Shown piece by piece: positions 1 through 64,000 of a DNA stretch of 64,000 bases. Both the position numbers and the translations under genes were made by a program. The notes beneath the pieces are model-generated. The model was given only the letters and a program-made list of their open reading frames with translations. It was not told the origin of the DNA and searched no databases. Source of the stretch: Rubricoccaceae bacterium (GTDB lineage: Bacteria > Bacteroidota > Rhodothermia > Rhodothermales > Rubricoccaceae); the NCBI GenBank assembly GCA_041748175.1, contig JBGTDU010000152.1, positions 1,465-65,464 on the forward strand. Reading direction: 5' to 3'. The stretch's first letter is position 1. Every line of letters begins with the position of its first letter.

Positions 1-1550
1 CCGCCGCACACGACCTCCTGGCAGATCTCGAACACCATCGCGGGGAAGCCCGGCTCGGCGGCGGTGAGGACCGCATCGCCAAGCAACACGCCAAGGGCAA
101 GCTCACGGCTCGGGAGCGCCTCGATGTGCTCCTCGACAAAGGCTCGTTTCAGGAACTCGGCGCCTTCGTGCGCCATCAGGTGACGGGCTTTGGACTCGAG
201 GACGACCGCCCCTACGGCGATGGTGTTGTTACGGGGTTTGGAAAGATTGACGGCAGGCTCGTCTACGTCTTCTCTCAGGATTTCACCGTGTTCGGTGGAT
301 CGCTGGGGCTAGCCCACGCCGACAAGATCGTCAAGGTGATGAAGCTGGCGCTGGAGAACGGCGCGCCCATCATTGGCCTGAACGACTCGGGTGGTGCCCG
401 CATTCAGGAAGGCGTTGCCAGCCTTGGCGGTTACGCCGACATTTTTCTCCAGAACACGCTCGCCAGCGGCGTAGTACCGCAGATTTCGGCGATTATGGGG
501 CCATGCGCAGGCGGGGCAGTGTATTCGCCGGCCATCACCGATTTCGTGTTCATGGTCAAGAACACGAGCTACATGTTCGTGACCGGCCCGAACGTGGTGA
601 AGACCGTAACCAACGAGGTAGTGACGCAGGAGGAGTTGGGAGGGGCGGATACCCATGCATCCAAATCTGGTGTGGCGCACTTGGCTACAGCCAACGAGGC
701 TGATTGCCTTCTCAAAATCCGGCAGCTTCTGAGCTACCTGCCCTCCAACTGCGAAGACCCTGCTCCTCTCGTTCTCTCGGGCGACCCCGCTGACCGTTCC
801 GACGCCGAACTGGATTCCATTATCCCCGAAAACCCGAACAAGCCCTACGACATCCACGACGTGATCAAGCGGATAGTCGATGGCGGCGGATTCTTTGAAA
901 TCCACCCCGATTTTGCGGCGAACATTGTGGTTGGGTTCGCGCGGCTCGGAGGAAAGAGTGTGGGTATTGTCGCCAATCAGCCGGCTGTCCTGGCCGGCGT
1001 GCTGGACATCGACGCCAGCGTGAAGGGCGCTCGGTTCGTGCGTTTCTGCGACGCCTTCAACATCCCGATTGTTGTTTTTGAGGACGTCCCTGGCTTCCTG
1101 CCGGGCACCGAACAGGAGTGGCGTGGAATTATCCGCCACGGTGCCAAACTTCTCTATGCCTTTTGCGAGGCCACCGTCCCGAAAATGACCGTCATCACCC
1201 GAAAGGCTTACGGTGGCGCGTACGACGTGATGAACTCCAAGCACATCCGCGGCGATCTGAACCTGGCTTGGCCGACCGCCGAAATCGCCGTGATGGGCCC
1301 AAAAGGTGCCGTTGAAATCATCTACAAACGCCAGATCGCCGAGGCCGAAGACCCCGTTGCAACCGAGGAGCGCTTCATCGAAGAGTACCGAGAGAAATTC
1401 GCTAACCCGTACGTTGCCGCCGAGCGCGGCTACATCGACGACGTGATCAAACCTTCAGAAACACGCCGCGCCCTGATCCGCGGACTTGAGATGCTGCGAA
1501 ACAAGGTGGCGACGAACCCCCGGAAACGGCACGGGAATATTCCACTCTGA
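1..1550 (+). CDS. Acyl-CoA carboxylase carboxyltransferase (beta) subunit, PccB/MmdA family; 5' end lies upstream of the window
   Basis: The frame is open from nt 3. Residues upstream of the tracked GTG at 126 read ...[30 protein letters not shown], the usual N-terminal region of this family. [13 protein letters not shown] and [35 protein letters not shown] motifs mark the two carboxyltransferase halves. Confidence 0.92.
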
Positions 1551-1703
1551 GTGGTTGAACGGGGGATAGACTGCGATCCGGAGAAGGATTTGGTAGCTCG
1601 GGAGGCCCTTCACAAAAACTTTGTTTCCGACTTGGACAGGCTGGCCTCAAGCAATAGTTTAGGCCCCCGTCCTTTTTTCCCACTAAACCCACCGCTTCCT
1701 ACG

Positions 1704-3617
1704 ATGCCACGCGCCCTTCTTTCGGCGCTGGCCTTCGTGTTCGTTGTTGTCCCCGTTCTGGCCCAATCCGCCTCGACAGACGCCGCACTCGAGAGCCGCC
1801 CTGCGGCAACACTGCCCTCGCAGGCAGATGCTCCCGTCCTCGACGCTGTCGCAGCCGACTCGCCGACCAACGAACAGCTGGCCCGCCGCATAGCCCGTTT
1901 GTATTCACGCCAGGCCGAGCTTCTCGAAGCCGAGGCCTCCGGCAACCTTTCGGCTTACGAATCCATTCTGGACGACCTCGTGCGAGACGTCCAGCTGTTG
2001 TCTCAACAACCCGGTCTGATTCAGACTCCTCGTTTCCGCGAGGTTTACAGCTCGATCCTGACGGAGCATGAGCAGTACTACGACGAATCGGTTCTGGATC
2101 GCGGGGAAATCTTTCCGTTTCTTGAGCGCGCGTTTGCCGAAATGCACGCTGTCGAGGGCCCGCTGCTCGAGCAGGTGAGCATTCCAAATCTCCCCGGAGG
2201 CATCTATACGGCTGTCATGCCGATGGACATGAACCGGCTGGTCGAGAACAGCGTGAACTATCTCAAGCGTTCTCAAAGCCACGTCTCGCGCTTGCAAACC
2301 CGCGCCGACACCTACTTTCCAATGGTGGAACGGATTCTGGCGGAAGAGGGCGTCCCTGATGAGTTGAAGTACCTCGCGATGGTAGAAAGCGCGCTGAATC
2401 CACGGGCACGCAGCCACGCCGGGGCCGCCGGAATGTGGCAGTTCATATCGGCTACGGGCCGGGCCTACGGCCTGCGCGTTACAAGCGATGTGGACGATAG
2501 GCTCGACCCAGAGAAGGCCACGCGCGCCGCGGCAACGCACCTGCGCGACCTATACGCGAGATTCGGCGACTGGCACCTTGCCCTGGCCGGGTACAATTGC
2601 AACCCGGCCGTCATCGCTCGCGCGGTAAGCCGCGTTCAAGAGCGCACGGGCCGACCAGCCACATTCTGGGACATTTACGACAACATCCCGCGCGAGACTC
2701 GGAACTATGTGCCGATGTTCATTGCTACATCGCTCGTGCTCTCGAACCCAACGGCGTATGGCCTGCCGACCGGCGAGCCGGGCTCACGCTATGTCTACGA
2801 TGAGATTCCGGTTGAAAGTGGAACGGCGCTAAGCGCCATTGCGCAAATGTTGGATATCGACGTGGAGGCTCTCCGCGCCTTGAATCCTTCAATTCGGCAA
2901 AGCCGCGTTCCCACGCAGCGCGATCCGTGGATGCTGCGGATTCCGTCAGGATATCAGAACGCGCACGCGGATGACCTCGCTCGTTTTGCTCCGGCGTCTG
3001 CCGCCAATAATGGGAGCTATGCCGCTCGCACCGTGAACTATGGTTCGCGATCATTCCGGCCGCTAGCACCGACCGAGCCAAACACCTTGTTGGCCGCGCG
3101 CAACCCGACGGCCGACCTGTCGGCGGCACGCGCGCCAAACCCGACCGGACGCGCGCGCTCGTCTTCGCCTGCTGAAATCGAAGGGCCACCCGTTCGCACA
3201 GTCGCCGACGTTGCGCGTACCAACACGCCTCCGTCCGCTGCTGCTTCGGAACCAAGCCCTCCGCGAACCACGAGTCATCGCGTACAGCGTGGCGAAACAC
3301 TAACGGCCCTCGCCGCCAGGTACGGCGTGACGATCAACCAGATCGTCAACGAAAACAACCTGCGAAGTACCAACATTCAGGTTGGGCAGCGTCTGAGGAT
3401 AAATGCGGATGCCTCGCGCGCCCGAAGCTCGGCAACCACGACAAATGCAGGGCCCAGCACGGTTCGGCACAGCGTGCGTAGAGGCGAGAACCTGACGATG
3501 ATTGCGCAGCGCTACGGCGTGACCGTTCGGCAGATCATGGACTGGAATAATCTTCGGAACTCCACGATCCGCCCAGGCCAGCGGCTCAGAATTGAGACTC
3601 GAAGAAGCGTTGGCTAG
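1704..3617 (+). CDS. mltD: Membrane-bound lytic murein transglycosylase, MltD-like (SLT domain plus two C-terminal LysM domains)
   Basis: Start moved to the ATG at 1704, which gives the signal peptide MPRALLSALAFVFVVVPVLAQ. SLT catalytic block YLAMVESALNPRARSHAGAAGMWQF. Two LysM repeats (HRVQRGETLTALAARYGVTINQIVNENNL... and HSVRRGENLTMIAQRYGVTVRQIMDWNNL...). Confidence 0.88.
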   Translation: MPRALLSALAFVFVVVPVLAQSASTDAALESRPAATLPSQADAPVLDAVAADSPTNEQLARRIARLYSRQAELLEAEASGNLSAYESILDDLVRDVQLLSQQPGLIQTPRFREVYSSILTEHEQYYDESVLDRGEIFPFLERAFAEMHAVEGPLLEQVSIPNLPGGIYTAVMPMDMNRLVENSVNYLKRSQSHVSRLQTRADTYFPMVERILAEEGVPDELKYLAMVESALNPRARSHAGAAGMWQFISATGRAYGLRVTSDVDDRLDPEKATRAAATHLRDLYARFGDWHLALAGYNCNPAVIARAVSRVQERTGRPATFWDIYDNIPRETRNYVPMFIATSLVLSNPTAYGLPTGEPGSRYVYDEIPVESGTALSAIAQMLDIDVEALRALNPSIRQSRVPTQRDPWMLRIPSGYQNAHADDLARFAPASAANNGSYAARTVNYGSRSFRPLAPTEPNTLLAARNPTADLSAARAPNPTGRARSSSPAEIEGPPVRTVADVARTNTPPSAAASEPSPPRTTSHRVQRGETLTALAARYGVTINQIVNENNLRSTNIQVGQRLRINADASRARSSATTTNAGPSTVRHSVRRGENLTMIAQRYGVTVRQIMDWNNLRNSTIRPGQRLRIETRRSVG

Positions 3618-3635
3618 TCGCACACAACAATGAGA

Positions 3636-3670
3636 AGGGGCCGTGGCACGATGCCATGGCCCCTTTTTTT
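3636..3670 (+). terminator. Rho-independent terminator downstream of the mltD-like gene
   Basis: 13-bp GC-rich stem (aggggccgtggca / tgccatggcccct, one G-U pair) with a 3-nt loop, followed directly by a T7 run, 19 nt after the stop codon. Confidence 0.85.
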
Positions 3671-3848
3671 GGATGCCCTTCCTTTGGCAGGCTGCTGATA
3701 TATTCCTCCTATCTGCGGCGGCGGCTCCTGTTCAATCTCAGCGTTGCGAGAATCTTGCCGGATCACCAATACGACTGCGATCTCGCGCCTTCTTGATCAC
3801 GACCAACATCCGCTCGCCTCGCCAACGGATGAATAAATCCACAGCCTG

Positions 3849-4709
3849 TTAGCAGGCTACGGTTTCGCCTTCCGTGGCGAGTACGGTGTTGGGGAAAATG
3901 GCTCGCGCGGAACGAAGTATCTCGGCTAGCTGGGCGTCGTCGTGGCCGGGGTCGTGGTGAAACAACGCCAGGCGCTTTACGCGCGCTGCGGCAGCTAGCC
4001 GCGCGGCTTTTTCCCACGTCGTGTGCCCCCATCCGGCGCACAGCGCGTATTCCTGCGGCGTGTACTGCCCATCACAGATTAGCAGGTCGGCGTCCTCAGC
4101 CACCCCGGCAAGGAGCGCGTCGAGCCGCGAATTTCCGTGCTCGTAGTCCGTGCAATAGACGACGGTGGCTCCACCAGCCTCGGCCTTGTATCCGAAAACG
4201 AACTGGGTATGGTGAACGGGGAAGGGCGTGACCGAGAGTTTGCCGAGCCGAATCGGCTTCCCGGCTTCCACGATGACTTGGTGCGTTTCGGCAACGAGGT
4301 CATCGAAGGCGAGGGGGAAAAAGGGCACACGCATCTGGAGTCTGAGCAGATCCAGTGGCTCACCATCGGCATCTGAACTATAGAAAGTGACCGTGTTGCC
4401 TAGGCCGAAAAGCGGTGCAAAGAACGGGATCGCCTGGATATGGTCCCAGTGAAAGTGCGACAGGAACACATGCAAGTCCAGCGGTTCGCCATTCGATTCT
4501 TCTAAGAGTTTCATCCCCAACTCGCGCGCCCCCGTACCGAGATCGAATATGCACCCCGTACCATCGTCCAGACTGACCTCTACACATGCGGTATTGCCTC
4601 CCGTTCCGATGTGCGAGGCGCCTGGCGTTGGGATAGAACCGCGGACGCCCCAAAAGCGGACGTACATCCTCTCTCGCTCCGCAATTGCGCTCGATGAAAC
4701 GTCCGTCAT
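3849..4709 (-). CDS. MBL-fold metallo-hydrolase
   Basis: HFHWDH metal-binding motif. MYVRFWGVRGSIPTPG N-terminal block typical of a beta-lactamase-fold hydrolase subfamily. An alternative start is the ATG at 4667. Confidence 0.8.
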   Translation of the reverse strand: MTDVSSSAIAERERMYVRFWGVRGSIPTPGASHIGTGGNTACVEVSLDDGTGCIFDLGTGARELGMKLLEESNGEPLDLHVFLSHFHWDHIQAIPFFAPLFGLGNTVTFYSSDADGEPLDLLRLQMRVPFFPLAFDDLVAETHQVIVEAGKPIRLGKLSVTPFPVHHTQFVFGYKAEAGGATVVYCTDYEHGNSRLDALLAGVAEDADLLICDGQYTPQEYALCAGWGHTTWEKAARLAAAARVKRLALFHHDPGHDDAQLAEILRSARAIFPNTVLATEGETVAC

Positions 4710-4717
4710 GGGCTTGA

Positions 4718-5749
4718 TTAGAGGCGGAAGCGGCGAAGCGTGATAACCGTCTCGACGATGATCACTTTCAGGACGGCCACTGCCGGAACAGCGAGAGCCA
4801 TTCCCAAAATGCCGCCGAGACGGCCGCCGATGAGGATGGCGAGTAAGACAGAAACAGGATGCAGCGACACGTTCCGCGCGGTAATCAAGGGCTGGAGCAC
4901 CACATTTTCCAGCGTCTGTACGATAGCGTAAACAACGACAATGCCGAGTAGCTGGCCAACACCGCCAGTGGCGAAAACGGAAACCGCGAGCGTTAGACCG
5001 GCGGAAATGATGAACCCGACGTACGGGATGAAATTGGCAATGCCAGTAAAGAATCCGAGCACAACAAAGTAGTCGACGCCGACGAGCCCTAGCCCAAGGA
5101 CTGTAGCCAAACCGACCAGAACGGCCACGAGCGATTGGCCGCGGAGATATCCGCCCAGATGATCATCGATCTTGTATAGAACGCCCATCGAGAACTCGAA
5201 GTAGCGGTTTGGTACCAGAGCGACCAGTTTCTTTTGAATCCGCGCGCCGTCTCGAAGAAGGAAGAACAGCACGAAGGGAATAACCACGAGGTTACCCACG
5301 ATAGACAGCGCGTCTGTCGCGTAGCCGAGCAGGTGGCTCTGCTGGGCTGCGAGGCTTTGCCGCGCAGAGTCCGAGAGCCCCAGGGAGCCCGGCTCGATAA
5401 AGGGAAGACGCGCGGCCACGTCCGCCTCAATCCGATCAAGCATCGTGTACAACCGGCCATCCCCCCATCCCTCATGCCACTCGACTGCTTGTGCGGCCAC
5501 GAGCGGAATCATTATCCAGCCCAACAACCCGAGGATAAGGGAGAGGCCGAAGAAGACCACGCTGGCGGACGCGGTTCGGCCCATTCCGCGCCGTTCGAGA
5601 TGGTTGACCAGCGGAAAAAGGAGGTAGCCGAAAATGGCCGCCACGAGGACCAAAATCAGCAGATCGCCAGCATGGATCACCAACAAACCGAAGGTGACGA
5701 TCACGAACAGCCAGAGAGCGGCCTTAAGCCAGGGGATCCGCGTCGTCAT
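4718..5749 (-). CDS. AI-2E family transporter (PerM/UPF0118-type permease)
   Basis: Polytopic membrane protein of about 340 aa with the family-typical C-terminal block PYVGFIISAG...LENVVLQPLI...HPV.VLLAILIGG.L.GILGM.LAVP. Confidence 0.8.
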   Translation of the reverse strand: MTTRIPWLKAALWLFVIVTFGLLVIHAGDLLILVLVAAIFGYLLFPLVNHLERRGMGRTASASVVFFGLSLILGLLGWIMIPLVAAQAVEWHEGWGDGRLYTMLDRIEADVAARLPFIEPGSLGLSDSARQSLAAQQSHLLGYATDALSIVGNLVVIPFVLFFLLRDGARIQKKLVALVPNRYFEFSMGVLYKIDDHLGGYLRGQSLVAVLVGLATVLGLGLVGVDYFVVLGFFTGIANFIPYVGFIISAGLTLAVSVFATGGVGQLLGIVVVYAIVQTLENVVLQPLITARNVSLHPVSVLLAILIGGRLGGILGMALAVPAVAVLKVIIVETVITLRRFRL

Positions 5750-6302
5750 CGGAGCTGGTGCGATCAGGCGCGGTGAGGTTCTCCCGGCCTGAGTTGGGAG
5801 CCTTGGCAGTGAGACGTTCGTGATCCTTGCGCATCGTTTCCAGCTCGTCGCTTACTTCCACGAGCCGGATGCCAACGAGGCGCGAGAGCGACAACAATAT
5901 CTTGACTCCGAGGCGCGGATTTCGGTCGAGCAGGCCGAGCAGGTCAGGTTGGAAAAGACTGAGAAGCAGGCAATCCGATTTGGCGCGCGCCGTTGCCGAT
6001 CGAATGACTTCGTTGAGCAACGCGATCTCGCCGAAGAAATCGCCGTCGCTGAGTTCAACCAGCTCCCGGCCCGAAGGCTCGCTCTGAATCGAGACGACGC
6101 CTTTGGCAATGATGTACATGCCCAGCCCCGGCTCACCCTCGACGAAAACAGACTCGCCAGCAACGTATTCACGCCGATGCAAAAGCCGCTGAAGCGTCGC
6201 AATGTCGCGGCGACTCAGATTGTCGAACAGGGGAATGCTGCGAAGGACACTCTCCTCCCCCTCCACCGTCCCACCCAACACGTTTCTCCAAAGGCTGTGC
6301 AT
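5724..6302 (-). CDS. Cyclic nucleotide-binding domain protein
   Basis: cNMP-binding beta-barrel signature FVEGEPGLGMYIIAKGVVSI ... GDFFGEIALL ... RSATARA. No DNA-binding HTH is visible. Confidence 0.8.
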   Translation of the reverse strand: MHSLWRNVLGGTVEGEESVLRSIPLFDNLSRRDIATLQRLLHRREYVAGESVFVEGEPGLGMYIIAKGVVSIQSEPSGRELVELSDGDFFGEIALLNEVIRSATARAKSDCLLLSLFQPDLLGLLDRNPRLGVKILLSLSRLVGIRLVEVSDELETMRKDHERLTAKAPNSGRENLTAPDRTSSDDDADPLA

Positions 6303-6490
6303 GGCAATAGTTGGTATTCACACGGACAGAATCCCCGACGGGCGGGACCAAATGAAGGTACGGTTCAGCGTCCGCTTGCGCATGAAGGCGGGTCGCTGGG
6401 CAAACTTCGGAGTTGAAAGGCCATTCATCTTGACCGGTGGGGTGGCTTTCGGTACCCTACGAGTCCATTCCATCTCGTCCGGTTGTCAAA

Positions 6491-7285
6491 ATGATCTCAT
6501 TCCGATTCCCGCTCCTCACCCTGGTCGTTGTCGGCCTTGGCATTGGTCTTTCGTCCTGCGACTCGGACTCGACGGTCCTTCCGCCAACGGACATAGCGTT
6601 TAATGGCGTGACCTACGCCGCAGTTGGCCAGGCCGACCTGGAGTTGACGAGCGATGGCCTCGTTGTTAGCAATATTGGCTCTTCGGGAAACGACGGAGTG
6701 CGCGTAGCTCCGACAAGCGCCATTGGAATGGCAGACATCCAGACCCTGCCCATCGACCTCCCTTCTGGAGGCCGGTGGGGGATGGAGGTGTTTGGTGAGA
6801 CGGGCTCGGGCAGTACCGGTATGGCTACCGTATGGAACGAAGCGGTGGATGGAGGCGAGGAAAGCATCCAGTTCGACTTCGCGCCTGAACTGAACGTGTC
6901 GGCCTTGATCCTTGAGTATTTTTTGGAGGGTCGGCTTCAGCATTCGGCGACCGTCCCTGCGAATGGAGCAGGCAATTTTTCGGCACGTCTTACGACGGCC
7001 GGAACCGGGGCTGGGAGACGTACCTCGGTCCATGTAATCTGCGTTGGCGGAGAGCTTATCGTCGCGACCGACAACAATGGCGATGCCCCACGGACTTTGC
7101 CCGGAGGATGCGGTGCGGAGTTGCTCACAGACGTCCCGGGAGCGGATGGGGCCATTTGTGCCGACTACGTCCAAGCCCGCCCAGTCACAGAATTGTCTTT
7201 CCCCGAGGTAACCAGTCTGCAAGTGACGGCACGGACAATCCCGCAGTTCACGATTACAGATGGTTCCGTCGAAGGGCATCAGTAG
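6491..7285 (+). CDS. Hypothetical lipoprotein
   Basis: Start moved to the ATG at 6491. Signal peptide plus lipobox MISFRFPLLTLVVVGLGIGLSSC. No recognisable catalytic motif. Confidence 0.6.
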   Translation: MISFRFPLLTLVVVGLGIGLSSCDSDSTVLPPTDIAFNGVTYAAVGQADLELTSDGLVVSNIGSSGNDGVRVAPTSAIGMADIQTLPIDLPSGGRWGMEVFGETGSGSTGMATVWNEAVDGGEESIQFDFAPELNVSALILEYFLEGRLQHSATVPANGAGNFSARLTTAGTGAGRRTSVHVICVGGELIVATDNNGDAPRTLPGGCGAELLTDVPGADGAICADYVQARPVTELSFPEVTSLQVTARTIPQFTITDGSVEGHQ

Positions 7286-7291
7286 GCTCGG

Positions 7292-7345
7292 GCACCCCCA
7301 AAAGAAACTTGGGGTGCACACCGATGCCTCATGCCGGGGCATCGG
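7292..7345. terminator. Two adjacent GC-rich hairpins between convergent genes (putative terminators)
   Basis: gcacccc(N12)ggggtgc at 7292-7317 and ccgatgcc(N9)ggcatcgg at 7321-7345. They lie between the + gene ending at 7285 and the - gene ending at 7365. There is no clear U-tract. Confidence 0.4.
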
Positions 7346-7364
7346 CAGCAAGCGTCCCGCAACC

Positions 7365-10300
7365 TCAAACGGGAAGGCCGATAACGAACTCGGCACCCAG
7401 GCCCTCCTGGCTTTCTACCCGCATGGTGCCACTGTGGCCTAGTGTTATGATTTCGTAGGAGAGCGAGAGCCCAAGGCCCGTTCCCTGTCCCGAAGGCTTT
7501 GTCGTAAAGAAAGGCTCGAAGATCTTCTGGCGGACGTTGTCGGGAATACCCACTCCGTTGTCGGCAACGCGGATTTCGACGGCGTTTACGCTCCGTTTCG
7601 TCGAGACGGAAACCGTCGGTTTGAATCCATCTCCTCGCGACTTCGATGCTTCGTGGACGGCGTAGAATGCGTTGCCCATCAGGTTGATGAGTACACGCCC
7701 AATCTCTTGCGGAATCAGTTCAACCTCGCCCGCTTCAGGATCGAAATCGTACGCCATGTCGACGTTAAAATCGATATCGCGAGCACGCTGGCCGTGGAAG
7801 GCGAGGTTAGCATATTCCTCGACAAAGTCGTTGATGTCCACCGCCGACCGCTCGGCGGCACCGCCGCGCGAGTGTTGAAGCATCGCATGCACGATTTTGT
7901 CGGCGCGTTGCCCGTGATGGTGAATGCGACGAGCGTTTTCCTTAAGATCTCCGATGAGTTCGTTCAGCTCGGGCAATGCCTCGGCGACTGTCCGCTCTGG
8001 ATCTGCCATCAATTCCTCGGTCAGTTCGTCGGCGAGGTCCACGCTCAGTTCGGCGAAGTTGTTGACAAAGTTGAGAGGGTTCTTGATCTCGTGCGCAATA
8101 CCAGCCGTCAACTGCCCCAGCGACGCGAGTTTTTCTGCCTGGATCAGCTGGCCTTGCGTTGTGGTGAGGTGTCGATGGCTTTCTTCCAACGCTGAATAGG
8201 CTTTCTCCAACGCGTGGGCCTGTTCAAGCTCGGCAGCCTTTCGCTCGTTTTCGATTTTAAGGACCTTGGCCTCGGCTTCCGCCATTTCCGCCCGCAATTC
8301 TGCCTCGCGGCGCTCAGCCTTGGCGCTTTCTTCGCGAAGAAGCCGACGGCGCTGAAACCTGTCCGCGACAAACACAAGCCCACCGAAAATCAACGCGTAG
8401 AACGCGTAGGCCCAAACGGTGCGCCACCACGGTGGCGCGACATGGACGCTGATGGCAAGCGGTTCTTCGGTCCAGATCCCGTCCGCGCTCGCTGCCTTGA
8501 CCCGAAGCGTATATCGTCCGGGGTCGAGGCCGGTGTACACCGCCCGGCGCTCCAGGCCCAGATCTCGCCACTCGTCCTCCAGCCCCTCGAGCATGACGGC
8601 GTACCGGTTGCGGCCGGACTCGGTAAAGTGAAGCGCCGCGAACTCGAAGGTGACGACGGTATGGTCGTGGTCGAGGTAGACGACATCGGTGGTTGGCGCT
8701 GCTTCCCGCAACGCAGCGTTTTCGCCTGGGACCACCTCTAGTCCCAAGATCTGGACGCCGGTGAGTGATACCTGCGGCGGGTAGGGGTTCGACGTTGCAA
8801 TTTGTGACGGATCGAATGAGATGAGTCCATCAGCTCCTCCGAAAAACAAGGCACCACTTGGCGAACCGAACGACGCGTCTGTGAGCGACCTGAGTCCAGG
8901 AGTACGTTCGCTGTCAAAGACACGGAAAGTTTCGGTGACGGGGTCGAAGCGTGCGAGGCCGCGGCTCGTGCTGAGCCACAGAAAGCCCGAGGCGTCTTCG
9001 ACAATCGCCCGCACCACATTGCTGGGCAAGTCACTGTTTGTCTCCGAATAGACGGTAAAGCCATTTTCAGGGTTCTCGGGCGAGAACAGGTTTAGGCCCC
9101 CCCCCTCGGTCCCGATCCACAACCGCCCGTTGCTTTGGGCGTGCAAGGCCAGCACGGAGTTGTCAGACAGACTGGCGGCGTTGGCGGGATCATGCCGAAA
9201 GTGATCGAAGGAGCCGCCTCGTGCTCTATCTCGCAACCGGTCCAGGCCACCGCGCGTGCCGAACCAAAGGGATCCGTCGGGCATCTCTTCGATTGCTTCA
9301 ATCGTCTCGTGGCTAAGGCTCGCCGGGCGGGCGGAATCGCGGAGAATCTTTTCATTGGAGCCCGTCTGCGGATCATGAAGGATCAGTCCGTTGCCAAGAC
9401 TACCAACCCAGAGCTGCCCGGTGCTGTCCTCAAGGATGGCGGATACGACCTCACCATCGAGCACAATGTGCCGGAACGAGCGTGCGCTCCGGTTGAATTC
9501 CAGAAGGCCGGCGCGCGTACCCACCCACAGCTGCCCGGACTCGCTCTCGCACAGTGCCGTGATGAACTCCTGCCCTCCATTTAGTGCCCCGGTTGGTAGA
9601 AATCGCTCGAACACCCCATCGTTATTGCCAAGCCGACTGAGCCCATCATCGGTGCCTACCCACAGTGTGCTGTCGGCTGTTTGAATGACAGAGAGCACGG
9701 TGTTGCTGCTAAGGCTGTGATCCTGTTCGCTGTCATGGGTGTAAACCTTGAACGAACTTCGAGCCTGATCGAACCAGTTGAGGCCACCATACGTGCCAAC
9801 CCAAAGGATGCCCTGTCTATCCCCCATGATCGTTCGTACGAAGTTGTGGCTCAGCGCGTCCTCGCGGTTCTCATCCGGCTGGTAGCTGACCTGGTAGTTG
9901 TCCGCGTCCAGTTTGTGGAGCCCCCCACCCGCCGTGCCGATCCAGAGGCTGCCATCCGGATCTTCGAACAAAGATGTGATGATCGTTGCCCCGATGCCTC
10001 CTTCCAATTCGACAGGCTGAAACGAGTCCAGGGTTGGGTCAAGGCTTCGAACACCGCCACCGTAGGTGCCGATCCACAAGCCGCCGCGTTCTCTGGAAGT
10101 GATGACAGAGATAATGTTGCCGGGCGAATTATCGGCAACCTGAAGCGACGTAAAGCTCCCGGACTCGTGGTCGAACCGATTGAGGCCGCCGCCATTTGTG
10201 CCTACCCAGAGCGTTCCCTCCTCGTCAGCGTAAAGAGAGAGCACAACATCGTGGGTTAGTGAGGCACTATTCCCCGCGGCGTGTTTGTACGTGGTGAAAA

Positions 10301-10808
10301 GGCCGGTGTCATCGTCGAGGCGAGCCAATCCCGCGTCGGTGCCGATCCACATCGTTCCGTCTTGCTGTTGAGCGAGGGCGTTGATGTCGTCGTTGGGGAG
10401 GCTGCCGGGGATGTCAGGATGGTGGCGGAAGCGCGAAAACGTCTCCGTGGCTGGGTCGAACCGATTGAGACCACCATCGGATGTTCCGACCCAAATGTAT
10501 CCGTCGGCATCTTCGAGCAACGCGAGCACCCCGTTGGCCGAGATCGTCGTGCTGTCGTCATCGGCATTGCGGAATTCGGTCACCGCGTACCCATCAAAAC
10601 GGTCGAGGCCATCCAGGGTACCAATCCAGATGAACCCGCGTTCATCCTGCAGCAGGGCATTGATTTTCTCCTCCGACAGCCCATCCTCTACAAAGAGATG
10701 TTGGAAGGAAATGGTCTGTGCAGATCCGCTTTCAGCCCGAACCAGAGCGAGCCCAATCGCAAGAAAGGCAGCCATGCGAGCGAGCAGCGGAGGGAGGCCG
10801 AGGCGCAT
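7365..10808 (-). CDS. Sensor histidine kinase with periplasmic double beta-propeller (Reg_prop repeats) and Y_Y_Y-type region
   Basis: About 14 repeats of the W(I/V)GT..GL.RFD type. One TM segment ([20 protein letters not shown]), then a coiled coil. HisKA block [13 protein letters not shown] and HATPase_c block [10 protein letters not shown]. Start set at 10808 ([22 protein letters not shown]) to avoid overlapping the upstream stop at 10819; the ATG at 10841 is the alternative. Confidence 0.88.
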
Positions 10809-10818
10809 CGAACTCGGG

Positions 10819-12246
10819 TCAGGCGGTGGCTTTTGCCGCACCCGCCAGACGAAGGCGGTCCAATTCCTCGGACGCCTCGTCGGAAGCGGACGTTATACGA
10901 ATTGTGAGCATGGGGCCACCCACGCTGGTTGTTTCGGCAGACACAACTTTCGCGTATACGTCCTCGAACTCGCCGTCCGAGATCATAGGAATGGAAAGTT
11001 TGATGTCGGTCCGCTCAGCAACGGGCCGGGCCGTGAGCACAACCGCCTGTGTCGGCGATAAGCGGACGATCTCCGCCTTGAGACTGTCGTCGGCGATCTC
11101 CTTACCGTCGAGAACCATATAGGTGCACGAGAGCGGCACGGTGAGCGCCGTGAGTGGGTCCGACGTCGTTTGCGGAAGCTCCAGATTGTAGTCGCCGCCA
11201 ACGCCGGTTACGAAGTGCACGAGGATGCGTTCGACGAAGCCCTTCATGGCCACCTCTTGCGACGAGCCTATCCGAACACTGTCGCCTACTTTTTCTCGCG
11301 TGGTCGTGGAGATCACCACCTCGCCGGACGCGGCCAGGGCCTGGATGCGGCTCGTGAGGTTGACCGGGCTGCCGACGACCCCATACTTCGCTCTCTTCTC
11401 TGAGCCAATGTTTCCCACAACGACTTCTCCGGTATTCACCGCCACGCCCATTTCAAGTGCGCCAAGCCCACGGCGGAGCATCTCTTCGTTTACGTCCGTC
11501 ATGGCACACTGCATGGCAACGGCGCAGGCAACGGCTCGCTCGGCATGGTCGGCTCGCTGGATCGGCGCGCCAAAGATTACGAGGATCGCGTCGCCGATAA
11601 ATTCGTCGATCGTCCCCCCATACTCGTCAATGACGTCCGTCATGCGTCCCAGATAGGCGTTGAGGAGTTCCACGACGCGCTCGGGTTCCAGCCTCTCCGA
11701 GAGTGCCGTAAAACCACTGAGGTCGCTCATCAACACGCTTACCTCACGCCGCTCGCCGCCGAGGGCCAGCGAATCGGTATCGGCGAGAACGGCTTGGGCC
11801 ACTTCATCCGAGAGGTAGCGCCCGATTGCCTGGCGGACAAACACGGCCTCTCGCTCACGGCCAACCACTTCGCGCGCGTTGTTCAGCGTCACCTCCAGAT
11901 CCGAGAGATCGATTGGCTTGGTAAGAAAGTCGAATGCACCTTTGTTCATGGCCGTGCGGATGTTCTCCATGTCACCGTACGCCGTCACGACAATAGCCTT
12001 GTGCTGAAACTCGCGCTCTCTAAGGCGCCCGAGGAGCGTGAGTCCGTCCATCCTGGGCATGTTGATATCCGTGACGACAATCTCTATCCCCGGATTCAGC
12101 TCCAGCTTTTCGAGCGCATCGACGCCATCCGCCGCGAATTCAAGCTCGAAGAGACCATCCCGAACATGCCGCCGAAATTTCTGGCGGATGAGCGGAGCGA
12201 GGTCCGGCTCGTCGTCAACAAAGAGGATTTTGAGTACGGCCTCCAT
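10819..12246 (-). CDS. Response-regulator receiver fused to a class III adenylate/guanylate cyclase domain, with a C-terminal extension of unknown function
   Basis: REC block [10 protein letters not shown]...[12 protein letters not shown]. Cyclase blocks [31 protein letters not shown] and [16 protein letters not shown]. Start at the ATG at 12246 ([12 protein letters not shown]). The last ~120 aa are beta-rich and unassigned. Confidence 0.87.
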
Positions 12247-12403
12247 TACGCTTCGTCGGGTTTTGACAGGCGTAAAGTAGCAGTAGGCGCAAGGGCCTTC
12301 CAAGGCGCGCCGCGCAATACGTCGATATCACGACAGTTGTTGAGTGGTATTGGTCCTGTGTCGTATGCTTGCGCCCCGCATTCTGCTATGCCCACTGTTT
12401 CTC

Positions 12404-13450
12404 ATGCATCGGTTCATATTGAGTAGAGTTCTTCCTCTGGTTCTGTCCGCCCTTGTCGCGGGGGTAATTGGCATGAACGTGAGCGCTTCAACCCCGCCGC
12501 ACGTTCCGCACGTTGACCGTGTGGCATTCCCGGACACGACCGCCGAGCTTTCGTGGGCTAGCCGTCTTGTACGGCTTCACAGCGCGCTGACGCAAATCGG
12601 AGCTCAACCCGAGGACGAAAACGTCCCACAATGGGTCGCTGCCGCTTTCGAGGACGCGCAGGTCCTTGCGGCCAGGGAGGGGATGTTGGGAAATGCAAAC
12701 TTCCGCGAGATGTACGCGGAAGTTCACCGGCTCCATGAATCGTATCACGGCGTTGTGGCTCCTATCGAGCTTTCTCGAAGTGAGCTAACGTCGCTACGCG
12801 TCGTCCCCCTGGCTTTCCTTGCGTCTCTCGACCCAGCACTGCTGGTCGGTATCGATCTGCGAAAACCATTTTCCGAACCTGAGCCGGAGGTCGCAGAGGT
12901 GCCGTTAGCGCATGCGGTGCTTACGGTTCCGACATCGGAAGAACACGCCGTTTCCACGCAGCAGCAACGCATGATGCGCCAGTATGGTGGGCTACGGGGT
13001 ATGCGGAACGTCAGCCGAGCCTACTTCCCCATGATCGAACGTGCGCTTTTAAGACTTGGCGTGCCGGACGAAATGAAGTACGTCGCCGTTGTCGAGAGCA
13101 GCCTGGACCCCAACGCCGTGAGCGAGGATGGCGCAACGGGCCTGTGGCAATTCATGCCCGCGACGGGTGCGATGTACGGCCTATCCGAAGAAGATCTTCG
13201 AAGCCCGTCGAGATCGACAATCGCTGCTGCGCGTCATCTGGAGCGGCTCGGTCGCATGTTCAACGGCGACTGGCAGCTTGCGGCGGCCGCGTATAACGGC
13301 GGCGACGGTCGCGTCCTGAATGCTGTCAACAGAGTCCGCAACCGCCTTGGGCGAACACCGACGTACTGGGAAGTGTCACCGCTTCTCCCCGCAGAGACCC
13401 GCACGTATGTAGCGAAGTTTATCGCAACGGCCCGGGTGATGGGGGGCTGA
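12404..13450 (+). CDS. Lytic transglycosylase (SLT domain, MltD-like paralog without LysM)
   Basis: Catalytic block YFPMIERALLRLGVPDEMKYVAVVESSLDPNAVSEDGATGLWQF parallels the gene at 1704-3617. Start at the ATG at 12404, which gives a hydrophobic leader. Confidence 0.82.
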   Translation: MHRFILSRVLPLVLSALVAGVIGMNVSASTPPHVPHVDRVAFPDTTAELSWASRLVRLHSALTQIGAQPEDENVPQWVAAAFEDAQVLAAREGMLGNANFREMYAEVHRLHESYHGVVAPIELSRSELTSLRVVPLAFLASLDPALLVGIDLRKPFSEPEPEVAEVPLAHAVLTVPTSEEHAVSTQQQRMMRQYGGLRGMRNVSRAYFPMIERALLRLGVPDEMKYVAVVESSLDPNAVSEDGATGLWQFMPATGAMYGLSEEDLRSPSRSTIAAARHLERLGRMFNGDWQLAAAAYNGGDGRVLNAVNRVRNRLGRTPTYWEVSPLLPAETRTYVAKFIATARVMGG

Positions 13451-13561
13451 GATAGAATAGGCGGGGGACGGATGATCGTGCGGAGGTTCCTACTTGTTCA
13501 AAACAATCATCTTTAGACAGGGATCCGAATATCGAGTCCGTCCGGCTGTTCTAAAATGCGA

Positions 13562-13596
13562 AACACCCCGGCCGTGCGAACGACCGGGGTGTTTTT
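13562..13596. terminator. Bidirectional intrinsic terminator between convergent genes
   Basis: Stem aacaccccggccg / cgaccggggtgtt (one mismatch), 6-nt loop, then TTTTT on the + strand. An A-rich 5' flank gives a T-rich tail on the - strand. It sits 23 nt after the stop of the - strand T9SS gene. Confidence 0.75.
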
Positions 13597-13615
13597 ATCG
13601 ATTGGCTCCACGCGT

Positions 13616-15607
13616 CTAGCGGAGCAGCAACACCTTCATCGAAGACTGCACGCTTCCTGCCGCCTCCATTCGGATGAGGTAGACGCCGCTTGCAAGTCCG
13701 TTGCCATTGAACACGACTTCATGCCTACCCGCCGCAAACTGCCCGTTTGCGAGTTCGGCGACCTCACGGCCAAGCATGTCGAAGACGGCTAGACGAATCG
13801 TAGCCACCTCTGGAACGTCAAACGGGACGACTGCCTGCGGGTTGAATGGGTTTGGATAGGCCGCGTGCAATACGTAGCTCTCCGGAGTCTCTGGGCCATC
13901 CTCGTTTGCTGTTGGCGGAGGAGGAGCCGACTTGTCCGTGAAGAGCCGGATAACCGTGTCGTCCGGCGGTGTAGTGCCACCACCACCGAGATCGGCGATG
14001 ACCATCCGGCCGATCGGATAAACGAACTGAGAGCCGAACGTCCCGCCCGGATAAATTCCAGTTGGCAGCGTGTTGCGATAACAGTAATCGGCATAGAGGC
14101 CCTGGGTATTACAATCGACCCCATTCGTGCTCGTGCCCGACGGGTCCGGATCAATCTGGACATCACCATCGGTCAGAGGATCATAGATCGCACCTGCGCC
14201 ACCAAAACCAATCGCCGCCGTCTCGAACATGTCATACCCGTCTGCACGGTCCGGCATCATCCAGTAGACCCAATCCGTGATTGGTGTCCCCCCGCTGACT
14301 GGCCAGGCATCCACCCCCGTGAACATGTCCGCCCAATCCGCGAGCTCGGCTGCGTTGGCGTTGAGGAATGGAATCATTCGCACATCATCGGCACCCCCGT
14401 CGTCCGGGTCGCCGATGTTCCACAACTCAAAGGGCACCGTGGCGATTGTGAACCCGGCGAACGCGTACACGCCGAAGCCACCGGTCGCAGTGAACCTCAT
14501 TTCGAAGGCGTCGTGTATCGCTGTTTCAACGAATCGCCTGATACGATCCAGGGAGCCGTCGCCGCCACCGCCGCCCACGTAGTATTCGGCCGTCGAGTTA
14601 GGGTCGTGCCAGACCGTGTTGCCGCCATACTCAGCGCATCCCGACGCAGCCACTGCGCACGGATCGCCTGAGGGATGGACGCTCTCAACGATACCTGCGC
14701 CGTTGCCCGCAAAATTCGGAAATCCACCGCCTTCCGCAATCAACCGGAGGACCGTGCCTGTTTCCGGTGTGGTTCCGTCAGCGGCCAGGTCGCCAAATAC
14801 CATGCGGCCAACTGGATAAATGAAGCTGGAGGGCCCACCGTTGTTGACAAAGGGCTGATTCCGGTAACAGTAATTGACAAAAACACCTTGGGTGGCGCAA
14901 TCACCGCCAACGAAGGGATCAGGGTCTATCTGCGCGTCACCATCGGTAAGTGGGTCGTAGATCGACCCGGCTCCACCAAATCCCACTGCAGCGGCCTCGA
15001 ACATATCGTAGCCGTCAGCCCGGTCGGGCATCATCCAGTAGACCCAATCCGAGATGGGCGTTCCCCCGCTCACGGGCCACGCATCCACTCCTGTGAACAT
15101 GTCCGCCCAGTCGGCGACAGCGACGCCGTTGGCGTTGATGAAGGGAATCATCCGAACATCATCGCCGCTATCCGAAGGCTCACCAATGTTCCAGAGCTCG
15201 AAGGGCACGGAGATTATCTCGAAGCCCGCAAATCCGTAGATGCCGAACCCGCCACTGGCGGTAAAGCGCATTTCAAACTGATCCGTCCCTACGGCTTCGA
15301 TGAAGCGGCTCAGCCGGTCGAGGCCGCCCGTACCACCACCCGCCGAAACGTAGTAGTCAGCGCTTACGCTTGGATCGTGCCACACGGTATTGCCTCCGTA
15401 CTCAAGACAGCCCGGCGTAGAGGGTGCCGCGCATGGGTCACCCGAGGGGTGAGCAATCTCTATGATTCCCGCGCCACCACCAGCCCAACTGGATGTGGTT
15501 CGGAGTCCCGGGTCGTCATCTTGTGCTGCGACAGGTGCGCTAACGAGAGTCAGGCTAACAAGCCCGCATAACATCACCGCGCAGACTTTGGCGTAGAAAG
15601 CAGTCAT
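13616..15607 (-). CDS. Secreted protein with two tandem ~258-aa repeats and a T9SS (Por) C-terminal sorting domain
   Basis: Signal peptide MTAFYAKVCAVMLCGLVSLTLVSAPVAAQ (ATG at 15607). C-terminal domain AYPNPFNPQAVVPFDVPEVATIRLAVFDMLGREV...GVYLIRMEAAGSVQSSMKVLLLR is a classic T9SS type A tail. The body domain is not recognised. Confidence 0.85.
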   Translation of the reverse strand: MTAFYAKVCAVMLCGLVSLTLVSAPVAAQDDDPGLRTTSSWAGGGAGIIEIAHPSGDPCAAPSTPGCLEYGGNTVWHDPSVSADYYVSAGGGTGGLDRLSRFIEAVGTDQFEMRFTASGGFGIYGFAGFEIISVPFELWNIGEPSDSGDDVRMIPFINANGVAVADWADMFTGVDAWPVSGGTPISDWVYWMMPDRADGYDMFEAAAVGFGGAGSIYDPLTDGDAQIDPDPFVGGDCATQGVFVNYCYRNQPFVNNGGPSSFIYPVGRMVFGDLAADGTTPETGTVLRLIAEGGGFPNFAGNGAGIVESVHPSGDPCAVAASGCAEYGGNTVWHDPNSTAEYYVGGGGGDGSLDRIRRFVETAIHDAFEMRFTATGGFGVYAFAGFTIATVPFELWNIGDPDDGGADDVRMIPFLNANAAELADWADMFTGVDAWPVSGGTPITDWVYWMMPDRADGYDMFETAAIGFGGAGAIYDPLTDGDVQIDPDPSGTSTNGVDCNTQGLYADYCYRNTLPTGIYPGGTFGSQFVYPIGRMVIADLGGGGTTPPDDTVIRLFTDKSAPPPPTANEDGPETPESYVLHAAYPNPFNPQAVVPFDVPEVATIRLAVFDMLGREVAELANGQFAAGRHEVVFNGNGLASGVYLIRMEAAGSVQSSMKVLLLR
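13928..15475 (-). repeat. Intragenic tandem duplication, 2 x 774 nt
   Basis: GAGIIEIAHPSGDPC... starts at 15475 and GAGIVESVHPSGDPC... starts at 14701, an offset of exactly 774 nt. Long conserved blocks such as VPFELWNIG, DVRMIPF, ADWADMFTGVDAWPVSGGTPI(S/T)DWVYWMMPDRADGYDMFE occur in both units. The off-frame ORFs at 15054 and 14277 also mirror each other. Confidence 0.9.
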
Positions 15608-15794
15608 GGCCGTATTGGTTTGGAGAAAGGGATGGCGGAAAGAGGCCGGTATGCATCGACCCAATCCATAGTGGGTTACAGTATAAGACAGAACAATAGA
15701 ATAGCGCCACGTGAACCCCCGCCCCAGAACGATTATCCTGGTTCGGAAACTTGGTCTCCCGGCGCATCCACAAAGCGTCGCCAACCCTTCCATA

Positions 15795-16550
15795 TTAGCC
15801 CGACAGTACCGCCTTCATATACTCTCGCCGCATGGTCGCAATGGCGGAGACGGAGATTCCTTTCGGGCACACCGCCTCGCATTCGGCGTGGTTGGAACAG
15901 TCGCCGAAGCCTTCCGCTTCCATCTGGTCAACCATATTTACGACGCGGCGGTGGCGCTCGGGCTTGCCCTGCGGAAGCATGGCAAGGTGGGCAATCTTCG
16001 ACGCCGTAAACAGAGACGCCGACGAATTCGGGCAGGCCGCGACGCATGCGCCACAGCCAATGCACGAGGCATAGTCCATAGCCAGGTCGGCGTCGTCTTT
16101 GGTTATTGGCAGCGCGTTGGCATCCGGCGCGCCGCCCGTGTTCACCGACACGTAGCCGCCAGCCGCAATGATGCGGTCGAAGGCGCTACGGTCGACCACC
16201 AGGTCTTTGATGATCGGGAACGCTGTCGCTCTCCACGGCTCAACGACGATGGTGTCTCCATCGTTGAAGTGACGCATGTGAAGCTGGCAGACGGCTGTGC
16301 GTGGTTGCGGTCCGTGCGCCACGCCTCCAACCATCAAGCCGCAGGATCCACAAATCCCTTCCCGGCAGTCGTTGTCGAACTCAACGGGTTCTTCGCCCTT
16401 CTTTATCAACTGCTCGTTCAGCACGTCCAACAGTTCGAGAAACGACATATGCTCGTTGGCATCCGCAACAGTGTAGTCCGTCATCCGGCCGGCCGCGTCA
16501 GGCCCGGACTGTCGCCAGATTTCGAGGTGGATCGTCATTCGCCCCTTCAT
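15795..16550 (-). CDS. sdhB: Succinate dehydrogenase/fumarate reductase iron-sulfur subunit
   Basis: 2Fe-2S block [10 protein letters not shown] and ferredoxin-type blocks [12 protein letters not shown] and [12 protein letters not shown]. Overlaps sdhA by 4 nt. Confidence 0.93.
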
Positions 16551-18508
16551 TTATACGATCGCGTTGATGGTCGGACATACTCAAACTCCAGATCCTCGCG
16601 GTGCAACCGTGGTTTTGCGTGATCGCCGGAATGCTCCCAGGCAGCCACGTACGAGAAGTCCTCATCGTCGCGCTGCGCCTCTCCTTCTGGGGTCTGGTAT
16701 TCTTCCCGGAAATGCCCACCGGAGGATTCTTCCCGGTGCAATGCGTCCCGCGCCATCAGCTCTCCCAATTCCAGGAAATCGCCCACTCGGCCTGCAAATT
16801 CAAGGTTCTTATTCAGGTTGTCGTTGCTGCCGGCAACGTTAACGTTTTGCCAGTATTCATCCCGCAGATTACTGATTGCATCCGCTGCCTGGAGGAGACC
16901 GGCGTGGTTGCGCGACATGCCCACGAAATCCCACATGATGTGCCCAAGCTCGCGATGGAATTCGGATACCGTCCGATCACCCTTAATGTTGAGCAGACGC
17001 TGCAGCCGCTCGTTTGCCGCTTGCTCAGCATCCACGAACGCGCTGTGCCCGGTGGTCAGTTCGCTAGGTTCCGCGCCCGCTATATACCCTCCGAGCGTGT
17101 ACGGGATGACGAAGTAGCCGTCCGCGAGGCCCTGCATGAGCGCGCTGGCACCAAGCCGGTTGGCGCCGTGGTCGGAGAAGTTGGCTTCGCCGAGCACGAA
17201 CAGGCCGGGGACGGTTGACATCAATTCGTAATCCACCCAGAGGCCGCCCATCGTGTAGTGCACCGCGGGGAAAATGCGCATCGGCACTTCGTACGGCGTG
17301 TCACCCGTGATCCGTTCGTACATCTCGAACAGGTTGCCGTAGCGGTCCTCGATAGCATCTCGACCAAGTCTTTGGATGGCATCGCGGAAATCAAGGTAAA
17401 CAGCCAGGTCCGTGGGCCCCACACCGCGACCTTCGTCGGTGACGACCTTGGCGGCACGGGAGGCCACATCACGCGGGACCAGATTGCCGAAGCTGGGGTA
17501 GCGGCGCTCCAGATAGTAATCCCGCTCCTCCTCCGGAATCTGACTGGGAGGTCGTGTGTCGGCCCCATCCTTTGGAACCCAAACCCTGCCATCGTTTCGC
17601 AAGCTTTCGCTCATCAGCGTCAGCTTGGACTGGTAGTCGCCGGAGACCGGGATGCAGGTGGGGTGGATCTGGGTGAAACACGGGTTGGCGAAATACGCGC
17701 CGCGCTTGTAGCATCGCCACGCAGCCGTCACGTTTGAGTTTTTGGCGTTGGTGGAGAGATAGTAGGCGTTGCCGTAGCCGCCCGTACACAAAAGCACCGC
17801 GTCACCGAGGTGTCTTTCGAGAGCTCCCGTAACGAGGTTTCGCGCGATAATCCCGCGAGCCCGACCGTCAATGGTGACCAGATCGAGCATCTCGCGGCGA
17901 GGCAGCATCTCGACGCGGCCCTCCTCAATCTGATGGCTGAGCGCCTGGTACGCCCCCAACAAAAGCTGCTGCCCGGTTTGGCCGCGAGCATAAAACGTGC
18001 GCGATACCTGCGCCCCGCCGAACGAGCGATTGTCCAGCAAGCCGCCGTACTCGCGCGCGAACGGGACTCCCTGCGCAACGGCCTGGTCGATGATGTTGTT
18101 TGAGATCTGCGCGAGCCGGTACACGTTGGCTTCGCGAGAGCGGTAGTCGCCTCCCTTGATCGTGTCGTAGAAGAGCCGCCAGATGGTATCGCCGTCGTTG
18201 GGGTAATTCTTTGCCGCATTGATTCCGCCCTGGGCTGCGATGCTGTGCGCACGCCGCGCCGAGTCCTGGATGCAAAAGCTCTTGACGTGATATCCCAGAC
18301 CAGCCAGTGTTGCCGCGGCAGAAGCTCCTGCCAGACCCGTCCCCACAACAAGGATGGTGTGCTTCCGCTTGTTCGCGGGATTGACGAGAACCGCGTTATT
18401 CTTGTACGTATCCCACTTGTCTTGTAGACGCCCCGCCGGCACCTTGGCGTAAAGCTCAGATGCAAGATCACGTTGGTGGACGGGAGGCTCGGCAACGACG
18501 GATTCCAT
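16547..18508 (-). CDS. sdhA: Succinate dehydrogenase/fumarate reductase flavoprotein subunit (Bacteroidetes-type)
   Basis: FAD fold [12 protein letters not shown], covalent-FAD His region [14 protein letters not shown], and substrate/capping domain blocks [10 protein letters not shown] and [18 protein letters not shown]. Confidence 0.94.
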
Positions 18509-18511
18509 ACG

Positions 18512-19270
18512 CTAAGCGCCAAAGAAAATGTATAGCGGCAACACGAGGAATCCGACTGCGATAAGCACCGCCAGAACGCCGCCAAGCGCATAGACCACGG
18601 GTGTCAACCTCGGGTTCATAGCACCCAGCGACTGAAACGCGCTCCACACGCCGTGCCGCAGGTGCAGACCGAGAAGGATCATCACCGCGATGTATCCAAA
18701 GGCGTAATACCAGTGCTGAAATTTCTCCGTGACCAACCGCTTCAGATCGCGAATCACAACCTCATCGCCAACGACGGCCGTTTGGTCAGGGCCAAAATCA
18801 ATTGCTTCCTGGATGGCCTCGCCGTGCGTGTCGGCGAAATATCCATCCTCGATTCCCGGCCCAAACTTGAACGTCTTTAGGTGAATTACGGTGAAAATGA
18901 GCAGCACGATGCCGGTGATGATCATTGACCGCGAGCTGAGCGATTGTTTGCTCGCGCCGCCTTGCGTGCGGTACGTCGAGTAGCCCTGCCTCCGCGCCCT
19001 CCGTTTCCCCAGGTAGATATTGATACCCAGGTAGGCGTGCAACAGAAACACGGCGAGTAGCCCCAACTCAACGACGATAAGCAGAGGCCCGAGGTTGAGA
19101 AGCTTGTCCGCGTATTTGTTATAGGCGCCCGGCCCGGCGAAGTACGAGAGGTTTCCCGCCATGTGCATGATCACAAACAGGACGAGGCTCAGGCCGGTGA
19201 TCCCCGTAAGAATCTTCTTGCCCACCGTCGATTGCAACGCCGACATCAACGTGGTTTCCCTGGTACTCAT
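18512..19270 (-). CDS. sdhC: Succinate dehydrogenase cytochrome b subunit (b558-type membrane anchor)
   Basis: Five predicted TM helices with conserved His residues (VIMHMAGN, FLLHAYLG, HLKTF, LHLRHGVW). First gene of the sdhCAB order. Start placed at the ATG at 19270; 19246 is also possible. Confidence 0.85.
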   Translation of the reverse strand: MSTRETTLMSALQSTVGKKILTGITGLSLVLFVIMHMAGNLSYFAGPGAYNKYADKLLNLGPLLIVVELGLLAVFLLHAYLGINIYLGKRRARRQGYSTYRTQGGASKQSLSSRSMIITGIVLLIFTVIHLKTFKFGPGIEDGYFADTHGEAIQEAIDFGPDQTAVVGDEVVIRDLKRLVTEKFQHWYYAFGYIAVMILLGLHLRHGVWSAFQSLGAMNPRLTPVVYALGGVLAVLIAVGFLVLPLYIFFGA

Positions 19271-19456
19271 ACGGTGGGGCGACAGGTCGTTTTTCTTTGG
19301 CGGAGAAAGGTACTCGAATGTTGGATAGGCCGCCTTTCGATTGGTCCAACAGGGCATGTCGCGGTGAACCAAAAATGCGACTTCGCCCACCTTTCAAGAG
19401 AGGCCGCTCAGTGATATAATGGGCCAGCATCTCATCCCACCACCGCGCCTTCCCGA
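19271..19456. promoter_or_regulatory. Divergent promoter/control region shared by the two complex II operons (inferred from gene layout only)
   Basis: 186-nt gap between the first genes of two oppositely oriented operons. No specific boxes could be assigned. Confidence 0.45.
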
Positions 19457-20275
19457 ATGCCAGACCTGATACACCCCGGAGGACATCGTATTGGATTGGC
19501 GGCGAACGCCCGGGATGATCGGTGGTGGATAGCGCCTGTAAGCGTCTTGTTGGGATTGAGTGCCTTCGTCGTGTATGCGACGTGGGCGGCATTGCAAGGG
19601 GCTCACTACTATGCAGGCCCGTATCTCTCTCCGTTTTACTCCCCCGTTCTCTTCACGGATCTCTCGGCGGCGGGTGCCGCGCCGGTAGAACACGCGTGGT
19701 TTGGTACGTGGCCTTCGTGGTGGCCGTCGTTCCTTCCGGCCTCACCCGCGATGCTCATCCTGATCTTTCCCGGCCTGTTTCGGTTTACGTGCTACTACTA
19801 CCGGAAAGCCTACTACCGAGCTTTTACATGGACGCCGCCTGCCTGCGCCGTTGCCGGGCTCCCTCGGAAAAACTACAAAGGCGAGCGGGGGCTGTTGATC
19901 ATTCAAAACCTCCATCGCTATACGCTCTACCCAGCGCTCGTCTACATCGTGATTCTCTACTACGATGCCTTCCTCGCGTTTTTCCACGAAGGGGAATTGG
20001 GGATTGGCGTCGGCACGGTCGTGTTGCTCCTTAACGCGACGCTGCTGGCGAGCTACACGTTTGGCTGCCACGCGCTCCGGCATCTGGTCGGCGGCGGCTC
20101 CGACTGCTTCTCATGCAGCGCGGCAAGGCACAAGTCGTGGAAGGGCGTCTCCTTCCTTAACCGCAACCACGGAGCGTGGGCGTGGGCCAGCCTCTTCTGG
20201 GTCGGCTTCACGGACTTCTACGTCCGCATGGTGTCGATGGGCGTCTTTACGGATTTCAATACGTGGGGCGGCTAG
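19457..20275 (+). CDS. Membrane anchor subunit of a second, non-canonical succinate dehydrogenase (resembles the actinobacterial Sdh1 anchor type)
   Basis: Polytopic membrane protein directly upstream of a second flavoprotein and FeS subunit, in anchor-flavoprotein-FeS order. Has a Cys/His-rich segment FGCHALRHLVGGGSDCFSCSAARH. The family assignment is by recollection of this architecture, not by search. Confidence 0.65.
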   Translation: MPDLIHPGGHRIGLAANARDDRWWIAPVSVLLGLSAFVVYATWAALQGAHYYAGPYLSPFYSPVLFTDLSAAGAAPVEHAWFGTWPSWWPSFLPASPAMLILIFPGLFRFTCYYYRKAYYRAFTWTPPACAVAGLPRKNYKGERGLLIIQNLHRYTLYPALVYIVILYYDAFLAFFHEGELGIGVGTVVLLLNATLLASYTFGCHALRHLVGGGSDCFSCSAARHKSWKGVSFLNRNHGAWAWASLFWVGFTDFYVRMVSMGVFTDFNTWGG

Positions 20276-20314
20276 GATTACGAGCTATGCGCATAACCTG
20301 CTATCCATCATCGT

Positions 20315-20341
20315 GTCATCCCGAGCGAAGTCGAGGGATCT
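20315..20341 (+). repeat. REP/MITE-like element copy (GTCATCCcGAGCGAAGtcGAgGGATCT)
   Basis: Near-identical to the reverse complement of 51609-51638 and related to 51468-51499 and 51541-51576. Lies in the 157-nt gap between the anchor and flavoprotein genes. Confidence 0.75.
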
Positions 20342-20432
20342 GCTTTCAGAATGGCGTCGCGCAAGTACGTGCGGTATGGCGGCCTGAGAGACTTCTCCGC
20401 AGCCTAATACTGACTGAGATCCACGTATCAGA

Positions 20433-22265
20433 ATGATCGACATCTCCGAAATCCAGACCTTCGAGCACGACGTCCTCGTCATCGGCGCGGGCGGCGCGGG
20501 ATTGCGCGCGGCCATCGCGTGCTCGGCGCAAGGCTTGAGGACAGCGGTGCTCAGCAAGTCGCTTTTGGGTAAGGCACACACGGTAATGGCCGAAGGTGGT
20601 TGCGCTGCTGCTCTGGGTAATGTCGATCCGCGCGACAACTGGAAGCTTCACTTCCGCGATACGATGCGCGGCGGCAAATTTCTCAACCAGTGGCGGATGG
20701 CCGAACTCCACGCCCAGCAAGCGCCCGAGCGGGTGCGCGAACTGGAAGAATGGGGAGCTGTCTTCGACCGAACGAAGGACGGACTCATCAACCAGCGCAA
20801 TTTCGGCGGACACCGGTATCCGCGCCTCGCGCACGTCGGTGACCGCACGGGGCTGGAGATGATCCGCTCGCTTCAAGACCACGGCATCCACCAGGGCATC
20901 GATTTCTACATGGAGTGCAAGGCGCTGGCTCTGCTCAAAGACGGCGACCGCGTAGCCGGGACCGTTGGGCTCTGGCGAGAAACCGGCCGCTTTGCCATTT
21001 TCCGCGCGAAGGCCGTCATCCTGGCGACTGGAGGCGGAGGGAAGGCCTGGTCCGTTACGTCGAATTCGTGGGAGTACAGTGGCGATGGCCTGGCGATGGC
21101 CTACGAGGCCGGGGCCGAACTCATGGACATGGAGTTCACGCAGTTCCACCCGACGGGCATGGTTTGGCCGCCGTCGGTGAAAGGGATTCTCGTCACAGAA
21201 GGCGTACGTGGAGAAGGAGGCATCCTGCTCAACAGCGAGAACGAGCGGTTCATGTTCAACTACATCCCGGAGCGTTTCGCCTCCGAAACGGCGGACTCCA
21301 TCGAAGAGGCCGACCGCTGGCTGGAAGGCGACGACAGCGCACGGCGTCCGCCCGAGCTCCTCACGCGGGATGTCGTGGCGCGCGCCATTCTCGCTGAAGT
21401 CAAGGCCGGGCGCGGTTCGCCGCACGGCGGGGCGTTCCTCGATATCGCCAACCGCCGCGATGCCGACCACATCAAGCGCAAGCTCCCCTCGATGTACCAT
21501 CAGTTCAAGGAACTCGCTGAGGTAGACATCACCAAGGAAGCCATGGAAGTCGGCCCGACGCTGCACTACTTCATGGGCGGCGTTCGTGTGGAATCCGACT
21601 CCCAGCAAACCAGCGTGCCGGGCCTCTTCGCCTGCGGGGAATGCGCCGCCGGGATGCACGGCGCCAACCGCCTGGGTGGCAACTCGCTCTCTGACCTCCT
21701 CGTTTTTGGCAAGCTCGCAGGAGACGGGGCTGGAACTTACGCTAACGGTCTCGGCGCAACCCCAACATTGGACGAGGAGCAGGTGGAGGAAACCATGCGC
21801 GGTGCCACGGACATCCTCAACCGCGAAACCGGAACGAACCCTTACCTCCTGCACGAGGACTTGCAAAAGGTGATGCAACAGTACGTCGGCATCGTTCGCA
21901 CTGCCGAGGAATTGGAGAAGGGCCTGGAAGAACTCGAACGCCTCAAGCAGGATGCTGCGAACGTCAAAGCGCCCGGCGCGAGCCAGTACAACCCGGGCTG
22001 GCACGAGGCGCTCGATCTCCAGCCGCTGCTCATCACGGCGGAAGCGGTTGCCCGCGCGGCCCTCGTCCGCGAAGAGAGCCGGGGCGCGCACACGCGGCTC
22101 GACTTTGAAGGCGAGCGTAAAGAGTGGGGCGACGTGAATGTGATCGTGTCGGCGGGAGATACCGGAATGGCAGCGAATATCGAAAATCGCGCGTCGCCTC
22201 CGGAACATCTCGAAGCCATTGCCCGCGCCTCGCTGGAGGAACTCGAAGGCGAGACTATTACGTAA
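20433..22265 (+). CDS. Succinate dehydrogenase/fumarate reductase flavoprotein subunit, second paralog
   Basis: VLVIGAGGAGLRAA FAD fold, GKAHTVMAEGG His region, HPTGMVWP, HYFMGGVRV and GECAAGMHGANRLGGNSL blocks. Confidence 0.9.
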   Translation: MIDISEIQTFEHDVLVIGAGGAGLRAAIACSAQGLRTAVLSKSLLGKAHTVMAEGGCAAALGNVDPRDNWKLHFRDTMRGGKFLNQWRMAELHAQQAPERVRELEEWGAVFDRTKDGLINQRNFGGHRYPRLAHVGDRTGLEMIRSLQDHGIHQGIDFYMECKALALLKDGDRVAGTVGLWRETGRFAIFRAKAVILATGGGGKAWSVTSNSWEYSGDGLAMAYEAGAELMDMEFTQFHPTGMVWPPSVKGILVTEGVRGEGGILLNSENERFMFNYIPERFASETADSIEEADRWLEGDDSARRPPELLTRDVVARAILAEVKAGRGSPHGGAFLDIANRRDADHIKRKLPSMYHQFKELAEVDITKEAMEVGPTLHYFMGGVRVESDSQQTSVPGLFACGECAAGMHGANRLGGNSLSDLLVFGKLAGDGAGTYANGLGATPTLDEEQVEETMRGATDILNRETGTNPYLLHEDLQKVMQQYVGIVRTAEELEKGLEELERLKQDAANVKAPGASQYNPGWHEALDLQPLLITAEAVARAALVREESRGAHTRLDFEGERKEWGDVNVIVSAGDTGMAANIENRASPPEHLEAIARASLEELEGETIT

Positions 22266-22322
22266 TCCGTAGTACGTAAATCGTACCAATGACGAGCACC
22301 CAGCAAGAGTACTCAACTCTCG

Positions 22323-22343
22323 ATACGCAATACGAAATACGAA
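22323..22343 (+). repeat. Three tandem heptamers ATACG(C/A)A just upstream of the second FeS-subunit gene
   Basis: atacgca atacgaa atacgaa at 22323-22343, inside an AT-rich 91-nt intercistronic spacer and 14 nt before the ATG at 22357. Confidence 0.7.
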
Positions 22344-22356
22344 CTATCTAATACTC

Positions 22357-23112
22357 ATGCCTGAACGGACATTCAATATCTGGCGCGGCGACGCCTCCGG
22401 CGGCGACTTCGCAGAGTACACGGTAGAAGTTGAGCAAGGCATGGTGGTTCTGGACGGCATCCATCGCATTCAGACCGAAAAGGCGAATGATCTTGCTGTG
22501 CGCTGGAACTGCAAGGCGGGCAAGTGCGGCTCGTGCAGCGTGGAGATCAACGGCAAGCCCCGGCTTTCCTGCATGACCCGCCTCAGCGACTACGCGCCGG
22601 AGGAGACCATCACCGTCCAGCCGATGAAGGCCTTCCCCATCATCAAGGACCTCGTGACCGACGTGTCGTGGAATTACGAGCAGAACAAAAAGATCGCGCC
22701 ATTCAAACCTAAACCACGCGACGCCGACGGTGAGTACCGGATGATGCAGGAAGATGTGGACCGGATCCAGGAATTCCGCAAGTGCATCGAGTGCTACCTG
22801 TGCCAGAACGTCTGCCACGTGCTGCGCGACCAGGGCAAGAAGAGTGAGTTCGTCGGGCCGCGCTTTATGATCCGGCTGGCAAGCCTGGAGATGCACCCTC
22901 TCGACACCGCCGACAGAATCCCGGCCATCAAAGAGGAGCACGGTTCGGGGATGTGCAACATCACGAAATGCTGCACCGACGTTTGCCCCGAGCACATCAA
23001 CATCACCGACAACGGCATCATCCCGCTAAAGGAACGCGTCGTAGACCGTTATTACGACCCGGTGATGATGGCCTGGAATAAGCTCACAGGAAAGACGAAT
23101 AAGAAAGGGTAA
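22357..23112 (+). CDS. Succinate dehydrogenase/fumarate reductase iron-sulfur subunit, second paralog
   Basis: 2Fe-2S block CKAGKCGSCSVEINGKPRLSC. 4Fe-4S/3Fe-4S blocks CIECYLCQNVC and CNITKCCTDVCP. Confidence 0.9.
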   Translation: MPERTFNIWRGDASGGDFAEYTVEVEQGMVVLDGIHRIQTEKANDLAVRWNCKAGKCGSCSVEINGKPRLSCMTRLSDYAPEETITVQPMKAFPIIKDLVTDVSWNYEQNKKIAPFKPKPRDADGEYRMMQEDVDRIQEFRKCIECYLCQNVCHVLRDQGKKSEFVGPRFMIRLASLEMHPLDTADRIPAIKEEHGSGMCNITKCCTDVCPEHINITDNGIIPLKERVVDRYYDPVMMAWNKLTGKTNKKG

Positions 23113-23117
23113 GAATC

Positions 23118-23618
23118 ATGTTTGACCTAAAGCCCATCCACAAGGAAAGCGTTGAGAAGTCGCTGGAGAAAGCGCACCGCTACCGCTTGTTAAATGAGCC
23201 GATGCAGGCCGAGAGCATTTGCCTTGATGTGCTCACCATCGAGCCCGAAAACCAGCAGGCGATCAACATCCTGCTACTGGCCGTTACCGACCAGTTCGAC
23301 CGCCGGATGACGGCGCGCTACAAACAGGCGCGCGAGTTGCTGCCGCGCCTCGAAGATGCCTACGAACGCGTCTACTACGGCGGGCTGATTTGCGAGCGAC
23401 GTGCCACTGCGCTTCTTCGGCGAGGCGGTCCGGGCTCGGGACACGTGGCCTATGAGTGGTTCCGACGAGCGATGGAGCACTACGAGGACGCCGAGATCCA
23501 GAGCCCCGAAGGCAACGACGACGCCATCCTCCGCTGGAACACCTGCGCCCGCATCATCATGCGCAATCCCGAGATTGAGGCGGAGCCGGAGGTTTTAAGG
23601 ACGGAGTTGCTGGAGTGA
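23118..23618 (+). CDS. Hypothetical helical protein co-transcribed with the second complex II operon
   Basis: The ATG lies 5 nt after the FeS-subunit stop. 166 aa, no TM segment, helical-repeat-like composition. No family recognised. Confidence 0.6.
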   Translation: MFDLKPIHKESVEKSLEKAHRYRLLNEPMQAESICLDVLTIEPENQQAINILLLAVTDQFDRRMTARYKQARELLPRLEDAYERVYYGGLICERRATALLRRGGPGSGHVAYEWFRRAMEHYEDAEIQSPEGNDDAILRWNTCARIIMRNPEIEAEPEVLRTELLE

Positions 23619-23641
23619 GGTCCAGGTCGAGCGTCAATAGA

Positions 23642-23863
23642 TCAGATTGAAGCCTGCGGTTTCAAGAGGTCATAAGGAGAGGCATCGAGCGCATCGGCAA
23701 CTTTCTGCAAGGTCGTAAGCGAGATGTTTTGGATCCCGCGCTCTATATCACTGACGTAGGCTCTATCAATGTCGGCGCGGACTGCGAGGTCCAACTGAGT
23801 TAAGCCCAAGGCCTTTCGGCGTTGTCGCACGTTGCGACCGGCAATGGTAAGAAGGGAATCCAC
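23642..23863 (-). CDS. XRE-family helix-turn-helix transcriptional regulator
   Basis: LGLTQLDLAVRADIDRAYVSDIERGIQNISLTTLQKVADAL is a typical HTH_3/XRE motif. GTG start at 23863. Confidence 0.8.
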   Translation of the reverse strand: MDSLLTIAGRNVRQRRKALGLTQLDLAVRADIDRAYVSDIERGIQNISLTTLQKVADALDASPYDLLKPQASI

Positions 23864-24001
23864 CCTGGAATGATCCAGCCCTTCTCCGTAACCTCGCGTG
23901 TCCTATAATCCACATCTCGTCTCTGTGTCGCGTCTTCATAAGCGCTTCTGGAGATGTGTCCCTATCCACGCCAACCTCACGGAACGCCAAACGAGAAAAC
24001 C

Positions 24002-24658
24002 ATGCGCTATACACCACTTCTACTTGTCGCCATCGTCGCAGGATGTTCGGCGAAAGTCCAAGTCCGCAACCAGACATCGTATGCTGATGCAGCTTTCAGC
24101 AAGGCGTCCATCGAAGAATATGGCTTGGCTATTCTTCCTGTCGTTGCAGGTGAGGGCGTTGAGGGCTACCGTCGCCCGTTTGGCCAGTCGCTGAATCAAG
24201 TGGGCGCCGACCACCTCGCGAGCGGCAGTTTGCTCACATGGGAAGCTGCGATGGAGGCCCTGAATGATGCAGGGCTCGTGTCCGAATACAATGCCGCCAT
24301 TGCTGGTTATCAGCAAACGTCAATTATTGACCGCTCTCTAATCGGCCAGATGGCAGACGCCACAGGAACCCGGTACTTTTTGTATGTGACCCTTTTCCCG
24401 CCCACTAGTGAGACCTCGGTTAACCGCAGCGCCCTCTCAGGAGGACTCCGTACCGATAGACGCCTGGGCGTGTCGGCCTTCGGCCAAGTATGGGATGCTG
24501 AAGGGGACGTGGCTTGGGAGGGTACGGGCTCGTCAGAGGTTCAGTCAAATGAGTTCCAGAACATAGACGAGGAGGGGAATGATTTCTCCATCCACAGCAA
24601 CAAGGCGGCTAGGGCACTGTTTCGGGCGGTGCTCGGCCTGGAACCAGAAGAGGATTAA
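24002..24658 (+). CDS. Hypothetical lipoprotein
   Basis: Start at the ATG at 24002 gives MRYTPLLLVAIVAGCSA (signal peptide plus lipobox). No recognised domain. Confidence 0.6.
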   Translation: MRYTPLLLVAIVAGCSAKVQVRNQTSYADAAFSKASIEEYGLAILPVVAGEGVEGYRRPFGQSLNQVGADHLASGSLLTWEAAMEALNDAGLVSEYNAAIAGYQQTSIIDRSLIGQMADATGTRYFLYVTLFPPTSETSVNRSALSGGLRTDRRLGVSAFGQVWDAEGDVAWEGTGSSEVQSNEFQNIDEEGNDFSIHSNKAARALFRAVLGLEPEED

Positions 24659-24732
24659 TGCTAGTTGGTGGACGAGTCCCTCCAATTCGAGCACAATTGT
24701 CCCAGAATTATGGCCTAGAGGGAATAGCTCTG

Positions 24733-25017
24733 CTATGCAGTTTCCAGAAACACTGAGTCGCTCTTCAGCCGCTTGCCCGTCGCCTCTATCCGCAGGCTGG
24801 ACAGGTCCGCTCCGCAAGGCCATTCGACACCGCTTCCGTTTCCAATGATAGACACCGCCTCAAACTCGGTGCGGCCACGCAAGGGTTGAAACACTGGAGT
24901 CTTCAGATGATCTCGCATGTCTTCCCGACGAGCTGCGCCGTCCCGGAACACAACAATAATGCTGTCCGGGAATTCCGGGATGACATGGATGATTTTCGGG
25001 ATCGGAGGTGCGCTCAT
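24733..25017 (-). CDS. DUF2442 domain protein
   Basis: Size (94 aa) and pattern ...IIVVFRDGAARREDMRDHL..PVFQPLR....FEAVSI.GNGSGVEWPCGADLS fit the DUF2442 family, which usually follows a DUF4160 gene. Confidence 0.7.
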   Translation of the reverse strand: MSAPPIPKIIHVIPEFPDSIIVVFRDGAARREDMRDHLKTPVFQPLRGRTEFEAVSIIGNGSGVEWPCGADLSSLRIEATGKRLKSDSVFLETA

Positions 25018-25020
25018 CGT

Positions 25021-25296
25021 CTACTCAGAGAGATCTTTGGCGAAGTGGGTTACAGGTCGTCCTTCAACGGTTTCCATCCACATTCGGTTCAGCGTATCGG
25101 CGTTGCGCTCGATCCAACCGGCTGCGACTTTCTGCTTTTTAGGCGGCAGACTCCCCGCGAGAATCGAGAAGTCATCCAGCGAGAACACGGCTTCGTCCGA
25201 GCCATACGCCGCGTGGATGTGAGGCGCGTGATGCTCCTTTGAGTCTCGGAATTAGAGCCGAAAGTCGATCCCTGCGAGCGTGAAGATCGTCGGCAT
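25021..25296 (-). pseudogene. DUF4160 family gene interrupted by an in-frame TAA at codon 15
   Basis: Hand translation of the minus strand from the ATG at 25296 gives MPTIFTLAGIDFRL*FRDSKEHHAPHIHAAYGSDEAVFSLDDFSILAGSLPPKKQKVAAGWIERNADTLNRMWMETVEGRPVTHFAKDLSE*. MPTI...PHIHA..G..EA.F.L is the family signature. The stop is the TAA at 25252-25254. The gene ends 4 nt before the DUF2442 start. Confidence 0.7.
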
Positions 25297-25304
25297 AGAG
25301 ACGT

Positions 25305-26471
25305 TTACCGCTCCCCAATCGGCGTCACCGTCTTATCTCTCGGCCCGATATAACCGGCCCGCGGGCGAATCAATCGGTTGTCGGCCCATTGTTCCAGCAT
25401 ATGTGCCGTCCAGCCGGTCATTCGGCTGATGGCGAAGATCGGTGTGTAGAGATCGCGCTCGATGCCGAGGAGGTAGTACACCGACGCGGAGAAGAAATCG
25501 ACGTTCGCGTTGAGGCCTTTGGCTTCCTTCACAGCGTTCGCAATCGTATCCGACATCTCCAGCCACTTGCGTTCTCCCTTCTCGTCCGAAAGGCCTTCGA
25601 GCAATCCGTGGAGGATCGTTGCACGCGGGTCGATGGTCGTGTAGACGCGGTGGCCCATGCCCATGATGCGCTCCTTCGCGGCCAGCTTTCTGGCGACGTA
25701 GTCGGTGGCCGATTCGCCACTCGCGTCCAGCTCCAGCAGCATCTCCATCACCTTAATGTTGGCGCCGCCGTGGAGTGGACCTTTCAGCGCGCCCATGGCA
25801 CCGGTGATTGCCGAGTAGATGTCGGAGAGCGTCGAACCAATCACGCGCGCGGTGAACGTGGAAGCATTCAATCCGTGCTCGGCATGGAGGACGAGCGCCG
25901 CGTCCATGATTTCCCCGGCGGCCGGGCCGGGCTCCTCGCCGTTAAGCATGTAGAGGAAGTCGAAGGCGGTCGAACCCTTCTGCTTGGGGGCAACCGGGTC
26001 GAGGCCTTTGCGGATCCGGTCGAACGCAGCAACGAGTGTCGGCAATTGCGCCGTTAGCCGAATAGATTTGCGGAGATTGGCTTCCGGGCTGTCGTCCTCG
26101 GCCTCGTCGTCGAAGAGGCCCAACATCGAGACCACGGTGCGCAAAGCCGACATTGGGTTCGAGTCCCTTGGCGTGTGATGCCGCAGATGATCGATGATGT
26201 CCGGATGGACAGGACGTGCCTGGCGGAGCTGCTCGCTCAGTTCATCAAGTTGGCTCTGGTTAGGCAACTCCCCCTTCCATAGAAGAAAGGCGACCTCCTC
26301 GAACGACGCATTCTTGGCCAGATCAGCAATCTCATAGCCACGGTAGACAAGAACGCCTTCCTTGCCGTCGATGAAGGAGAGCTCGGTTTCGAGCGCAAGA
26401 ACACCTTCCAGGCCCGCAACTAACTTCGGGGCCGCTCCGTCGGCAGTTGGCGAAGAATCGGGAGTTGACAT
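25305..26471 (-). CDS. gltA: Citrate synthase
   Basis: GLEGVLALETELSFIDG, VLHAEHGLNASTF, GPLHGGAN and MGMGHRVY catalytic blocks. Start at the ATG at 26471 (MSTPDSS...). Confidence 0.92.
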   Translation of the reverse strand: MSTPDSSPTADGAAPKLVAGLEGVLALETELSFIDGKEGVLVYRGYEIADLAKNASFEEVAFLLWKGELPNQSQLDELSEQLRQARPVHPDIIDHLRHHTPRDSNPMSALRTVVSMLGLFDDEAEDDSPEANLRKSIRLTAQLPTLVAAFDRIRKGLDPVAPKQKGSTAFDFLYMLNGEEPGPAAGEIMDAALVLHAEHGLNASTFTARVIGSTLSDIYSAITGAMGALKGPLHGGANIKVMEMLLELDASGESATDYVARKLAAKERIMGMGHRVYTTIDPRATILHGLLEGLSDEKGERKWLEMSDTIANAVKEAKGLNANVDFFSASVYYLLGIERDLYTPIFAISRMTGWTAHMLEQWADNRLIRPRAGYIGPRDKTVTPIGER

Positions 26472-27049
26472 AGGTGATGCTAGGTGATGATAGGGCGCAA
26501 ACGGCGCGAAAAGAGCATTTGAGTATAGCACTCGAACTCAGGCGGCACGGGCGGGTTCGGGCGGAGTTCGTGCGAAACTAGCGAAGGATCGGAGTAGTCT
26601 AGCGGAGTAATTCTTGCGGGACCTCCGTGCCGTTGCCAGCCGGAGGCGGTCTTCGTACTTTCCAACGGGCAGATTCTGCGCCCTCCGAATTCTTTGAACT
26701 ACTTTTGCCACGCAGTACAGCGGGGCATACTCGCTACCGGCCAAATCACCGTAGCACCGACTGTTGCGCTCTCAAGCGCCTTTTGCACCGCCCATGGTTT
26801 CTGGCGATGGGTATCGCCTGCAGGTTACCGGGCATGCATCTCATTCGATGCAACACATTTCCTCTCTGTTTCAAGCGCTTGCCACTTGGCTAACCCCGCT
26901 ACCAGCCTTGCAACTGGTGGACGCGGTACCTGTGCACGCGCATCTCAACGCGCCCGCCGCCTACGTGCGGCGCGACGCTCCGGTATCAGGCTGCGTGACG
27001 GATTTCCGCGCCGCCGGAGTGTTTGCGCAATTGTGTTTTTCCATCCCCC

Positions 27050-29632
27050 ATGAAGAAAGAAATTATCGTCAACGCGAGCAAAGACCGCTCGCGTATCGCC
27101 ATCGTGGAGGATGGCGAACTCGTGGAACTCTACGTAGAGCATCCTGACAACGTCCGAACTCTCGGCAACATTTATCTCGCCAAGGTCCGCAAGGTGATGC
27201 CCGCCATTCGGGCTGCGTTTGTAGACATCGGCCAGAAACAGGATGCTTTCCTCCACTTTTCGGATCTGACAGACAACCTTGGCGAGCTACTGGCGCTCTC
27301 GGGAGAAAAAGTGCCGGGGCAGAAAGCCCGCGTCCTATCGCACGCTCCGCGCAAGCGCGTAGCCGACGACGAGAACGAACCGGACGTCGAGGAAACACTC
27401 GAGCTGGAGACCTCTGAAGATTCCGAAGAAAGCGCCTCGTTGCGTAGTCGGCGCTCAAGTAGCTCGCGTGGCCGGAGTCGGGGGCGTAGGGGCAACCGCG
27501 CGCGCCGCGAAGAGGAAGAGGAACAGGAAGAAGTGAGCGGGGCTGGCGGAGGATCAGCTTTCGTCATCGACCTGACGTCGAGGCCAAAGCGTGCCGACAA
27601 ACCATCTTTAATGGACCGGACGCCGAACATGGAAGGCGCGGAGCAACCGAAAGGCTCGGCATCGGAAACGGAGGAACTCACCCAGCTCGATTCGAAGTCC
27701 GAGCCAGGTAACCACCCAAGCGAGCCAAAGCTGGAGCCTCCAAGGCGCATCGGCCAGATTGATCTTACCCGCGCGGCCTCTTCAACTCCATCGACCGACG
27801 GCGAGGCACCTGGCTCAGAGCCGGGGATTCGAGGATATGACGACGACGATTCGGACGACCAGCGACCACGTAGACGTGGGCGTCGAGGCGGGCGGCGGCG
27901 CAACCGCTCGCTTGATAACGGGCCGCTCGACGAGGAAGACCAGGAGGCGTCGGATCAGGAGATCGAGGATTCAGAGCCCGATGGTCGTGAGTCTCGCGGT
28001 GAAGACGAGAATCGCAAGGAGAGCAGATTCTCGCCTTCGCGCCGCCCTCCGTCGCCGCGGCGGGAAACCACGCCAAGCCTGACCGCGGAAAGCGCAGAGG
28101 GGCGAAGTGGCGACAGCAAAAACGACGGCCTCGCGGAGGAGCCGCGGCGCGAGCGCGAGTCGGCTCGCGGAGGGCGTGGACGGCTGCACGAAAGATCGGA
28201 AGGTGAAACGGGCCGTGGGCAGAAGCATTCCGGGAGGTCTTCCACACGCAACGAGCAACGGGCGTCCGATGACACGCCCTTTGTGCGCCCGGAAGAGTTG
28301 CTGAAGCGCGATCAGCGGTTGATCGTCAAAGTCACCAAGGAGCCCATCTCCAGCAAGGGAAGCCGAGTTTCGACGGATATCTCATTCGCCGGGCGTTTTC
28401 TTGTGCTCGTCCCAGCCGCAGATTATGTTGCCGTATCGAAGAAAATCGAGTCGGGACGCGAGCGCAGGCGGCTTCGGACGCTGGCAACGAGCCTGCGCCC
28501 GGAGGGCTTTGGGATCATAGTCCGCACCGTGGCCGAAGGCCGCGACGCCAAAACGCTGGATACGGATATTCGGCTCCTGGTTGAGAAGTGGCAAAAAATC
28601 GAGAGCCAGCTCGACGCGATGCCCCAACCGCCGACGCTTCTCTACGAAGACGTCAACATGGTGTCGTCGATCATCCGCGACCTGTTCACTGAAGACTTCG
28701 ACCGCATCCTTGTAGACGACCCCAAGCTCCACCGAAACATCAAAGCCTATGTTGGTGCCGTGGCGCCGCACATGGCCGACCGCGTTAAGCTCCATCGCTC
28801 CAACGCGCCGCTCTTCAGGGCTGTTGGCATCGAGCGGGCCGTCGAGGAAGTGTTCTCCAGCCGCGTTCCGCTTCGTTCCGGTGGCTACCTCTTCATCGAA
28901 CACACCGAGGCCATGCACGTCGTGGACGTGAACTCGGGACGCGCGGGCAAGGGAAAGACGCAGGCGGAGAACCTGCTCAGCGTGAACCTTGAGGCCGCAA
29001 TTGAAGTCGCGCGGCAGATCCGTCTCCGCGATCTCGGCGGCATTATCGTCATCGACTTCATCGACATGTGGCAGGACTCCGATAAGAGGAAGGTCTTTCA
29101 AACCATCAAGCGTGAGTTCGAAAAGGACCGGGCCGTAACAAAGCTATTGCCCATGAGCGACTTTGGGCTCATCCAGATCACGCGCCAGCGGCTCCGTCCA
29201 AGCATTACCGCGACGGACAGCGACGGCTCGGACCCCGCTTCGGCAATGGCGGCGGCGGGGGCTTCCGAGATTGCCCAACCCGAACGCGACTTCGGGCCGG
29301 AGCGCCTCGATCAACCCATTACGTCGGAAGATGTCGTCCTGCGATTGGATGACTGGCTCAGGAGCTACAAGGCCAACGTTTCCGAGCGGTATCGCGATCG
29401 GCCGATTCAGGTTCGCGTCCACCCGCTGTTCAGAAACTATCTGCGAAAGGGTTTGCTGAATCAGATTCGGTCGTGGAAGTGGAGTTTGAGGGGGTTGAAG
29501 CTTGATTTCATCGAAGACACAGCCATTCATCCACTCGACTTTGACGTGCGCGACCAGAAGTCCGGGAAGTCGCTGACCTCTCGGTACAAACAGAAGGACG
29601 AGATCGAACCCCTAAGTCCGACAGACCCCTAG
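27050..29632 (+). CDS. Rne/Rng-family ribonuclease (RNase E/G) with a ~340-aa low-complexity insertion inside the S1 domain
   Basis: N-terminal MKKEIIVNASKDRSRIAIVEDGELVELYVE...GNIYLAKVRKVMPAIRAAFVDIG. After the insertion the S1 and catalytic core resume (LIVKVTKEPISSKGSRVSTDISFAGRFLVLVP, GGYLFIEHTEAMHVVDVNSG, GGIIVIDFIDM, FGLIQITRQR). Confidence 0.9.
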   Translation: MKKEIIVNASKDRSRIAIVEDGELVELYVEHPDNVRTLGNIYLAKVRKVMPAIRAAFVDIGQKQDAFLHFSDLTDNLGELLALSGEKVPGQKARVLSHAPRKRVADDENEPDVEETLELETSEDSEESASLRSRRSSSSRGRSRGRRGNRARREEEEEQEEVSGAGGGSAFVIDLTSRPKRADKPSLMDRTPNMEGAEQPKGSASETEELTQLDSKSEPGNHPSEPKLEPPRRIGQIDLTRAASSTPSTDGEAPGSEPGIRGYDDDDSDDQRPRRRGRRGGRRRNRSLDNGPLDEEDQEASDQEIEDSEPDGRESRGEDENRKESRFSPSRRPPSPRRETTPSLTAESAEGRSGDSKNDGLAEEPRRERESARGGRGRLHERSEGETGRGQKHSGRSSTRNEQRASDDTPFVRPEELLKRDQRLIVKVTKEPISSKGSRVSTDISFAGRFLVLVPAADYVAVSKKIESGRERRRLRTLATSLRPEGFGIIVRTVAEGRDAKTLDTDIRLLVEKWQKIESQLDAMPQPPTLLYEDVNMVSSIIRDLFTEDFDRILVDDPKLHRNIKAYVGAVAPHMADRVKLHRSNAPLFRAVGIERAVEEVFSSRVPLRSGGYLFIEHTEAMHVVDVNSGRAGKGKTQAENLLSVNLEAAIEVARQIRLRDLGGIIVIDFIDMWQDSDKRKVFQTIKREFEKDRAVTKLLPMSDFGLIQITRQRLRPSITATDSDGSDPASAMAAAGASEIAQPERDFGPERLDQPITSEDVVLRLDDWLRSYKANVSERYRDRPIQVRVHPLFRNYLRKGLLNQIRSWKWSLRGLKLDFIEDTAIHPLDFDVRDQKSGKSLTSRYKQKDEIEPLSPTDP

Positions 29633-29687
29633 CCATTCATACCGATCGGGCGTAACATCCGGCGACTCCCCCGGATAGCCAATCGCC

Positions 29688-29984
29688 ATGAAAGCTCCCG
29701 CGCTAGTCAAAGCGCTCGAAGAAGCCCATCAACAGTTGGGCGTCCCGGTTCGGCGTGAGCGCGGCCCTTTTCGTGGAGGTCGATGTACGGTAGACGGCGA
29801 TGATGTTATGGTGATCAACAAAATGCATCCCGCCGAAGCCCAAATGGCTGTTTTGGCCGAAAGCCTCCATACGCTGCCTCACGACCAACTCTATATTCGG
29901 CCGTCTGTCCGTACGGCGATGGAGGATTGCTGGGCAGCTCGAACCGACGATACGATCGACATAGTCGATTTCGGTGAGGAGTAG
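29688..29984 (+). CDS. Hypothetical small protein (98 aa)
   Basis: Clean ORF filling the gap between the rne-like gene and the downstream hydrolase gene, with coding-like composition. No family recognised. Confidence 0.5.
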   Translation: MKAPALVKALEEAHQQLGVPVRRERGPFRGGRCTVDGDDVMVINKMHPAEAQMAVLAESLHTLPHDQLYIRPSVRTAMEDCWAARTDDTIDIVDFGEE

Positions 29985-29986
29985 CC

Positions 29987-30808
29987 GTGCCTTCGCTACG
30001 CGCAACGCTGTTGGGAACGGGCACCTCGACAGGCGTCCCAGTCATTGGTTGTTCGTGCGCTGTTTGCATGTCGGATGATCCGCGAGATCGACGGTTGAGG
30101 TGTTCTGCCTACATCGTCGCTGAAACCGAGGAAGGCCCGATTCATCTGCTTATCGATACGGGGCCGGACTTCCGCCAGCAGGCGCTCGCCTATGGCGTTG
30201 ATCGCGTGGATGGCATCCTTTACACGCACCATCATTTCGATCACGTCGTGGGGATCGACGATCTGCGCCCCTTCTGCTTCAATCCTCGAACCGCGATTCC
30301 GTGTTTCGCCAATGCAGAAACCGCCCAATCGTTGCACCGCACGTACGGCTATATCTTCGAGGATGGCACCTATCCCGGCATCGTGAAGCTGTCACTGAAA
30401 GAAATAGTCGGGCCTTTCCGTGTGCGAAGTCGGTACGGACATGCAGGTGAGGTTCAGGTAACCCCTATCCCGGCACGGCACGGTTCAATGAACGTGCTTG
30501 GCTTTCGGATCGGGCGGTTCGCCTATCTGACCGACGTGAACAGTGTGCCAGAACAAAGCCTCGAGCTTCTGCGGGGTTTGGATGTGTTGATTCTGGATGG
30601 GTTGCGCGACAGGGCTCACGAGACGCACTTCAGCTTTCCCGAGGCCACGTCGGTCGCTCGGAGTGTCGACGCAAAGGAAACCTTCTTCATTCACATGACG
30701 CACACAGTCTCCCACGCGGCAACCGATGCGGCACTCCCCGCTCGCATCCGCCTTGCTTATGACGGGCTAACGCTCTACGTGGATGAAGACGGTGAGGCGC
30801 ACGAATGA
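29987..30808 (+). CDS. MBL-fold metallo-hydrolase, PhnP-like
   Basis: LLGTGTSTGVPVIGCSCAVC N-terminus, DTGPDFRQQ and HHHFDH motifs. GTG start. Confidence 0.82.
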   Translation: MPSLRATLLGTGTSTGVPVIGCSCAVCMSDDPRDRRLRCSAYIVAETEEGPIHLLIDTGPDFRQQALAYGVDRVDGILYTHHHFDHVVGIDDLRPFCFNPRTAIPCFANAETAQSLHRTYGYIFEDGTYPGIVKLSLKEIVGPFRVRSRYGHAGEVQVTPIPARHGSMNVLGFRIGRFAYLTDVNSVPEQSLELLRGLDVLILDGLRDRAHETHFSFPEATSVARSVDAKETFFIHMTHTVSHAATDAALPARIRLAYDGLTLYVDEDGEAHE

Positions 30809-30845
30809 CGGCTATTTTCCGGCGCGATCTCCGCCCGGAAAAACC

Positions 30846-31280
30846 TTGCGACTCCTCATACTGAACGGCCCCAACCTCAACCTTCTGGGCTCGCGCGAAA
30901 CCGGCATCTATGGATCAAAAACGCTGAAGGACATTGAAGTTGAACTGCGCGCGGCATTCCCCGATGTCGGCTTTCGCTTTCTTCAAGACAACAAGGAAGG
31001 CGTTCTCGTCGATGCCCTCCAACAAGCAGGAGCCGACGGCCTGGACGGTGTAGTCTTAAATCCTGGGGGCTACGGCCATACGAGCGTCGCCCTGCGGGAC
31101 GCCATCGCGGCGATAAAAACACCGGTCGTTGAGGTGCATATCTCCAACGTCCATGCCCGGGAGGATTTTCGGCAGCGGTTGATTCTCTCTGGCGTCTGTA
31201 AAGGCGTCATTCTAGGCCTGGGTCATAGAGGCTACCAGCTGGCAGTGCGTTCGCTCATTGAGGATGCTTTAGATGCCTGA
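30846..31280 (+). CDS. aroQ: Type II 3-dehydroquinate dehydratase
   Basis: LILNGPNLNLLGSRE..IYG, LNPGGYGHTSVALRDA and VEVHISNVHAREDFR blocks. The TTG at 30846 gives a family-typical ~144-aa protein. The tracked ATG at 30783 is an alternative that overlaps the upstream gene by 26 nt. Confidence 0.88.
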   Translation: MRLLILNGPNLNLLGSRETGIYGSKTLKDIEVELRAAFPDVGFRFLQDNKEGVLVDALQQAGADGLDGVVLNPGGYGHTSVALRDAIAAIKTPVVEVHISNVHAREDFRQRLILSGVCKGVILGLGHRGYQLAVRSLIEDALDA

Positions 31281-33009
31281 GCAAACTGAAAACAGCGGGG
31301 AGACAGGCCCCACGAGGGGAGAGCCTTCAACGGGAAGCCACGGTCGAAGTGCGGCACCACTGATCGCGCTCGGCATTCTGTCGAGCCGAATTATGGGGCT
31401 CGTCCGCGAGAAAGTCGTGGTCTTTTTCTTCGGGCTGGGTGCACACTACGACGTGTACCAGCTTGCGATGAAAGGCGCAAATCTGCTGAACAACCTTCTG
31501 GGCGAAGGAACGCTCTCGGCATCGTTCATCCCGATATACAGCCGGATGCTGGAGGAAGGGCGCGACCGGGATGCCGGACGGTTCGCGGGCGCTGTTTTCG
31601 GCCTGCTCCTGATCACGATGGCCATTCTGACGGGCGTTGGAGTACTTGCCGCGAAGTACATCGTCGCGGTCATTGCACCGGGTTTTCTCGGAGACGCCGC
31701 CCGACTCGCCTCGGGCGAGCTGCCTATCAACCGGTTCGACCTGGCCGTCCGGGCGTTTCGGATTACGCTGCCGATGGCGGCATTTCTAGCGCTCTCCGCC
31801 TGGGCGCTCGGGGTTCTCAACAGCCACCGCAAATTCTTCCTGCCCTACTTCGCGCCGACGCTGATGAACATTGCCGTGATCGCAACGCTGCTTGTTGCGG
31901 GCATGACGTTCTTCGACAACCCATTCGCGACGGGTGCCCTGGAAGTCGTTCCCGTGCCCATCCTGAACAAGCTCCTGATAGCCGCGGTGCTCGGAGCGCT
32001 CATAGGCGGGTTTCTCCAGTTCGTTGTTCAACTTCCGCTTGTCTTTCGTCTGATAAGGGGATTTCGGTTTTCGGCATCCAGGAATGTTGAGGGCGTCCGC
32101 GATGCGATCAGCGCGTTCGGGCCGGTTGTAGCTGGGCGAGGCGTCGCGCAGCTTTCCAGCTACGTGGACGTGATTCTGGCAGGATTGGCGACGGCGGGAA
32201 CGCTCGGAGCATTGCGGCCGGCCATCGTCCTTTATATGCTTCCGATCTCCCTTTTTGGGATGAGTGTGGCAGCAAGCGAACTACCCGAGCTCTCACGCAT
32301 CAGTGGCGTTCGCCTCGCCAGCTTTCTGGAACGCGTAGAGCGTTCAGTGCGGCAGATGCTCTACCTCATCATCCCAACGGTTTTGGGATACCTGGTCTTC
32401 GGGCTCCTGATAGTTGGTGGCCTGTTTGGGGGCGGCGCGTTCGACCTGGACGACACGTGGCTGGTCTATCTCATCCTCGGCGGATACACCCTGGGGCTCG
32501 GGGCAACGGCCGTTTCGCGGCTCCTTCAGAACAGTTTTTATGCGCTCAACAACACAAAAACGCCCGCAAAGATCGCCGTGCTACGTGTCGTAGTTTCGGG
32601 ATTCGTCGGAGCGGGGCTGATGTTCTGGCTCGATGGCTTTGGCATCACGGAAACGCTTTCCCTTCCTCCGACAGCTCAACGGCTAACGCTTGCCGCCGTG
32701 GGCCTAGCGGTCGGCGCCTCGTGCGGAGCATGGGTCGAACTCGCCGCGCTTCGGATCGCGTTGCGACGTAGCGTTGAAGGCTTTCGCCTTCCCGTTGGAC
32801 GCGCGCTGCAAATGATGGGGCTTGCAGTCGTCGCCGCGATCCCCGCCTTTGGTTTACGGCTGGCGCTGGCCGACGGTGGCCTCCCAGCTTTCGTTCAAGC
32901 CCTCCTCGTGTTGGTCGTGTTCGGAATTGGCTATCTGGCCCTCGGGCACTTCTTGCGCTTCGACGAGGGCGAGGCGTGGATCGGGCGGTTCTTGCGTCGG
33001 AAACAATGA
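31273..33009 (+). CDS. murJ: Lipid II flippase MurJ (MviN family)
   Basis: GILSSRIMGLVREKVVVFFFG...DVYQLAMKGANLLNNLLGEGTLSASFIPIYS is the conserved MurJ N-terminal block. About 14 TM segments. Confidence 0.9.
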   Translation: MPEQTENSGETGPTRGEPSTGSHGRSAAPLIALGILSSRIMGLVREKVVVFFFGLGAHYDVYQLAMKGANLLNNLLGEGTLSASFIPIYSRMLEEGRDRDAGRFAGAVFGLLLITMAILTGVGVLAAKYIVAVIAPGFLGDAARLASGELPINRFDLAVRAFRITLPMAAFLALSAWALGVLNSHRKFFLPYFAPTLMNIAVIATLLVAGMTFFDNPFATGALEVVPVPILNKLLIAAVLGALIGGFLQFVVQLPLVFRLIRGFRFSASRNVEGVRDAISAFGPVVAGRGVAQLSSYVDVILAGLATAGTLGALRPAIVLYMLPISLFGMSVAASELPELSRISGVRLASFLERVERSVRQMLYLIIPTVLGYLVFGLLIVGGLFGGGAFDLDDTWLVYLILGGYTLGLGATAVSRLLQNSFYALNNTKTPAKIAVLRVVVSGFVGAGLMFWLDGFGITETLSLPPTAQRLTLAAVGLAVGASCGAWVELAALRIALRRSVEGFRLPVGRALQMMGLAVVAAIPAFGLRLALADGGLPAFVQALLVLVVFGIGYLALGHFLRFDEGEAWIGRFLRRKQ

Positions 33010-33944
33010 ACCATCTTACCAATCTTTCCGAACGGGCGCGATTTATCGCGCCCCTACTTCTGCTTCTTGGCGGAATCGTGGCGGCTCAGGACCGTTCCGT
33101 CGCCATCACGTTCGACGACCTTCCGGCTTCGGGAGCTGCGAGCCTTGCGTGCAACGCGAACGCGGTGCATGATCAAACCCAAAGATTGCTAGCCCACATC
33201 ACCGAACGTCAAATCCCTGCCATCGGCTTTGTCAACGAAGGTAGGCCCTGCCCGGATGTCGTTGAAGAGGTTCTGCGCCTGTGGCTGGACGCCAGAATGG
33301 ACATTGGCAATCACACAGCTACGCATCCCGACCTCAATGATCTGACGGCTGACGCCTTTCAAGAGGATATCATCAACGGCGAACCGATCACGCGGCGACT
33401 GCTTGAAGAAAGAGGTCGGACGCTCCGCTATTTCCGATTCCCGTTTCTCCACGCAGGTGACACGTCGGACAAGAAAGAAGCCATCGAGGCCTTCCTTGCC
33501 GAGCGCGGCTACACGATTGCTCCCGTCACGATTGACAGCGACGAGTGGCTTTTTGCACGCGCGTACGCCCTTGCGCTACATAGCGGCGACGTGCCTACGT
33601 CCAGTCGGATTGAGTCGGCCTACATTGCCTGGCTAGAAGCCGTCGTCGCGCATTTCGAGACCTGGTCGGTGGACGTGCTTGGCTACGAAATTCCGCACGT
33701 ACTGCTACTGCATGCCAACCAACTCAACGCGGCCATGTTTGACGACGTCGCGGCGCTGTTCGAGCGGAGGGGCTATCGGTTCATCACTCTCGATGAAGCA
33801 CTTCAAGACCCGGCCTATTCCCAGCCCGATCCCTATGTCGGGCGCTTCGGAAACTCCTGGCTTCACCGCTGGGCGCGCGGGAAAGGGATGGAGGTTCGGT
33901 GGGAGCCCGACGCGCCGGAGTGGATCATGGCGTACGGCGACTAG
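33006..33944 (+). CDS. Polysaccharide deacetylase (NodB-homology) family protein, secreted
   Basis: ATGA overlap with the murJ stop. Signal peptide, then VAITFDDLP and DIGNHTATHPDL NodB motifs. Confidence 0.82.
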   Translation: MNHLTNLSERARFIAPLLLLLGGIVAAQDRSVAITFDDLPASGAASLACNANAVHDQTQRLLAHITERQIPAIGFVNEGRPCPDVVEEVLRLWLDARMDIGNHTATHPDLNDLTADAFQEDIINGEPITRRLLEERGRTLRYFRFPFLHAGDTSDKKEAIEAFLAERGYTIAPVTIDSDEWLFARAYALALHSGDVPTSSRIESAYIAWLEAVVAHFETWSVDVLGYEIPHVLLLHANQLNAAMFDDVAALFERRGYRFITLDEALQDPAYSQPDPYVGRFGNSWLHRWARGKGMEVRWEPDAPEWIMAYGD

Positions 33945-35107
33945 ACAACCGCAGGCTCAAGCATCCTGAGCATCCCGATCGTGGAGTCCGTAATAACCGG
34001 AATACCGATGGGTAGCGTATAGACCGGCGAAACATGGCCGATGGGTGCTCCAGTCCACGTCGGCTTGCGGAGAGACAGGAGGTGATCGCGGAGGAGCCAG
34101 GCCATACCGTCGACACCCGAATCGCCGGTACAACGTGCACATTGGCCGAAGACTATGCCCGCCGCGTCCTTGAACGAACCGGCCAGGATGAACTGCGTCA
34201 GGAGGCGATCGACGCGGTAAAGTTGTTCGCTGACTTCTTCGAAGAACACGACGTGCCCTGCAAAATCGGGCAGGTAGGGCGTGCCGATCAGCGCAGAGAC
34301 AACCGAAAGATTCCCACCGACCAAAGGACCCTCTGCAATGCCACCACGGATCGGGCGGATGGGATCGAGGCGAGTCTGCCTGTCTTCTGCTTCAACTGGA
34401 TCGAGCTGGAGGCGCTCCCCGCGCATGAGAACGTCCAGAAAAGCCTCGACCGTGCGGATGCTCCAGTTGCTCCGGCCAACGGGCCCATGGAATGTAACGA
34501 GGCCACTTCGCGCGTAGATGGCGAGGAGCAGAGCCGTAATGTCCGAATACCCGATGAGCGCCTTGGGGTTGGCGCGGATCGCCTCATAGTCGAGCAGCGG
34601 CAACATCCGCGCGCATCCCCAACCGCCGCGAAGTGCCAGGATGGCATCAACATCGGGGTCGATGAACATGTCCATGATGTCCTCGGCACGTTGCTCATCG
34701 GTGCCTGCCAGGTATCCGTGATGCGCCATCACGTGCCGCCCAGGCTTGGTCAGGAAGCCCATCCTATCCAACTGCTCTTGCGTCTCCTCCAACTGGCTTA
34801 TCCTGTCCATCCGCCCAGCCGGGGCAACCAGGCCGATCCGGGAGCCGGGTCGTAGGCGAGGTGGTCGAATCAGAGGGCGGGCCCCAGTAATCGGCCCCCC
34901 CGTCGGCCGTTCACTTTCCGGAACGCGTTGGGCGGAGACGGCGAGGGCAACAGGCGTTGCCAAAGCGCCAAGGCCGAGCGTGCGGAGGAGTTTGCGTCGC
35001 GAGAGACTCGCCACGTGGGCTTCTTCTTCAGAGAGAGGCAAAGCGTAAGAAAACGGTTCGGGGGACGTGGCCTTCCCGGAGAATCCCCCCGTCGAGGCCG
35101 TGCGCAA
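33941..35107 (-). CDS. ldcA: LD-carboxypeptidase (peptidase S66, LdcA-like) with twin-arginine signal
   Basis: LIGYSDITALLLAIY nucleophile block, and the pattern HV.FFEEV.E..YR.DR.L.Q. Tat motif SRRKLLRTLGLGALA. The GTG at 35014 (MASLSRRKLL) is a plausible shorter start. Confidence 0.82.
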   Translation of the reverse strand: MRTASTGGFSGKATSPEPFSYALPLSEEEAHVASLSRRKLLRTLGLGALATPVALAVSAQRVPESERPTGGPITGARPLIRPPRLRPGSRIGLVAPAGRMDRISQLEETQEQLDRMGFLTKPGRHVMAHHGYLAGTDEQRAEDIMDMFIDPDVDAILALRGGWGCARMLPLLDYEAIRANPKALIGYSDITALLLAIYARSGLVTFHGPVGRSNWSIRTVEAFLDVLMRGERLQLDPVEAEDRQTRLDPIRPIRGGIAEGPLVGGNLSVVSALIGTPYLPDFAGHVVFFEEVSEQLYRVDRLLTQFILAGSFKDAAGIVFGQCARCTGDSGVDGMAWLLRDHLLSLRKPTWTGAPIGHVSPVYTLPIGIPVITDSTIGMLRMLEPAVV

Positions 35108-35213
35108 ACTAATCGAAAACGCCCCCTCAAGAATGAAAGGGTCGAAACAGTGGCTGCTTTTACTGGCCAGGCGCCTGCCTTAGCTTGTTCGCACAACAAC
35201 TTGCACACTGAGG

Positions 35214-35663
35214 ATGAGCCGCATCATACACGTCGGCGATACACCGGCCAAACGCCGCAACGGGCACATCCGAAGCTGTGCGGAAGTGATCCGCCTTCTT
35301 GCCCAACATCCCAGCCTCAATTCCGGTGCCTTTGACGGTGAGGCGCGGGACATGATGGCGTTTCTGGTCTTCAGTCTGCGTGGGATCGAGGAAACCATCG
35401 AGACTAGCGCGCAGGCCTGGGACGACCGGAACTACTGGAAGAAATCGGAGAAACTCCGTGACGACTGGCGGTGGACGCGCAAAACCGCCGACCAACTGGA
35501 AGCCCTGATGTTGGACGACCGCTGGCTGGAGATTCCGGTCATTCTCATCGAACTGGTTCCGCGCTTTCACGCGGTTACGATCACAAAGATGATGCGCGAT
35601 AGCGACTGGTGGGTGGGCGCCTACAGCGCGATGGTCAAGACAGCGAGCAAGGCCCTGAATTGA
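35214..35663 (+). CDS. Hypothetical protein (149 aa)
   Basis: Clean ORF with coding-like composition. No family recognised. Confidence 0.55.
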   Translation: MSRIIHVGDTPAKRRNGHIRSCAEVIRLLAQHPSLNSGAFDGEARDMMAFLVFSLRGIEETIETSAQAWDDRNYWKKSEKLRDDWRWTRKTADQLEALMLDDRWLEIPVILIELVPRFHAVTITKMMRDSDWWVGAYSAMVKTASKALN

Positions 35664-36112
35664 ACGAACTGCAAGTATTTCCAGCGTACGCCTTCACGAC
35701 GCAGCAGCGGGACACCAAGACTTTCATTCTTGACGAGGTCCGCCGCCAATGGGTCCGTCTCACGCCGGAAGAGTGGGTTCGGCAGCATCTGCTCCGCGCA
35801 CTCTTCGATCTCGGCTACCCGCGTAGTCTGACGGCCGTCGAAAAGAGTTTCGAGTATCTCGAGCGCACGTGGCGCGCCGATGTCGCCGTATTCGACCGCC
35901 ATCATCAGCCACTTCTCCTGGCGGAGTGCAAGGCACCGCACATTCCCGTGACCGCTGCGGTTTTCGATCAGATTGCAAGGTACAATGTCGTTATCAAATC
36001 CCACTCGCTCCTTGTGACGAACGGTCATATTCTCTATTTCGGAACGGTGGAGGATGGCACGATAAAGTTTCTCGATGCCATTCCTCCATACGATTCGATT
36101 GTGATCGCGTAG
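35660..36112 (+). CDS. Type I restriction enzyme HsdR N-terminal domain-containing protein (stand-alone PD-(D/E)xK-like domain)
   Basis: VRLTPEEWVRQHLL...YPRSLTAVEKSF......RADVAVFD....PLLLAECKAP fits the stand-alone HsdR_N family common in Bacteroidota. The TTG at 35660 overlaps the upstream stop (TTGA). The tracked ATG at 35609 is the alternative. Confidence 0.75.
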   Translation: MNELQVFPAYAFTTQQRDTKTFILDEVRRQWVRLTPEEWVRQHLLRALFDLGYPRSLTAVEKSFEYLERTWRADVAVFDRHHQPLLLAECKAPHIPVTAAVFDQIARYNVVIKSHSLLVTNGHILYFGTVEDGTIKFLDAIPPYDSIVIA

Positions 36113-36195
36113 CGTTTGCTGTCCTCGCCGTTAACTCGTTTCTTGCGGCAAGCAGAAAATCAGACCCATCAATTTCACCCGCGTCGTTGCCCGAA

Positions 36196-38100
36196 ATGAG
36201 CAGCCCATCCATTCCCGATCGCCTTGCAACCCTTCTCGAACGGACGCCGCCGTTCGAGCTGTTGGAGGACAAGGAACGCCGCGCCCTGGTTGGTTCGATG
36301 ACTGTTGAGTTCTTCGAGCCTGGCGCCGTGATTCTCGAACAGGGGGTGGACGTCCATCGCTCGCTGTATTTGGTGGAGGAAGGCCTTGTTCGGCTGATGA
36401 ACATTGAGGAGAAGCGGCTGATAGACATGTGCGGGGCACCTTCCCAGTTTGGGTCGTACGGGATCCTCCAGGGTGGCATCTTGCCTTATGAAGCGCGGGC
36501 AGTGGAGCAAAGCTCATGCGCCCTGATCCCCGCGGAGATCTTCCGTACGCTGCTCAAATCGAACGACGCATTCGCGGCGTACTTCGATGAAGACATCAAG
36601 CGCTATGTCCGAACCATCGACACCGCTCTCGATGCCTCCGGTGCCTTTCTGCTATTCGATACGGAGCTTTCGCGCCTGAGCCGGGCGGCCGTCCTCGTGG
36701 CTCCGGCCACTCCGATTCGCGACGTGGCGCAGGCCATGAAGGATGCCGACGCCGACACCGTGGTCGTCGTTGAAAACGGCGCGCCATTGGGCGTCATCAC
36801 CGAAGGCGACATTGTCGAGAAGGTGGTAGCTGTCGGCCAATCCAGCGAGATGGTTGCTATGCAACTGGTGGACCGGCCAGCCATTGCACTTGATGGCTCG
36901 GAGCGTCTTTTCGACGCCGTTCAAACCATGATGCGAAATCGTATCCGGCGGATTGTGGTGATTAACAAATCCCCCGAGGCCGACGAATCACCCTTGGGAA
37001 TCCTGACCGCTGAGGACGTGAGCCACTACCGTGGGCTCGATCCTGTTGCGACCATCGAGCTCATCGAGCGCGCCCGTTCGGTGAAGGCGCTAGCGGCACT
37101 GCGAGGCGAATCCAACCGTCGGATGCTTCGGCTCTACCAGCAAGGGGTGCAAAGTGAAGACCTCCTCGGCGTCGTTGCAGAACTCGATGACCAGATCAAA
37201 CGACGCCTACTACACATTGTAGAGCAGCAATCACGCGAAGAGAATCCAGGTGCGGTTGTGGATTTGCCGTGGGGGTGGCTGTCGTTTGGGACGGCGGGGC
37301 GCAAGGAGTCGACAATGCGTGCGCATCAGCACAACGGCCTCGTCTACGCGAACCCGACGGACGCACGCGAGGCGGAATTGGCGACGGCGTGGTTTAACCT
37401 GCTTGCTGAGAGATTCTGCGAGGCACACGCGGCGTGCGGTTTCATTCCTTCCGGCACGGGAATTCTTGCCATGAACGAGGCGTTTTGCCAACCGCTCGCG
37501 AAGTGGCAAGAGATGTACGCGCACTGGGCTCAAGGCGTCGACGCGCCGGTGACCGCCAGGGCCGCGACCACGTTCGATGCGCGCCTTCTACATGGCGAAG
37601 AGGCCCTCGGCGAGACCATACAGTCCACGATTGGAGAACATGCGTCCAACCCACGGCTTCTTTCCATTCTCGTCAGCCAAGGCGCCGAGATCAACGTCCC
37701 GCTTTCTGTGTTTGGTCGCTTCCAGCTTGAGCGCAACGAGGACGAGCAGGAAGGCTTTGACGTTCGGATGAGAGGTCTTCGCCCCGTCGTCGATTTTGCC
37801 CGCGCATTGGCGCTGGAGATTGGCTATCTGAAGTCGGCGAATACGTTCGACAGGCTTCGAGCGGTTGAAGCCTCGAAGAGCTTGTCGGTCGCGGAAGCGA
37901 AAGCGTTGCTCCCGGCCTTCCGCACGCTCACCGACCTCCACCTCCGCCTTCAGATGCAGGCCACCGAAGTCGGCGAGGCACCATCCGATTGGATGGACCC
38001 CGGCAAGCTCCACAAGAGCCAGCAAAACCTGTTGAAGGACACGCTGAAGACGATTCAGAAAGTTCAGCAGTCGCTGGCTAGTAGGTATGTGCAGCGGTAG
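36196..38100 (+). CDS. Signal-transduction protein with cNMP-binding, tandem CBS and DUF294 nucleotidyltransferase domains
   Basis: Start at the ATG at 36196; the 109 aa upstream in the tracked ORF overlap the preceding gene. cNMP block FFEPGAVILEQG...RLM. CBS pair (VAPATPIRDVAQAMKDADADTVVVVENGAPLGVITEGDI..., RRIVVIN...PLGILTAEDV). DUF294 block WLSFGTAGRKESTMRAHQHNGLVY, plus a DUF294_C-like tail. Confidence 0.85.
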   Translation: MSSPSIPDRLATLLERTPPFELLEDKERRALVGSMTVEFFEPGAVILEQGVDVHRSLYLVEEGLVRLMNIEEKRLIDMCGAPSQFGSYGILQGGILPYEARAVEQSSCALIPAEIFRTLLKSNDAFAAYFDEDIKRYVRTIDTALDASGAFLLFDTELSRLSRAAVLVAPATPIRDVAQAMKDADADTVVVVENGAPLGVITEGDIVEKVVAVGQSSEMVAMQLVDRPAIALDGSERLFDAVQTMMRNRIRRIVVINKSPEADESPLGILTAEDVSHYRGLDPVATIELIERARSVKALAALRGESNRRMLRLYQQGVQSEDLLGVVAELDDQIKRRLLHIVEQQSREENPGAVVDLPWGWLSFGTAGRKESTMRAHQHNGLVYANPTDAREAELATAWFNLLAERFCEAHAACGFIPSGTGILAMNEAFCQPLAKWQEMYAHWAQGVDAPVTARAATTFDARLLHGEEALGETIQSTIGEHASNPRLLSILVSQGAEINVPLSVFGRFQLERNEDEQEGFDVRMRGLRPVVDFARALALEIGYLKSANTFDRLRAVEASKSLSVAEAKALLPAFRTLTDLHLRLQMQATEVGEAPSDWMDPGKLHKSQQNLLKDTLKTIQKVQQSLASRYVQR

Positions 38101-38196
38101 GGTGGGCCAGATGTCGGGATCGCAACACCAATCTGAGGCAATCTGTTTGCGATCAGTGGCCAGATCGAGAGGACTCTTCTCCGAGGAAGTGCAGTC

Positions 38197-38409
38197 TCAG
38201 GCGCTTGGCCGTATCGGATTGTTCTGCCTCCGTCCCAGGGTCGATGATCCGCGCGACAACTTGCGGCCTCCATTCGGTGCAACAACCGTGAGCCAGCGGT
38301 ACTCGCCCAGCGGGATGTCATGCTTTGTAACGAGGCCGAGCTTCTCGGCATGAAAGGCTAGGGCGTTGTCCTGATCGTCTACGAAGATGCTGGCAACACG
38401 GATTTGCAT
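38197..38409 (-). pseudogene. Truncated VOC/glyoxalase-family gene remnant
   Basis: From the ATG at 38409 the sequence reads MQIRVASIFVDDQDNALAFHAEKLGLVTKHDIPLGEYRWLTVVAP, a typical VOC N-terminal half-domain. After that it degenerates into low-complexity sequence and stops at 71 aa. I could not find the rest of the fold in any of the three minus frames. Confidence 0.55.
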
Positions 38410-38416
38410 GGGTCTG

Positions 38417-38899
38417 CTAGTCCTCTTCAGGCAGCGAGTTCCACATGTCGTGCGCGATGCGCCAGACGCCATCCGGGTCGCGCTGCCAGACGACGAGGTA
38501 CTTTCCTCGAAAAGGCGGGCGCTCCACGCCATCCTGCGTTATCGCGCCCTCGAAATAACCCCAGTCGTAGGCCATATCTCCCTCGACCCTGAGCTCTTCA
38601 GGTATGGCTTGATGATGCGTGACCACGCGGCCTTCCGGCAGTGCCCACAATTCCAAAAGGGCATCATGCCCACGAATGAAATCCCGCCCGCCCGGCGCGG
38701 CTATTCCGTCCTCTGCATACACGGCCACCAGCGCTTCGATGTCTCCGGCCATGTAAGCGTCCGACAAGGCTCGCGACTGAGCGAGGATGGCGGTGATGTC
38801 TTCGGTGGGGCCTTCGTGGATGGGGGTGGGTTGGGCAGATACACTCCCAAATAACAAAAGGAAGCAGATGAAGGCGTAGAGCGTTCGCATGGGCAACAT
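38417..38899 (-). CDS. SnoaL-like/DUF4440 (NTF2-fold) protein with signal peptide
   Basis: Signal peptide MLPMRTLYAFICFLLLFGSVSAQ. The pattern AYMAGDIEALVAVYAEDGI ... GKYLVVWQRDPDGVWRIAHDMWN is typical of the DUF4440/SnoaL family. Confidence 0.75.
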   Translation of the reverse strand: MLPMRTLYAFICFLLLFGSVSAQPTPIHEGPTEDITAILAQSRALSDAYMAGDIEALVAVYAEDGIAAPGGRDFIRGHDALLELWALPEGRVVTHHQAIPEELRVEGDMAYDWGYFEGAITQDGVERPPFRGKYLVVWQRDPDGVWRIAHDMWNSLPEED

Positions 38900-38944
38900 A
38901 GAAGGGATAAAAGCGCGATTTTGAAAAGCGACTACTTAATGCTA

Positions 38945-39853
38945 CTAAGGCATATCAAACGTGATGGAAACAGCGCTTGACATTGGCCGAGTCTTCTGGC
39001 TCATTAGCCGTGTCATGTGGAGGAAGTGTGGCGACTCGTCAATCAAGCCTTCTTTGCAATCCAGCATCAAGTCTCCAGCAAAGTGTTCAAGCCTCCATCC
39101 CGCCGTGTTGGGTTCAGCTAGAAACTCACCGCCAAGTAGGTATTTCAGGTCGGCGTAGGAGGGGATGTAGTTTTTCGCTTTCTCGACAAGGGCGATATTG
39201 AGGGAATCCATAGGCACGACCCTACACCCCACATCATTGTCGCCCAATTCCGGATACCCACCGATCAGCGGCATTCTAATTTTGTGAGGTATGCACAATG
39301 GGTTGTAGAACAAATAATACATCTTCATATCATATCGAGATTGGAAAGAGGTCATCGCCTGCTGTTGGTCACTCTCTTTCTTAAATGCTTGATAGCGCGA
39401 TTCCTCACTGAAGGAAAGGTCTCTTGCCTGAATTAAATCGTTGTGTTCATGCTCAGCAACAATTAAGCGACCAAGCCCCATTCTCCTCCAGTCTGAGTCT
39501 TCTTCCTCGTGCTCGAGTGGCGCGGCGTATAGTCTCTTCGACTGAAGAAACGCCATCTTGCTTCTGATCACTTTTCCGCGGCGGCGAAAAACGATCATCA
39601 GTGCAATATCCGCTACTTCCCAAGTACCGAAATGTCGACCACCTCCAATAAAGTGCGCGTCAACTCGGACCGTCCAATCGGATGGAAAAAATACAGGTCC
39701 CTGAATTCCGGCAAAGTAGGACACGAAGCGCATATCGAGCGGCTCTTCGTGCATGCCAGGCCACGCAGAGAGGTCATAGGCCAGCTTACGGTTGCAACTT
39801 TCGAAATGTGCCTTGATGAACTCTCTTACATCGTCAGGAACTCGAATCTGCAT
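38945..39853 (-). CDS. Orphan hypothetical protein (302 aa) in a visibly AT-richer segment, with a possible PD-(D/E)xK-like nuclease motif
   Basis: Long clean ORF in a segment with AT-rich runs atypical of the window. The segment HEEPLD ... RVDAHFIGGG ... WEVADIALMIVFRRRGKVIRSKMAFLQSKRL has the E / D / (Q)xK spacing of restriction-endonuclease-like folds. No family recognised. Confidence 0.65.
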   Translation of the reverse strand: MQIRVPDDVREFIKAHFESCNRKLAYDLSAWPGMHEEPLDMRFVSYFAGIQGPVFFPSDWTVRVDAHFIGGGRHFGTWEVADIALMIVFRRRGKVIRSKMAFLQSKRLYAAPLEHEEEDSDWRRMGLGRLIVAEHEHNDLIQARDLSFSEESRYQAFKKESDQQQAMTSFQSRYDMKMYYLFYNPLCIPHKIRMPLIGGYPELGDNDVGCRVVPMDSLNIALVEKAKNYIPSYADLKYLLGGEFLAEPNTAGWRLEHFAGDLMLDCKEGLIDESPHFLHMTRLMSQKTRPMSSAVSITFDMP

Positions 39854-39926
39854 GGCAGCTTATTTCACATCTGAGAGTGGTAACACGTCAAATTACAGAC
39901 AGAAGTCATTCAGGCAGGCAGATTGG

Positions 39927-40070
39927 TCACGCCTCCCCACCCTCCGCCATCACGGCTCCATTCGTCGCCGCGGCCTCTTCCGGTGAGACGTCCGTCGTAA
40001 GACTAACCCCGCCGCCGGGTGCAGTCTCAATCAGCACCGTGTCGCCGTCGCGGACGAAACCGGCGAGGAT
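39927..40070 (-). pseudogene. Detached, diverged copy of the clpB 3' end (last ~47 codons plus stop)
   Basis: Aligns without gaps to 40870-41013, with about 18 mismatches in 144 nt by hand count. Encodes ILAGFVRDGDTVLIETAPGGGVSLTTDVSPEEAAATNGAVMAEGGEA*, compared with the ClpB end ILAGFVRDGDTVLIDAATGGGVTLTTEVSPEEAAEMNGAMMAKGGEA*. The tracked 62-aa ORF 39927-40115 contains it. Confidence 0.85.
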
Positions 40071-40114
40071 TCTATCGTATGCTGGGACCGCGTCTCTGAT
40101 TTGGGGTGGAGCCA

Positions 40115-40501
40115 TTAGCTATTCAAGAGGTTGTTTACAAGTTTGACTAAGGCTACAACTTCGGCAGTAAGCCGAGCCCGGTTTTCTAGCACCGCACCGG
40201 CCCCAAGCGCTTCGTAGCGAAAGTTGACCGCGAAGGCATTGAGCCGGACTAGTGATCGAAACGACTTAGCGTCTGAACCCGCGTCTTCCAGAAGACCGAG
40301 CAAAACATTAAGATCGTGCGTGCGGGGATACGCAATGTGTTGAAACGACAACCATGCTTTGAGCGCTTTCTCAACGGCTTGCTGAGCATGGAACCCCGCG
40401 ATCTCATCCGCGAACGAATCCTCATCGTCCATCGCAATCAGCGCTCGGAGATCCCGATTTGCAGCCTCCAGCAGTGCGATTGCATGGGCGCGGTCGCTCA
40501 T
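40115..40501 (-). CDS. HEPN domain protein (putative toxin of a MNT-HEPN pair)
   Basis: 128 aa and all-helical. Has FHAQQAVEKALKA and YPRTHDL blocks typical of the HEPN (PF05168-like) family. 4-nt overlap with the upstream nucleotidyltransferase gene. Confidence 0.8.
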   Translation of the reverse strand: MSDRAHAIALLEAANRDLRALIAMDDEDSFADEIAGFHAQQAVEKALKAWLSFQHIAYPRTHDLNVLLGLLEDAGSDAKSFRSLVRLNAFAVNFRYEALGAGAVLENRARLTAEVVALVKLVNNLLNS

Positions 40502-40839
40502 GCCAGCGCGCGATCGTACATAACCTTCCCCTCTCTCATGGCCCGCGCGACAACGTGATTTGTGGTTGCAGACCAGCGTTTCACCTCATCGGTTGTGTAG
40601 ACCAACAAGTCTGTCGGCGTCCGGAAAGGGGCCAGCACTTTCCATAGGCGCGTCATTTCTTTCAACCGCGCGCGTTCGTCACGAAAAGGACCATCCTCGA
40701 CAATCAGGAAATCCACGTCTGAGTCGTCTTTAGCACTACCCGTGGCCTGAGAGCCAAATAACACGATGCAACGTGGGCTTGACGCCGCGACGAGCGCGTC
40801 CGTCATCGCCTGGATTTTGTCTGAATGTCCTGGTTCCAT
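40498..40839 (-). CDS. Minimal nucleotidyltransferase (MNT) domain protein (putative antitoxin of a MNT-HEPN pair)
   Basis: IVLFGSQATGSAKDDSDVDFLIV is the pol-beta NTase G-S ... DxD signature. 113 aa. Gene order MNT then HEPN, with an ATGA-type overlap. Confidence 0.82.
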   Translation of the reverse strand: MEPGHSDKIQAMTDALVAASSPRCIVLFGSQATGSAKDDSDVDFLIVEDGPFRDERARLKEMTRLWKVLAPFRTPTDLLVYTTDEVKRWSATTNHVVARAMREGKVMYDRALA

Positions 40840-40869
40840 CGGAATACTCGGAATTACCGAAATATAGAC

Positions 40870-43539
<2,670 letters not shown>

Positions 43540-43908
43540 GCGTTGGTTGGCAGGTGTGTTTTCGCGAAGTGGGAACTCCAAATCCGTTCCACGAAAGCGT
43601 TTCTGACAGGATGGCGGCGGGAGTTGTTTCACGCGCGGCAATGCATCAATCTGTCTTTCCCAAACCTCTGCGCTGCTCCACGCCGCGCTTTCAAATTTTT
43701 AACGGCAACAGGATGCCCGGCGCGGCGGGCAGCGCTGATAGACTGGGAGCGGAAACCGATGACCGAGCGGTTTCAACTTCCAAAAAAGAGCTTGCCGTTT
43801 CCTCGTTGATCTCTACTTTCCGGGCGTTTCGCTTTCGGGGTAGTCAGTGCACGACGAAATTCCAACGGCGGTGTTTCTGAGCCCCTTCCCCAACCCAGCA
43901 TTACTCCA

Positions 43909-44400
43909 ATGGGCTTCCTCTCCGACCTGAAAAATAATCTCACCGGCTCGTGGGCAGATGTCTCCGTGACGGCCACGCCAGCCACGCGCGGCCAATCGAC
44001 CACGATTACCGTGCATGTCAACGTGAAGGACAATGCCATCGAAATTAACAAGGTGACGGCAAAGGTCCAGTGCATCGAGATCGTTGAGGTTCACAACGTC
44101 CGGACGACGAGCGCGGTAGGTTCATCTTCGCAGGCAAAAATTGGGCAACCCAGCCCTCCAGCAACGAGCGGAACCGCGAAGGCGACGGAGAACCTTTTTG
44201 ATCAGGAGGTGCCGGTTGCTCAGGCTCAGCAGCTTGCGGCAAATTCGCAGCAGAGTTTCGAGGCCACGTTTCAGATTCCGGCCCATCTTCCGCCATCGTT
44301 CACGGGCCGCAATGCGCGGATCGAATGGAAGGTGATGGCGGCGGTTGACATGAAGGGCAACGACCCGGATAGCGGCTGGCAGGTATTCGAGGTTTGCTAG
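43909..44400 (+). CDS. Hypothetical protein, possibly an arrestin/Spo0M-like beta-sandwich
   Basis: N-terminus MGFLSDLKNNLTGSWADVSVTATPATRGQSTTITVHVNVK resembles SpoOM-family starts. The assignment is tentative. Confidence 0.5.
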   Translation: MGFLSDLKNNLTGSWADVSVTATPATRGQSTTITVHVNVKDNAIEINKVTAKVQCIEIVEVHNVRTTSAVGSSSQAKIGQPSPPATSGTAKATENLFDQEVPVAQAQQLAANSQQSFEATFQIPAHLPPSFTGRNARIEWKVMAAVDMKGNDPDSGWQVFEVC

Positions 44401-44505
44401 CGTGCAGCAAGCAGGCGTGAGGCTAGCACGGGTCTTGCATGGTGACGCGGACGACACGGCCCACGTCGCTTTGGTGTTCGGATCTCTGTCTTTTCGGATT
44501 CTCAA

Positions 44506-46065
44506 TTGAACCTTTCCACGCAGTCCATTGCGCTCCGCATCGTTGCGGTTTTCTTCGTCGTTGCGCTTGCATCCAATGCAATCACTTCCTTTCGCACGGT
44601 AAAAACTCTTCGCGAAAGCCTGGAGCCTCTCCAGATTTCGTACGACGTGCACCGGACGATCGACGGCGTCCTGTCCACCATGCAGGACGCGGAGACCGGC
44701 CAAAGAGGTTACATCATTACCGGCGAACGTGTGTACCTCGAACCTTACGCCAACGCTGTAAGCCACATTGATTCGTTGGTTGCCCGGATCCATGAATTAA
44801 CGGAGCGGAATCCCAGTCAAGCAGCTCACTTCCCAGCGCTTGACTGGTTGGTTAATGCAAAGCTGGGTGAGTTGCAAGCCACGCTTGAAACACGGACGGA
44901 CTTCGGTTTCGAGGCGGCGCTTGCAGCGCTAGCTAGCGAGCAGGGGAGATTTTTGATGGACTCGTTGCGCACCGAAGTAGCCGAGATGCAAGCGGAGGCC
45001 AATAGAGACCTTCTCGACCGGAAGGCGGTTGCGGCCTCTGCCGGACGACGGGCAACCTGGTCTTTGGTATTCTCCAACGCCGCGTTGCTCAGCTTGCTGG
45101 TGCTCCTTGGCTCCTTTGTTAGCAGAAATCTCGCGTTGCGTCAAAAGGCTCGCGTTGAATTGGAGGAATCGAACGTCGCGCTTTCGGCGGCGTTGTCGGA
45201 ACGACAGGATGCGCTGACGCGAGTACAGGCAATGCAAAGCCAGCTGATCCAACAGGAAAAGCTGGCCGGCCTTGGCAGAGTCATCGCAGGAGTAGCCCAC
45301 GAACTCAAGAACCCCCTCAACTTCGTTAACAATTTCGCCGAGCTGTCTTCTGAACTCGTTGTCGATCTGGAAGAGGCCTTTTCCTCGGGTGATCAGGAAG
45401 AAGTCAACATCCTGATGCCCATACTGAAGCAGAACGTAGATAAGATTCATTTACACGGAGTGCGTGCCGACGAAATCGTCCGCAGTATGCTTACCCACGC
45501 TCGTGGTGTTTCAGGGGATCGAAATGCTGTGAATCTGCATGCACTGATTGACCTCGCCGTGGATCAGGCGCTAGAGGACCCTACAAATAACGTCGACATC
45601 ACGATTGAAAAGGAATACGACGCTTCGCTCGACGGAAAACAGATCAACGCTGTGGAATCGGCGCTCAACCGAGTCTTCCTTAATTTGGTGAAGAATGCCT
45701 ACGACGCTGTGACGGAGCGTGAACTTGGTGATGAAGCAGGTTACGAGCCTAGAATCCGCCTTACCACGAAGCGTGAAACCGATGACCTGGGTGCGTATCA
45801 CGCGGTCGTCGTGGTTGCAGACAATGGTATCGGAATACCAGAGGAGAAGCGAGAACGCGTTTTCGAACCGTTCTATACGACGAAGGCGCCGGGGGACGGA
45901 ACCGGCCTTGGGCTGTCCATGGCTTTCGATATTGCCGAAGGCCACGGAGGTACGATCGTAGCAAGCACGGGGGAGGATGGCCAGGGCACCAGCTTCACCG
46001 TAACGCTTCCCCTCGATCAGAGCGCGCAACCTGTCCCTGAAGAATCAACGGCGGACGCAGAATAG
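44506..46065 (+). CDS. Sensor histidine kinase with CHASE3 domain
   Basis: CHASE3 signature AETGQRGYIITGERVYLEPY, a second TM segment, HisKA block GVAHELKNPLNFV and HATPase_c block GTGLGLSMAF. TTG start as tracked; no nearby ATG. Confidence 0.85.
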   Translation: MNLSTQSIALRIVAVFFVVALASNAITSFRTVKTLRESLEPLQISYDVHRTIDGVLSTMQDAETGQRGYIITGERVYLEPYANAVSHIDSLVARIHELTERNPSQAAHFPALDWLVNAKLGELQATLETRTDFGFEAALAALASEQGRFLMDSLRTEVAEMQAEANRDLLDRKAVAASAGRRATWSLVFSNAALLSLLVLLGSFVSRNLALRQKARVELEESNVALSAALSERQDALTRVQAMQSQLIQQEKLAGLGRVIAGVAHELKNPLNFVNNFAELSSELVVDLEEAFSSGDQEEVNILMPILKQNVDKIHLHGVRADEIVRSMLTHARGVSGDRNAVNLHALIDLAVDQALEDPTNNVDITIEKEYDASLDGKQINAVESALNRVFLNLVKNAYDAVTERELGDEAGYEPRIRLTTKRETDDLGAYHAVVVVADNGIGIPEEKRERVFEPFYTTKAPGDGTGLGLSMAFDIAEGHGGTIVASTGEDGQGTSFTVTLPLDQSAQPVPEESTADAE

Positions 46066-46080
46066 ATGGTCAGCGCTGGC

Positions 46081-47976
46081 TCAGAGTCGTTCAGCCAGTT
46101 CAGCCCAGCGTTCGATATCCTGGTCAAGGGCTGGTGTCAGGTCGCCCAGTTCCCTCGACAATGCGGCAACTACTTCGAAGTCGCTCGGATTCTCTTCGAG
46201 CGTGGCTTCAATTTCTTCCTTGCGCACTTCAGCTTTCGAGATCCGGTCTTCTACCTCGGCGAGTTCGCGTTTCTCCTTGAAGGACAACTTACCGGGGCTG
46301 TTCGTTGCTGAAACGCCTGGTTTCGCTATCGATTTCGCGGGAGAGATGGATGCTTTGGTGACGCTCGCGGCTTCTTCCCGGGCGCGAAGCTCCAGGTAAG
46401 CGCTGTAGTCGCCGGGGTAGCTCCGAATCGTCCCCGCGCCGTCAAAGCAGAGGATGCTGTCGATGGTCCGGTCGAGAAACCAGCGGTCGTGCGAGACGAC
46501 AATGAGGACACCTGCGAATGTGTCCAAGTACTCTTCAAGCGCGGCGAGCGTTTGGATGTCGAGATCATTCGTTGGCTCGTCGAGGAGGAGGATGTTGGGT
46601 GCCTGCATCAACACGAGCAACAGATGCAGGCGGCGACGTTCACCGCCGGAGAGTTTGGCGACGGGCGTGTATTGGACCTTGCCCGGAAACAGGAAGCGCT
46701 CCAGCATCTGGCTGGCCGTAATCACGCTGCCGTCGGCGGTCCGGACGTTCTCGGCCACATCCGTGACGGTGTCGATGACTCGCTTGGTATCATCCAGCGG
46801 GCGACTCTCTTGGTCGTAATAACCAATCACGGCTGTCGGGCCTACGTCAATCGTACCGGAATCGGGTGCGACGCGGCCGGCAATCAGATCCAGAAGCGTC
46901 GTCTTGCCTGATCCATTCGGCCCGATGATTCCGATGCGGTCGTCGCGGGTGAGGATCCGCGAGAAGTCCTTTACGAGAATCAGGTCGTCGTACGCCTTGG
47001 AAACACCCTCCAGCTCAACCACTTTTTTGCCGAGACGCGTAGACGCGGCGGCGAGTTCGATCGCCGCATCTGTTCCACCTCGGCCCCCTTCCTGTAACTC
47101 CCTGGCTCGCTCAACGCGATACTTCGCTTTCGACGTGCGCGCCTTTGCCCCGCGTCGGAGCCACGCCAATTCGCGCCGGGCGAGATTGCGGCGGGTTCGT
47201 TCGTTGGCGTCGGCCAGTCGATCCTGCTCCTCCTTGAGTTCGAGGTAGCGCGTGTAGTTGCCTTCATACTTCGTCACGCCGCCAGGCTCGACCTCCAGCA
47301 TCCGGTTTGTGACGCGGTCGAGGAAATAGCGGTCGTGCGTCACGAGCAGAAGGGCTCCTGCGTATCGAGCGAGGTAAGTCTCCAGCCACGCGATAGTCTC
47401 GGTATCGAGGTGGTTTGTAGGCTCATCCAGCAAAAGAAGATCGGGCTGCAACAGCAGAGCCCGAGCAAGTGCGACGCGCTTTCGCTGTCCGCCCGAGAGT
47501 GTGCCCACGAGCGCATCGGTGTCCGTGAGACCAAGCCTATCGAGGACAGCACGAGCACCCGCCTCGCGATCCCAGCCACCCGTCACGTCTAGTTGATGGC
47601 TCAGATCAGCCATACGGGCGAGAAGCCGCTCGTCGGGTCCGTCGCTTGTGGCGAGCCTGTGAGATGCGTCCTCGTAATCGTGCAACAGCCGCATCGTTGG
47701 GTCGCCTTGATCGAAGACGGCGTCGAGCACGGATTGATCGGCGTCGAACGGCGGATTCTGAGGCAAAAACGCCACGCGCGAGGCGTTGGGAATCATTATG
47801 CGACCGCCATCGGCCGTCTCCTCTCCTGCGAAGATGCGCAAAAGCGTCGTCTTGCCCGAGCCGTTCGCTCCGATGAGGCCCATCTTCTCGTCGTCGGCCA
47901 GCCCGAACGTCACGGCATCGAGCAACGGTTTCATGCCGAAGCTTTTCCGGAGGCCTTCGACGGTGAGAATGTTCAT
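46081..47976 (-). CDS. ABC-F family ATPase (Uup-like, with C-terminal coiled-coil domain)
   Basis: Two ABC cassettes (GANGSGKTTLL / LSGGQRKRVALA and GPNGSGKTTLL / LSGGERRRLHLL), no TM domain, and a KLSFKEKRELAEVEDRI coiled-coil tail. Start at the ATG at 47976 (MNILTVEGL). Confidence 0.9.
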   Translation of the reverse strand: MNILTVEGLRKSFGMKPLLDAVTFGLADDEKMGLIGANGSGKTTLLRIFAGEETADGGRIMIPNASRVAFLPQNPPFDADQSVLDAVFDQGDPTMRLLHDYEDASHRLATSDGPDERLLARMADLSHQLDVTGGWDREAGARAVLDRLGLTDTDALVGTLSGGQRKRVALARALLLQPDLLLLDEPTNHLDTETIAWLETYLARYAGALLLVTHDRYFLDRVTNRMLEVEPGGVTKYEGNYTRYLELKEEQDRLADANERTRRNLARRELAWLRRGAKARTSKAKYRVERARELQEGGRGGTDAAIELAAASTRLGKKVVELEGVSKAYDDLILVKDFSRILTRDDRIGIIGPNGSGKTTLLDLIAGRVAPDSGTIDVGPTAVIGYYDQESRPLDDTKRVIDTVTDVAENVRTADGSVITASQMLERFLFPGKVQYTPVAKLSGGERRRLHLLLVLMQAPNILLLDEPTNDLDIQTLAALEEYLDTFAGVLIVVSHDRWFLDRTIDSILCFDGAGTIRSYPGDYSAYLELRAREEAASVTKASISPAKSIAKPGVSATNSPGKLSFKEKRELAEVEDRISKAEVRKEEIEATLEENPSDFEVVAALSRELGDLTPALDQDIERWAELAERL

Positions 47977-48133
47977 CTGGTTAGACGGACGACGCGGTGC
48001 AGCGGAGGGCCGAGAAGGTACGGGTGATGCATTCCGGCGTTTGACTTTGACATTCGACTGATCCACCGGTTTGGAGGTCGTTTAGCCTGGGGCAGCGGCG
48101 GTGGTGGTTGTATTCCTTGTGGCCTGGTTGTAG

Positions 48134-48153
48134 CGCCGTTGCATGCAACGGCG
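48134..48153. repeat. Perfect 20-nt palindrome CGCCGTTGCATGCAACGGCG
   Basis: Self-complementary by inspection. Shares the motif GTAGCGnnGTTGCATGCAACnnCG with the inverted copy at 48241-48266. Confidence 0.85.
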
Positions 48154-48240
48154 TAGGGGCAATCCACACAATGCCCAGCCAAATCTGTGTCGGCTCGTCC
48201 CGACAACCCATCATGCCACCGCTTCGGTGATTCGACCAAT

Positions 48241-48266
48241 CGACGTTGCATGCAACATCGCTACCC
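48241..48266. repeat. Second, inverted copy of the GTTGCATGCAAC palindromic element
   Basis: cgacgttgcatgcaacatcgctaccc. Its reverse complement gggtagcgatgttgcatgcaacgtcg matches 48131-48153 (gtagcgccgttgcatgcaacggcg) apart from the nn positions. Confidence 0.8.
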
Positions 48267-48270
48267 GTCC

Positions 48271-48525
48271 TTAGCAGGCATCCGGTAGCATCACGCCATT
48301 CACTGAAACCAACCGATCCAACCGGATGACCTCACCCGAATCCAGACGCAGGTGGTCTGCACCGTCCTGGGCAAAGACATCAGCAATACACACCGTGGTG
48401 ATTTGTTGGATTTCTCCGTCCCGCCAGACAATCTCAACCGGCGTGCGGCGGATCGCCCAGTCTTCCAGCCGGTCGTGGAAGGAACACGCGATGGGATGAT
48501 AGTCGGCGTTTGGTTTATCCATCAC
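48271..48525 (-). CDS. Rof-like protein (modulator of Rho-dependent termination family)
   Basis: 84 aa. YHPIACSFHDRLE......VEIVWRDGE...........DGADHLRLDSGEVIRLDRLVSV parallels my recollection of E. coli Rof (YQPINCDDYDNLE...LKDGE...RELRLDKITSF). The start overlaps the GH92 stop (ATGATG/TGA). Confidence 0.65.
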   Translation of the reverse strand: MMDKPNADYHPIACSFHDRLEDWAIRRTPVEIVWRDGEIQQITTVCIADVFAQDGADHLRLDSGEVIRLDRLVSVNGVMLPDAC

Positions 48526-51443
48526 TCTACCCAGAACTCATCAACAAAAACCCACGATGGATTTCCAGCGCCGAGGTGCCAATCGGGTAGCAGATCGTAT
48601 GTGACGGCGCACATTCGGATATATCGGGCCATCACGAACACATCTCCGATGCCGCCGCCATATCGCGCGGTGGTCGCGTCCGTGGAATCGGGAGGCAGCG
48701 GTGCCTCAGTGCGGAGGAATTCCTCGTACGTCACGCCGTCGATCGACGTCTCGAAGATGACTTCACGCGGGAAGATGATCCACGGACTGGAATCTTGCAG
48801 AAAGCTCGCAAAGATGTTCGTGATAGACTGCGGTACGCCCAGGTCGATGGTCGCAACGACATCCTGATCGTAGAAACCCTGCCAGTCGCCCTTCCGCCAT
48901 TCCTCATCGCCGCGGATGCCGTCGATGAGGGCATCGTCCCCTCCGCCGGAATATTGCGGCGCATATTCCGAGTCCAAGGTCAAAGTCCAATCGTTGGGGC
49001 GCTCGATGAACTCGGCACGGGTTTCGGCACTGATCCTAGCCCTGTGATTCGGCAACGAGGGATAGTGATGCGGCAACGAGGGATACCTCACCTTTGCCTC
49101 CAACGTCGTAGAGGCGTCTATCAAAAACGGTTCGTGGTACTCAAGCCACGGACCGGGCAAGAGGTTCTCATGCAACAACCGATATGCAATGGTGCCGCGC
49201 CCGTTTGGGTTGTAAAGGGCGACCGTTTGCTCGCCCCGAAAGGATCTCTCGCCCTGGACAACGAGCGGTGTCTCGACAAAGCTATGGTCGTCCACTATCG
49301 GCACGTCGAATTCGCGTCCCCAATCGGACACATGGGAAGTGAGCTGGAAGGTGAGTTCACCACCGGCAGCAAGCGCTGCATGATCCAGCGTGAGGAGGTT
49401 GTAGTCGCTGCCGTTTAGCGTGGCAGAGGCGACGTACGGGCCGTTGCCGCTGCTCGAGATCGTGAACGGTCCACTTGCGAGATTCAGCGTCGCCCGTTGA
49501 AAAAGTGGGCTCGTGAGGGCATACTGCGTCGTTCCGGGCGTAACCGGATATAACCCGAGCGCACTCATCACAAACCATCCACTCATCTGGCCGCAATCTT
49601 CGTTGCCGGGGAGGCCGTCCGGTGTGGGCCGGAAGAGCGTCGTCAGAATCTGCCGGACCCGCTGCTGTGTTTTGTGCGGCGCACGCGTGTAGTTGTAGAG
49701 GTACGCGAAGTGGTGACTGGGCTCGTTGCCCTGTGCGTATTGCCCGATGAGGCCCGTAATGTCGGCCTGATCACGGCCCGTCGTGTTCGTGGGCGCCGTG
49801 AACAAGGCGTCCAGGTGAGGTTCGAGCGCTTCCGGCCCGCCAAGGCGGTCCATCCATCCGCCGATGTCGTGCGGGACGAAAAAGGAATACTGCCAACTGT
49901 TGGCCTCGGTGTAGTGGTTGTTGACCTCGCGCGGATCGAATGGCGACAGCCACCCGCCGTTGCGGCGCGGCCGCATGAAGCCGTCCGGATCCATCATGTT
50001 GCGGTAGCCAAGAGAAAGCCAGCGATGATGCTCGGCGACGTCATCGCGACCAAGCCATTCCGCCATCTGCGAAATCACCCAGTGGTCGTAGGCGTACTCC
50101 AGAGTTTTTGAAACCGACTCCGATTCGTCCTCAATTGAGAGATAGCCCCTTTCGTTGAATTCCGGCTGGCCGAAATCGTCGTGCTGGGAAGCCGCGATCA
50201 TGGCTTCCAGAGCCAGGTCGGCATCGTAGCCACGGATTCCTTTCGCGTAGGCGTCCGCAATGACAGACACCGAATGGAAGCCAATCATCGTGTCGGTTTC
50301 GTTGGCAGCCAACTCCCAGACAGGCAGTCGCCCGCCCTGTTCGTAGATGAGCAGCATCGTGCGAACGAAGTCGCGTGTGCGGTCCGGGTCGATGAGCGTC
50401 AACAGCGGATGGAGCGTCCGAAAGGTGTCCCACAGCGAGAAGACCGTGTAGACATCGTGGTCGGCGCGGTGGACGGCACCGTCGTGGCCACGGTAGCGGC
50501 CGTCCACGTCGCTCCAGATGTTGGGCGCGATCATCGTGTGGTAGAGCGCCGTGTAGAAGTTGGTCCGCTCCTCGTTGGAGCCTCCTTCGATCTCAATCAC
50601 ACCTAGCTCGCTGTTCCACGTCGAGTCGGCGGCTATTCGGATTTCCTCGAAGTCCCAGCCGGGCATCTCGTGGATGAGATTCCGCAGCGCGCCGGTCATG
50701 TCATTGCTCGAGAGCCCGGTTTTGATGAGCAGCTTCTCTCCCGCCTCGACCCGAAACCGGAAGAGCATCTGGCGCGTGCCCTCGGGGCCGTCGAACTCGG
50801 TCGCCTCATCGAACGGGCGCGAGAACTCCGTGTGGTAGTAGATGAGCTGGTCTTCCGCCCATCCCGTTGAGCGCCGCAAACCCTGTACGCGATCAAAAGT
50901 GTTTTCAATCAGCGCCTGGCCTTCAACGAGTCTGTCTCGATGCGTTAGATCGAGAATGACGTTGATCCAACCTGCTCGCGGAAACGTGTACTGCTGCAAT
51001 CCAGCTCGGGTGGTGGACGTGAGTCGGACGCGGATATCCTCATCATCCAACGTGACGGCGTAGTATCCGGGCGAGGCTTCCTCGGTCTCATGCCGGAAGG
51101 CCGAGCGGTATTGCTCGGGGTCCGTTGAGGGCTCGCCATAGAACGGCATGAACATTACGTCGCCGTAATCCGAGATGCCCGTGCCGCTGAGGTGTGTGTG
51201 CGAGAATCCGTAGATGTGCGGATCGTCGTAGTAATAGCCTGCGCAACCTTCCCACGACGAATCCACGCGCGTATCCGGACTCAATTGCACCATCCCGAAT
51301 GGCGTCGTCGCGCCCGGAAACGTGTGCCCCATTCCGCCCGTTCCGATGAAGGGATCGGCGAGTTTTGTCCATTGCGCGAAGGCGGGCGGTGCCAGAAGGA
51401 GCATCACTGGTAAAACGATGGAGGCCAATTGAGCGTTGGACAT
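48522..51443 (-). CDS. GH92 family alpha-mannosidase with C-terminal discoidin (F5/8 type C)-like domain, secreted
   Basis: Start at the ATG at 51443 (MSNAQLASIVLPVMLLLAPPAFAQ). GH92 N-terminal block DPFIGTGGMGHTFPGATTPFGMVQLSPDT, plus GFSHTHLSGTG and NEDCGQMS blocks. The C-terminal ~150 aa resemble a carbohydrate-binding discoidin fold. Confidence 0.88.
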   Translation of the reverse strand: MSNAQLASIVLPVMLLLAPPAFAQWTKLADPFIGTGGMGHTFPGATTPFGMVQLSPDTRVDSSWEGCAGYYYDDPHIYGFSHTHLSGTGISDYGDVMFMPFYGEPSTDPEQYRSAFRHETEEASPGYYAVTLDDEDIRVRLTSTTRAGLQQYTFPRAGWINVILDLTHRDRLVEGQALIENTFDRVQGLRRSTGWAEDQLIYYHTEFSRPFDEATEFDGPEGTRQMLFRFRVEAGEKLLIKTGLSSNDMTGALRNLIHEMPGWDFEEIRIAADSTWNSELGVIEIEGGSNEERTNFYTALYHTMIAPNIWSDVDGRYRGHDGAVHRADHDVYTVFSLWDTFRTLHPLLTLIDPDRTRDFVRTMLLIYEQGGRLPVWELAANETDTMIGFHSVSVIADAYAKGIRGYDADLALEAMIAASQHDDFGQPEFNERGYLSIEDESESVSKTLEYAYDHWVISQMAEWLGRDDVAEHHRWLSLGYRNMMDPDGFMRPRRNGGWLSPFDPREVNNHYTEANSWQYSFFVPHDIGGWMDRLGGPEALEPHLDALFTAPTNTTGRDQADITGLIGQYAQGNEPSHHFAYLYNYTRAPHKTQQRVRQILTTLFRPTPDGLPGNEDCGQMSGWFVMSALGLYPVTPGTTQYALTSPLFQRATLNLASGPFTISSSGNGPYVASATLNGSDYNLLTLDHAALAAGGELTFQLTSHVSDWGREFDVPIVDDHSFVETPLVVQGERSFRGEQTVALYNPNGRGTIAYRLLHENLLPGPWLEYHEPFLIDASTTLEAKVRYPSLPHHYPSLPNHRARISAETRAEFIERPNDWTLTLDSEYAPQYSGGGDDALIDGIRGDEEWRKGDWQGFYDQDVVATIDLGVPQSITNIFASFLQDSSPWIIFPREVIFETSIDGVTYEEFLRTEAPLPPDSTDATTARYGGGIGDVFVMARYIRMCAVTYDLLPDWHLGAGNPSWVFVDEFWVE

Positions 51444-51467
51444 TCTTGTCTTAATTGAATTGCTCAA

Positions 51468-51638
51468 AATTGTCATCCTGAGGAGCGCAGCGACGAAGGG
51501 TTGTGCGCGACAGATCGGGAGAGTGGTTCCAGAATATCGGAATTGTCATCCTGAGGAGCGCAGCGACGAAGGATCTGGTTCCATCAAGCTATCGAGTTGA
51601 TCGCGGCTAGATCCTTCGCTTCGCTCAGGATGACATCT
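51468..51638. repeat. Cluster of three REP/MITE-like elements (two direct copies and one inverted copy)
   Basis: 51468-51499 and 51541-51572 are identical over 32 nt (aattgtcatcctgaggagcgcagcgacgaagg). 51609-51638 (agatccttcgcttcgctcaggatgacatct) is the inverted short form. It can pair with 51545-51576 across a 32-nt spacer. Confidence 0.88.
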
Positions 51639-52041
51639 CACTTTGATTGGTTGGATTGTAAAGTGGCTGCTTCGCAATCAGAAAATCCTCCACAACCTCC
51701 CCGCCGATCAGGTGCTCCTGGATAATGCGTTCGAGGACTTCGGGTGTGCAGGAATGGTACCACACGCCTTCGGGGTAGACGACGGCGATGGGGCCGCTGA
51801 GGCACATTTGGAGGCAGTTGGCCTTCGTTCGGTAGATGCCGCCAGATCCCACCAGATCCAGTTCAATGAGTCGCTGCTTGAGGTACTCCCACGACGCCAG
51901 CCCCTCTTCTTTCGCGCAGCACTTCGGCTTGGTTTGATCGGCGCAGAGGAAGATGTGCCGCCGGATCGTGTTGACCCCCAATTTCTCGACCTGCTGTTGT
52001 AGGGCGTCATCCTGACGGGCGGTATGGTTGTCGCCAGGCAT
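51625..52041 (-). CDS. Thioredoxin-like [2Fe-2S] ferredoxin domain protein
   Basis: Cys pattern FLCAD-x7-CC ... NCLQMC (C-x8/9-C-x33-C-x3-C) and the [13 protein letters not shown] block. The start shares one nt with the upstream GH2 stop (TGATG). The stop codon lies inside the repeat copy at 51609-51638. Confidence 0.78.
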
Positions 52042-54506
52042 CAGTGCTGTTGGAGGTCGTAGAGGGAACGGATGGTGATACTGTCTGCGGATAGACTTGC
52101 AGGGCGGAACATGCCTTCAAACACGTTCATGCTTGGGAAAACATCCTGGTAGTTGAGAGGCATGTTGATTCCATGCGCTGTGTCCTCTAGCCAAACGCCA
52201 AAGGCAGGATATTTTGATGATATCCAAACGACATCTGACTCGTCGTCGATACTTACATCAAGCTCAGGATCTCGAATGTTCAGTTGCCATCGCGGAACTA
52301 AGGTGCTTGTGTTTCTTGAAAGACCCAGATTCGTACCTAGATACAGAACCGACCGAAAGACTAGTCGATCGTCTGTGATCTCAAATGCGTCTCGAGGCTT
52401 TAGGGGGACATCAACTACACCGTTCGCTGTGATAGTAAGTTCTATGGCGTCCATCCCTAGAATACCCGACAAGGTGTCAAACGCCTCAATGGTCACTTGT
52501 CCCGCATAGGTCCTCATGCTATCACTCACTACCCGCAGCCGAAGGCTATCCCCTTCCTGATAAACCTCAGCGAACAGTGGCTGGTACAGTTCGCGGACGC
52601 GGTAGTGGAGCGGCTTCCATCGGCCGAACACGTCCATGCTCGACCAAGAAACCACTGGCCAGACGTCGTTGAGCTGCCAATAGAGGGTGCCCATTGTGCG
52701 GGGCTTGCTGGCGCGGTGGCCGGCAATCGCCATCCCGACGCCCTCGGCCTGCATCACTTGCGTCATGTAGCGCCAGAGGCCGGGGTCCTCGGGCACATGT
52801 CCGAACGTCATCAACGCATACTCACGCAGCCACTCCTCGCCGTGCGGATGTTTCTGGTGGTTGCGGAATTCTTCGGAATCCGGTGGCAAATCGTCTGCAA
52901 ACGTCCGCACGGTGGCTTCGACGGGATACGCCTGAAATCCGTACTCGCTGTTGAAGCGCCCGATCTTTTCTCGGTAGCTCTCGAAGGGTGCCCGGCCCCA
53001 CCACACGCCCCAGTAGTGCACGTCGCCCTGCTCGTAGGCAATGTCGCGCCCCCAACCGTTGGAAGGCGACGACGGCCAGTACGGAACATCTGGCTGGAAC
53101 TCCTCGACGACGGACGGAAGCAGCTCCTCAAACAGACGTTGGTAACCCTGCCAGAGCGCAAGCGAATCTGCCTCGGAGTACCCGAGCGACTCCTGCCAGC
53201 CCCAGTTGTGCCAGCCCTCGCTGATTTCATTGTTGCCACACCAGAGCACGATGGACGGATGCCTCCGGAGCCGTGCAACCTGCTTTCCCGCCTCCTGTCG
53301 GACGTTGGCCAAAAACTCCTCCGTCTCCGGGTAGAGGGCATTGGCGAACATGAAATCCTGCCAGACCATAATGCCCAACGAATCGGCGAGGTCGTAGAAC
53401 AGGTCGTCCTCGTACACGCCGCCGCCCCAAACGCGGATCATGTTCATGTTGGCGTCGGCGGCAGATTGCAGAACCGTGCGGTAGCGTTCCGCTGACGCTG
53501 GATAGAAGCTCGTCATCGGCGCCGAGTTCGCGCCCTTCGCAAAGATTGGTTCGCCGTTGATGACGAACGTGAAAGCGCCATCGGTCTGGTCGAGTTCGAC
53601 AGTGCGGATGCCTGCACGCTGTCGTTCGTGGATGGTGCGACCGTCTATCGCAACCTCGATATCCAGATCGTAGAGGTTAGCGGGATCGGAGCTTCCTGGC
53701 CACCAAAGACGTGGGTTGCTGACCTCAAACGGAATGCGGATCTCCTCATCCGCAACCCCATCAACAGACGTACGAACCATTTCGTTGCCGTTGAGACTGA
53801 CGACGATCTCAGCGGATTCGGTTACCGCGTTCCTAAGCGACGTGACTAGCTCGACCTCAGCGACGTCGTCCGAAATGCTAAGTGTTCGGAGGTACGTGCC
53901 TTCCAAACGTGGAATGGCCGCGTCTTCCAAGAACACGCCCTTCCACGGCCCGGCCGTCAGAAACCTAGGCCCCCAGTCCCAACCAAAATGGTAGGCTGCC
54001 TTTCGCACGAACATGCGTGGACTTTCTGGGAGCGGATAGGGATACTCAGCCGCGAGTCGCTCGGCCTCGGGCGCAGCCGGATGGAACACGATTTTGAGGG
54101 CGAATTCCGTCCCCGCGAACTCGGAGCCCAGCGACACCTCCCATCTCCGAAACATGTTGTCGGCGCGCAGTACGCGCGTGGAGTCAATGCATACATCCGC
54201 AATCGTATCCAATCCTTCGAAGACCAGTATTGGCTGCTCCATCGAGGCAGGGATGTGGATGCGCGTTTCGTAGACCCACGTCGTGGTATCGACCCACGCG
54301 ACGCGCTGTTCGTTGTCGCCGAAATACGGATCCGGAATTAAGCCCGCATCGTGGAGCGCGGTATGTACGACGCCGGGGACAAGCGCAGCTATAGGCCCGA
54401 TCCTGCCGTTCTCCGAGCGGACCGTCCAGTTCTCAACCGGGATCCGAATCTGTTGGGCGGAGACGGATGATGCCGTGAGAAGGAGGAGGAGCAGAAGTCG
54501 GCGCAT
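52041..54506 (-). CDS. GH2 family beta-mannosidase, secreted
   Basis: Start at the ATG at 54506 ([18 protein letters not shown]). N-terminal [24 protein letters not shown] block and [10 protein letters not shown] acid/base region, typical of beta-mannosidases. Confidence 0.85.
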
Positions 54507-54520
54507 GGCGGAAGATCCGA

Positions 54521-55189
54521 TCAAGCAAGCGCTTCAACCAACCGCCGGACTTCCTCCGGATCGACCCTCGCCTCCGTCGCTCGCGCGGCGCTGTGGATTT
54601 CGACCGCCCCGGTTCGGTCCAAAATCTCCAGAACATTTTCCGTTCGAACGGCTCCTCCAGGAATGACGATCAGATCATTTCCAGCCCGCTCTACCAAGCG
54701 CGCAATCAACTCAGCGCCTTCCAACGCTGTCGGCTGGCCGCCGCTTGTGAGGACGCGCGCCCCGCCGCAACGAATGATCGCGTCGAGCGCTTCCAAAGGA
54801 TCGCGTGCTTCGTCGAATGCCCGATGAAAGGTGACGGGCTTGGGCGCGACGGCCTCGACCATCTCTCGGAGTGCGTTCTCATCGACTCGCCCGTCAACCA
54901 GAAGAGCGCCGAAAACAATACCGTCGGCTCCTACGTCGATGATCTCGCGAGCTGAAATCCGCATCCGAGCATGTTCCCCGCTGGAGAACACGAAACCATC
55001 CGCGTGCTCGCGGATCATTACAAAGACCGGCACATGGACGCGCTCTTTGACGAACGCGATATCAGTCAAAGACGGCGTCAACCCGCCCGCGCGGTAGTCG
55101 CGGCAGAGCTCGATGCGGTTGGCTCCCGCGCTCGCAGCCCTCACCGCGCATTGGGGGTCGAACGAGGCGACCTCGAGTGTGGCACTCAT
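54521..55189 (-). CDS. cutC: CutC family protein
   Basis: LEVASFD...A..AGANRIELC......GGLTPS, HRAFD and VLTSGG blocks of the CutC TIM-barrel family. Confidence 0.85.
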   Translation of the reverse strand: MSATLEVASFDPQCAVRAASAGANRIELCRDYRAGGLTPSLTDIAFVKERVHVPVFVMIREHADGFVFSSGEHARMRISAREIIDVGADGIVFGALLVDGRVDENALREMVEAVAPKPVTFHRAFDEARDPLEALDAIIRCGGARVLTSGGQPTALEGAELIARLVERAGNDLIVIPGGAVRTENVLEILDRTGAVEIHSAARATEARVDPEEVRRLVEALA

Positions 55190-56238
55190 CCGAGGAGATA
55201 CGGCGCCTCGACGACGTAAATCACCCCACCGCGAATAGCCACCCGGTCGGCGATCCTGCCCTTGACGCTCGGCTCGGCGTCGGCTTCCGGAAGCGCAACG
55301 ACATAGTTGAAGCCACGTTGAATCGCATAGCCGCCGAAATTTCCTTTCTCGTCGAGCGCGAGCAGTCCAGCCTGAATTTCAGCGGGGTCATTCGGCGTGA
55401 CGCGACGAATGTGCTCCACGGCTTGCTGACACGCTTCTTGCGGAGCCACCCCGCCCCGCATACGCTCGACGATGGTGTGTGCAGCCGCAGTCCGGATCAT
55501 CTCTTCGCCGTGGCCGGTCGCGGTGGCCGCGCCAATCTCGCCGTCTACATAAAGGCCCGCACCAATGATCGGGCTGTCGCCGACGCGCCCTCGGAGCTTG
55601 TACGCTAATCCGCTTGTGGTGCACGCGCCCGAAAGCCGCCCTTGCCAATCAAGTGCGATCATTCCGCACGTATCGTGGTCGTCTTCCGTCGGCATGTCGC
55701 GGCGTTCCCGGTTGATAGCCGGTCGGTGGCCGTTGGTGGCCGCCCACTCTCGCCACTCACGTTCGGATTGCTCGGTGAGCAGATTGGTCGTCTCGAATCC
55801 TTGCTCAAGTGCGAACTGCCGCGCGCCTTCGCCCACGAGAATGATATGCGGCGTCTCCTCCATCACCTTGCGCGCAACGGACACTGGATGCAGAATATCT
55901 TCGAGGGCGGCGACGGAGCCGCATCGAAAGCGCTCGTCCATCACGCAGGCGTCCAGGGTTACCCGGCCGTCGCGATCAGGGTGCCCACCGAGACCGACCG
56001 AGCGGTCATCGGGATCGGCCTCCGGGATGTGGACGCCCTGCTCGACGGCGTCCAGAGCATAGCCACCCTCAACCAGGACATTCCACGCGGCCTCAAGTGC
56101 ACCGCGATTATCCCAGGTTGCAATGGCAACGGGGCGAGTCCTGCGAATTGTGGCAGCACGCGCGCCAACTGGAAGAGCTGCGAGCGCCCCAACGGCTGCA
56201 GTACGTTTGAGGAAGTCACGGCGGGATGGGTTGGACAT
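55186..56238 (-). CDS. N4-(beta-N-acetylglucosaminyl)-L-asparaginase (glycosylasparaginase, Ntn hydrolase) with Tat signal
   Basis: Tat leader MSNPSRRDFLKRTAAVGALA. Autoprocessing/nucleophile site HDTCGMIALD. GRVGDSPIIGAGLYVD and ATATGHGEEM blocks. Confidence 0.88.
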   Translation of the reverse strand: MSNPSRRDFLKRTAAVGALAALPVGARAATIRRTRPVAIATWDNRGALEAAWNVLVEGGYALDAVEQGVHIPEADPDDRSVGLGGHPDRDGRVTLDACVMDERFRCGSVAALEDILHPVSVARKVMEETPHIILVGEGARQFALEQGFETTNLLTEQSEREWREWAATNGHRPAINRERRDMPTEDDHDTCGMIALDWQGRLSGACTTSGLAYKLRGRVGDSPIIGAGLYVDGEIGAATATGHGEEMIRTAAAHTIVERMRGGVAPQEACQQAVEHIRRVTPNDPAEIQAGLLALDEKGNFGGYAIQRGFNYVVALPEADAEPSVKGRIADRVAIRGGVIYVVEAPYLLG

Positions 56239-56397
56239 AGTGAGAAAGGTATGCGGTATGGCAATATCTGAAAAGGAAAGGCCAAAAATCTCAGATCCGT
56301 TTGAAGGATAGAGCGCTGCGCCTTCGAAGTGGAACTGCTACCGTGTAACTTCTCGGCGGCAGATCGTGCCGGTATCCTCGAATTTGGATTGGAATCA

Positions 56398-56814
56398 ATG
56401 CTTTCTATTTCAGAAAAGCAAAATCCGTTTGGCCTTCACACCATCACTCCGTATCTGGTAGCCGATGATGTCACCAGCCTGATCCACTTCCTTAAAAAGG
56501 TGTTCGATGCAGAGTTGCGAGGCGAAACAACAATCCGGGAAGACGGGAGCATTCAGCACGTCGAAATGCAGATCGGCGATTCCGTTGTGATGATGGGCGA
56601 GCCTGCCGAAGAAACCGCCCCGATGCCTGCGATGCTGTATGTTTATGTAGATGATTGTGACGCGACCTACAAAGACGCTTTGGCAGCTGGCGCAACATCC
56701 ATTCGAGAGCCAGCCGTTTATCCCCACGGCGATCGTTACGGCGGTATCAAAGATCCAACGGGGAATATCTGGTGGGTGGTTACTCACGTTGGCAAAACGG
56801 ACCGCGATGTGTAA
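56398..56814 (+). CDS. VOC (glyoxalase/bleomycin-resistance) family protein
   Basis: ITPYLVADDVTSLIHFLKKVFDAE ... HVEMQIGDSVVMMGE ... GDRYGGIKDPTGNIWWV is typical of the PhnB-like VOC family. Start at the ATG at 56398 rather than the tracked GTG at 56329. Confidence 0.8.
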   Translation: MLSISEKQNPFGLHTITPYLVADDVTSLIHFLKKVFDAELRGETTIREDGSIQHVEMQIGDSVVMMGEPAEETAPMPAMLYVYVDDCDATYKDALAAGATSIREPAVYPHGDRYGGIKDPTGNIWWVVTHVGKTDRDV

Positions 56815-56873
56815 ATCGTGGACCTGAAGAGTCGCTACCGTATCAGGCTTTTGTGATCTGATTAGATTTCGGG

Positions 56874-57785
56874 ATGCCCATTCTCGTAGCCGCCCTCTAT
56901 AAATTCGCCGCGCTTCCGGACTTCGAAGAGATTCAGCCGTCTCTTCTTGCGTGCTGCAAGGAGAACGGCGTGATGGGTACGATCCTGCTTGCCCCGGAGG
57001 GCATCAACGGAACGATCTCAGGTTCGTCGGAAGGCGTTCGGAACGTGCTCAATTTCCTGAAATCGGACGAGCGGTTGGCAGATTTGGAGCACAAAGAGTC
57101 GTTTGCGGATACGGCTCCTTTCTATCGCATGAAAGTGCGTCTCAAGCGCGAGATCGTCACCATGGGTGTGCTGGAGGTTGACCCCAATCAGACGGTCGGG
57201 ACGTACGTGGATTCCCAACAATGGAACGCCCTCATCTCCGATCCAGACGTTGTGCTCATCGACGCGCGTAATGATTACGAGGTGGCTATCGGCACGTTCA
57301 AGGGTGCCGTAGACCCGCAAACGAAGAGTTTCCGCGAACTCCCCGACTGGCTCCGTGGGCAGTTCGCCAACCGCAAGGACACGAAGGTGGCCATGTTCTG
57401 CACGGGCGGGATTCGATGCGAAAAATCGACCGCGTTCCTGAAGTCGGAAGGCTTCGACAACGTCTACCATCTCCGTGGAGGCATCCTGAAGTATCTCGAA
57501 ACGGTGCCGACGGATGAGAGCCTCTGGGAAGGCGAGTGTTTCGTGTTCGACCAGCGTGTATCCGTCAGGCACGGCCTGGAACAGGGATCCTACGATCAGT
57601 GCTTTGCCTGCCGAATGCCGATCAGCGATGAAGAGAAGGAATCGGCGATGTACGTGAAGGGAGTGAGCTGTCCGCACTGTCACGAAGCGAATTCGGAAGC
57701 CCGCAAGCAGCGTTTTGCGGATCGGCAGAAACAAATAGATCTGGCGACACAGCGCGGCGAACGGCACATCGGCGCGCGCCGCTGA
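56874..57785 (+). CDS. trhO: Rhodanese-domain protein TrhO (UPF0176/YceA family, tRNA U34 hydroxylase)
   Basis: [45 protein letters not shown]-terminal block, rhodanese CTGGIRCEK loop and C-terminal Cys-rich tail (CFACRMP...CPHCH). Confidence 0.88.
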
Positions 57786-57839
57786 AAATATCCGCCCGTC
57801 CGGCTCGCTATCTTCAGCGCACACATTTCGCGAATCAGG

Positions 57840-58889
57840 ATGCGCGGCTTCTGGCGATCACCCCTGTTCAGGGTAACGGCATACTTCGTGCTTATCGCTG
57901 CTCTCGTAGCGATTGCGTGGGTGGCTTTTCCATTTGTCCGGCCATACATCCACGTCTCAACGGTCGGTGGGCAGGCCGTGCAGCAGTTTGAGGACGTGCT
58001 CAGCTCGCCTTCGTCGAGCGGTGTTGGGAGTACCCCACTGCTTCGTTACGCAATACTGTCCGCGCTGGCCATCCTGGCAACCCTGGTCTTTACGCCGCCC
58101 GTGGCTTGGATCTATATGGTAACCAAGCGACAGGAGGGATACGACCAGACCTTCGTGCAGGTCCTCCTCTTGCTGCCCATCGTGGTAGCCGCCGTCGTTC
58201 GGGTTGTGCAAGGCGATATCGCCCTTGCCTTTGCGCTGACCGGCATTGTAGCAGCGGTTCGGTTCAGGACCACCTTGAAGGACCTGAAGAACGCTGTTTT
58301 CGCCTTTGCTAGCATTGGCATTGGCCTGGCCTCTGGCACCGGAAACTGGATGCTTGCGGGTTTCCTTTCGCTGTTCTTTTGCCTCGTTACGTATGGGCTC
58401 TGGGTCCGCGGCGTCGGCGGCGTGCGAGAAATGCTTACGCGGGGTGCCGGGTCCATGCGCCTCGCAGAAGCTCTGGTTCCGGGCGAGGCACATCGCTCCA
58501 TTGTGGCAGGAAGTCGCGACTACGCAAAAAATCTTGAGGGCGAGGAACTGGAGCAAATATCCCAATTCGCAACGCGCGTCGTCAATTTTGTGCGAGGGGA
58601 TGCATTGAAGAGCAAGCAGAAGTTTGATACGCTTCTAATCGTGTATGCGGACGATCCTGATTTAGCTACCAGCAAGCTGGACGAGCTGCTTGATGTCTTT
58701 TCGGATCGCTACGATCTGGTCGACACGCTCCCGGGCCCTCTAAAATCGGTAGCGCTCGTCTATTTGTTACGGATAAAGGAGGATGCAGAGCTTGGTGACT
58801 TCCTTGGGATGCTTGATTTCGGCGACGAAAGCCTTTTCAAGGCGGCCGAATTAAAGCCAATCAGCGGTCTGCGCAAACAGATAACGTAG
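57840..58889 (+). CDS. DUF4956-like membrane protein with an extra C-terminal soluble region
   Basis: GIVAAVRFRTTLKDLKNAVFAFASIGIGLASGTGN resembles the DUF4956 core (IVRFRT...D..F.F..I..GLA.G). A ~160-aa C-terminal region is unassigned. Confidence 0.6.
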   Translation: MRGFWRSPLFRVTAYFVLIAALVAIAWVAFPFVRPYIHVSTVGGQAVQQFEDVLSSPSSSGVGSTPLLRYAILSALAILATLVFTPPVAWIYMVTKRQEGYDQTFVQVLLLLPIVVAAVVRVVQGDIALAFALTGIVAAVRFRTTLKDLKNAVFAFASIGIGLASGTGNWMLAGFLSLFFCLVTYGLWVRGVGGVREMLTRGAGSMRLAEALVPGEAHRSIVAGSRDYAKNLEGEELEQISQFATRVVNFVRGDALKSKQKFDTLLIVYADDPDLATSKLDELLDVFSDRYDLVDTLPGPLKSVALVYLLRIKEDAELGDFLGMLDFGDESLFKAAELKPISGLRKQIT

Positions 58890-59368
58890 TGGAGGAAGAG
58901 TCCAGATCCTCGCCTCGGGTTCATTTGCCGCCCCCGCTTATTCTAATCGTGGCCTTCCTGGCCGGGGTTGCTCTGGATGCATTGGTGTCTCTTCCATTGT
59001 TTCCCTCGGATATTGGTGTCGCGTGGTCTGTACTCCCGTGGTTACTAACTGCACTCGGAAGCGCATTGATGCTCTGGGGTCTGCTCACGTTTGTGCGCGC
59101 AAGAACGGGTGTTATTCCGTTTCGGCCGGCAACGCAACTCGTCACCCACGGCCCCTATCGCTTCAGCCGGAATCCGATGTACGCCGGGCTGTCCATTGCC
59201 TATGTCGGGTTTTCCATATGGGTCGACTCGTTCTGGCCATTGTTGATGTTACCGTTGGCGCTGTGGGTTCTCTGGAAGGTGTTTATTGAAAGAGAGGAGG
59301 CCTACCTGGCAAGCACGTTTGGCGAAGCCTACGAAGCATACCGTAGCCGCGTCCGGAGATGGTTGTGA
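58889..59368 (+). CDS. Isoprenylcysteine carboxyl methyltransferase (ICMT)/phospholipid methyltransferase family membrane protein
   Basis: HGPYRFSRNPMYAGL ... EREEAYLASTFGEAYEAYRSRVRRWL is the family signature. GTG start overlaps the upstream stop. Confidence 0.82.
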   Translation: MEEESRSSPRVHLPPPLILIVAFLAGVALDALVSLPLFPSDIGVAWSVLPWLLTALGSALMLWGLLTFVRARTGVIPFRPATQLVTHGPYRFSRNPMYAGLSIAYVGFSIWVDSFWPLLMLPLALWVLWKVFIEREEAYLASTFGEAYEAYRSRVRRWL

Positions 59369-59808
59369 GAACCTATCTCGTCGCCGGTTTGCTTCTGATA
59401 TCCGGATGTACCGCGCTTTTTTCTGCGAGTAGGGCACCCGATATACTGGACGGAACATTTGTGGACGACTACGACATCTCGTACTCGATTTCGGCAGAGC
59501 AGTGGACGCAGCATCCGCACGCGACCTACCACATCAAGAAATGGAACGAAGAGGAACTGTACCTCATCGCACAAAATGACACGAACAACCTTGGTGATCC
59601 GGGCCTCTGGACACGCATAGACTGGATGGAATTGGAAGGAATGGAACCATACGCATGGGCGTTTTGCATCAGCGCGTACGATGCGCCAACGGCTGAGGCG
59701 GCGGTGCATGTAGAAATCGCAGATCGAACCAACCCGCGAACAGGTTGCAACGGGTTTCCGTTTTCGCGGATGAAGCGCATATTTCCTGACAGCCCGGCCG
59801 GGAGGTGA
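59359..59808 (+). CDS. Hypothetical lipoprotein
   Basis: MVVRTYLVAGLLLISGC signal peptide plus lipobox. No recognised domain. Confidence 0.6.
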   Translation: MVVRTYLVAGLLLISGCTALFSASRAPDILDGTFVDDYDISYSISAEQWTQHPHATYHIKKWNEEELYLIAQNDTNNLGDPGLWTRIDWMELEGMEPYAWAFCISAYDAPTAEAAVHVEIADRTNPRTGCNGFPFSRMKRIFPDSPAGR

Positions 59809-59812
59809 TCGC

Positions 59813-60169
59813 GTGTTGACTGTCGTATACAACGACGACTGCTCGAAATGCGCGGGCGTTTCAGCGATCCTTGATCAGACGGGACTTGCGTGGGCGCGGG
59901 TGCGGTATCTCCGTGGCGAACTGACTGACGAGCTTCTCGGCGATGTGCTGGATACCTATGACGGGACCCGCACTGATCTCATCCGAACGCACGAGGCCGA
60001 GTGGATTCGTGGTGGGCTGAACATAGAGACCGTGGATCTTGTCGATTTGAAACGTTTTGTGATGGCGCACCCTATTGTCCTGCAGCGCCCAATCGTTGTT
60101 GTTGGCGGGCGCGCTGTCATTGCCCGCCCACCGGAAGTGTTGTGGGATTTCATCGACGCGGTCCGGTAA
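59813..60169 (+). CDS. ArsC/Spx-family (glutaredoxin-fold) protein
   Basis: VYNDDCSKCAGVSAILDQTG....VRYL ... HPIVLQRPIVVVGGRAVIARPPE matches the ArsC/YffB-like family pattern. Confidence 0.75.
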   Translation: MLTVVYNDDCSKCAGVSAILDQTGLAWARVRYLRGELTDELLGDVLDTYDGTRTDLIRTHEAEWIRGGLNIETVDLVDLKRFVMAHPIVLQRPIVVVGGRAVIARPPEVLWDFIDAVR

Positions 60170-60179
60170 GTTTGGGCAC

Positions 60180-60926
60180 ATGGGCCACCCTTCTCTATCC
60201 CAAATCCATCACAGGCCGTGGCCCATTCCTGACAAACCCTGGCGCTGGTCGCAGACCTGGAGCCACCTGCTCTTTGCGCACTGGCGGATTCCCGCGAAGG
60301 CGCTCAGGCCGCTGATCCCCGCAGGACTGACGCTGCAGGAATTCGACGGCTCGGCATGGATTGGCGTCGTTCCGTTTTTGCTGGATGTCCGGCCGCGGTT
60401 CGTCCCGCCGCTGCCCCGGATCTCCCGCTTCCCCGAGATCAATGTGCGGACGTACGTGGAGGTCGATGGCAAGCCCGGCGTGTGGTTCTTCAGTCTGGAT
60501 GCCCATAACCCGCTGGCGGTGCGGGCGGCTCGCAGATTTTTCCATCTTCCCTACTTTCGCGCTCAGATGGAAATCGAGCTGCCTGGAGAATCCGTACGCT
60601 ACTCAACGCGGAGAACTGACGGAATCCACGCGCCGGAATTTGTGGCTGAGTACGCACCAGTCTCGGACGTGTATCTGGCCGATTCTGGATCGCTTGAGCA
60701 TTGGCTCACGGAACGGTACTGCCTGTATGCGGAGGATCCGAAGGGCGCGCTCTATCGCGCCGAGGTCCATCACCCGCCGTGGCCACTTCAAGTTGCAGAG
60801 GCGGACATCCTCTCAAACACCATGCTGGAACCGCTTGGCCTGAGCATCCCGTTCGAGCCTCCGTTGCTTCATTTCGCCCGGCGGCTGGGGGTGACTGTCT
60901 GGGGTTTGGAGCGCCTCACCGTGTAG
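60180..60926 (+). CDS. DUF2071 (YqjF-like) family protein
   Basis: Start at the ATG at 60180. WSHLLFAHWRIPAKALRPLIPAGLTLQEFDGSAWIGVVPFLLDVRPRF is the characteristic DUF2071 N-terminal block. Confidence 0.78.
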   Translation: MGHPSLSQIHHRPWPIPDKPWRWSQTWSHLLFAHWRIPAKALRPLIPAGLTLQEFDGSAWIGVVPFLLDVRPRFVPPLPRISRFPEINVRTYVEVDGKPGVWFFSLDAHNPLAVRAARRFFHLPYFRAQMEIELPGESVRYSTRRTDGIHAPEFVAEYAPVSDVYLADSGSLEHWLTERYCLYAEDPKGALYRAEVHHPPWPLQVAEADILSNTMLEPLGLSIPFEPPLLHFARRLGVTVWGLERLTV

Positions 60927-61356
60927 AAACGGTTTGGCCGCAACCGGGGGTACAAGCGGTCGTAGGGCTAATCAACCTCACCATCGCTCCGCCTTGATGC
61001 CGATCAATCGGTGGCAGGTGGGCGAATCAGAGTTCTGGCGATGTCGTGATCATCAGTACAGGACCTGACGAATAGCGGATGGATCACGCGGATGCTTCTG
61101 TCGTGATGCAACATCGCCAACGGGATGCGACTATGCTCAACCAAGGTTCAGGCAACGGGTATTCAGGAGGTTGTCCGATTGCGGAGGTCGAGTTCGTGCG
61201 CACGGAAGTTGGAGAAGTTGTAGGCTTCGAAGCGGGAAGCGCGCACGCGGCATCTGGTTCGAAAGGATGAATCGAATGGATCGCGCGCCAAAATTCATCT
61301 CGTAGAAGTGCCGGGCGGTAAGTTCCGCCATCGCAGTAGATCCCAGTGGTTGCCAA

Positions 61357-62484
61357 TTGGCCTCCTCACCCACATCCGAATCGCATCCTGACGCGGCATC
61401 TCTCGTGGCTGAGCCACCAGCAGATGATGCTGTGCAGCCGCTCGCTGAGCGAAAGGTCTCGATCAGCAACATCCTGTGGCCGCTCTTGCTAAGCGTGGCG
61501 GTTTTGGCGGTCATCAGCTACTACACGTTCGACCTCAGCACGTTCGGAGAGCTCCTTGGCGAGTTGAATCCCTGGCTCTTGCTTGCTGCCGTCGGTACGG
61601 TATTTACGCGTATATACTTCGGTGGTTGGAGGCTCAACTATTTCTCGGGGGGCCAACTGACCGTCAGAGACGGAATACGCAGCCAGATGGCGTGGGACTT
61701 CTTCTCCTACGTTACACCGTCCACCATCGGTGGTGGCCCGTTTGCCGCGGTCTTTGTTGCTAAAGATCGAGGGATCCCGCTCGGTGAGGCGACCTCCATC
61801 TTCATTTTCTCGATGCTGATGGACCAGTTCTGGGCAGCCTTTCTCATGCCCACGATGGTGATTCTTGCCCTGTACCTGGACATCTTTCCCGAGACCATGG
61901 GTACAGTCGGCTACGCGTCCATGCTAGCGGCGTTTGTGGCGTTCCTGGCATGGGTTTCCATTCTGGCTTACAGCACGCTGATCAACCCCAGGTTTCTGGC
62001 TGCGATGGTTGGGGCCGTATTCAAGATCAAGTGGATCCGGCGGTATCGGACACGAGCGCTACGCGTGTTGGGTGAAATGAAGGACCGCGCGGAGATTCTT
62101 CGCTCGCAGTCGGTCATGTATTATGTGAAGGGTTTCGCTATTTCTCTGGTTCCCTGGATCAGCCGATATCTCCTCCCCGTCTTCCTGATCTGGAGCGTGT
62201 ATCCTGCATTGGATAAACTCCTGGTGTTTCTGCGAGCTGCGGCGCTACAACTCGCAGCGCTCTTCCTGCCCACCCCCGGCGGAGCGGGCGCGATGGAGGG
62301 GCTCTATCTCCTCTTCTTTGGGCCACCGATTATGCCTCAACCAGCTGTGGCGCCTACGCTGCTGGCCTGGCGGCTCCTCAGCTACTACCTCTTCATTTTC
62401 GTCGGGGTGTACATTGCAATCCAATACGTCCAGAGAAGGGTCTCCAGCCCAGTCGTCGCGACAAATGGTGCCGGTGCCGCGTGA
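61357..62484 (+). CDS. Flippase-like membrane protein (lysylphosphatidylglycerol-synthase TM-region family, UPF0104)
   Basis: About 8 TM segments with a conserved ...LPTPGGAGAMEG... block near the C-terminus. TTG start as tracked; the true start is uncertain. Confidence 0.72.
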   Translation: MASSPTSESHPDAASLVAEPPADDAVQPLAERKVSISNILWPLLLSVAVLAVISYYTFDLSTFGELLGELNPWLLLAAVGTVFTRIYFGGWRLNYFSGGQLTVRDGIRSQMAWDFFSYVTPSTIGGGPFAAVFVAKDRGIPLGEATSIFIFSMLMDQFWAAFLMPTMVILALYLDIFPETMGTVGYASMLAAFVAFLAWVSILAYSTLINPRFLAAMVGAVFKIKWIRRYRTRALRVLGEMKDRAEILRSQSVMYYVKGFAISLVPWISRYLLPVFLIWSVYPALDKLLVFLRAAALQLAALFLPTPGGAGAMEGLYLLFFGPPIMPQPAVAPTLLAWRLLSYYLFIFVGVYIAIQYVQRRVSSPVVATNGAGAA

Positions 62485-62594
62485 CCTTTGAAGCTCTGTT
62501 CAAGGCTTGTACAGTCGCGGCCAAATACCCAGGTGCGAGGCAACCGGAGGATCGTGCGAGTTACCTTTGTCGAATCGATTCTCAGGAAGGCCAA

Positions 62595-63521
62595 ATGGCT
62601 GGCGATCCAACGCAGGTAAAACGGACGAGGGAAATAGAGGAGTTCACGAACCTCTACTTCATCCACCCCATCAGCCGGGCGCTGGTGACCGTTTTCGCGA
62701 AACTGGGCGTCCATCCCAATGTGGTTTCGCTTGGAGGGATCCTCTTCGGTGCCTTTGCTGCGGTGGCCTATTTCCACTACGACCGGTGGGAGATGGCGTT
62801 GGCGGGCTTTCTGTTGATGATTGGCTGGCATGTGATGGATGGCGCTGACGGCCAGCTGGCACGCCTGACGGGCAAGACTTCCGAGATGGGCAAGGCGCTG
62901 GATGGCCTGGTAGACCACCTCTCGTTTGCTATGGTTTATGTCGGGTTGGCGGTAGCGTCAGCGCTCATATTCGGCAACTGGATCTGGTGGTTAGCTGTTG
63001 CCGCAGGGATCAGCCATGTCGTGCAGGCGAGCACGTACGAGTTTCAGCGGCAAATGTATGATTACTGGGCCATGGGCAAAGAATCTGCCCGCCCGGTAAT
63101 GCCCGAGGAGTTTCGCGCCGGGATGAGGAGCAAGGGCGGACTTGGCGGGTTCCTCAACGCCACGCTTCTCGCGTACCTTCGTATTCAACACCGCGTTACA
63201 GGTGCCGACCCGCGGCTCGTCGCTCGTCTCGAAGGCATGAAGGAAGCAGGCGACGGCGCGGAGGTGAACGAAGCCTTTGCCAGCGCAAACCTTGGCGCGG
63301 TTAAGGCCTGGTCGCTCCTCTGCTCGAACTATCGAACCGTTGCCATCTTTGTAGCGTGCATCGCCGCGAACCCTCTCTACTTTTTTCTCTTCGAGATTAT
63401 CGTGCTGAACATTGCGCTCGTTCTGCTTCGACTCATGCAAGCTCGCCGCAACGAGCAGCTTTTTGCTCGGTTGATACAGGGCAATTCACTTTGCTCGCAG
63501 GACGCCGTCGCGATGGTCTAG
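62595..63521 (+). CDS. CDP-alcohol phosphatidyltransferase family protein
   Basis: Exact family motif D-x2-D-G-x2-A-R-x8-G-x3-D-x3-D in MDGADGQLARLTGKTSEMGKALDGLVDH. Start at the ATG at 62595; the tracked GTG at 62481 (GTGA overlap with the upstream stop) is the alternative. Confidence 0.85.
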   Translation: MAGDPTQVKRTREIEEFTNLYFIHPISRALVTVFAKLGVHPNVVSLGGILFGAFAAVAYFHYDRWEMALAGFLLMIGWHVMDGADGQLARLTGKTSEMGKALDGLVDHLSFAMVYVGLAVASALIFGNWIWWLAVAAGISHVVQASTYEFQRQMYDYWAMGKESARPVMPEEFRAGMRSKGGLGGFLNATLLAYLRIQHRVTGADPRLVARLEGMKEAGDGAEVNEAFASANLGAVKAWSLLCSNYRTVAIFVACIAANPLYFFLFEIIVLNIALVLLRLMQARRNEQLFARLIQGNSLCSQDAVAMV

Positions 63522-63549
63522 CACGGCGTCCGTTCCTTGCCCGAACAAA

Positions 63550-64000
63550 ATGGGCAACCTCTTTTCCAACTTCGATCCTGATCCCATGGCTGTTTCTCCA
63601 CACGAGGGCAAACTGCTTGTTCTTACGCCCGGCCTTGGTGCCGTGGCTACCACCTTCATCGCAGGCGTCGAGCGTATTCGGAATCACGGCGCCAAGCCGA
63701 TCGGCTCGCTGACGCAGATGCAGACGATTCGCCTCGGCCAGCGCTCCGAAAACAGGAGCCCGCTCATCCGTGACTTCTGCGACTTGGCACCACTTCAGGA
63801 CATAGAGTTTGGTGGCTGGGATGTTTACGACGCGGACGCTTTCGACGCAGCTTCGCGCGCCTCAGTCCTAAGCGAGAAGGATCTCGCCCCCATTGAGGGC
63901 TTCATGCGAACGATCAAGCCAATGTCGGCGGCGTTCGACAAGGCGTACGTCAAGAACCTCGACGGCCCGAACGTGAAGCAGGGCGCGACAAAGATGGACC
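63550..64000 (+). CDS. myo-Inositol-1-phosphate synthase (inositol-3-phosphate synthase), 3' end outside the window
   Basis: Not in the ORF track because it has no stop. Hand translation from the ATG at 63550 gives MGNLFSNFDPDPMAVSPHEGKLLVLTPGLGAVATTFIAGVERIRNHGAKPIGSLTQMQTIRLGQRSE...IEFGGWDVYDADAFDAA.... The LGAVATTFIAG / PIGSLTQM / FGGWD blocks are typical of bacterial/archaeal MIPS. Confidence 0.8.
   Translation, partial: MGNLFSNFDPDPMAVSPHEGKLLVLTPGLGAVATTFIAGVERIRNHGAKPIGSLTQMQTIRLGQRSENRSPLIRDFCDLAPLQDIEFGGWDVYDADAFDAASRASVLSEKDLAPIEGFMRTIKPMSAAFDKAYVKNLDGPNVKQGATKMD

Follow-up and report, generated by a model that had tools for sequence, protein, structure and literature searches.

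Mrr and DpnI are solitary, modification-dependent (type IV and type IIM) restriction enzymes, Shedu is an anti-phage system with a PD-(D/E)xK nuclease domain, and Hjc is an archaeal Holliday-junction resolvase that acts as a dimer. The active site of TnsA is of the ‘Q-x-K’ form, a parallel on which we do not rely here, a literature search having yielded nothing usable. Type II restriction-modification systems possess a cognate methyltransferase. In the canonical PD-(D/E)xK geometry core strand 2 has an Asp at its N-terminus and core strand 3 carries (D/E)-x-K, with EcoO109I showing a variant active site, ‘E-PD...xxK’, and with the caution that the core topology appears in unrelated folds too (PMC3424549). 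Here we compare these systems with a 302-aa protein encoded in a 64-kb stretch of DNA from a Rubricoccaceae bacterium (the whole stretch analysed, hereafter the window) which, to judge from its predicted structure, probably represents a new stand-alone family of nucleases.

The gene lies at positions 38945-39853 on the minus strand, starts with ATG and contains the peptides quoted in an earlier, sequence-only reading of this DNA, which had also given correctly the gaps of 73 nt to the stop of a detached clpB-tail ORF (39927) and of 45 nt to the start of a DUF4440 gene (38899). The neighbouring DUF4440, HEPN and MNT nucleotidyltransferase genes are each backed by a Pfam match. The gene, its parts and its upstream context are:

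38945..39853, minus strand: complete gene of an unnamed stand-alone protein family, 302 codons plus stop (full-length homologues; GC and GC3; AF2 model)
39764..39853, minus strand: residues 1-30, a long N-terminal helix (7-30) with conserved C20-N21 (secondary structure, conservation)
39533..39763, minus strand: residues 31-107, putative catalytic half of the nuclease core (secondary structure; invariant columns in 79 sequences), with active-site residue placement judged canonical by the description in PMC3424549
39371..39532, minus strand: residues 108-161, family-specific insertion that separates core strand 3 from core helix 2 (pLDDT drop, alignment)
39299..39370, minus strand: residues 162-185, second core helix and fourth core strand, followed by a Y183-N184-P185 motif (model, conservation)
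38948..39298, minus strand: residues 186-302, conserved alpha/beta C-terminal region (model, alignment)
39854..39926, minus strand: 73-nt spacer upstream of the gene (sequence)
39927..40115, minus strand: detached duplicate of the clpB 3' end, with its repeat copy at 39929-40070 (context, outside the gene)
40115..40839, minus strand: MNT (40498-40839) and HEPN (40115-40501) pair (context, outside the gene; placed by the two clpB-tail repeats on either side)

The expression signals of the gene itself are presumably located in the 73-nt spacer; a scan of 38300-41000 detected neither a sigma-70-like promoter nor an intrinsic terminator, and an Rfam scan around the gene was empty or gave noise. 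Two copies of a duplicated 142-nt clpB 3' end directly frame the MNT-HEPN pair, which, because it is bounded by these direct repeats, constitutes a separate mini-insertion, whilst a third clpB-tail repeat that would bound a larger island including the 302-codon gene was not found.

The gene had been described as an orphan, which is wrong: searches recovered 168 homologues at E<=1e-3, of ~300 aa and for the most part with full-length identities of 45-72%, as well as 376 representative clusters at 50% identity, and the mean column identity of the family alignment is 53%. Since full-length homologues and clusters abound, the gene is certainly real and under selection. The companion statement that no family could be recognised was right, the protein matching nothing in Pfam, NCBIfam, PADLOC, PHROGs or the PDB sequences. 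A Pfam scan of 79 diverse members taken individually gave scattered single chance matches only, the family profile retrieved only noise at E of about 1 from the PDB sequences, and 0 families among the PADLOC-DB v2.0.0 protein models matched at E<=1. By these sequence searches the family is unnamed, Pfam, NCBIfam, PADLOC and PHROGs all lacking an entry for it, and look-ups of its clusters returned neither names nor accessions. Members occur in at least seven phyla (Acidobacteriota, Bacteroidota, Cyanobacteria, Proteobacteria, Verrucomicrobiota, Planctomycetota and Actinomycetota) and their distribution is patchy, with at least 17 of 185,579 species representatives carrying the family in a scan for three short conserved peptide patterns, for which 17 is a lower bound.

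The AF2 model of the 302-aa protein (pLDDT 90.2, pTM 0.90) and that of a relative 45% identical to it (pLDDT 87.7) have the same element order, a predicted alpha-beta-beta-beta-alpha-beta core made up of helix 36-48, strands 61-68, 81(83)-91 and 94-107, helix 162-174 and strand 178-183. The alignment of 79 diverse members has only seven invariant columns (E36, D82, K99, Q104, K106, Q163 and P185), with conservation of 90% or more at E79 and D40; the motif residues previously singled out, an acidic residue, D82 and Q104-x-K106, are among these very few invariant columns. In the model E36 and D40 lie on helix 36-48, R63 and D65 on strand 61-68, E79 in a conserved Gly-rich loop (69-80, IGGGRH) of low model confidence, D82 at the second position of strand 81-91, K99, Q104 and K106 on strand 94-107, and Q163 on the second core helix (162-174). 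The invariant residues are thereby predicted to sit where a PD-(D/E)xK nuclease requires them, as E36, E79-x-x-D82 and Q104-x-K106. The last of these motifs would face D82 across the 81-91/94-107 hairpin, the geometry of which alone suggests that the residues cluster in space. At the third-strand (D/E)-x-K the Lys (K106) is invariant and the acid position is occupied by an invariant Gln (Q104), with E79 preceding D82. The insertion (108-161) comprises two short helices and one strand, with a conserved Y154 and pLDDT values of 53-84. Conserved residues of the C-terminal region (186-302) are G209-C210-R211, G252-W253, E256, D272-S274-P275 and T298-D300; this region gave no local Foldseek match, has no detectable relative and may serve in substrate recognition or regulation.

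The proposal of a PD-(D/E)xK core thus fits in topology and in the positions of the motif residues, whilst a significant match to a known nuclease is absent. Foldseek searches of the PDB with the two models gave best E values of 0.58 and 0.68, neither of them significant, and hhalign, Pfam and the PDB profile search likewise provided no significant profile or structure similarity to PD-(D/E)xK enzymes. No family recurred among the best-ranked PDB matches of the two models except the Hjc resolvases, from four archaea, which accounted for 10 of the top 50 with the first model and 13 of 50 with the second, at TM scores normalised to the Hjc target of up to 0.48 and 0.57 respectively. EcoRV was also among the structural neighbours listed, and a Foldseek search of BFVD returned a viral Hjc-type resolvase among its matches and otherwise nothing useful. 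Hjc (PDB 1gef, 2wcw, 2eo0 and 1hh1) and the family models share the order helix, three strands, helix, strand; in both, the first helix bears a Glu, the first strand an Arg and the third strand x-K, and a Gly/Ser-rich loop precedes the Asp that opens the second strand. Hjc is, however, a core archaeal gene product of about 125-145 aa, whereas the family protein is of 302 aa, bacterial, mobile and sporadic, has 55 extra residues inserted behind strand 3, ends in a unique region of 117 residues, and carries Gln where Hjc has the Glu of E-x-K. Membership of the Hjc family was rejected given these extra regions, the lack of a Pfam match and an hhalign comparison with an Hjc profile (a small alignment built from PDB sequences), which gave 0.3% probability and aligned only helix 2, not significantly.

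Resemblance to EcoO109I-like enzymes would lie in the second acid placed just before the strand-2 Asp (PMC3424549), here E79-V-A-D82 followed by Q104-S-K106, and the size of the protein is typical of type II enzymes, whilst there is neither a sequence nor a structure match to EcoO109I. Type II restriction-modification was rejected, since such systems have their cognate methyltransferase and no methyltransferase, nor any other gene, is a conserved neighbour in the 106 loci. Methylases occur nearby only in two loci (L019 and L027), where they are part of or accompany other systems, and the 64-kb window holds no methylase gene. Enzymes of the Mrr and DpnI type are single genes of about 250-300 aa with a PD-(D/E)xK part and a second region, have no methyltransferase partner and often lie in restriction or defence islands, a description that the family protein, by its predicted fold, would match, and the solitary arrangement of type IV enzymes is seen in the family. 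Unlike them, it has no Pfam match to Mrr_cat or other restriction-enzyme families, its putative catalytic part is N-terminal, and it has no recognisable DNA-binding or modified-base-binding domain. Like the single-gene and nuclease systems in PADLOC, Shedu among them, it is a candidate nuclease effector in defence islands and on mobile elements; it differs from the systems of PADLOC-DB v2.0.0 in having no model match and no partner gene.

The gene was said to lie in the most AT-rich stretch of the window, and this holds: its GC content of 0.494 is 4 SD lower than the window mean of 0.590 (sd 0.024 among 909-nt windows of the 64-kb stretch), the 0.3% of 909-nt windows that are equally low all overlap the ORF, and bin 39001-40000 (GC 0.504) is the minimum among 64 bins. 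The edges of the GC dip match the ORF boundaries, and GC3 is 0.554 compared with 0.67-0.80 in clpB, DUF4440 and other native genes. Of 83 related loci, 71 likewise show a family gene with more A+T than the DNA flanking it (mean difference 5.3 points), and up to 17 of 106 copies are degraded (frameshifted, stopped or truncated). One copy is cargo beside a tandem array of three tyrosine recombinases interrupting a yhcG gene, one immediately follows the integrase of a TraG/VirD4-bearing ICE, others are on Rubrobacter and Rhizobium plasmids, and some adjoin IS elements. The 302-codon gene is foreign to its host, and its horizontal acquisition, as earlier suggested, is well supported by the atypical composition, the patchy spread over phyla and the residence in mobile elements.

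An all-against-all BLAST of flanking ORFs (18 loci first) identified no conserved partner gene in 106 loci, and recurrence among immediate neighbours at E<1e-2 reflected lineage-level synteny and tyrosine recombinases only, the latter being the sole recurrent neighbour class (near the gene in L017, L020, L035/L089, L064 and L099). Large upstream ATPases in two loci (L001 and L028) were rejected as partners, being unrelated to each other and to other neighbours, and a toxin-antitoxin module was rejected for want of a conserved adjacent partner. Several homologues sit in multi-system restriction or defence islands: one alongside type III R-M, SIR2-nSTAND, GmrSD, DUF4411 and UvrD (L019), one with HEPN_AbiV, a KAP NTPase and AbiEii (L022), one with type I R-M, a C5 methylase, Fic and HicB (L027), and one with PLD, AAA and an ATPase plus UvrD (L032). 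Among 116 neighbours in 16 genome loci there were model matches to AbiLi, AriA, LmuB and PtuA, plus Abi_alpha and Type_ISP_C. Other copies lie in non-defence contexts, beside FtsZ, YidC, ClpB, a sugar kinase, peptidases, a giant cadherin-like protein or metabolic plasmid genes, some as single-gene insertions between housekeeping genes. The family gene is thus often, not always, found among anti-phage or mobile-element genes, and the idea of a defence candidate is favoured by the islands and weakened by the housekeeping and metabolic surroundings, the neighbourhoods overall being suggestive of a defence role. The gene itself is real, foreign, conserved, partner-less and mobile.

Our preferred reading, held tentatively and with a little less than even confidence, is that the protein is a stand-alone, mobile PD-(D/E)xK DNA endonuclease, most likely a solitary, restriction-like defence nuclease. 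It would be a cytoplasmic, metal-dependent enzyme of restriction-endonuclease-like fold with a core of the archaeal Hjc type, and its active site would combine E36 from the first core helix, E79-x-x-D82 from where the second core strand begins and Q104-x-K106 from the third core strand, a variant site in which, as EcoO109I shows, the second acid would lie ahead of the Asp. Binding of the phosphate backbone by the Gly-rich loop 70-74 and by K99, R63 and R90 would probably assist, whilst the 55-residue insertion and the unique 117-residue C-terminal region may give substrate choice or regulation. Fold and motif-residue placement are here predicted, whilst nuclease activity, substrate and defence role are inferred. 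The gene would be a horizontally mobile accessory with no dedicated methyltransferase, antitoxin or ATPase, arriving as cargo of integrative elements and plasmids and often lost again, and host DNA may be spared either via substrate specificity (for modified or otherwise foreign DNA) or via activation during infection only. Identities of 45-60% across phyla, unusual for defence genes, count against the defence reading. We consider it possible, if doubtful, that the gene constitutes an undescribed single-gene anti-phage or anti-plasmid system, in which a partner-less, Hjc-like E-D-QxK nuclease with a new sensor or specificity module (the insertion and C-terminal region) travels as integrative-element cargo through at least seven phyla.

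A nuclease serving mobile elements and not the host, in junction resolution or processing or as selfish (homing or addiction-type) cargo left when elements decay, would account for the Holliday-junction resolvases as best structural matches, the recurrent tyrosine recombinases, the copies directly after the ICE integrase and within the three-recombinase element, the lone insertions between housekeeping genes and the many degraded copies. We nevertheless regard it as unlikely, given that the surroundings of most copies contain no recombinase, transposase or conjugation gene and that the family had 0 matches in a collection of 50,697 phage genome records, a setting in which resolvases and homing nucleases abound. 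With 302 aa and a large unique C-terminal region, the protein is also far larger than Hjc-type resolvases, and flanking repeats or a target-site pattern were not seen in the window.

The lack of any significant structural or profile match to a nuclease, together with the Gln in place of the (D/E)xK acid, the low-confidence modelling of the conserved Gly-rich loop and the occurrence of the same core in unrelated structures (PMC3424549), would also suit a protein that is not a nuclease at all, its core a look-alike (the ‘Russian-doll’ effect) whose invariant E, D, Q and K would take part in a different reaction or contact a ligand; a nucleotide or second messenger could, for instance, be bound by the Gly-rich GGGRH loop. 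This seems quite unlikely to us, because the few invariant residues occupy precisely the three canonical elements, with the canonical order and register, the sole recurring structural neighbours, from four species, are true PD-(D/E)xK enzymes with EcoRV also listed, and a Gly/Ser-rich loop before the catalytic Asp occurs in the aligned Hjc sequences too.

An accessory repair or recombination nuclease acting on the host chromosome, in the manner of a bacterial Hjc-like structure-specific enzyme, we judge improbable: the predicted Hjc-like core, the strong full-length sequence conservation and the copies beside clpB (here), FtsZ and YidC, with HhH-GPD glycosylase genes within 8 kb of the family gene in two loci, speak for it, whilst a distribution as sparse as that among the species representatives, the consistently foreign composition, the synteny not kept across lineages, the frequent pseudogenisation and the copies on plasmids and integrative elements speak against it.

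That the protein is a third component or effector of the MNT-HEPN cassette, or a toxin paired with DUF4440, is scarcely credible and effectively refuted by absent co-occurrence, for despite the shared strand and tight spacing in the window an MNT, HEPN or DUF4440 neighbour is found in 0 of 105 other loci, the MNT-HEPN pair is its own insertion between the clpB-tail repeats, and the DUF4440 gene has a host-like GC of 0.60 and GC3 of 0.71 and encodes a signal-peptide-like N-terminus; the adjacency to MNT-HEPN once offered as evidence is therefore incidental, repeated in no related locus, and carries no weight.

With the solitary, restriction-like defence nuclease as the preferred reading, the family is directly testable because of its confident structure model, its seven invariant residues and its small size. 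If the prediction is true, a compact (about 300 aa), well-conserved and partner-less nuclease family would be common to seven phyla, raising the question of the means by which such a nuclease spares its own host. The catalogued defence-island genes would then be joined by a new solitary effector, and the PD-(D/E)xK superfamily would gain a new variant of its active site.

The 302-aa ORF (ORF302) was confirmed with the size, strand and position first assigned to it, lying 73 nt from the stop of a 62-codon ORF that represents the detached clpB tail (a duplicated clpB 3′ end) and 45 nt from the start of a DUF4440 gene, and Pfam matches agreed with the identities proposed for its neighbours (DUF4440/SnoaL-like, HEPN and nucleotidyltransferase, MNT). 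The relevant features of the window are:

35609-36112, plus strand: stand-alone 167-aa HSDR_N_2 protein
35869-38100, plus strand: gene with cNMP-binding, CBS and DUF294 nucleotidyltransferase domains, just downstream of the HSDR_N_2 gene
38945-39853, minus strand: ORF302, ATG start, 302 aa
39929-40070: one copy of a 142-nt direct repeat (copies 89% identical) duplicating the last 47 clpB codons
40115-40501: HEPN, between the repeat copies
40498-40839: MNT, between the repeat copies
40872-41013: the other copy of the direct repeat
43909-44400, plus strand: 163-aa protein upstream of clpB with weak arrestin N/C and Spo0M matches, an arrestin-like beta-sandwich

HSDR_N_2 is the nuclease-like N-terminal domain of type I restriction R subunits. 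The mechanical ORF of the cNMP-binding/CBS/DUF294 gene overlaps the HSDR_N_2 gene, so that gene probably begins at a more downstream start codon.

A windowed GC check bore out the AT-richness of ORF302, with a GC content of 0.494 compared with 0.590 for the window (sd 0.024 in 909-nt windows). Values this low occurred in 0.3% of 909-nt windows, only those overlapping ORF302, and the lowest-GC 1-kb bin of the window was 39001-40000 (0.504). The fall is sharply bounded, beginning and stopping at the ORF302 borders, and GC3 was 0.554 compared with 0.80 for clpB, 0.71 for DUF4440 and 0.67-0.70 for two other genes. ORF302 is a single-gene compositional island flanked by host-like clpB and DUF4440.

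The sequence-only reading had called the gene an orphan of no recognisable family. The second part stands, as nothing matching the protein was found in Pfam, NCBIfam, PADLOC, PHROGs or PDB sequences, but it is no orphan, with 168 relatives at E ≤ 1e-3 in a 5.8-billion-protein collection. Among the 120 relatives listed none carries a name, and nearly all are 298-330 aa long with 45-72% identity over their full length. Searching 50%-identity cluster representatives gave 376 matches, 265 of them at E ≤ 1e-10, with identity down to about 25-30%. A Pfam scan of 79 diverse members returned chance-level hits only, and the family profile had no match among PDB sequences. Family members turned up in species-representative genomes of, among others, Gammaproteobacteria, Bacteroidota, Cyanobacteria, Verrucomicrobiota, Acidobacteriota and Planctomycetota. 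Plasmids of Rubrobacter (Actinomycetota), Rhizobium and Methylobacterium also carry copies, and a search of 50,697 phage records gave zero family matches. On three metagenome contigs (L074, L075 and L081) the family match starts at residue 65 though the contig extends upstream; these copies are without the helix bearing the invariant E36 and may represent either a shorter form of the protein or remnants left by truncation.

In order to examine genomic context we gathered 105 related loci (106 with the window). All-against-all comparison of flanking ORFs revealed no conserved partner gene at E < 1e-8 in the first 18 loci or at E < 1e-6 across the 106, nor was one found among immediate neighbours at E < 1e-2. 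Besides lineage-level synteny, the only recurrent neighbour class was tyrosine recombinases (loci L017, L020, L035/L089, L064 and L099). The family gene was AT-richer than its flanks at 15 of 17 genome loci and at 71 of the 83 loci with at least 2 kb of flank (mean -5.3 GC points; loci not de-duplicated). Up to 17 of the 106 copies were frameshifted, interrupted or truncated away from contig ends, part of which may be assembly errors. In L020 (JGI 3300072920, Ga0643154_000779, 4324-9891) a yhcG/DUF1016 gene is split into N-terminal and C-terminal fragments by a compact integrative element of the recombinase-in-trio type, which comprises three tyrosine recombinase genes in tandem, two small unknown ORFs and, as its cargo, the family gene. 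The IMG/VR ‘viral’ contig L035, identical in sequence to L089, shows at 6685-11884 an integrase followed by the family gene, then an unknown gene and lastly a type IV coupling protein (TraG/VirD4), a region that looks like an ICE and not a phage. A Phd/RelE pair and a Tn3 transposase flank the gene on the Rubrobacter plasmid, and IS elements are close by in L001, L021 and L026. The proposal of horizontal acquisition is upheld by this composition and by carriage on a recombinase element, an ICE and plasmids; the gene is real, conserved, horizontally mobile and partner-less. At L028, which also has RteC, a protein known from Bacteroides conjugative transposons, a 1019-aa SMC/AAA_21-like ATPase (4217-7273) stops 67 nt before the family gene (7343-8245) on the same strand, and the two could form an operon; this ATPase was rejected as a general partner, being unrelated to neighbours in other loci, and looks local only.

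Fifteen contexts were inspected gene by gene (the window, L019-L022, L025-L033 and L089). Genes for defence, R-M or TA lay within 8 kb in about seven of them, and about four of the seven were multi-system islands; as raw counts, these are suggestive of an association. Neighbours included type III R-M, DUF4411, a UvrD helicase, a SIR2-nSTAND NTPase and GmrSD (L019); HEPN_AbiV, a KAP NTPase and AbiEii (L022); type I R-M, a C5 methylase, Fic and HicB (L027); MazEF and DUF433 (L029); and a PLD-like protein, an AAA protein and an ATPase with a UvrD helicase (L032). Among 116 neighbours at 16 genome loci, models matched AbiLi (3), AriA-like (4), LmuB (2), PtuA-like (2), Abi_alpha (2) and Type_ISP_C (1). 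Non-defence neighbours were FtsZ (L003), YidC (L010), an FGGY kinase (L013), peptidases (L016, L064), a giant cadherin-like protein (L025) and metabolic genes on the Rhizobium plasmid (L033). A role in defence fits these contexts best and, combined with the proposed nuclease into one statement, is tentatively proposed at somewhat short of an even chance. A nuclease serving its mobile element or itself, which the integrative element and ICE bring to mind, appears unlikely beside a defence role.

We predicted structures for the window protein (alignment of 42 sequences; pLDDT 90.2, pTM 0.90) and for P0120, a 45%-identical homologue (60 sequences; pLDDT 87.7, pTM 0.88). Both models had the same architecture:

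residues 7-30: long helix
residues 36-48: helix
residues 61-68: strand
residues 69-80: Gly-rich loop, low confidence
residues 81-91 and 94-107: two strands of a long hairpin
residues 108-161: family-specific 55-residue insertion after the hairpin
residues 162-174: helix
residues 178-183: strand
residues 186-302: mixed alpha/beta region to the C-terminus

The predicted models contain the helix-three strands-helix-strand order of the PD-(D/E)xK core. In an alignment of 79 members (mean column identity 28%) only seven columns were invariant (E36, D82, K99, Q104, K106, Q163 and P185), with D40, G70, E79, Y154, Y180, Y183 and R211 at least 90% conserved. In the models E36 starts the first core helix, the second core strand has D82 as its second residue and the third bears Q104-x-K106; as the hairpin turn falls at residues 92-93, residue 82 would pair with about 103, and Q-x-K would face D82, judging from secondary structure. 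In the canonical site an Asp stands at the start of the second core strand and Glu-x-Lys is carried by the third, and documented variants relocate the Glu, including EcoO109I, in which it precedes the Asp (‘E-PD...x-x-K’; Steczkiewicz et al., PMC3424549). The family's E79-x-x-D82 ... Q104-x-K106 fits the EcoO109I variant, its closest counterpart in motif arrangement. The same core topology also occurs in unrelated folds (PMC3424549), and a look-alike fold with other chemistry, which the placement of these residues does not favour, is rather improbable.

Foldseek searches of both models against PDB and BFVD returned nothing significant (best E 0.58 and 0.68). One family recurred, the archaeal Holliday-junction resolvase Hjc (A. 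fulgidus, S. tokodaii, P. furiosus and S. solfataricus), with 10 of the best 50 places for the window-protein model and 13 of 50 for P0120, and TM-scores normalised to Hjc of up to 0.48 and 0.57, respectively; a haloarchaeal-virus Hjc-type resolvase and EcoRV were also listed. Hjc is closest in shape, and its PDB sequences show the family's order of conserved residues (Glu in helix 1, Arg in strand 1, a Gly/Ser-rich loop, Asp), but Hjc has E-x-K after the Asp whereas the family has Q104-x-K106. Profile comparison with a four-sequence Hjc alignment gave a probability of 0.3% and aligned only helix-2 segments. Every membership test needing significant similarity was negative, and ORF302 belongs neither to the Hjc family nor to any Pfam restriction-enzyme family or PADLOC system. 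The nuclease motif originally proposed finds support in core order and residue placement but not in any significant nuclease match; the models make a PD-(D/E)xK core likely, and the protein would act in the manner of that superfamily and probably belongs to it. A host repair or recombination nuclease, suggested by the Hjc likeness but at odds with the gene's mobility, is quite improbable.

The suggested link to the adjacent MNT-HEPN cassette did not survive. The 142-nt repeat, of which there is no third copy, brackets the pair exactly, so MNT-HEPN is an event separate from ORF302, and before insertion clpB was followed by 73 nt and then ORF302; that ORF302 is a component of this neighbouring cassette is effectively refuted. 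The pair looks like a mini-island, its integrase gone, that integrated in the clpB 3′ end with its own tail copy restoring the reading frame; GC3 of MNT (0.61) and HEPN (0.57) is below that of clpB (0.80). In an Acidobacteriaceae MAG (L017, CAWCHO010000003.1), whose ClpB is only about 58% identical to that of the window, a family remnant of 50 residues (8001-8150; 62% identical over residues 54-103) was located some 770 nt past the end of clpB, inverted relative to the window arrangement and 2-3 kb from a tyrosine integrase (4612-5523) and an IS91/Y2 transposase (5253-6713). These two cases hint at, but are too few to establish, repeated insertion into the stretch beyond clpB.

In the proposed mechanism, the predicted PD-(D/E)xK-type core, with E36, E79, D82, Q104 and K106 at the canonical positions, would act as a Mg-dependent endonuclease on DNA, and the insertion (108-161) and C-terminal region (186-302) may govern substrate choice or regulation. 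Since no methyltransferase, antitoxin or ATPase is conserved alongside, the host would have to escape cleavage in one of two ways: the enzyme could be specific for DNA that is modified or foreign in some other respect, in the manner of type IV/IIM enzymes, or it could become active upon infection. Solitary nuclease-type accessory or defence genes are a familiar kind; this family is unnamed and widespread, and offers a confident model with a handful of testable residues.
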